Source: Acholeplasma laidlawii PG-8A (GTDB lineage: Bacteria > Bacillota_I > Bacilli_A > Acholeplasmatales > Acholeplasmataceae). From it: a stretch of 32,000 bases of DNA. The notes under the pieces were generated by a model, which worked only from the letters and a program-made list of their open reading frames with translations, was not told the DNA's origin and did no database searches. The stretch is taken from the NCBI RefSeq assembly GCF_000018785.1, contig NC_010163.1, positions 570,001 through 602,000 of the forward strand, in the 5' to 3' direction. Within the stretch, counting starts at the first letter, position 1; each line of letters starts with the position of its first letter. The translations under genes and the position numbers were made by a program. Below are positions 1 through 32,000 of this stretch, piece after piece.

Positions 1-2
1 CA

Positions 3-269
3 GGATTAACTAAAGAATTATTCGAACAACAAGCTAAAGAACAAGCTGAAAAACGTGTACTTCAATCTCTAGTAATCGAAGCGATTGCTAAGAAAGAAAA
101 CTTCACTGCTACACCTGAAGAATTAAGTTTGCGTTATGAAGAATTAGCAAACCATTACAAAATGGAAGTTAATGAAATTAAAAAGTATATCTCAGATGAA
201 CTAGTAATGAATGATATCGCATTTGAAAAAGCAGTAACATTCTTAGTAGAAAACGCAGTACAAAAATAA
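3..269 (+). CDS. tig: trigger factor, C-terminal fragment (5' end lies outside the window)
   Basis: Frame 3 is open from the window edge to TAA at 267-269. The translation GLTKELFEQQAKEQAEKRVLQSLVIEAIAKKENFTATPEELSLRYEELANHYKMEVNEIKKYISDELVMNDIAFEKAVTFLVENAVQK looks like the C-terminal helical arm of trigger factor. It sits upstream of lon, as in Firmicutes. Confidence 0.75.
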   Translation, partial: GLTKELFEQQAKEQAEKRVLQSLVIEAIAKKENFTATPEELSLRYEELANHYKMEVNEIKKYISDELVMNDIAFEKAVTFLVENAVQK

Positions 270-279
270 ATATAAAAGT

Positions 280-307
280 AGCCTCTGAAGCTTCAGAGGC
301 TTTCTTA
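280..307 (+). terminator. rho-independent terminator of tig
   Basis: Perfect GC-rich inverted repeat AGCCTCTGAAG/CTTCAGAGGCT (280-301) followed by TTTCTT. Confidence 0.85.
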
Positions 308-340
308 TAACTATAAATATGATAAAAGATGGGATAACGA

Positions 341-367
341 TTGGCACTCATGCATTATGATTGCTAA
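341..367 (+). promoter_or_regulatory. CIRCE (HrcA operator) upstream of lon
   Basis: TTGGCACTC-N9-GATTGCTAA compared with the consensus TTAGCACTC-N9-GAGTGCTAA: one mismatch per arm and exact 9-nt spacing. The right arm directly abuts the -35 box. Confidence 0.8.
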
Positions 368-395
368 TTGACAATTTTATATTATAATATATAAT
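368..395 (+). promoter_or_regulatory. sigma-A type promoter of lon
   Basis: TTGACA (368-373), 16-nt spacer, TATAAT (390-395). RBS AAAGGGGA lies before the ATG at 427. Confidence 0.75.
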
Positions 396-426
396 AAGAA
401 TATAACCCAGAAAGGGGATCAAAGAT

Positions 427-2739
427 ATGGAATTACAGACAAGTTTACCCGCGATTGTTGTACGTGGTATCGTACCGATTCCTAATAATGATTTTAGAAT
501 TGAAGTTGGCCGTAAAGTATCCCTTAAAGCGATTGAAGAGTCTGAAAAGAGTTTTTCATCTTACGTACTTATATTGGTTCAAAAAAATCCATTAATAGAA
601 AACCCAACAGTTGCTGATATTGAAACTCATGGTGTCTTAGCTAAGATTGCTATGAAGATTAAATTACCTAATAACAACTATAAAATTAAGTTTAATTTAA
701 TGTCTAGAATTAAAGTCAATGAGTACTTTTTAACAGATCCTTACTTTGTAGCAGACTATGAAGAATTAGAATCAAAAGTAGGGGAAATTGAAGAAGAAAC
801 TACATTACTTAAATTAATTACTGATGAAGCTGTTGTAAATGCAAATCAGTTGTTTAATAATGCCCAAGTGATTACATCACAAATTCAATCTGGTTTATCA
901 TCAGATAAAATGGCGGACATTTTAGCATATAATTTAAGAACTCAAGATACTGAAAAATATAAGTATCTAGCTGAATTAAATGTAAATTCAAGACTAAAAT
1001 TAATTTTAGAAGATATTAACCGTCTAAAGATGATTGCTGATTTAGAACAGCGTATTAATGAAGATGTTAAAAAGGCAATTGATGAAAATCAAAAAGAATA
1101 TTATTTAAGAGAAAAAATGCGTGCAATTCAAAATGAATTAGGTGATAAAGCTAAAAAAGAAGATGAAATTGATAAATTAAGAGAAGATATTAAGAAGGCT
1201 AAAATGCCGCTTCATATCGAAGAAAAGGCCCTACAAGAGCTATCTCGTTATCAATCAACACCTTCAGCAATGGCTGAATCTCAAATTATTAAAACTTACC
1301 TAGATTTTCTAGTTGCATTACCTTGGAATGAATCATCAACAGATTTAAATGATTTACAAAAGGTACAAGATAACTTAGATAAGAATCATTATGGTCTGGA
1401 AAATGTTAAAGAACGTATTATTGAATATCTAGCAGTTAAGATGATGACTGGTAGAAATCCACAGACTATTTTATGTTTAGCAGGTCCTCCAGGGGTTGGT
1501 AAAACATCACTTGCAACATCTATTGCAGAAGCTTTAGGTCGTAAGTTTGTTAAACAATCACTAGGTGGCGTTAAAGATGAATCAGAAATACGTGGTCATA
1601 GAAGAACTTACGTAGGCGCTATGCCTGGTCGTATCCTTAAGGGTATGAAGGATGCTGGTACAGTAAATCCTGTCTTCTTATTAGATGAAATTGATAAAAT
1701 GGCATCTGATTATAGAGGGGACCCTGCATCTGCAATGCTTGAAGTATTAGACCCAGAGCAAAATGCTAAATTTAGTGATCACTACTTGGAAGAAAATTAT
1801 GACTTATCTCAAGTATTATTCATTACAACAGCAAACTATCTTGAAAATGTGCCTGCACCTTTAAGAGATCGTATGGAAATTGTAGAACTATCTAGCTATA
1901 CTGAGTATGAAAAAATTCAGATTGCTCAAAAACACTTAGTTAACAAACAATTATCAGCACACGGTTTAGATAGTGATAAATTTACAATTGATGAAGAAAC
2001 ACTTTACTTTATTGTAAGACATTACACTAGAGAAGCTGGTGTTCGTGAGTTAAACCGTTATATTGGTTCTTTAGTACGTAAAGCAATTAAAGAAATTCTT
2101 ATGAAAAAAGCAGATAAAATTCATATCACTAAAGAAAATGTAGAAACATATATAGGTAAACCTAAGTTTGTACATAATTTAGTGGATGAAAAACAACAAA
2201 TTGGTGTTGTGACTGGTCTAGCATATACTGCATTTGGTGGAGACACACTTCCGGTTGAAGTTACTTACTATAAAGGTAAGGGACAACTTGTTTTAACAGG
2301 TAAACTAGGGGATGTCATGAAAGAATCAGCAATTACTGCACTTTCATATGTAAAATCACATGCACTAGAATTTAATTTAGACCCAACGATATTTGAAAAC
2401 AACGACTTCCACGTCCACGTACCAGAAGGAGCAATTCCTAAAGATGGTCCTTCAGCGGGTATTACCATGGCAACTGCGATTATGTCAGCTGCAAGTAAAC
2501 TCTATGTTAGAAAAGACCTTGGTATGACCGGTGAAATTACATTACGCGGTTATGTACTACCAATTGGTGGATTAAAAGAAAAAGCAATTGCTGCTTTAAG
2601 AAGTGGTTTAACTACTATTTTAATTCCAAAACAAAACGTTAAAGATGTTGATGATATTCCAAAAGAAGTTAGAGACAAATTAACAATTATTCCTGTTGAA
2701 AATGTATCTGATGTTTTTGCACAAGCATTGATTAGATAA
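427..2739 (+). CDS. lon: ATP-dependent Lon protease (LonA type)
   Basis: 770 aa. Lon N-domain start ([14 protein letters not shown]), Walker [10 protein letters not shown], catalytic Ser motif [14 protein letters not shown], and a downstream Lys ([10 protein letters not shown]). Confidence 0.97.
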
Positions 2740-2760
2740 TCTTAAACAATCACTAAAGAT

Positions 2761-2796
2761 AAGAGTGTTATGAACGTCATAACACTCTTATTTTAT
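2761..2796 (+). terminator. rho-independent terminator of lon
   Basis: Perfect 13-bp stem AAGAGTGTTATGA / TCATAACACTCTT with loop ACG, followed by ATTTTAT. Confidence 0.85.
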
Positions 2797-2863
2797 GGGG
2801 TTTAGTAAAATGTGACATTCAATGATTGTAAATATATGATACAATAAGATAAGAGGTAAAATT

Positions 2864-3436
2864 ATGATTAAACAAGCAGAATTTATTACATCGGCCGTTT
2901 CTATTACGGACTTGCCTAAAGATGATTTCGACCATTTTTTAATACTTGGTCGCTCAAATGTAGGTAAATCTTCATTAATAAATGCCATTACAAATCGTAA
3001 AAAATTAGCAAGAGTGTCTCAAACACCTGGTAAAACGATTACGTTAAATTTATATTTACTAAATCAAAGTTTGTATTTAGTAGATGCCCCTGGTTATGGC
3101 TATGCGAAACGTTCTAAAACTCAAACTTTAACTTTTATGAGAATGATTAATGAATATATCCAGTTAAATGGTCACTTAAAAAAAATTATTTTATTGGTGG
3201 ATTTTAATATTGGACCAACTCAAGATGATTTAGATATGTATATTGAATTACAGGCGTTTGATGTAGACATTATTGTCGTTACAACAAAGTACGATAAGGT
3301 CAAATCATCACATAGACTTAAACAAGAAAAAGTGATTAGATCTAAGTTTTTTGAAGGACAAAAAATATACTTCACATCAAGTGAAACAAAGTTTGGAATT
3401 GATAAATTAATTAATGAGGAGTTTAGTAATGAATAA
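2864..3436 (+). CDS. engB: ribosome biogenesis GTPase EngB/YsxC/YihA
   Basis: 190 aa. G1 motif GRSNVGKSSLIN, DAPGYGYA (G3), TKYDK (G4). RBS AAGAGG lies 7 nt upstream. The lon-ysxC adjacency is as in Bacillus. Confidence 0.92.
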   Translation: MIKQAEFITSAVSITDLPKDDFDHFLILGRSNVGKSSLINAITNRKKLARVSQTPGKTITLNLYLLNQSLYLVDAPGYGYAKRSKTQTLTFMRMINEYIQLNGHLKKIILLVDFNIGPTQDDLDMYIELQAFDVDIIVVTTKYDKVKSSHRLKQEKVIRSKFFEGQKIYFTSSETKFGIDKLINEEFSNE

Positions 3437-4277
3437 AATCTTAATTACTACAGATTCAACTGCGGACTTAAGTCCAGAAATATTGGAAACTAGAAACATT
3501 AAAATCGTGCCATTATATGTACGTTTTAATGATGAATCCTATAAAGATAGCATAGATATTACAACCCCTGAACTCTATAAAAAAGTTGAAACTTATGGGT
3601 TTTTACCAAAGACACAAGCGGCTAGTCCCGGAGATTTCGAGGTATTTTTTAAAAAGTTTTTGGATGAAGGTTATAAAATTGTTCATATTTCTATTGGTTC
3701 TAAAATATCGGCAACCTATAAATCAGCTTTACTAGCTATTGATTTATTAGAAACAAAAGATGTTTACGTCATTGATTCAGCAAATCTATCTAGTGGGATT
3801 GCATTACTAGTCCTTAAAGCATCCGATTTAAAAGATCAAGGCTTAAGTGCTGAAGAAATCCATCAAGAAATAACAAAATTAGTACCTAAGGTAAGTAGCC
3901 AATTTGCAATTAAGACATTAGACTACCTTCATAAAGGCGGACGTGCAAGTGGCTTAAGTGCATTTGTGGGTTCAGTACTACGTATTAAGCCAATCATTCA
4001 AGTGAATGATGGTAAACTTGATGTCTATAAAAAGTCAGTTGGTAAGATGTCAAAAGCACTTGATGTGATGATTGATGATCTTGTGAACTTAAATGGCGAA
4101 ATAGATGATACTTATGTATTCATTACGCATTCACTTGCTCCAGATTCATTTGAATACATTAAAAATAGAGTAGAAAAAGAAGTTAAAGTGAAACATATAT
4201 TAGAAGGTCATGCTGGCTGTGTGATATCCAGTCACTGTGGCGAAGGAACAATCGGTATTTTATATATAAAAAGGTAG
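3429..4277 (+). CDS. DegV family fatty-acid-binding protein (FakB-like)
   Basis: Begins MNKILITTDSTADL, a typical DegV N-terminus. I prefer the ATG at 3429 (GAGGAG RBS at 3416-3421) over the ORF-track start at 3414. It overlaps the engB stop by 8 nt. Confidence 0.88.
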   Translation: MNKILITTDSTADLSPEILETRNIKIVPLYVRFNDESYKDSIDITTPELYKKVETYGFLPKTQAASPGDFEVFFKKFLDEGYKIVHISIGSKISATYKSALLAIDLLETKDVYVIDSANLSSGIALLVLKASDLKDQGLSAEEIHQEITKLVPKVSSQFAIKTLDYLHKGGRASGLSAFVGSVLRIKPIIQVNDGKLDVYKKSVGKMSKALDVMIDDLVNLNGEIDDTYVFITHSLAPDSFEYIKNRVEKEVKVKHILEGHAGCVISSHCGEGTIGILYIKR

Positions 4278-4285
4278 GTAAACAT

Positions 4286-4927
4286 ATGAAAATAGCAGTT
4301 ATAGGTGCATCAGGGTTTATCGGGGAAAATATAGTAAATGAAGCACTAAGTAAAGGTCATGAAGTGGTAGGGATTTTTAGAAGAAATAGTATTCCTGCTC
4401 AAAATAATCTTACACTTAAAAAATTAACAATTTTTGATGAAGCTGATTTTGAAGCGGCTATTAAAGATTGTGATGTGATTGTATCCGCATATAATCCGGG
4501 ATATTATCATGTGGCTCAAGCAGAACGTTTTTTAGATGGTTATAAAGTCATATTTAACATGGCTAAAAAGTTAAATAAGCATGTGATTGCTGTCATTGGT
4601 GCAACCACACTCATCCAATATGATGGTGAATTAGTCAAAGATAGTTTAGTATTTCCAAAACCATGGATTAAAGCATTAGAAGGAACAGACAGGGTATTTG
4701 AAACTTATAAAGGTGATACATCTTTAAAGGTTACATTTGTGTCTCCTGCAGCTGAAGTTTTTGATGGTCCACTTACTAAACAATATGTTTATGGTAAAGA
4801 TCATCTCATATATGACAGTTTAGAACGTTCTAGAATATCTGTTAAAGATTTAGCACACGCGATTATATTAGAATGTGAACATCCAAAATTTGTAAATTCT
4901 AGATTTACAATTGCATATCAAAATTAA
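4286..4927 (+). CDS. NAD(P)H-binding atypical SDR-like oxidoreductase (YwnB/NmrA-like)
   Basis: 213 aa. N-terminal Rossmann motif MKIAVIGASGFIGENIV. The size and layout fit NAD(P)-binding family proteins. The substrate is unknown. Confidence 0.7.
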   Translation: MKIAVIGASGFIGENIVNEALSKGHEVVGIFRRNSIPAQNNLTLKKLTIFDEADFEAAIKDCDVIVSAYNPGYYHVAQAERFLDGYKVIFNMAKKLNKHVIAVIGATTLIQYDGELVKDSLVFPKPWIKALEGTDRVFETYKGDTSLKVTFVSPAAEVFDGPLTKQYVYGKDHLIYDSLERSRISVKDLAHAIILECEHPKFVNSRFTIAYQN

Positions 4928-4939
4928 TTAGTATATAAT
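4911..4939 (+). promoter_or_regulatory. sigma-A type promoter of the T-box leader
   Basis: TTGCAT (4911-4916, inside the end of the upstream CDS), 17-nt spacer, TATAAT (4934-4939). Confidence 0.6.
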
Positions 4940-4945
4940 ATTAGA

Positions 4946-5190
4946 AACGCTATGAAGTGAAAAAGTAATTTATAATAAAATCATAAAAGAGATTAAGAGA
5001 ATTGGTGAAACTCTTATACCCTATAAATGAAAGTCATCACTGAGCGGATTAGGTGAAATTAATTTAGTAGCTTAATTCGGAGTAACTTTACGTTATAAAA
5101 GTTCAATGAAGGTGCACAATTTATTTTGTGAACTAAGGTGGTACCGCGAATTTTCGTCCTTAGGCTGTTTATCAGTCTAGGGATTTTTAT
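4946..5190 (+). promoter_or_regulatory. T-box riboswitch leader, probable valine specifier (GUC)
   Basis: Stem I elements AGAGA and GGTGAAA (distal loop). Candidate specifier loop GAAA-GTC-A with GTC at 5033-5035. F-box-like ACGTTA. Canonical T-box sequence AACTAAGGTGGTACCGCG (5131-5148). Terminator CCTTAGGCTG/CAGTCTAGGG (5158-5182) plus a T-run. Its 5' arm CCTTAG can alternatively pair with CTAAGG of the T-box to form the antiterminator. Confidence 0.88.
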
Positions 5191-5202
5191 TTAGGAGGCT
5201 AT

Positions 5203-5763
5203 ATGCTGCCAATACTTGAAGGAAAAAGAGTTGTTTTAAGAAGTCCTAATGAAAAGGATTTAGTCTCATTTTTTTACTTTGCTTCTAAAGATAGTATTGG
5301 ACCAAATGCAGGATGGTTTCCACATAGAAATCTTGATGAGACACGTTCTATACTAAACTTACACATCAAAGAAGCTAATCTTTGGGCTATTACACTACGT
5401 GAAAATGATGTCATGATTGGTACAATTAGCCTAAATAATCTATCAAATGATCGCTTTTTTGGTAAGGGTGCTGAAATTGGATTTGTATTAGATGATACCT
5501 ATTGGAATCAAGGTATTGTTACAGAGGCTGTTTTGGTTGTTATGAATTATGTCTTTAGAGAATTAAAGTTTGATTATTTAAAGGTAGCACATGCTGATTT
5601 TAATATAGCAAGTAAGAAAGTTATATTAAAATCTGGATTTAAATTTGTATATAAAAAACATAAGCGATATATAGAAAATCCTAATATTAATTATGTTTTA
5701 TACTATGAAATTTCAAAAAAGGAGTTTTTCGAACATGAAAACAGAACTACAGACGAAATATGA
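5203..5763 (+). CDS. GNAT N-acetyltransferase, RimJ/RimL (Acetyltransf_3)-like
   Basis: 186 aa. Strong RBS TAGGAGG. The pattern LEGKRVVLRSPNEKD...IGFVLDDTYWNQGIVTEAV...KSGFKF is typical of RimJ/RimL-type GNATs. The 3' end overlaps the valS start by 29 nt. Confidence 0.8.
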   Translation: MLPILEGKRVVLRSPNEKDLVSFFYFASKDSIGPNAGWFPHRNLDETRSILNLHIKEANLWAITLRENDVMIGTISLNNLSNDRFFGKGAEIGFVLDDTYWNQGIVTEAVLVVMNYVFRELKFDYLKVAHADFNIASKKVILKSGFKFVYKKHKRYIENPNINYVLYYEISKKEFFEHENRTTDEI

Positions 5764-8314
5764 TTTTAAATCGGTTGAAGAGGGCAGATATGACTTTTGG
5801 TTAAAAGAAGGTTTTTTTGAATCTGGTAAAGATTTAAATAAAACACCTTTTACAGTTGTAATTCCACCGCCAAACGTCACTGGAAAGCTTCATTTAGGAC
5901 ACGCTTGGGATACGGCAATTCAAGATATTATTATTAGACGTAAACGTATGCAAGGCTTTGATGCATTATACTTACCTGGTATGGACCATGCAGGTATTGC
6001 AACTCAAGCACGTATTGATGATAGATTGAAGAGTCAAGGTATTTCTAGATATGATCTTGGTAGAGAAAAATATCTTGTTAAAGCTTGGGAGTGGAAAGAA
6101 GAATATTCTCTTCATATTAGAGCTCAGTGGAAAGCACTTGGTTTATCACTTGATTACACCAAAGAAAGATTTACACTGGATGAAAAGTTAAATGAGGCTG
6201 TAAATAAAGTATTTATTACTCTATATAATAAGGGTTGGATTTATCGTGGTTATAGAATTATTAACTGGGATTGCCAAGCTAAAACAGCTTTATCTAATAT
6301 TGAAGTTGAGTACGAAGAAACACAAGGTAACTTATATCACTTTACTTACCCATTTGTAGATATGGATGGTGGATTAACCATTGCAACTACACGTCCTGAA
6401 ACAATGTTTGCTGACCAAGCTTTAATGGTTCATCCTGAAGATGAGCGTTATAAAAAGTATATTGGTAAACTTGTTTATATACCTGGAACAAATACAAAAA
6501 TACCAGTCATTGAAGATGATTATGTAGATAAAGCATTTGGTACAGGTGTTGTTAAGGTTACTCCAGCACACGATCCTAATGACTATGAAGTTGCTAAAAG
6601 ACATAACTTAGAAATGCCTTTATGTATGAATGAAGATGGTACTATGAATGAACTTGCACTCAAATATGTAGGTCAAGATAGATTTGAGTGCCGTAAAAAC
6701 GTCGTTAAAGATTTACAAGCATTAAATCTATGCCCTAAAGTAGAACCTTACACTCACCAAGTGGGTTACTCAGAACGTACAGGTGTTATGGTTGAACCAA
6801 GATTATCTCTACAATGGTTTGTAGATATGAAAGGTTTAACTGAACAAACTCTAAAAATGAATCAAGTAAATTTTGTACCCGAGCGTTTTAAAAATACATT
6901 TGAAAACTGGTTAAATAATATCCAAGACTGGACAATATCACGTCAACTATGGTGGGGACATAGAATTCCAGCATGGTTTAAGGGTGATGAAGTTAAAGTT
7001 CAAGTCGAATCACCAGGCGTTGACTGGACACAAGATGAAGACGTTCTTGATACTTGGTTTTCAAGTGCATTATGGCCATTTTCAACACTTGGTTGGCCAA
7101 ATGAAGACGATCCGAACTTCAAACGCTATTACCCTACAGATGTTTTAGTAACAGGATATGATATTATTTTCTTCTGGGTTGCTAGAATGATGTTCCAAGG
7201 CCTTGAATTCACTAAAAAAGACCCATTTAAGACCGTATTACTGCACGGACTCATCAGAGATGAGCAAGGTAGAAAAATGTCTAAATCATTAAATAATGGT
7301 GTAGATCCTATGGATGTAATTGACAAGTATGGTGTCGATGCACTAAGATTTTTCATTGTATCTAATGCTGCACCAGGACAAGATACAAGATATGATATTA
7401 CAAAAATTGAGTCGAGTTGGAACTTCATTAATAAATTATGGAATATTACAAGATTCGTATCCTTAAATATTAAAGATAAATCTTTAGTTATCGATGAAGA
7501 TAGATTAAATGTATTTGATAAATGGATTCTTACAAGACTAAGTGAAACAATTACTGAAGCAGATAAATACTATGAACGCTTTGAGTTTAATGAAGCATCT
7601 AGGGTACTTACAAACTTTATTTGGGAAGAATTCGCAAATTGGTACTTAGAAATTTCTAAAGTATCACTACAAGACCCAAAAATAGAACAAAATACACAAG
7701 CAGTTCTAATCTATGTACTTAAAGATATTCTTAAATTATTACACCCTTTCTTACCATTTGTTACAGATAAGTTATACATGGATATTTTTAATGAAAACTC
7801 AGTAATGATTGCTCAGTGGCCAGTAGTAAAATATAAATTTAACCAAATTGATCTCGTTAAAGAAATTCAAGATGTGATTGTAAAGGTAAGGAATCTTAGA
7901 AATGAATATCAAGTTGCACCATCAAAACCGATTGATGTTACACTTGAAATCAAATCTATGGAAATGATTGAGGAAGTTAAGTTATATGAAAACTACCTAA
8001 CTAAATTCTTGAATACAAAAGCACTAGCGTATGAAACCAGTGTAGATTCAAGTGATATGATTTTTATTGCAGGTACACATATCAATATCTATATTGAAAA
8101 ATCAGATATGATTGATTTAGAACAAGAAAAAGCATCATTATTAAAGCAAAAAGACACTTTAGAAAAGGAGCTTGAAAGATCTAAGGGATTACTTTCTAAC
8201 GTAAACTTTACCTCAAAAGCGCCACAAGCTAAAATCGACATTGAACAAAGAAAGTATGACGACTATAAGAAACAATATGATGATGTCGTTGAAATGTTAA
8301 AGAAATATGTTTAA
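5735..8314 (+). CDS. valS: valine--tRNA ligase
   Basis: HIGH motif (PNVTGKLHLGHA), KMSKS motif (GRKMSKSLNNG), and a C-terminal coiled coil. I prefer the ATG at 5735 (MKTELQTKYDF, GGAG at 5721-5724) over the ORF-track start at 5693. Confidence 0.97.
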   Translation: MKTELQTKYDFKSVEEGRYDFWLKEGFFESGKDLNKTPFTVVIPPPNVTGKLHLGHAWDTAIQDIIIRRKRMQGFDALYLPGMDHAGIATQARIDDRLKSQGISRYDLGREKYLVKAWEWKEEYSLHIRAQWKALGLSLDYTKERFTLDEKLNEAVNKVFITLYNKGWIYRGYRIINWDCQAKTALSNIEVEYEETQGNLYHFTYPFVDMDGGLTIATTRPETMFADQALMVHPEDERYKKYIGKLVYIPGTNTKIPVIEDDYVDKAFGTGVVKVTPAHDPNDYEVAKRHNLEMPLCMNEDGTMNELALKYVGQDRFECRKNVVKDLQALNLCPKVEPYTHQVGYSERTGVMVEPRLSLQWFVDMKGLTEQTLKMNQVNFVPERFKNTFENWLNNIQDWTISRQLWWGHRIPAWFKGDEVKVQVESPGVDWTQDEDVLDTWFSSALWPFSTLGWPNEDDPNFKRYYPTDVLVTGYDIIFFWVARMMFQGLEFTKKDPFKTVLLHGLIRDEQGRKMSKSLNNGVDPMDVIDKYGVDALRFFIVSNAAPGQDTRYDITKIESSWNFINKLWNITRFVSLNIKDKSLVIDEDRLNVFDKWILTRLSETITEADKYYERFEFNEASRVLTNFIWEEFANWYLEISKVSLQDPKIEQNTQAVLIYVLKDILKLLHPFLPFVTDKLYMDIFNENSVMIAQWPVVKYKFNQIDLVKEIQDVIVKVRNLRNEYQVAPSKPIDVTLEIKSMEMIEEVKLYENYLTKFLNTKALAYETSVDSSDMIFIAGTHINIYIEKSDMIDLEQEKASLLKQKDTLEKELERSKGLLSNVNFTSKAPQAKIDIEQRKYDDYKKQYDDVVEMLKKYV

Positions 8315-9542
8315 ACAACTTGATGAAGCAGTAAATTGGATAGAAACACAAATAAAGTTTAGACCTAAAACAAGCCTAGATCATATGAAGGATGCCTTAA
8401 GCATCCTTCAGCTTGATTTAAGCGGTATCAAAAAGATTCATGTCACTGGTACAAATGGTAAGGGCTCAGTTTGTATGATGACTACTCAAGTACTGGTTGA
8501 ATCCGGTATCCGCGTAGGAACTTTCATATCACCTTATTTGGTACGCTTTAACGAACGCATTAAACTCAATGGTAAAGATATAGAAGATAATGATTTATTG
8601 GATTCTATTAATAAAGTTTATGAGCTAAACAATGCATATTTTGAACATAGTGGGCTAACACTATCGTTTTTTGAACTGATGACTCTCATGTCACTGATTT
8701 ACTTTGTAGATAATAAGGTCGATGTTATCGTGATGGAAGTTGGTATTGGTGGTCTCTTAGATGCTACAAATATATTAAATTATGATGTCTCAGTCATTAC
8801 CAATGTTGGAATGGATCATATGCGTCAATTAGGTAATACATTAGAATCGATTGCATTAAACAAACTTGGCATTTTAAAAGAAAAGGGTCACTTAATTACG
8901 AGTATCGACAGTGGATTACATGATTTAGTTAAGGATTATGTATCAAAAATGCATTCAACACTTAAAATTATTCAAAAACATGATGTAACCACTATATCCG
9001 AGTTTCCTCACAAAATTGAATATAATCACCAAATATATAAACTATCATTGTTAGGCGAGTTTCAAAACACTAATGCAGCGCTTGTTATAGAAGTTATTAA
9101 ATATTTATTTCCAAATATAACTGAGCAAACAATTAGTGAAGGTTTAAGTAAAACTGAACACCCAGGACGCTTAGAAACAGTGTTGCCTGGAGTGGTTTTA
9201 GATGGTGCCCATAATATTCATGCAATTAAGGAAGTCATTTTTTCGCTAAAATCTATTTTTAAAGTGTATAATATACATGTACTATTCAGTGCACTATCTG
9301 ATAAAGAGCCTGAAGTGATGCTAAATGAACTCAAAAAATATGCAACAACCATCACTTTGACTGCTTTTCCGGATGCTCGTTATAAAAACCTAGATTTTCT
9401 TCCCTTTAACTTTGAATTGAATCCTAAAACAGCTTTAAAAAATTTAATCAAGAACAAAAAAGAAAATGACGTTATTTTTATAACTGGTAGTTTGCACTTT
9501 ATTGGGTATATGAAAAAGGAAATTATTCCGTACTTTAAATAA
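8307..9542 (+). CDS. folC: folylpolyglutamate synthase / dihydrofolate synthase
   Basis: 411 aa. P-loop VTGTNGKGSV and Mur-ligase-like layout. It overlaps the valS stop by 8 nt. The valS-folC adjacency is as in Bacillus. Confidence 0.9.
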   Translation: MFKQLDEAVNWIETQIKFRPKTSLDHMKDALSILQLDLSGIKKIHVTGTNGKGSVCMMTTQVLVESGIRVGTFISPYLVRFNERIKLNGKDIEDNDLLDSINKVYELNNAYFEHSGLTLSFFELMTLMSLIYFVDNKVDVIVMEVGIGGLLDATNILNYDVSVITNVGMDHMRQLGNTLESIALNKLGILKEKGHLITSIDSGLHDLVKDYVSKMHSTLKIIQKHDVTTISEFPHKIEYNHQIYKLSLLGEFQNTNAALVIEVIKYLFPNITEQTISEGLSKTEHPGRLETVLPGVVLDGAHNIHAIKEVIFSLKSIFKVYNIHVLFSALSDKEPEVMLNELKKYATTITLTAFPDARYKNLDFLPFNFELNPKTALKNLIKNKKENDVIFITGSLHFIGYMKKEIIPYFK

Positions 9543-9552
9543 GGTGATATAT

Positions 9553-10332
9553 ATGTTAATTAACCAGGTATTAATCTATTCAGAAAATCATAATGTTAAT
9601 AACCCCAAAGGTACTGTCATTTTTACACATGGCATTGCTTTACACTCTATCTACTATAGAAAAATGGCTGAACTACTTAATGAAGCTGGTTTTTCTGTTG
9701 TTTTGTATGATGTTAGAGGTCATGGTAAATCTCAAGGTAAAAGAGGAGATATTAAAAGTATTTACCAGTTTACTTCAGATTTATATGAACTTATAGAACA
9801 GACAAAAAAAGTCTATGATGCACCTATATACTTATTAGGCCACTCCATGGGTGGTATTATTACAAAAGTATATGCAACACTGTATGATAACTTTGAGGGA
9901 ACTATTATTATGTCTAGTCCTACAAGTGCACAAAGACTAGGTCTTGTGAGTTTACTCCCAAGTTTTTTATTTGGATCATTCAAAATTAATACAGATTTTA
10001 CGGATACAAGATTATCTCACTTTCCTCCATCAGATAATGTAGATCCGTATGCTTTAAAACATTTTACTTTTAGATTGATTATTCAAACCCTTAAAGTAGG
10101 TACTAAGCATATTGAAAAGCGAATTCAAGACTATAAGAAGCCTGTACTAATCTTACATGGTTCAGAAGATAAATTAGTAAGTCCTGAGATGTCAAAACAT
10201 TTCTTTGATAGTATTAAGCACAACGATAAAAAGTTAGCTATCATTGAAGGTGGTTATCATAATCTAAATTATGATACTGTGACTGAAAAAACGGTAGAAG
10301 AAATAGTTTCTTGGCTTAATCATCAAATTTAA
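9553..10332 (+). CDS. alpha/beta hydrolase (lysophospholipase / monoacylglycerol lipase-like)
   Basis: HG oxyanion motif (FTHGIALHS), nucleophile elbow GHSMGG, Asp (HGSEDKLV), His (GGYHNL). I prefer the ATG at 9553 (AAGGTGA RBS) over the GTG at 9544. Confidence 0.8.
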   Translation: MLINQVLIYSENHNVNNPKGTVIFTHGIALHSIYYRKMAELLNEAGFSVVLYDVRGHGKSQGKRGDIKSIYQFTSDLYELIEQTKKVYDAPIYLLGHSMGGIITKVYATLYDNFEGTIIMSSPTSAQRLGLVSLLPSFLFGSFKINTDFTDTRLSHFPPSDNVDPYALKHFTFRLIIQTLKVGTKHIEKRIQDYKKPVLILHGSEDKLVSPEMSKHFFDSIKHNDKKLAIIEGGYHNLNYDTVTEKTVEEIVSWLNHQI

Positions 10333-10346
10333 TTACACTGTTCGTG

Positions 10347-10378
10347 AAAAAGGTTCCGCATAAATGCGGAACCTTTTT
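10347..10378. terminator. bidirectional rho-independent terminator
   Basis: AAAAAGGTTCCGCA-TAAA-TGCGGAACCTTTTT: a perfect stem flanked by an A-run and a T-run. It sits between convergent genes and overlaps the stop codon of the MFS gene. Confidence 0.9.
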
Positions 10379-11613
10379 CATATATTAGAATTTATTGAAT
10401 TTTGAATAAAATCTTTTTTTCTATAGTGGTTACTTATGAAGATTAGAACTAAAGAAATGAGGAAGAATATAACGGATGTATCAAACAATAATCTCGGACT
10501 ATAATCATATAAGAATGCACCAAAGATTGGTCCGATGATGGTGCCTACTGAATAGAATGATTGTCTAATTCCTAATGTAGTAGCAACATTATGATTACCT
10601 GAAAATTTAGAAATATGGTCTTGTTCTAGCGGTGTAAAAATAGCCTTGATTGCAATATATGCCATATACATTGTATATAAAAGTATAAGGAATAGACTAC
10701 TGCTTGATCTAAATACTGTGAAGATTAATACTGCACTTATAATTTGAAATACACTAATTAACTTCAATCTATGTTTAATATTCATAAATAGTGGTACTAA
10801 TATGATGCCTGATAATAATGAAACCACACCGGCAATCATTTTAAAATTACCAAGTTCTTTTGCTAGAAAACCTAAATCTTTAAAATAAACATCTAAGTAT
10901 TTTTCTACATTGGTAGAAGCAATCGTTATAAGTGTTAAAGCAACCAAGAAGTATAAGAGTTCAGGCTTGATGTTACGAACTTCTTTAAAACCTTCCCAAA
11001 ACTGAACACGTTTTTTGTTTGGATCAACAATTGTCTTTTTAGGTTTAAACCATATAGCAATTAGTACTGCAAAGAAACCAACGCTAATACCTTGTAACAA
11101 AAATGCATTGAAAAATATGTCTGTTCTAAATGCTTTTATAAAAAATGAGTTGGTATGAATAAAACCACCTAAAAATTGACCAATTGCACCACCTAAACCA
11201 ACTGCAGCAGCACCAAAAGCAATGTTTTTAGCACGTTTATCTTTATCTGATGTAATAATCATTTCTCCAGTTAGGATAGTTAATGCTGAAGCCATACCAA
11301 ACCCACTGATTAATCTAAATGCACTTAAAGTCCACATATCAAATACATGCCCTAGACCAAATAAGATTTGCATCAAACAATAAATAAGAATACCGATTAT
11401 CAAACTTATCTTTTTCTTATTATGATCTGCTAAATTACCCCAAAATGGTCCACCAAACATCATCCCTAAATTCATAAATGAAAAGAAAAAACCAAACATA
11501 AAGTTCGGTACCCCAATAGCTTCAACATAGTAAGGCATCAGTGGATGGTGTAGGTTGGTTACAATACCTTGTACAAAATATATAATTAAATAGAACAACA
11601 TAAATTTTTTCAT
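10378..11613 (-). CDS. MFS transporter (about 12 TM)
   Basis: 411 aa and highly hydrophobic. MFS-like loop motif GNLADHNKKKISL after TM2, and a central basic loop (KPKKTIVDPNKKRVQ) between two 6-TM halves. Confidence 0.8.
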   Translation of the reverse strand: MKKFMLFYLIIYFVQGIVTNLHHPLMPYYVEAIGVPNFMFGFFFSFMNLGMMFGGPFWGNLADHNKKKISLIIGILIYCLMQILFGLGHVFDMWTLSAFRLISGFGMASALTILTGEMIITSDKDKRAKNIAFGAAAVGLGGAIGQFLGGFIHTNSFFIKAFRTDIFFNAFLLQGISVGFFAVLIAIWFKPKKTIVDPNKKRVQFWEGFKEVRNIKPELLYFLVALTLITIASTNVEKYLDVYFKDLGFLAKELGNFKMIAGVVSLLSGIILVPLFMNIKHRLKLISVFQIISAVLIFTVFRSSSSLFLILLYTMYMAYIAIKAIFTPLEQDHISKFSGNHNVATTLGIRQSFYSVGTIIGPIFGAFLYDYSPRLLFDTSVIFFLISLVLIFISNHYRKKDFIQNSINSNI

Positions 11614-11636
11614 ATATCTTCACACTCGCAAATGTC

Positions 11637-11645
11637 ATTATAGCA
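11637..11645 (-). promoter_or_regulatory. extended -10 promoter element of the MFS gene
   Basis: The minus strand reads TGCTATAAT about 25 nt upstream of the ATG. No good -35 box is present. Confidence 0.4.
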
Positions 11646-11671
11646 TAAGCTGTAAGCAGATAAAAATCATA

Positions 11672-11702
11672 AACAAAAAAGACATTTTTGAAATGTCTTT
11701 TA
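11672..11702 (-). terminator. rho-independent terminator after the PadR operon
   Basis: The minus strand reads AAAAGACATTT-CAA-AAATGTCTTTTTTGTTT, immediately after the stop codon at 11710-11712. Confidence 0.8.
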
Positions 11703-11709
11703 TGGTAAA

Positions 11710-12732
11710 TTATCGTTTAATATTGCGAGTTTTAAAGTATTTAATCCATCGTCTGAAGTATGAGATAAAACTCGTTAATAAGATGATACTAATTATAATA
11801 AATAAGATGATGTTTGCGATGTTTGTAATCGTAAGTAGGCTTGTTTCGAAGTAGTCTGCAAACATTACAAAGTTTTGAGGGAGTATGAGATTAGGTAGAA
11901 GTAATATGGTAACTAGGAATAAAGAACAGTAGAATTCTGAGATTGTACTAAATAATAAGGTGTAAAAGGACTCTTTGCCTTCATAAAATCTATAAAGGTA
12001 AGAAAGTATTGTAAGGATTGTTGAAGATATAATGAAGAAAGTAAATACACCTTTAAAGTCATTATTAAAGAACTGCGAAGTTTCACCGTTAATATGTAAG
12101 ACGAAGATATTTTCATAGTTAACAATAAATAAAGTACCAAATGTAATCATAAAGATAGAAACAAATATCAATTCAATTAAAATCTTTACTCTAGATTTTA
12201 AATGATCATCTGGTTCGAATTGAGGTACATCAGCTAAGTCTTTAACTTTCCAGTTATTTAATCTTGTATCTATCTTTTCTTTAATGCTTGGTATTTTATA
12301 GGACCAAAACGCGATAGTGATGATCGAAAATACACTAAATCCAAAAGATAAGACATTACCTGTCATATGTCCGATTAAGATTCCAACAATTGCACCTGGT
12401 TGGTTTACATCAAGTTCGGTTAGAGACGTTATAATTGCAGAAATTACTGCAAGTATCGTAGAGAATATAAGTGCTAGTTTTAAACTAAGTTTATAATCTT
12501 CATAAAATCTAGGTTCAACAACATGATTAGCACTTGAATGATATTGATATGCAACATCCATTGGATGACCTATCTTATGTAGAACCTCTTCAATATCGTC
12601 CTTAGTGTAATTCGGGTAACTTTGTAGCATATCCATAATGTTAGCCTCAAGTTCTTTTTTAATATCATCACGTTTTGCTTCTGGACAGCGGCGTGTGACA
12701 GAGTATATATATTTTTCGATCATTTTATCCAT
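11710..12732 (-). CDS. PadR-associated polytopic membrane protein with a DUF1700/HAAS-like N-terminal helical domain
   Basis: 340 aa. The N-terminus MDKMIEKYIYSVTRRCPEAKRDDIKKELEANIMDM matches the pattern (IxxYLxxVxxxLPxxxRxDIxxELxxHI) of sensor proteins encoded downstream of PadR regulators. About 6 TM helices follow. The start codon directly abuts the padR stop (TAG-ATG). Confidence 0.65.
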   Translation of the reverse strand: MDKMIEKYIYSVTRRCPEAKRDDIKKELEANIMDMLQSYPNYTKDDIEEVLHKIGHPMDVAYQYHSSANHVVEPRFYEDYKLSLKLALIFSTILAVISAIITSLTELDVNQPGAIVGILIGHMTGNVLSFGFSVFSIITIAFWSYKIPSIKEKIDTRLNNWKVKDLADVPQFEPDDHLKSRVKILIELIFVSIFMITFGTLFIVNYENIFVLHINGETSQFFNNDFKGVFTFFIISSTILTILSYLYRFYEGKESFYTLLFSTISEFYCSLFLVTILLLPNLILPQNFVMFADYFETSLLTITNIANIILFIIISIILLTSFISYFRRWIKYFKTRNIKR

Positions 12733-13065
12733 CTATTTAACCTCCTTAAATAAACTACTCATTTGTTTTTCGATTTGTAACCAAGCCTCTTTTAGGCTTT
12801 CTAAAACTTTGATACCTGTTGGATTGATCTTGTAGTACTTTCTTGGTCTGGATTCGGTTGTATCCCAAGTGGAATCAAGTAAGCCCTGTTCCTCTAGTCT
12901 GCGAAGTAAGGGATAAAGTGTCCCCGCTTCAATAGATACATTTTGAGATTCTAATTGTGCAAGTAAAGAATAACCATACTGACTTTCTTTTAATGCGCTT
13001 AATACGAATATAATTTGTGTACCTCGTTTTAACTCTGTAATTAGGTTGTTTATTATATTTTCCAT
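12733..13065 (-). CDS. PadR family transcriptional regulator
   Basis: 110 aa. Winged-helix signature GYSLLAQLES...IEAGTLYPLLRRLEEQGLLDSTWD...RPRKYYKINPTG. RBS GGGAG lies 6 nt upstream. Confidence 0.92.
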   Translation of the reverse strand: MENIINNLITELKRGTQIIFVLSALKESQYGYSLLAQLESQNVSIEAGTLYPLLRRLEEQGLLDSTWDTTESRPRKYYKINPTGIKVLESLKEAWLQIEKQMSSLFKEVK

Positions 13066-13086
13066 AATATGCTCCCTTCATTTTTA

Positions 13087-13116
13087 ATTATACTGTATGA
13101 CATACACTATTGTCAA
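13087..13116 (-). promoter_or_regulatory. padR promoter with a palindromic operator in the spacer
   Basis: The minus strand reads TTGACA(13116-13111)-18 nt-TATAAT(13092-13087). The spacer contains the perfect 13-bp palindrome TGTATG-N-CATACA (13094-13106). Confidence 0.7.
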
Positions 13117-13142
13117 ATAAATAACATTATAAAATACATTAT

Positions 13143-13171
13143 AAAAAAAGAGTTCCATACTAGGAACTCTT
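13143..13171 (-). terminator. rho-independent terminator of plsY
   Basis: The minus strand reads AGAGTTCC-TAGTAT-GGAACTCT followed by TTTTTTT, 10 nt after the plsY stop. Confidence 0.85.
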
Positions 13172-13180
13172 AAAGGTGCA

Positions 13181-13876
13181 TTATTTAGTGATATTTTGTA
13201 TCTTTTTTTGACCGATTTTATTTTCTGTACCATTCATTAATCTAATAAAGTTTTTCTTATGCATATATATTATAAGAAGAACGATAAGTGATATAGCTAC
13301 TAAATTAATGATTTGTGATTCATAAGATATCGTTAGATTTGGAACAGGAATCCATATTTCTTTGATTAGAACTCCAATCCACATCATCACTGCTACAGAA
13401 AATGATGCTACAACTGAACCGATTGAAACATATTTTGTTGAAAATGCGACTATAAAGAATAGTCCAATACCGCTTAACCCGATGATTGGGTTGATTGCGA
13501 TAACAGCACCTACGCCAGTTGCTACAGCCTTACCACCTTTAAATCCAATATAAATAGATTTAATGTGTCCAATTGCAGCCGCTGCTCCAAATACAATAGA
13601 GATATCGTAAGTATCTGAAATTAAAAATAATTCTGGCATACCTAACATATATCTAATGATAATGATTGGTAATGCCCCTTTGAAACAATCTAATAAAAAT
13701 GTAGGTATGCCATACTTAGCGCCCAACACACGTAATACGTTAGTTGATCCTACGTTTTTACTTCCATGTTCCCTAATATCAATGCCTTTAAATAACTTAG
13801 GTATAATATATCCAAACGGGATTGCACCAATTAAGTAAGAACATATTATAGCTATTATAATCCATAAAATTTGCAT
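13181..13876 (-). CDS. plsY: glycerol-3-phosphate acyltransferase PlsY
   Basis: Motifs GAIPFGYII, HGSKNVGSTNVLR, FKGGKAVATG, and a C-terminal KKNFIRLMNGTENK. The second ATG (13876) is preferred because the GAGGT RBS is only 2 nt from the first ATG (13882). Confidence 0.93.
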   Translation of the reverse strand: MQILWIIIAIICSYLIGAIPFGYIIPKLFKGIDIREHGSKNVGSTNVLRVLGAKYGIPTFLLDCFKGALPIIIIRYMLGMPELFLISDTYDISIVFGAAAAIGHIKSIYIGFKGGKAVATGVGAVIAINPIIGLSGIGLFFIVAFSTKYVSIGSVVASFSVAVMMWIGVLIKEIWIPVPNLTISYESQIINLVAISLIVLLIIYMHKKNFIRLMNGTENKIGQKKIQNITK

Positions 13877-13974
13877 ATTCATTTACCTCGAATAAGATTA
13901 TATCATAAAGGTATAAATAATGTATATAAATGTAAACAAAGCATAAATAGCAAAAAAAAGTAAAAAATGTAAAT

Positions 13975-14001
13975 TTAGCACATAAATCTTGACAGTGCTA
14001 T
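13975..14001 (+). promoter_or_regulatory. CIRCE-like element 1 (degenerate), overlapping the -35 box of the hrcA promoter
   Basis: TTAGCACAT-N9-CAGTGCTAT: 7/9 matches per arm to TTAGCACTC-N9-GAGTGCTAA, with correct 9-nt spacing. Confidence 0.6.
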
Positions 14002-14017
14002 TTTTTTATTATACAAT
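13989..14017 (+). promoter_or_regulatory. sigma-A type promoter of the hrcA-grpE-dnaK-dnaJ operon
   Basis: TTGACA (13989-13994), 17-nt spacer, TACAAT (14012-14017). Confidence 0.75.
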
Positions 14018-14021
14018 GATG

Positions 14022-14048
14022 TTGGCACTATGATAAAGCGAGTGCTAA
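14022..14048 (+). promoter_or_regulatory. CIRCE element 2 (HrcA operator) between the -10 box and the hrcA start
   Basis: TTGGCACTA-N9-GAGTGCTAA: 7/9 and 9/9 matches to consensus, with exact spacing. Confidence 0.88.
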
Positions 14049-14061
14049 AAGGGTGGTAAGC

Positions 14062-15090
14062 ATGATATCGTCAAGACAAAAACTCATCTTAAAAGCAATC
14101 ATTGATATGTATTCTGAAAAGGGTGAACCGGTAGGTTCTAAAGCCTTAATGGCGCTTCCATACTTAAATTACTCATCAGCTACATTAAGATATGATATGG
14201 CAGTTTTAGAAGAACTAGGTTTTCTCGAGAAGATGCATACTTCATCAGGTAGAGTACCTTCTGAACGTGGTTATCGTTACTATATTGAACATTTAGTGAC
14301 AAGGGATAATGATGTGACAGAAGTATTTCCTTTAATCGATGAAGTTTTTAGTAAAAAAGCACTTGGTCGTGAACACACGATTAAAGAAGCATTAAAGTTA
14401 CTAACCGATCTTACAAGCTACACAGCTGTTGCAGTAGGACCAGATATCTTACAATCTCATATTAAGCGTATTGAAATGGTACCACTTGGTTTAAAAGATG
14501 CAGTCATGTTAATTGTAACCGACACAGGGCACGTACAACATCAACAAATTCATATATCAGATGATATGAGAATGGATGATATTAAGGAAGTTATACATAC
14601 ACTGGATGACTTACTTAAGAATAGAACACTAGAAGATGCACTTAAGGTACTCAAAGAGGAATATGCAATTTCTGAACTGAATCAATTTATGAGCTATCAA
14701 AGTCAAATCATTGATTCATTCATTGAAGCATTTTCTAAATTTGCATCAGATTCCTTCTATTTAAGTGGTATGACGAATGCTTTTGAACAACCAGAATTTA
14801 ATGATGTTTCTCATATGAAACGATTTATAGATATGATGGATCGTCGTGAAATTGTGAAGTTGATTGGAACTGCTGAAGGCATATCAGTAAGATTTGGGTC
14901 AGATATGGAAATCAAACCCTTAAATCAAATGACAATCATTTCTATACCTTATCAAATAGATTCAAAACAAAAAGGAACGATTGCACTTGTAGGACCTTCA
15001 AGAATGTCTTATCAAAAGGTAATCCCCTTGTTAGAGTACATTGCAGCAAATCTAGCAAAACTATATAAAGACAATAATAAGGAGACTTAG
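14062..15090 (+). CDS. hrcA: heat-inducible transcription repressor HrcA
   Basis: N-terminal winged helix (SSRQKLILKAIIDMYSEKGEPVGSKAL...LRYDMAVLEELGFLEKMHTSSGRVPSERGYRYY). The ATG at 14062 (RBS AAAGGGTGG) is preferred over the GTG at 14053. Confidence 0.95.
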   Translation: MISSRQKLILKAIIDMYSEKGEPVGSKALMALPYLNYSSATLRYDMAVLEELGFLEKMHTSSGRVPSERGYRYYIEHLVTRDNDVTEVFPLIDEVFSKKALGREHTIKEALKLLTDLTSYTAVAVGPDILQSHIKRIEMVPLGLKDAVMLIVTDTGHVQHQQIHISDDMRMDDIKEVIHTLDDLLKNRTLEDALKVLKEEYAISELNQFMSYQSQIIDSFIEAFSKFASDSFYLSGMTNAFEQPEFNDVSHMKRFIDMMDRREIVKLIGTAEGISVRFGSDMEIKPLNQMTIISIPYQIDSKQKGTIALVGPSRMSYQKVIPLLEYIAANLAKLYKDNNKET

Positions 15091-15093
15091 AAG

Positions 15094-17482
<2,389 letters not shown>

Positions 17483-17492
17483 AAACTATGAC

Positions 17493-17522
17493 AAATAGGA
17501 AAGTATAAACACTTTCCTATTT
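17493..17522 (+). other. dnaK-dnaJ intergenic stem-loop (no T-run)
   Basis: Perfect 12-bp stem AAATAGGAAAGT / ACTTTCCTATTT with loop ATAAAC, followed by GACTAAC rather than a U-tract. Confidence 0.6.
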
Positions 17523-17546
17523 GACTAACATAAGGAAGCGATAATT

Positions 17547-18656
17547 ATGGCAAAAAGAGATTATTATGATGTGCTAGGTATATCAAAAAGTGCATCTCAA
17601 GACGAAATTAAAAAAGCTTACAGAAGTTTAGCTAAAAAATATCACCCTGACGTTTCAAAGGAAAAAGATGCTGAAACAAAATTTAAAGAAGTTCAAGAAG
17701 CCTATGATGTCTTAAATGATTCAAATAAAAAAGCACAATACGATAGATTTGGTCATGCTGGTACTGGACAAGATCCATTTGGTGGTGCTGGTGGTGGTTT
17801 TGGCGGATTTGGTGGCTTTGATGACATTATTAGCCAATTCTTTGGTGGTGGACAAACACGTAGAACACGTCAAACATCAAATGTTGGTGAAGACTTAAAT
17901 ATGCGTATGACCATCGATTTTATGGAAGCAGTTTTAGGTACAACAAAAAATGTTTCTGTAGATATCACTCAAGATTGTGGTCACTGTCATGGCTCTGGTG
18001 CAGAAAGTTCAAAAGACGTTCATACCTGTAGCAAATGTCATGGTCAAGGATTTATTAACGTAGACCAACGTACCATGTTTGGTACAATGAGAAGTCAACA
18101 AGTATGTCCACAATGTCAAGGTGAAGGGCAAACAATTGATAACAAATGTCATGTTTGTTCCGGTGCTGGACGTGTTAAGGCTAAAAAGACAGTGGATGTG
18201 AAAGTACCTGCTGGTGTCGATAATGAAATGACATTACGCGTACCAGGTTATGGTAATGGTGGTAGAAAAGGTGCTGAATCAGGTGACCTATACATCACAT
18301 TTAGAGTGAAACCACATAAAATATTTAAACGTCGTGGTTCAGATATCATTTTAGATGTACCTATTACATTTACGCAAGCTGCACTTGGAGACAAAATTGA
18401 TATACCAACTATTTATGGTGAAGTAGAGTTAACCATACCTGCAGGTATTCAATCTGGTACTGAACTTAAATTAAAAAATAAGGGAACAAAAGATCCAAGA
18501 ACTGGTAAGACAGGTGATCAACATGTTATCGTCAATATTGAGACACCTAAAAACTTATCTAGTGAGGAAAAGAAATTATTTGAACAGTTAAGTAAACTGG
18601 ATTCCCCAAGAAAGAAATCTGGTTGGGATAAATTCAAATCATTCTTTACAAATTAA
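17547..18656 (+). CDS. dnaJ: molecular chaperone DnaJ (Hsp40, type I)
   Basis: J-domain with the HPD motif (KKYHPDVSK), a G/F-rich linker, and four CxxCxGxG repeats (CGHCHGSG, CSKCHGQG, CPQCQGEG, CHVCSGAG). Confidence 0.98.
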   Translation: MAKRDYYDVLGISKSASQDEIKKAYRSLAKKYHPDVSKEKDAETKFKEVQEAYDVLNDSNKKAQYDRFGHAGTGQDPFGGAGGGFGGFGGFDDIISQFFGGGQTRRTRQTSNVGEDLNMRMTIDFMEAVLGTTKNVSVDITQDCGHCHGSGAESSKDVHTCSKCHGQGFINVDQRTMFGTMRSQQVCPQCQGEGQTIDNKCHVCSGAGRVKAKKTVDVKVPAGVDNEMTLRVPGYGNGGRKGAESGDLYITFRVKPHKIFKRRGSDIILDVPITFTQAALGDKIDIPTIYGEVELTIPAGIQSGTELKLKNKGTKDPRTGKTGDQHVIVNIETPKNLSSEEKKLFEQLSKLDSPRKKSGWDKFKSFFTN

Positions 18657-18680
18657 GAGGATTTTTCCTCTTTTTGTTTT
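18656..18680 (+). terminator. rho-independent terminator of the dnaK operon
   Basis: AGAGGA-TTTT-TCCTCT followed by TTTTGTTTT, starting at the dnaJ stop codon. Confidence 0.75.
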
Positions 18681-18708
18681 ATAATGGATAAAGGAAGGAA
18701 GTGGCAAT

Positions 18709-19707
18709 ATGATACTTATAAAACATCATAATGAAGGTAATTTAGAACCATACTTTTATTTTGCATTAGAAAAATATGTATTAGAACATTTACTTAAAGA
18801 CAATGAAACCTATTTCTTCACCTGGAGAATAAAAGGCATTGTTTCAGGTAAGAACCAAGTCATTGAAAATGAAATTAATATTCCCTATGTCAAAGAACAT
18901 AATGTGAAATTCTTTAGAAGACCCACTGGTGGCGGATCTGTCTATGCAGATGAAAATAACACCATGTTTACAATTATTACCAAAAGAAGTGGACAAAACT
19001 TCTCATTTAAAAACTACTTAGTCAAAATCACTGATGCATTTAAAAAACTAGGTGTTAATCTAGATTTTAGTGGTAGAAATGATATCTTATTAGATGGTAA
19101 AAAGGTATCTGGTAATGCATTCTTACAAAACAAGTATGGTATGTTAATGCATGGAACTATGATGTATGATTTAGATATTGAAACGATGGTGCGTGCATTA
19201 AATCCACCGGATGAGAAACTTATTTCTAAAGGTATTGCAAGTGTAAGAAGTCGTGTAAACAATCTAAAACCTTATTTAAATGGAATGAGTCATGATGAAT
19301 TAGTTAGTTATCTTGAAACAGAACTAACAAGCAGTGTTTATGAAATCAATCAAGAAGAAGTAGAACAACTTAAAAAAGATGCTAAATTTTATGCAAGTTC
19401 AGAATGGCTATACCGTTCTCAACCAGAATATACTCAAAAGCTATCTAAACGATTTGATTGGGGACATATCGATATGCGTTTTAACATCAAATCAGGTATG
19501 ATTCAAAACGTAGATATCACTGGAGATTTCTTTGAGCTCAAAGAAGATTTAAAATCCCTTGAAAAACCATTATTAAACCAAGTTTGGAGCTATGCATCCA
19601 TTAAAGAAATTTTAAACAGTATCGAAGTAGATAAGATCATTTTAAACGCTACAAATGAAGATATCTTAGCACTCTTTGATAATGCTTTTATAGAGACAAA
19701 TAACTAA
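18709..19707 (+). CDS. lplA: lipoate--protein ligase
   Basis: 332 aa. Motifs RRPTGGGSVYADENNTMFTII and the catalytic-lysine region GKKVSGNAF. RBS AAGGAAGGAAG. Confidence 0.88.
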   Translation: MILIKHHNEGNLEPYFYFALEKYVLEHLLKDNETYFFTWRIKGIVSGKNQVIENEINIPYVKEHNVKFFRRPTGGGSVYADENNTMFTIITKRSGQNFSFKNYLVKITDAFKKLGVNLDFSGRNDILLDGKKVSGNAFLQNKYGMLMHGTMMYDLDIETMVRALNPPDEKLISKGIASVRSRVNNLKPYLNGMSHDELVSYLETELTSSVYEINQEEVEQLKKDAKFYASSEWLYRSQPEYTQKLSKRFDWGHIDMRFNIKSGMIQNVDITGDFFELKEDLKSLEKPLLNQVWSYASIKEILNSIEVDKIILNATNEDILALFDNAFIETNN

Positions 19708-19774
19708 AAGATAGTTCATAGGTCAATTGGTTATAACATAATTACAATTTTTGTGATAAAATGGCTCAAACTAA

Positions 19775-19803
19775 TTGACTTATGAAGGGTTATTTAATAT
19801 AAT
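19775..19803 (+). promoter_or_regulatory. sigma-A type promoter of yceD-rpmF
   Basis: TTGACT (19775-19780), 17-nt spacer, TATAAT (19798-19803). Confidence 0.65.
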
Positions 19804-19825
19804 TAACCAGGTTGAGGTGATATGT

Positions 19826-20260
19826 ATGAAAATAGAAACTAAACTACTTGAATCTAAAACCTTAATTGATAATCCAATCGACTTGAATTACCTTATCAAT
19901 GATGCAGCTGATATCATTTCATTAAATGATGTCAATGTTAAAGGCACAATCTATCGTAAGTATGATGAAGTCACATTTAATTTAACCGTTACACTTGATG
20001 TGGTACAAAAATGTACATATACACTAAAGCCTGTAACATACCCTTTAACATTTGATACAGAAATACTCTTTTCAAATGATTTAGAAACCTATGATTATGT
20101 ACCAACAGACATCATAGACTTGGATGAAGTCATCTTTGCAGAAATACTTTTACACAAAGAAGTAAATGTGTATCATGAATCAGCAAACCCTAGTGACTTT
20201 CAAGACCCCAAGGAAACCCATCCAGCTTTTAAGAGTTTAAAAGAAAAATATAAAGATTAG
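19826..20260 (+). CDS. yceD: YceD/DUF177 family protein (large-subunit rRNA accumulation protein)
   Basis: About 144 aa from the ATG at 19826 (GAGGTGA RBS). The ORF-track TTG start at 19775 coincides with the -35 box. It lies immediately upstream of rpmF, the conserved DUF177 context, and has an acidic C-terminus. Confidence 0.78.
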   Translation: MKIETKLLESKTLIDNPIDLNYLINDAADIISLNDVNVKGTIYRKYDEVTFNLTVTLDVVQKCTYTLKPVTYPLTFDTEILFSNDLETYDYVPTDIIDLDEVIFAEILLHKEVNVYHESANPSDFQDPKETHPAFKSLKEKYKD

Positions 20261-20273
20261 GAGGTGAATAAAC

Positions 20274-20465
20274 ATGGCAGTTCCATTTAGAAGACAAAGT
20301 AAAGGAAGAAAACGCCGTCGTCGTTCACACTATAAGTTAAAGACTCCAACAATCGTAGTTGATCCACAAACAGGAGAATTTACCTTACCACACAGAGTCA
20401 CTCCAAACAGTGGCTATTATAAAGGTCAATTAGTATTAGCTAAAAAAGTTAAGAAAGAAGATTAA
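20274..20465 (+). CDS. rpmF: 50S ribosomal protein L32 (cysteine-less form)
   Basis: [22 protein letters not shown] is the canonical L32 N-terminus. RBS AGGAGGTGA. There are no Cys residues at the usual zinc-ribbon positions. Confidence 0.96.
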
Positions 20466-20476
20466 CCTTTATTAAG

Positions 20477-20504
20477 AAAAAGCACGAGAAGTGCTTTTTT
20501 CTTT
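20477..20504 (+). terminator. rho-independent terminator of rpmF
   Basis: AAAAAGCAC-GAGAA-GTGCTTTTTT followed by CTTT. Confidence 0.75.
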
Positions 20505-20512
20505 GATATAAT
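20504..20512 (+). promoter_or_regulatory. extended -10 promoter element of rsmH
   Basis: TGATATAAT lies 24 nt upstream of the ATG at 20536. RBS GAGGTAAG. Confidence 0.5.
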
Positions 20513-20535
20513 ATATACAAGATGAGGTAAGTTAT

Positions 20536-21435
20536 ATGAAACATATCAGTGTATTATTAAATGAATCGATAGAAGGTCTAAACATCAAACCAAACGGTAT
20601 CTATGTAGATGCTACTTTAGGTGGTGGTGGACACTCCCTAGAAATATTAAAAAAACTTGATAAAGGGCACTTATATGCTTTTGATCAAGATGCTTATGCA
20701 ATTGGTAGAGCAACCGAAAGATTAAAAGACTTTAGCAATAAAACATTTATTCAATCAAATTTTTCATTTATAAAAGAAAAATTAAATGAACTGGGCATAT
20801 ATCAAGTAGATGGTATTATTTTTGACCTTGGTTTATCCTCATTTCAAATTGATGATGAAACTAGAGGGTTTTCATATCTTAAAGACTATGATTTAGACAT
20901 GCGTATGAACAAGGATGCAACCCTAACAGCTAAAGAAATCGTAAACACTTATGAAAGACAAAAACTAGCAGATATCTTTAGAGCTTATGGTGATGAAGAA
21001 AATGCCTGGAAAATTGCAGGCATGATTGTAGATAGAAGACCACTAAACACAACATTAGAATTAGTTGAGATAACAGATATTGCTAATAAAGGCATGAAAG
21101 GGCACTCTGCTAAGCGTGTTTTCCAGGCTTTGAGAATCGAGGTCAACAAGGAGTTAGAAGTACTTGAAAGAGCCTTGAATAGCGCCTTAGAACTCCTTAA
21201 TATCGGTGGTAGATTATCCATCATTACCTTCCAATCACTAGAAGATAAAATGGTAAAATCTTTTTATAAAACACATAGTCAAATGGATTACCCTAAAAAC
21301 ATAGATATTAGAACATTTCCAAAGCCACCTTTAAAAATTATTACAAGAAAACCGGTACTACCTTCAGAAATAGAACTAGAACATAATTCTAGAAGTCGTT
21401 CTGCTAAATTAAGAATCGCTGAAAAGCAAAGCTAA
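20536..21435 (+). CDS. rsmH: 16S rRNA (cytosine1402-N4)-methyltransferase RsmH/MraW
   Basis: HISVLLNESIEGL, SAM motif DATLGGGGHS, DLGLSSFQID, and a C-terminal NSRSRSAKLR. Confidence 0.95.
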   Translation: MKHISVLLNESIEGLNIKPNGIYVDATLGGGGHSLEILKKLDKGHLYAFDQDAYAIGRATERLKDFSNKTFIQSNFSFIKEKLNELGIYQVDGIIFDLGLSSFQIDDETRGFSYLKDYDLDMRMNKDATLTAKEIVNTYERQKLADIFRAYGDEENAWKIAGMIVDRRPLNTTLELVEITDIANKGMKGHSAKRVFQALRIEVNKELEVLERALNSALELLNIGGRLSIITFQSLEDKMVKSFYKTHSQMDYPKNIDIRTFPKPPLKIITRKPVLPSEIELEHNSRSRSAKLRIAEKQS

Positions 21436-21439
21436 ATAA

Positions 21440-21464
21440 AAAACCTCGAAAAAATCGAGGTTTT
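21440..21464. terminator. bidirectional rho-independent terminator
   Basis: AAAACCTCGA-AAAAA-TCGAGGTTTT between convergent genes. It overlaps the stop codon of the minus-strand gene. Confidence 0.85.
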
Positions 21465-22653
21465 ATTTATGTTTATGTTTAGAGGGACTTGCAGAAACTA
21501 AGATTCTGATATATTCAATATCATAGTGTTTAAATACTGGATGAGATTTAATCGCATCATAGATTTCTGGGTAATCAATTTCTTTAATGGTAGGATTATA
21601 TTCATCTTCATCCTTGATGACCATATGTAAATGTGAGTCATGATCATGGAAGGGATTGTCTAGACCTAAGTCGTAGTACTTCACACCATCTAGGTTAATT
21701 TTAATAATTAAGTTATTATCTAAGAAAAATTGTAAGTTGTTGTAAAGTGTTGAAATGTTGGTGTATCCTTTTTTAGATAATTCTTCATAAATTTCTTTAA
21801 ATGTTAAGTGACGATCTTTTAAGACTTCAAGTAAAGCTCTTCTAGCTTTTGTAAAACGTTTATTGGATTCAATTAATTTCTGAGGTTCATTGTAGTTTTC
21901 CTCCTTTAAATCTGAATGCTTGTTAAAATAATCACTCATAATTTGATGGACTTTATTTTTAGTCAGTGTGAGTGTTTGTTGTTTGGTTTCACCAAGAACA
22001 ACTTCAACAGGCTCTAATATATGTAAATGGATTCTAGGTTTTTTCTTGTAAAGTTTTTGAATAAAATTAGGATTTTTATAGACATAGACAAATGGTAATA
22101 TTTTAGCATCAGCATCTGCAGCAAATCTAAATGCACCACTCAAGAATTTTCTAATACCCACATGATATGGCTTAATAGATGCCTCAGGCATAACAAGTAC
22201 TGGTGTTTTTTTAGATAGTTCAGTTTTTAATTCATCTAAGAAGTGTACCATAAGTTCCTTAGTTTCAGGTATTGGAATTCCACCTGCAACACGCAGTATT
22301 TTTCCTACAAATGGTAGCCCTAAATTAGATTGAAGCATCGTTACATAAATCTTTCTAGGAAATATTAATGAACCAATCCATATGGCATCAAGTACATGCA
22401 CATGGTTTGACACAAGAATGAATCTTTCTTTTTTAAGATGTTTTAAGTTCTTTTTACCCTTAATTCTAAGACCTCTAAAAATAACTCCAAACACATAAAA
22501 GACCAGAACTTTAATCAATAATACTGTAAAAAATGATAATAACTTAAAAAAAGGATTATGATTAAAGAAATTATAATCTTTAGCTAATTTGACTTTTTTT
22601 ACGTTTTTAAGTAATTGAAAATCGTGATCTACTTTTTTGTTATTATCCGCCAT
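21463..22653 (-). CDS. fusion protein: N-terminal TM anchor plus PlsC-family (lysophospholipid) acyltransferase domain plus C-terminal Fur-family-like domain lacking the Cys4 site
   Basis: Single 396-aa ORF. TM helix FFKLLSFFTVLLIKVLVFYVFGVIF. HX4D motif SNHVHVLD. PEAS (PEGT-like) and GGIPI motifs. C-terminal RFTKARRALLEVLKD...ISTLYNNLQFFLDNNLI...HDHDSHLHMVIKD...FKHYDIEYIRILV aligns by eye with Fur/PerR (TPQRxxIL...TVYNNLRVF...HxHxxCxxCG). Confidence 0.7.
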   Translation of the reverse strand: MADNNKKVDHDFQLLKNVKKVKLAKDYNFFNHNPFFKLLSFFTVLLIKVLVFYVFGVIFRGLRIKGKKNLKHLKKERFILVSNHVHVLDAIWIGSLIFPRKIYVTMLQSNLGLPFVGKILRVAGGIPIPETKELMVHFLDELKTELSKKTPVLVMPEASIKPYHVGIRKFLSGAFRFAADADAKILPFVYVYKNPNFIQKLYKKKPRIHLHILEPVEVVLGETKQQTLTLTKNKVHQIMSDYFNKHSDLKEENYNEPQKLIESNKRFTKARRALLEVLKDRHLTFKEIYEELSKKGYTNISTLYNNLQFFLDNNLIIKINLDGVKYYDLGLDNPFHDHDSHLHMVIKDEDEYNPTIKEIDYPEIYDAIKSHPVFKHYDIEYIRILVSASPSKHKHK

Positions 22654-22701
22654 AGTGAACCATCTTTCTTAATTATAAAAATTATACCATTATTTATATA
22701 A

Positions 22702-22720
22702 ATAATCACACATTATGTGA
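22702..22720. promoter_or_regulatory. interleaved inverted repeats over the -35 region of the fusion-gene promoter (candidate operator)
   Basis: ATAAT-CACAC-ATTAT (22702-22716) is interleaved with TCACA-CATTA-TGTGA (22706-22720). The minus strand has the extended -10 TGGTATAAT downstream. Confidence 0.35.
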
Positions 22721-22746
22721 ACAAAAAACTAAATAGATAACCAAAT

Positions 22747-22778
22747 AGCACTATAGATAGTGCTGTTGATGTTATAAT
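22747..22778 (+). promoter_or_regulatory. nadD extended -10 promoter with an upstream inverted repeat (candidate operator)
   Basis: AGCACTA-TAGA-TAGTGCT (22747-22764) lies at the -35 position, and TGTTATAAT (22770-22778) is the extended -10. Confidence 0.4.
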
Positions 22779-22805
22779 ACATAGTAGAAACGAAAGGATT
22801 TATAT

Positions 22806-23372
22806 ATGGTACTTGTCTATGGGGGAAGCTTTAACCCACCAACCATTGCTCATGAAGCAATTATACATAAATTACATGAAGAATTCAAACCTAAAAAAAT
22901 CTTAATTGTCCCAACAGGCAATTATTTTAGTTGGAAGACGGACCTAATTGACTTCGAACATCGTTTCAAGATGGTTGAACTTATGACGCAACATTTAGAT
23001 TATGTCGAAATCAGTAGACTAGAAAATACGAAAGCATTTTTAGGTTCCTATCATACCTTGAATGAACTAAGTAAACGCTATGATGATTTGTATTTTGTAG
23101 TAGGTGCAGACCATATAAAGACTTTAGATCAATGGAAAGATTATAAAAAGTTGATTGAAAACTATAAATTTATCTTGCTTACTAGAAATAACTATACTTT
23201 TGATGATGATTTACTCAGTAAGCTTGGTTTAAAGTATGAAAAAATGATGTTTCAAAGTGATATAAGTAGTTCTGAAATTAGAAAAAACTTAAATCAAAAT
23301 TTAGACAAATTAAACTTAAATGTAAAAACATATATTTTAGAAAATAAACTCTATGAAGAGGTGAAAGTATGA
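22806..23372 (+). CDS. nadD: nicotinate-nucleotide adenylyltransferase
   Basis: 188 aa. GGSFNPPTIAHEAI (the (H/T)xGH motif region) and C-terminal ISSSEIRK. Confidence 0.9.
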   Translation: MVLVYGGSFNPPTIAHEAIIHKLHEEFKPKKILIVPTGNYFSWKTDLIDFEHRFKMVELMTQHLDYVEISRLENTKAFLGSYHTLNELSKRYDDLYFVVGADHIKTLDQWKDYKKLIENYKFILLTRNNYTFDDDLLSKLGLKYEKMMFQSDISSSEIRKNLNQNLDKLNLNVKTYILENKLYEEVKV

Positions 23373-25219
23373 CACAACACGGTATATTAAAAGTTTCACT
23401 TGCAAGTCCTGAAATCAAATTAGGTAATCCACTGCTCAATGTGGAACCTATTTTAAATATACTTAATCATGAATCCTCTGGGTTAGTTTTATTTCCTGAA
23501 CTATCATTAACTGGTTACACCTCAGGAGATTTATTTTTCCAATTAGATTACATCAATAAAACAAATGAAGCACTAAGTAAAATTATGAATGGAACAACTT
23601 ATCAAGGTGTGTACATATTAGGTATGCCTTTAAAAGTAGGGGATGCACTTTTTAATGTTGCAGTAGTTATTCAAAATAAGAAGATACTTGGTGTGATACC
23701 TAAGTATCACCTACCAAATTCAAAAGAGTTTAATGAAAAGCGCTGGTTCCAATCAGGTTTTAACTATGAGCTTGATACAGTGGAAGTACTTGGACAAACC
23801 GTCCCATTTGGTGATATGGTCTTTAAAGATGAATTACATGACATTGGATTTGGTGTAGAAATATGCCAAGATATGTGGGCGATTGAGACACCTGGAAATC
23901 ATTTAAGTCTAAGTGGTGCTCATCTGATTTTAAACTTATCGGCCTCACCTGAAACCATGGGTAAACAAACGGTTAGAAAACACACTGTATTAGATGCTTC
24001 AAGAAGACAGTTAAGTGGTTATTTATACACTGCTTCTGCATCATCAGAATCAACAATGGATGTCGTGTTTACACCACATAAGATAGCAGCTAGTTTGGGT
24101 AGTTTGATTATTGAATCTAGTCTATTAGATCCTAAAGAAGTTTTAAGAGTAGACATGGACATAGAAGCTATTCGCTATCAAAGAAGAATTGATTCTACCT
24201 TTAAAGATGAACAAAATGGCTATACACAATCAACAACTAAAGTTCATGTAGACTTTTTTACTAACAATGACTATGTATTTGAAAGACCTTTAAACAAAAC
24301 ACCATTCCTACCTAAAGTAGGCGATAAAGAAAGTTTACTGATTGCTAATCAAATACAAGTACAAGGTTTAGTTCAAAAAATCAAACATCTAGGAAAACCT
24401 AAGATTATTATTGGTATCTCAGGTGGTTTGGATAGTACACTTGCTTTATTAGTTGCTCATCAAGCAATTAAAAAACTAAATGGTGATGTTAAAGATATCA
24501 TCGGTGTTACTATGCCTAGTCAAGTAACCTCTAAAGGTTCTAAGACAGATGCCATCTTACTCATGGAAAAATTAGGTATCACAGCACTTGAAATTCCAAT
24601 TGAAGATCAAGTAAAACTTCATCTTGAAAGTTTAAATCATGGTGGTAGTACAGATATTACCTATGAAAATGCACAGGCTAGAATCCGTACACTCATATTA
24701 ATGAATCTATCAAACAAACACCAAGGATTTGTTTTAGGTACAGGTGACTTAAGCGAAATAGCGCTTGGTTGGATGACTTTTAATGGTGATCATATGAGTA
24801 TGTATAATGTCAATGCTGGTGTACCTAAAACACTTGTTCAAGCACTTGTTAAGCTGCACAGTGAACATAACTACCAAGATATTAAAGATATATTAATAAG
24901 TATTTTAAACCGACCAATCAGCCCAGAATTAAAAGAAAATCAAAAAACTGAGGATGTCATTGGTACATATGAAATTAATGATTTTATGCTGCATCATTTA
25001 TTAGAAAATGGTGCGAGTGAAGAAAAATTATCCTTCCTAGTTAGACACACATTTGGTCTATCTGTAGAAGCATCAGATCTTTATGCAAAAAGATTATTAA
25101 ACAGGTTTTATCAGTCACAGTTTAAGCGTCAAGTGATGCCTGAGGGACCAAAAGTGTTAAGGATAAGCTTATCACCTAGAGGTGATTTACGCTTACCTTC
25201 AGATATGAATAGAAAGTAG
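23369..25219 (+). CDS. nadE: glutamine-dependent NAD+ synthetase (nitrilase-like glutaminase domain plus NAD synthetase domain)
   Basis: 616 aa. The CN-hydrolase triad context is intact (FPELSLTGY; KYHLPNSKEFNEKRWF; VEICQDMW). PP-loop GISGGLDST. ATGA overlap with the nadD stop. Confidence 0.9.
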   Translation: MTQHGILKVSLASPEIKLGNPLLNVEPILNILNHESSGLVLFPELSLTGYTSGDLFFQLDYINKTNEALSKIMNGTTYQGVYILGMPLKVGDALFNVAVVIQNKKILGVIPKYHLPNSKEFNEKRWFQSGFNYELDTVEVLGQTVPFGDMVFKDELHDIGFGVEICQDMWAIETPGNHLSLSGAHLILNLSASPETMGKQTVRKHTVLDASRRQLSGYLYTASASSESTMDVVFTPHKIAASLGSLIIESSLLDPKEVLRVDMDIEAIRYQRRIDSTFKDEQNGYTQSTTKVHVDFFTNNDYVFERPLNKTPFLPKVGDKESLLIANQIQVQGLVQKIKHLGKPKIIIGISGGLDSTLALLVAHQAIKKLNGDVKDIIGVTMPSQVTSKGSKTDAILLMEKLGITALEIPIEDQVKLHLESLNHGGSTDITYENAQARIRTLILMNLSNKHQGFVLGTGDLSEIALGWMTFNGDHMSMYNVNAGVPKTLVQALVKLHSEHNYQDIKDILISILNRPISPELKENQKTEDVIGTYEINDFMLHHLLENGASEEKLSFLVRHTFGLSVEASDLYAKRLLNRFYQSQFKRQVMPEGPKVLRISLSPRGDLRLPSDMNRK

Positions 25220-25226
25220 TGTTATT

Positions 25227-26354
25227 TTGAAAAAGAAAGTATTAATCGGACTATCAGGCGGAGTCGACTCTTCAGTCGCTGCTTTGATACTGTTACAACA
25301 AGGCTATGATGTAGAAGCGGTATTCATGCGTAATTGGGATTCAGCAACAAATATGGATTTTAGAGGCAACCCAACGTTATATGATGAAACATGTGAACAA
25401 GAAAAAGATTACCAAGATGCATTAAAAGTAGCAAATAAATTGGGTATTAAATTACATAGAGTAGATTTTATTCATGAATACTGGGATCGTGTTTTTTCAT
25501 ATTTCATTGATGAATATGAAAAGAATAGAACACCAAATCCTGACGTATTATGTAATAATGAAATAAAATTTAAAGCATTTATCGATTATAGTGAAAAGTT
25601 TAAACCAGACTATATTGCAATGGGTCACTATGCTCAAATTGATCATACAGGTGATGAACCAAAACTAATTAGAGCAGTAGATTCTAATAAAGATCAAACA
25701 TACTTTTTAAGTCAACTTAAAACAGAACAATTAAGAAATGTCTTATTCCCAATTGGTAATTTACCAAAGAGTGAAGTTAGAAGAATTGCTAAAGAGCATG
25801 ATCTAGCTACAGCTGATAAAAAAGACTCTACCGGTATTTGTTTTATTGGTGAACGTCATTTTAATGAATTCTTACTAAACTACCTACCTGCAAAAGAAGG
25901 CGATATGAGACGTTTAGATGGCACTTTTATTAAACGTCACTTTGGTTTAATGAACTATACAATTGGTCAAAGAAAAGGCTTAGGTATCGGTGGTACAACC
26001 GATACAACAGATGCTTGGTTTGTTGTAGGTAAAGACTTATCTACAAACACACTGTATGTTGAACCAGGTTTTGAGCATCCTTATTTATATTCAGATGAAG
26101 CATTAATTACTGAAGTTAAGTGGCGTGGAGCAAAAAGAGATGGTAAATTTACAGCGAAATTCAGATATCGCCAAGAAGACCAAGATGTTGAAATTAAATG
26201 GATTGATGACGAAACATTTAAAGTCTTTTATCCTCAAAAAATACGTGCAGTAACACCGGGTCAAGTGTGTGCGATTTATGAAGATGAAGTGTGTGTTGGT
26301 TCAGGATTTATTTCAGTAGTATACAATGAAGGGGAAAAAAGATTATATAGCTAA
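25227..26354 (+). CDS. mnmA: tRNA 2-thiouridine(34) synthase MnmA
   Basis: PP-loop GLSGGVDSSVAA, catalytic Cys regions (NPDVLCNNEIKF; DSTGICFIGE). The apparent start codon is TTG at 25227, and no in-frame ATG lies upstream. Confidence 0.93.
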   Translation: MKKKVLIGLSGGVDSSVAALILLQQGYDVEAVFMRNWDSATNMDFRGNPTLYDETCEQEKDYQDALKVANKLGIKLHRVDFIHEYWDRVFSYFIDEYEKNRTPNPDVLCNNEIKFKAFIDYSEKFKPDYIAMGHYAQIDHTGDEPKLIRAVDSNKDQTYFLSQLKTEQLRNVLFPIGNLPKSEVRRIAKEHDLATADKKDSTGICFIGERHFNEFLLNYLPAKEGDMRRLDGTFIKRHFGLMNYTIGQRKGLGIGGTTDTTDAWFVVGKDLSTNTLYVEPGFEHPYLYSDEALITEVKWRGAKRDGKFTAKFRYRQEDQDVEIKWIDDETFKVFYPQKIRAVTPGQVCAIYEDEVCVGSGFISVVYNEGEKRLYS

Positions 26355-28603
26355 TGGAAATTAAAGTAAGAGGATTCATCAAATCCTATGTTTTTAAAAA
26401 TGAATCTAATGGCTATACGATTGCTAAACTAGAAACCAATGATAAAGAGTTAATCTCTATTGTTGGTTATTTTCCTTTATTAAGTGAAGAATTAGAATAC
26501 GAGTTTACTGGTGAAGAGACCATACACCCTAAATTTGGGCGTCAACTGACAGTTAAAAGTTATGAAAGATTAGAAAACACTTCAGAATCAGGTTTAGTCA
26601 GATACTTATCCAGTGATAATTTTTCTGGTATTGGACCGGTTACAGCTGAAAAAATAGTCAGTTTATTAGGCACAGATGCCATAGAAAAAATAATCACTGA
26701 TGAAAATGTATTAAGTCCAATTTTAAATCCAATCAAGCGAAATAGACTCAAAAAAGAATTAATTAGTCACCAAGCTGAACAACGTATTTTTGTTAAACTT
26801 TTAGATTTAGGTCTAACTACCCGTATATCTGCTAAATTGTTTAGCAATTATGGCAGTCAAACCTTAGAAAAGTTAGAAGAAGATCCTTATCGACTGATGT
26901 ATGAAATTGATGGATTTGGGTTTATAAAATCAAGAGATATCGCTGAAAAATTTGGTATTTCAAAAACGGATATTAGAACTTTAAAAGCTGCATTAGTTTA
27001 TGCACTCATAACTACATCTAATAGTGAGGGTAACCTCTACTTATTTGAAGAAGAACTGATGAGTAGAGTATCTAGAGTCATTGATGTAGATGCTGATTTT
27101 AAACCAGCGATTGATGAACTCATTAAAGAAAATAAATTAGTATTAGAAGATGATAAGTACTTCTTAAAACAAATCTATAGAGATGAAATTGATATTGCAA
27201 AACGCATTAAAGAGTTAAAAACATATCCACTTGATCATGTGGATACTGAACTATTAGAGTTGATGTTATCTCAGATCTCTATACAAAAATCTATTGATTA
27301 TACAGAAAAACAAAGACAAGCTATTATTACAGCAATGCAAAATCCACTCACTGTTATTACTGGTGGACCAGGTACTGGTAAAACGACCTTAATTGATGGG
27401 TTCTTAGAGTTATATGCTAAATATTTTAAAATTAACTTAAAATCTAAAGATGCAACCAATGAGATTGCACTTATGGCACCAACAGGACGTGCATCTAAAC
27501 GTATGAGAGAATTACTTGATTTTCCTGCACGTACGATTCACTCACATTTAGGATTTGATTTTGATCAGTCATTTAAGTCCAATAAAGTTCAACCACTGGT
27601 TCAAAATCTTATTATCATCGATGAAGCATCGATGATAGATATCTACTTAATGAAAAGACTCCTAAATAGCATTATAGATGGTACTAGAGTCGTTATTGTG
27701 GGTGATGAAGATCAACTACCAAGTGTTGGTCCGGGCTACGTTTTAGGTGATTTAATTAGTTCTAATGTTGTACCAGTGATAAGACTTAATGAAATACATA
27801 GACAAGCTAAGGATTCTCATATTGTAAAACTAGCATCCTCTATTAATAATCAAAATTTAAGTCAAGAAGATTTAATTAGTCATAATGACGTGACCTTTTA
27901 TAGTGGTACTGGTGAAGATATTAAAAGAGTAATCATTAATCAAATTGGTGGCGCCATGAAAAAAGGCTATGATTTAATTAATGACATTCAAGTTTTAATA
28001 CCTCAATATAAAGGTGACTTAGGTATTGATACAATGAACTTAGAAATACAAGCTAAGTTTAATCCAAATTATAATCAACCACCATTTATGAAGTTTGGCG
28101 ATAAAACCTACTACATAGGTGATAAAGTCATCCAACTTCAAAATGATAAAGACAAAGAAATCATGAATGGTGATATTGGTGTAGTTAAAGCGATACGTAA
28201 AAACGATAAAAATCAAAAGATTTTACAAGTAGATTTTGATGGTTTATTAGTGAATTACGATCAAAATGAACTAGATACCTTAAACCTCGCTTATGTCATT
28301 TCAATTCATAAGTCACAAGGTTCAGAATATCAAGTAGTTTTCCTACCGATTATTAAAAGTTATTTACATATGCTAAAAAAAGAACTTATATATACCGCGA
28401 TTACACGTGCAAAATCACATCTATTAGTATTAGGAGATTTAAGATTACTTCAATACGCATCGAATCAGTTAGTTGAAAAAAGACATACGATGCTTAAAGA
28501 ACGACTTACACATGATGAAGTATCATTCAACTTATTTGATCAATTAAGTGAAGAAGATGATTTAGATGAAACTAAAGATTTAAGTCCATGGGACTTTATG
28601 TAG
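26354..28603 (+). CDS. recD2: ATP-dependent RecD-like DNA helicase (RecD2/YrrC)
   Basis: 749 aa. Walker A GGPGTGKTT, Walker B IIIDEASM, SF1B motifs (VGDEDQLPSVGPG; SIHKSQGSEY; TAITRAK). TAATG overlap with mnmA. The mnmA-yrrC adjacency is as in Bacillus. Confidence 0.92.
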   Translation: MEIKVRGFIKSYVFKNESNGYTIAKLETNDKELISIVGYFPLLSEELEYEFTGEETIHPKFGRQLTVKSYERLENTSESGLVRYLSSDNFSGIGPVTAEKIVSLLGTDAIEKIITDENVLSPILNPIKRNRLKKELISHQAEQRIFVKLLDLGLTTRISAKLFSNYGSQTLEKLEEDPYRLMYEIDGFGFIKSRDIAEKFGISKTDIRTLKAALVYALITTSNSEGNLYLFEEELMSRVSRVIDVDADFKPAIDELIKENKLVLEDDKYFLKQIYRDEIDIAKRIKELKTYPLDHVDTELLELMLSQISIQKSIDYTEKQRQAIITAMQNPLTVITGGPGTGKTTLIDGFLELYAKYFKINLKSKDATNEIALMAPTGRASKRMRELLDFPARTIHSHLGFDFDQSFKSNKVQPLVQNLIIIDEASMIDIYLMKRLLNSIIDGTRVVIVGDEDQLPSVGPGYVLGDLISSNVVPVIRLNEIHRQAKDSHIVKLASSINNQNLSQEDLISHNDVTFYSGTGEDIKRVIINQIGGAMKKGYDLINDIQVLIPQYKGDLGIDTMNLEIQAKFNPNYNQPPFMKFGDKTYYIGDKVIQLQNDKDKEIMNGDIGVVKAIRKNDKNQKILQVDFDGLLVNYDQNELDTLNLAYVISIHKSQGSEYQVVFLPIIKSYLHMLKKELIYTAITRAKSHLLVLGDLRLLQYASNQLVEKRHTMLKERLTHDEVSFNLFDQLSEEDDLDETKDLSPWDFM

Positions 28604-28611
28604 ACTAAATA

Positions 28612-28654
28612 AAAAGCCTTAAAGATTATACAAAATGTAATCTTTAAGGCTTTT
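28612..28654. terminator. bidirectional rho-independent terminator
   Basis: AAAAGCCTTAAAGATTA ... TAATCTTTAAGGCTTTT: a stem of at least 13 bp with A/T flanks, between convergent recD2 and the esterase gene. Confidence 0.88.
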
Positions 28655-28658
28655 ATCT

Positions 28659-29402
28659 TTAAAATCTAGGCATCGTTTTCTTTTTAGAGAAGATCCAATC
28701 AATTAGACCAGGTTCTTCATAAGCTTTTCTCCATACACCGTGTCCTGTATCATTAAACTCTGTATACATGACATCTGCACCGATTTTTGTAAGTTCCTCA
28801 TATCCTGTTTTAAATGGTGTGTAATCAACCACAGGATCATCAGAAGAGTGGAATAACCATAATGGTGTACGTTTTAAACGTTTGACTTGAGATAAGTCCA
28901 TCGTGCCACAAATAGATAAACAAGCAGCAAATTTCCCAGGGAATCTTGTAACAAAGTCAATCGCGCCAGCACCACCCATAGAAATACCAGAGATGTAAAC
29001 AAATTGGTTATCTACTTTATAACGACGTTCTAATTCTTTATCTAAAAAGTCATTAAATAATGCTTGAATTGGTGAAACAGGGTTTGTATCATAGACATAA
29101 GTGCCTTGTTTCACATCTTCAACAGGTACCCAAGCTTGATCTTCAGGTACTTGAGGGGCAATGATGATTGTTTCTTTACCATATATTGGGTGATCTATTA
29201 TATAGTTTAATAGTTGTGCGTGGTGTTGAATTTGAAGTAAATTATCACTACCTCTTTCACCACTACCATGTAAGTAAATGAAAACCTTATATTTTCTACG
29301 TTTTACTTTAGGTATATAGACACGATAACGTAGTACCTCATCATTGATTTCTTGGTTTTCATATGTTTCAACTGTCATATAATTTGTAAGATTGATTTCC
29401 AT
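28659..29402 (-). CDS. alpha/beta hydrolase, carboxylesterase/phospholipase-like (cytoplasmic; no signal peptide seen)
   Basis: 247 aa. HGSGERG oxyanion region, nucleophile elbow GISMGG, Asp (HSSDDPVV), His (TGHGVW). The start codon directly follows the pheA stop (TAA-ATG), with GGAGTG inside the pheA 3' end. Confidence 0.78.
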   Translation of the reverse strand: MEINLTNYMTVETYENQEINDEVLRYRVYIPKVKRRKYKVFIYLHGSGERGSDNLLQIQHHAQLLNYIIDHPIYGKETIIIAPQVPEDQAWVPVEDVKQGTYVYDTNPVSPIQALFNDFLDKELERRYKVDNQFVYISGISMGGAGAIDFVTRFPGKFAACLSICGTMDLSQVKRLKRTPLWLFHSSDDPVVDYTPFKTGYEELTKIGADVMYTEFNDTGHGVWRKAYEEPGLIDWIFSKKKTMPRF

Positions 29403-30218
29403 TTAGTACACTCCTAATATTTTTATATTTAACTGATTATCAGATGCTAGTCTCGTGGTTAACGCCGATAATTGATCGAGTTTTGTATTAATTTCTAAGA
29501 AGAAATGATAGGGACTCGTTTTATCGGTTTTTGGTCTTGAAATAATTGAACTCAAATTTATGTTTAAGTTTTTAAAATGTTGTAATAAATTGTAGAGTAA
29601 CCCAACCTCGTCTTTTTTAGGTTGGATAGATAATAGTGCCTTAAGATGCTCTTTATCTTTTGGCATGGTTGGATGCTTTTCAATAAATGCAAATCTCGTG
29701 TGATTTAACTCATCATCATGAATGTTATGAATGGTGAGTAAGAAGTGCCTGTCAATTAAGTGCTTTGGTATAATTGCTGCACTACTTTTTTCATGTGTTA
29801 ATAGTTTATTTAAACTCTCTGAATTAGAATCTGTAATAATATACTTTACTTTAGGTAAGGATTCTAGAAAGTTTAGACATTGGTTTTTAGCTTTAAACTG
29901 TACATAGATGGTATCCACTAAATCTAAGGACACCTCATTTGTAACTAAACTAAAGTCTACCGGTAGTTCATTAACGTGTGTAATGAAGTAGTCATACTTA
30001 TAGATTAAATCAAGAGTTCTTTGGATGTAACCATCAATTGCATTTTCTATAGGTAATACTAAGTAGTCAGCACCTAAAAGGGCTTTAAAGGCGCTATCAA
30101 TGCTATGCTCATAACTTATATCGACATCTAAATTAAGTTCTTTAATAAACTTTGTTGATGAAAGACTAGAGAAATTTAAGTGTGAACCGAGTGTTATAAG
30201 TTTTGCCATAGCTATCAT
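29403..30218 (-). CDS. pheA: prephenate dehydratase (PDT domain plus ACT domain)
   Basis: 271 aa. VLPIENAIDGYIQRTLDL, NHTRFAFI (TRF motif), and an ACT region with GLLYNLLQHF...IISRPK (ESRP-like). The start is ambiguous between 30218 and 30209. Confidence 0.8.
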   Translation of the reverse strand: MIAMAKLITLGSHLNFSSLSSTKFIKELNLDVDISYEHSIDSAFKALLGADYLVLPIENAIDGYIQRTLDLIYKYDYFITHVNELPVDFSLVTNEVSLDLVDTIYVQFKAKNQCLNFLESLPKVKYIITDSNSESLNKLLTHEKSSAAIIPKHLIDRHFLLTIHNIHDDELNHTRFAFIEKHPTMPKDKEHLKALLSIQPKKDEVGLLYNLLQHFKNLNINLSSIISRPKTDKTSPYHFFLEINTKLDQLSALTTRLASDNQLNIKILGVY

Positions 30219-30260
30219 TTTCCTGTTGTGTAGTCGTGAATTTGTGTTAAATTCTTATAT

Positions 30261-30269
30261 ATTATACCA
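30261..30269 (-). promoter_or_regulatory. extended -10 promoter element of pheA-esterase
   Basis: The minus strand reads TGGTATAAT about 45 nt upstream of the pheA start. Confidence 0.4.
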
Positions 30270-30294
30270 CAATTTGCCTAAAAATGCATATTGA

Positions 30295-30323
30295 TGGAAA
30301 TTATTTCGAATTCGAAATATAAT
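30295..30323 (+). promoter_or_regulatory. dioxygenase operon promoter with an 18-bp perfect palindromic operator
   Basis: TGGAAA (30295-30300), 17-nt spacer, TATAAT (30318-30323). The spacer and the start of the -10 box are occupied by TATTTCGAA|TTCGAAATA (30302-30319), a perfect palindrome. Confidence 0.6.
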
Positions 30324-30348
30324 GTAACCATGAAAAGAGGTAATGTAT

Positions 30349-31542
30349 ATGAAAATACAAGGGATACATCATATTTCAACCATTGTATGGCATGCACAAG
30401 AAAATGTTGATTTCTATGCAGGTGTATTAGGATTAAAATTAATTAAGAGAACTTTAAACTTTGATGATCACAATGTGTATCATCTATATTATGGAAATCA
30501 CAATGCAGATTTAGGTACAGCAATCACATTCTTTCCATGGCCAAAACACTATAAAGAAGGTATGGTTGGAGATGGACAAGTTGGTGTAACAAGTTACATG
30601 GTACCAGCGGGTTCATTAGATTATTGGAAAGAAAGACTTACTAAATTCAATGTATCATTCGAAGCACAAGAAAGATTAGGAAATAAGTTTTTAAGATTTA
30701 GCGATCCTCATGGCATTAAAAATGAATTAATTGAATCTGATGAAGGTGACCAAAACTTATTTGAATTTAATGGTGTTACAAAAGATGTAGCAATTAAAGG
30801 TTTTTACGGGGCACTTATGTATTCATCTAACTATAAAGGCACTGTAGAACACTTAACTAACGATTTAGGATTAACTTTTGTCAAAGAAGATGATGACTAT
30901 ATCAGACTAGATACAGGACGTACGCTTGGTAGATATGTAGATATTTATAAACATAAGACTGGACGTTCTAGTATGGGCGCTGGTTCTGTTCACCATATTG
31001 CTTTTGGTGTTGAAGCATCTGAAATTGAAACTTGGAAAACTAACTTAGAAGCTAAAGGATTTACAATTACTGGTGTTAAGGATAGAAAATTCTTTAAATC
31101 ACTATATTATAGAGAACCAGGTGGTGTAATTATTGAACTTGCAACACTTACTCCAGGATTTGAAATGGATAGTGAATATAAAGAAGCACCAGATCTCTAT
31201 ATGCCACCACATTATATGCACTTAAAAGATGAAGTGGAAGCAAAACTCATGCCACTCTTTATTAGAAACATTGATAGTCTTTATGAGTATCCTTATCAAA
31301 ACAAGGAAGAATATGAACGCTGGAAGGCACATCAAGATTTATTGAATAAAATTAATTATTATGCTAAAGAAGCCAAACTAAGAACATTAACAGATGAAGA
31401 AATTGAAGAACGACAAGAACTTAGACACAAATATGTTAAAAGCATTCGTGGTGCAATTCAAAACAATCTGGAAAATATAAGAGTTGAAGATGAAGATGGA
31501 AACTTCCAAGAACTTAATAGAAAAGAAGGTAATGTACAATGA
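30349..31542 (+). CDS. ring-cleaving dioxygenase (VOC/glyoxalase superfamily, MhqA/MhqO-like) fused to a C-terminal DUF896/YnzC-like domain
   Basis: IQGIHHIS...FYAGVLGLKLIKRTLNFDD...YHLYYG and a second VOC repeat (GSVHHIAFGV...YYREPGGVIIELAT). The C-terminal ~80 aa LLNKINYYAKEAKLRTLTDEEIEERQELRHKYVKSIRGAIQNNLENIRVEDEDGN matches the UPF0291 pattern. The ATG at 30349 is preferred (GAGG 8 nt upstream) over 30343. Confidence 0.8.
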   Translation: MKIQGIHHISTIVWHAQENVDFYAGVLGLKLIKRTLNFDDHNVYHLYYGNHNADLGTAITFFPWPKHYKEGMVGDGQVGVTSYMVPAGSLDYWKERLTKFNVSFEAQERLGNKFLRFSDPHGIKNELIESDEGDQNLFEFNGVTKDVAIKGFYGALMYSSNYKGTVEHLTNDLGLTFVKEDDDYIRLDTGRTLGRYVDIYKHKTGRSSMGAGSVHHIAFGVEASEIETWKTNLEAKGFTITGVKDRKFFKSLYYREPGGVIIELATLTPGFEMDSEYKEAPDLYMPPHYMHLKDEVEAKLMPLFIRNIDSLYEYPYQNKEEYERWKAHQDLLNKINYYAKEAKLRTLTDEEIEERQELRHKYVKSIRGAIQNNLENIRVEDEDGNFQELNRKEGNVQ

Positions 31543-32000
31543 CGAATCTATTAGGTATTCACCATATTACTGCAATTACTAGCAGTGCTCCAAAAATCTA
31601 TGATTTTTATACAAATGTATTAGGTTTAAGATTAGTAAAGAAAACTGTGAATCAAGATGATATTAATACCTATCACTTATTCTTTGCAGATGATAAAGGA
31701 AGTCCTGGTACTGACATTACTTTCTTTGATTTTAAAGGTATTCCTCAAGCTAGACATGGTGTGAATGAAATATCAAGAAGTGGCTTTAGAGTTCCTAGTG
31801 ATGAGGCATTAAACTATTGGATCAAACGATTTGATAAGTATGATGTAAAACACACAGGTATTCGTACAGTATTTGGAAGAAAAGCAATTTACTTCAATGA
31901 TTTTGACGGACAACCTTATGCACTATTTTCTGATGAAGGTATTCCAGGTGTTAAGCCTGGTACACCTTGGCTAAAAGGACCAGTACCTAATGAATTTGGT
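31539..32000 (+). CDS. ring-cleaving dioxygenase paralog (VOC superfamily), N-terminal fragment; runs off the window
   Basis: ATGA overlap with the upstream stop. The translation MTNLLGIHHITAITSSAPKIYDFYTNVLGLRLVKKTVNQDDINTYHLFFADDKGSPGTDITFFDF... parallels the N-terminus of the upstream gene. The frame is open to the end of the window. It is not in the ORF track because no stop codon is reached. Confidence 0.8.
   Translation, partial: MTNLLGIHHITAITSSAPKIYDFYTNVLGLRLVKKTVNQDDINTYHLFFADDKGSPGTDITFFDFKGIPQARHGVNEISRSGFRVPSDEALNYWIKRFDKYDVKHTGIRTVFGRKAIYFNDFDGQPYALFSDEGIPGVKPGTPWLKGPVPNEFG

Follow-up and report, generated by a model that had tools for sequence, protein, structure and literature searches.

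A fused acyltransferase–Fur reading frame in the PG8 lineage of Acholeplasma laidlawii, very probably created by a recent one-base deletion between two overlapping genes

Results

Organization of the locus

The window, i.e. the whole 32,000-nucleotide stretch of DNA from A. laidlawii PG-8A that was analysed (NC_010163.1, positions 570,001 to 602,000), contains an uninterrupted frame of 396 codons, the product of which is entirely devoid of cysteine (Table 1). The preliminary description had proposed a single open minus-strand frame at 21463-22653, joining a transmembrane helix, an acyltransferase and a Fur-family domain, and this architecture was recovered by Pfam, hydropathy and fold searches. 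The proposed context, an isolated minus-strand gene diverging from nadD-nadE across a region with inverted repeats, likewise proved correct. At its other end the fused gene converges on rsmH across a bidirectional terminator.

Table 1. Features of the acyltransferase–Fur locus (positions refer to the window)
Feature	Position	Strand	Basis or remark
Bidirectional intrinsic terminator, shared with convergent rsmH	21440..21464	.	
Fused ORF, 396 codons plus stop, uninterrupted	21463..22653	-	Identical to ABX81174.1 / SQH56778.1 / WP_012242505.1
Fur-family domain, residues 257-396, no cysteine	21466..21885	-	PF01475, alignment, PDB sequence and fold matches
Codon K318	21700..21702	-	Only residue of the Fur part that differs from the nearest unfused strains
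Ancestral acyltransferase stop TGA, now out of frame	21869..21871	-	
Relic Fur start (ATG 21888-21890), out of frame; 5-codon ORF MNLRN followed by a stop	21873..21890	-	
Site of the fusing mutation, AA run	21886..21887	-	AAA in unfused A. laidlawii-group relatives and L006; pairwise alignment, 12 junction strings, metagenome contig
Acyltransferase part, residues 1-255	21889..22653	-	PF01553 match, fold match, 261-aa orthologues
AAGGAGG, relic of the ribosome-binding site of the former Fur gene, now within the fused ORF	21900..21906	-	
HX4D catalytic motif NHVHVLD, residues 83-89	22387..22407	-	N83, H84 and D89 fully conserved in all 37 homologues
N-terminal membrane helix, residues 34-59	22477..22554	-	Hydropathy and helix in AlphaFold model
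Extended -10 TGgTATAAT, operon promoter	22681..22689	-	Conserved in most Acholeplasma loci
Perfect palindrome of 18 bp, AT-rich, ATTATTTATATAAATAAT, between the -35 and -10 positions; candidate Fur-type operator	22689..22706	.	
7-1-7 inverted repeat TCACATAATGTGTGA, overlapping the -35 position	22706..22720	-	

The frame corresponds to ACL_RS02790, as mapped by promoter alignment and gene order. The acyltransferase–Fur ORF is already known and ordinary: it carries the annotation "bipartite protein" and was mentioned earlier by Fisunov et al. (2016). The main texts of the literature searched contained no occurrence of 'ACL_0558', and the fused protein is not mentioned in the melittin proteome paper. 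In the PG-8A proteome (Table S8 of PMC3139596), ACL_0558 is present and ACL_0556 is absent. Judging from gene order and peptide counts, ACL_0558 is most likely nadE and the fused gene most likely ACL_0556, and via this mapping the fusion product apparently escaped detection in the PG-8A proteome, which constitutes weak negative evidence.

The palindrome ATTATTTATATAAATAAT lies within a conserved promoter block, which is also aligned in the supplement of PMC5138195, and in A. equirhinis a second, near-identical copy follows the -10 element (L011:2466-2483). The repeat TCACATAATGTGTGA encloses TGTGTGATT, which Fisunov et al. had predicted as a site; the repeat is palindromic in A. laidlawii only and not beyond. 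A search of the remainder of the window for the 7-1-7 and AT-rich palindromes returned nothing above chance and, consequently, no regulon could be defined. The CIRCE pattern gave no match at ≤1 mismatch, which has no bearing on the fusion.

The acyltransferase part

The N-terminal part of the protein corresponds to the free-standing gene of 249-264 aa found in relatives, minus its last 5-6 codons. The profile search suggested by the preliminary description placed residues 63-190 in the Pfam family PF01553 (Acyltransferase) with E=3.2e-15 and 56.5 bits, above the gathering score of 23. The motif set that had been read from the letters, HX4D together with GGIPI and PEAS, is supported by conservation in the 37 homologues, with P127/I128 (GGIPI) and P156/E157 (PEAS) invariant or nearly so. 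Hydropathy analysis revealed one strongly hydrophobic segment only, at approximately residues 33-64 of the fused protein.

The two halves of the fusion were modelled separately. The AlphaFold model of the acyltransferase half (pLDDT 88.6) gave Thermotoga maritima PlsC (5KYM, E=3e-8) as its top fold match, followed by 1IUQ, PatA and LpxM. Fold, HX4D motif and membrane-anchoring N-terminal helix are thus common to this protein, T. maritima PlsC and the GPAT/LPLAT superfamily, whereas the Acholeplasma acyltransferase carries the motifs PEAS and GGIPI instead of PEGT. PlsC was found by the fold search alone, as no PDB sequence matched this half at E ≤0.01, and the score against TIGR00530, the model specific for canonical PlsC (1-acyl-sn-glycerol-3-phosphate acyltransferase), fell below the NCBIfam cutoff (45.7 bits against 102.95). 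Many relatives of the acyltransferase are fused to or adjoin GT4 glycosyltransferases, and the GT4 fusions among them hint at glycolipid substrates.

The Fur part

The C-terminal part equals the free-standing 142-aa Fur of relatives minus Met-Lys. A Fur-like region had been anticipated from approximately residue 265 onwards; the region is indeed present, but its boundary lies at residue 257 (nt 21885). The corresponding profile search returned PF01475 (FUR) for residues 264-338 with E=1.5e-9 and 38.5 bits, above the gathering score of 23.1. Modelled alone, the C-terminal 140 residues (pLDDT 76, falling below 50 at Fur-part residues 76-82) matched full-length Fur-family structures over ~130-139 aligned columns, with matches spanning the DNA-binding as well as the dimerisation domain. 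The top match was Magnetospirillum gryphiswaldense Fur (4RB1, E=1e-7, TM 0.65-0.76), and further matches were obtained to Mur, Francisella tularensis Fur, Pseudomonas aeruginosa Fur and PerR. The structural comparison with PerR and Fur that had been proposed accordingly yielded a complete two-domain Fur fold for the model.

Whole-length matches to 4RB1, Mur (5FD5/5FD6) and P. aeruginosa Fur (1MZB) were observed at TM 0.64-0.76, with the winged helix and the alpha/beta dimerisation domain in common, albeit at a sequence identity to the Acholeplasma Fur of just 18-22%. Unlike these proteins, the Acholeplasma subfamily features an additional conserved DNPxH segment ahead of the SHLH motif. The nearest solved structures by sequence are instead the PerR proteins of Bacillus subtilis (2FE3/3F8N) and Streptococcus pyogenes (4I7H), with E=7.5e-5 and 2e-6, and the TxYNNL recognition helix is common to PerR and the Acholeplasma Fur. 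However, these PerR proteins carry a Cys4 zinc site, which the Acholeplasma Fur does not. The lack of a cysteine zinc site, read earlier from the fused protein, extends to all 18 aligned members of the subfamily, none of which contains a cysteine; it is a trait of the whole Acholeplasma Fur subfamily, independent of the fusion. The structural Cys4 zinc site is common in the Fur family, though not universal, and is not known from M. gryphiswaldense Fur, Mur of Rhizobium leguminosarum and P. aeruginosa Fur. Consequently, its absence here does not rule out Fur membership.

With regard to metal binding, H282 and D328 of the fusion align with PerR H37 and D85, though other alignments can be drawn, and the low pLDDT at Fur-part residues 76-82 adds to the ambiguity as to which residues are ligands. 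H336, H341, H343 and E358 are invariant in the Acholeplasma Fur subfamily and D360 is found in at least 90% of its members. All of these candidate ligands (H282, D328, H336, H341, H343, E358 and D360) are intact in the PG8 fusion. In a hand alignment with PerR, the position of PerR D104 appears to be occupied by Glu (E358), which is Fur-like rather than PerR-like. A full-length alignment in which acyltransferase and Fur homologues were pooled (A4) was discarded, since it misplaced Fur rows onto the enzyme part.

Two-gene loci in relatives

Two genes are found at this locus in every other A. laidlawii strain, in four other Acholeplasma lineages and in one metagenome contig. The loci of the A. 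laidlawii group are L001 (95% aa identity), L003 (strain 8195), L014, L015 (CP103951.1) and L016. Separate genes also occur in L004, L005 (A. granularum) and L006, and in L011 (A. equirhinis) as well as L012 (38% identity); L019, a short metagenome contig, likewise displays an unfused junction. The unfused loci encode an acyltransferase of 249-264 aa and, downstream of it, a Fur of 138-143 aa, from genes that usually overlap by 8-23 nt, and they retain the neighbourhood with divergent nadD-nadE and convergent rsmH. As the outgroups are unfused, two separate genes represent the ancestral state. In A. laidlawii 8195 the orthologous operon encodes WIF89097.1 (lysophospholipid-acyltransferase family) and WIF89096.1 (Fur-family regulator) at the same locus, with the same neighbours and promoter. 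Amino-acid identity between the orthologous operon and the window is 93-99%, and the Fur part differs by 1-3 residues only. The architecture differs: in 8195 two genes with a 23-nt overlap give polypeptides of 261 and 142 aa, whereas the window, with one base fewer, specifies a single product of 396 aa.

A survey of the domain architecture, as suggested previously, gave no indication of a recurrent enzyme–Fur combination: none of the best 150 matches among 1.84 billion (1.84e9) representative proteins covers both halves, and two word-indexed searches returned no match with both Pfam domains. In these comparisons the fusion is not a conserved architecture and is confined to the PG8 lineage.

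The junction

The unfused sequence ATGAAACC reads ATGAACC in the window, one A being missing directly after the Fur start codon, and the loss of this A makes the acyltransferase frame run into the Fur frame. The preliminary description had flagged nt 21850-21950 as suspect for a frameshift, and the deletion at 21886-21887 falls in exactly this region. The intact AAA is present in the A. laidlawii group (L001, L003, L014-L016 and L019) as well as in L006, and the AAGGAGG upstream of the former Fur start is found also in A. laidlawii relatives, L006 and L011. The two natural tails provide a linker of ~20 residues between the halves of the fusion.

Age of the fusion and later changes

The synonymous divergence from the nearest unfused strains is low (pS 0.012-0.04, i.e. 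1-4% of synonymous sites), and the fusion appears to be evolutionarily very recent. The single substitution in the Fur part, E318K, sits in the wing of the winged helix, at a position where all 17 other members of the family, like three PerR structures, have Glu. In PG8RMel, a melittin-resistant derivative, a GAA to TAA nonsense mutation at codon 256 falls exactly at the junction and is the sole difference from the sister assembly in 6.8 kb, and the PG8B lineage carries P127T, at a residue invariant in the 37 homologues. These three changes are compatible with relaxed or altered constraint, but each is a single substitution and together they lack statistical significance; for instance, the probability of finding at least two of five differences in the gene is ~0.2. 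Calculation of pN/pS as a measure of relaxed constraint likewise involved too few substitutions for any conclusion.

Discussion

In combination, these comparisons make it very probable that the fusion is a recent one-base deletion of the PG8 lineage which joined two overlapping genes, and not a selected design. The ancestor would have carried a two-gene operon encoding a membrane-anchored PlsC/LPLAT acyltransferase (~260 aa) followed by a cysteine-free Fur (~142 aa), with the start codon and AAGGAGG of the latter placed within the 3'-terminal 8-23 nt of the upstream gene in most loci; a start inside the end of the preceding gene implies translational coupling. Loss of one A from the AAA run right after the Fur ATG in the PG8 lineage would cause ribosomes translating the acyltransferase to miss the TGA stop and read on in the Fur frame, giving a 396-aa polypeptide composed of the acyltransferase minus 5-6 C-terminal residues and the Fur minus Met-Lys. 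A free Fur could then no longer be made from a canonical start codon in PG8. The enzyme half would presumably still work, the Fur half would be a cytoplasmic passenger at the membrane with repression of its own promoter weakened or lost, and the fused state would be tolerated in culture. None of the observations contradicts a deletion origin. The preliminary description had offered two readings, a membrane-tethered transcription factor or a Fur fold reused as a sensing or dimerisation module for the control of acyl transfer. As accounts of an evolved fusion neither is supported, given the separate genes of the relatives, the single-base deletion seen in PG8 only and the lack of a match to both halves among the best 150.

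A single base in a run of A is a classic type of sequencing or assembly error, and the strain could on this ground be suspected of being truly two-gene. However, the run comprises only 2-3 bases, and the identical deletion is shared by the window, NCTC10116 (LS483439.1, L002), JACAOH01 and sister assemblies (L010, plus 8 similar places; the group comprises 9 contigs and 4 protein accessions) and PG8RMel (L013), the last a de novo SPAdes assembly of Illumina MiSeq reads. The fused assemblies also differ mutually elsewhere and are thus not copies of one record, with L002 differing from the window by 1 nt in 7.2 kb. As the deletion recurs in several independent PG8-lineage assemblies, it is a real mutation, and the probability of an error is very low; all fused assemblies derive from one strain, so that their independence is one of sequencing, not biology. 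In this laboratory lineage of A. laidlawii the fused ORF is hence real.

Granted a real fusion, the intact Fur ligands, the open frame and the cytoplasm-facing Fur domain allow for a tethered active regulator, in this strain only, that remains capable of dimerisation, metal sensing and repression of its own promoter, or that acts on the enzyme by modulating or dimerising it. A whole Fur domain is present with its conserved His, Asp and Glu residues, its predicted fold is that of a full Fur monomer, the ~20-residue linker separates it from the enzyme, operator-like palindromes lie in its own promoter, and E318K in the wing could raise DNA affinity. Such a function is nonetheless unlikely, as the architecture occurs in no other lineage, the event is too young for the open frame to show selection, the viable PG8RMel has its Fur part cut off by the nonsense mutation and, via the ACL_0556 mapping, the product is apparently missing from the PG-8A proteome. 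ToxR and CadC are membrane-tethered one-component transcription factors, conserved and selected architectures with sensory domains. In the PG8 fusion, as in these, one polypeptide holds both a TM segment and a domain predicted to bind DNA in the cytoplasm, but the fusion differs in being a strain-specific accident with an enzyme as anchor. Less probable still is that regulation continues essentially unchanged through a free Fur made by non-canonical translation, either by re-initiation at the in-frame ATT codon 261 or by frameshifting. The relic ribosome-binding site and ATG are intact, the stop of the relic ORF overlaps a Fur-frame ATT (TAATT), and PGAP calls a 136-aa Fur from the codon-261 ATT in PG8RMel. 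Conversely, ATT serves very poorly as a start codon, and ahead of V325 the frame offers no ATG, GTG or TTG; a slippery sequence is absent, on which ground programmed frameshifting was ruled out. A one-base deletion yielding a passenger Fur domain remains the preferred explanation.

The locus therefore calls for caution, since a striking ORF in a model mollicute's reference genome, combining an enzyme with a transcription factor, is very probably a one-base accident of the type-strain lineage. Unless this caveat is stated, the PG8 ORF is unfit for claims about a Fur–acyltransferase architecture, for Rosetta-stone inference and for regulatory network reconstruction. In PG-8A, the standard laboratory strain, the Fur-family regulator is probably altered or disabled relative to wild strains such as 8195, with possible consequences for work on stress and metal responses.

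Beyond this strain, the conserved acyltransferase–Fur operon and the GT4 fusions within the same acyltransferase subfamily open a testable route to how glycolipid acylation may be regulated in Acholeplasma. The nonsense mutation at the junction in melittin-resistant PG8RMel is a candidate for an adaptive change. A more far-reaching proposal, to which we assign a low probability, is that the conserved coupled operon links metal or oxidative status to membrane-lipid acylation by a glycolipid-related acyltransferase. In that case the PG8 fusion would amount to a natural experiment, with a regulator that still works while tethered covalently to the membrane enzyme, and P127T and the junction nonsense mutation would help the cells to adapt to melittin and other membrane-active peptides.

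Domain composition of the 396-residue protein

The minus-strand ORF encodes 396 residues without interruption, none of them cysteine. Two Pfam families score above their gathering thresholds, PF01553 (Acyltransferase) on residues 63-190 (E = 3.2e-15) and PF01475 (FUR) on residues 264-338 (E = 1.5e-9), and NCBIfam returned sub-threshold matches only, to PlsC, Aas-type acyltransferase, Irr and PerR models. A single hydrophobic segment is seen by hydropathy at residues ~33-64, and the predicted model places a helix at residues 34-59. The residues N83, H84 and D89 (HX4D), P127/I128 and P156/E157 show no or almost no variation across 37 homologues. In fold searches the model of the first 255 residues (pLDDT 88.6) retrieved T. 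maritima PlsC (5KYM, E = 3e-8), then GPAT, PatA and LpxM. Likewise, the model of the Fur part (last 140 residues, 16 homologues, pLDDT 76) matched complete Fur-family crystal structures with both domains covered, led by M. gryphiswaldense Fur (4RB1, E = 1e-7, TM 0.65-0.76) and followed by Mur 5FD6, F. tularensis Fur 5NBC, P. aeruginosa Fur 1MZB and PerR 3F8N. The preliminary description, an uninterrupted 396-codon ORF with an N-terminal TM helix, an acyltransferase core with HX4D, GGIPI and PEAS motifs and a Fur-like C-terminal region, is therefore correct for the sequence; the Pfam and superposition checks it proposed, the latter including PerR, both bear it out.

Origin of the fused reading frame

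A whole-protein homology search returned 90 relatives, nearly all of about 244-294 aa and none with a FUR domain. The closest (261 aa, 95% identical) is followed on its contig by a 142-aa FUR gene with a 23-nt overlap, in the same neighbourhood as that of the window. The two-gene arrangement recurs in A. laidlawii 8195 (L003), CP103951.1 (L015), a JGI genome (L014) and a Logan contig (L016), in MAGs of uncultured Acholeplasma (L004, L006), in A. granularum (L005, without overlap), in A. equirhinis (L011, 14-nt overlap) and in a 38%-identity relative (L012, 8-nt overlap), and the junction is unfused in the JGI metagenome contig L019. As outgroup species carry separate genes, the separate state is ancestral. 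Of the 1142 hits from a full HMMER search against 1.84 billion cluster representatives, each of the best 150 matched residues 1 to ~255 or 256 to ~393, never both, and PF01553 and PF01475 occurred together in no hit of two word-indexed searches. The covalent enzyme-Fur architecture earlier singled out as notable thus dissolves into separate genes in the relatives, and, among the loci compared and the best-scoring hits, the survey suggested for it found the combination only in the PG8 laboratory lineage.

Aligned across the junction, the window and its relatives differ by one base, the relatives reading ...AAGGAGGAAAACTAYAATGAAACC[G/A]CAGAAATT... and the window ...AAGGAGGAAAACTACAATGAA-CCTCAGAAATT.... 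In the relatives, Fur is opened by ATG AAA CCx CAG (MKPQKLIESNKRF...) and the acyltransferase frame reaches a TGA a few codons on. In the window one A is missing, so that the acyltransferase frame continues as ...NYNE-PQKLIESNKRF... up to the Fur stop codon. Relics of the Fur start signals persist (see table); the window sequence holds no in-frame ATG, GTG or TTG upstream of V325, so free Fur cannot come from canonical translation.

The preliminary description had flagged nt 21850-21950 as a possible frameshift, and the deletion lies within that interval. A sequencing error at the junction was considered and rejected, because the same deletion is common to the window, NCTC10116 (L002), JACAOH01 (L010) and PG8RMel (L013), assemblies that differ mutually at other positions. 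The L010 variant is found in nine contigs and four protein accessions, and L013 was assembled de novo with SPAdes from MiSeq data (PMC5764945). Every assembly with the deletion belongs to the PG8 lineage (PG-8A, NCTC10116 and PG8B derivatives), so that the fusion goes back to a single event in a single strain lineage. The nearest unfused strains are at pS 0.012-0.04 and differ by one amino acid in the Fur part; judged by this divergence, the fusion is very young.

Coordinates of features in the window and in comparison loci
Feature	Position	Strand	Remark
Fused ORF	21463-22653	-	
E318K codon	21700-21702		
Missing A	21886-21887		
PG8RMel nonsense change	21888 (L013:3766)	-	exactly at ancestral gene boundary
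Relic Fur ATG	21888-21890	-	retained; opens just MNLRN*
Relic Fur RBS	21900-21906	-	retained
P127 and V81 codons	22273-22275 and 22411-22413		variant sites L010:3379 and L010:3241
Extended -10 TGgTATAAT	22681-22689		core promoter, kept in most of genus
Perfect 18-bp AT-rich palindrome ATTATTTATATAAATAAT	22689-22706		-35/-10 spacer; candidate operator
7-1-7 repeat TCACATAATGTGTGA	22706-22720		overlaps -35 position; palindromic in A. laidlawii only
Inverted repeat AGCACTAT-CT-ATAGTGCT	22744-22767		between nadD -10 element and acyltransferase promoter
T-box leader (RF00230, 115 bits)	4943-5164	+	upstream of ORF starting 5203

Database records

Exact 396-aa matches (ABX81174.1, SQH56778.1, RED20268.1 and WP_012242505.1) are all from Acholeplasma laidlawii, and the fused ORF is already annotated, its UniProt entry naming it as bipartite. 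Between the window and NCTC10116 LS483439.1, one base differs in 7.2 kb, inside nadE. No statement tying the fusion to PG8 alone or to a one-base deletion was found in the literature consulted. In a 90%-identity protein collection, the fusion joins 261-aa acyltransferases and 142-aa Fur proteins in one cluster with a 261-aa representative, a database side effect that places unrelated proteins together and keeps the fusion itself out of sight when homologues are searched for.

The ORF is probably ACL_0556, from gene order and peptide counts. In Table S8 of the published PG-8A proteome coverage (PMC3139596), ACL_0556 is absent and ACL_0555 and ACL_0557-0560 are present, a weak sign of low abundance that depends on this mapping.

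Promoter and flanking elements

Fisunov et al. (PMC5138195) had already noted this ORF and predicted a site, TGTGTGATT, in the promoter of ACL_RS02790, with the predicted function "Lipids metabolism". Their promoter alignment equals the window sequence upstream of the fused ORF, and the gene order is consistent (hrcA = RS02750; eight genes on, RS02790). The candidate operator ATTATTTATATAAATAAT is not the same as that site. Its conservation reaches A. granularum, and A. equirhinis has a near-identical second copy just past the -10 element (L011:2466-2483); neither ATTATTTATATAAATAAT nor TCACATAATGTGTGA has further copies in the window beyond chance. It is plausible that the Fur protein regulates its own operon. 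The repeat at 22744-22767, labelled terminator-like in the scan, is kept only within A. laidlawii, and its position would fit a nadD-nadE operator better than a terminator.

The acyltransferase and Fur parts

The acyltransferase half belongs to the PlsC/LPLAT superfamily, yet it is no canonical PlsC (TIGR00530, 45.7 bits against a cutoff of 102.95). Many longer relatives carry the acyltransferase domain at the C-terminus, and nine of the ten tested are GT4 glycosyltransferase-acyltransferase fusions, an architecture also seen in P0087; the GT4-linked homologues are P0137, P0148, P0150, P0151, P0154, P0156, P0170, P0174, P0183 and P0087, with L017:2501-4543. A 34%-identical homologue adjoins a GT4 gene. 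These fusions and this adjacency suggest that the subfamily acts in glycolipid synthesis or acylation, not as a housekeeping PlsC. A. laidlawii makes acylated glucolipids.

As the preliminary description noted, both CxxC pairs are replaced in the Fur part; however, cysteines are missing across the whole Acholeplasma Fur subfamily in the alignment, so their absence has no connection with the fusion. Well-known examples of family members that lack the Cys4 site are P. aeruginosa Fur, M. gryphiswaldense Fur, Mur and Irr, several of which rank among the best fold matches. In the numbering of the fused protein, at least H282, D328, D332, H336, H341, H343 and E358 are subfamily-invariant, and D360 is at least 90% conserved. 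In HMM alignments H282 and D328 correspond to PerR H37 and D85; the other metal ligands are ambiguous, since aligning the sequence with F. tularensis Fur gives a different pairing and the model is of low confidence over residues 76-82 of the Fur part. Within the species, pN/pS of 0.03-0.08 indicates strong purifying selection on the gene. The PG8-specific E318K, located on the wing's first strand in the winged helix, is the sole Fur-part change relative to the nearest unfused strains; Glu occupies this position in all 17 other members of the subfamily and in PerR from B. subtilis, S. pyogenes and C. jejuni. This one substitution is compatible with relaxed constraint.

Fate of the fusion in laboratory derivatives

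Over 7.2 kb, five bases separate the PG8B-type assemblies from the window, and two of these are non-synonymous changes in the enzyme part of the fused gene (V81L and P127T; P0095, P0102). All 37 homologues keep P127, a residue of the GGIPI motif that is Thr in the PG8B lineage. In melittin-resistant PG8RMel (NELN02), a G-to-T change converts codon 256 from GAA to TAA; over 6768 nt no other base separates this strain from L010, its PG8B-type sister assembly. The product is a 255-aa acyltransferase from which the Fur domain is gone; the Fur part is thus dispensable in culture. The change may be adaptive, a lead from one strain. That the tethered Fur domain keeps its activity in a meaningful way is unlikely, and the ORF arose recently, in one lineage, when a one-base deletion fused two overlapping genes.
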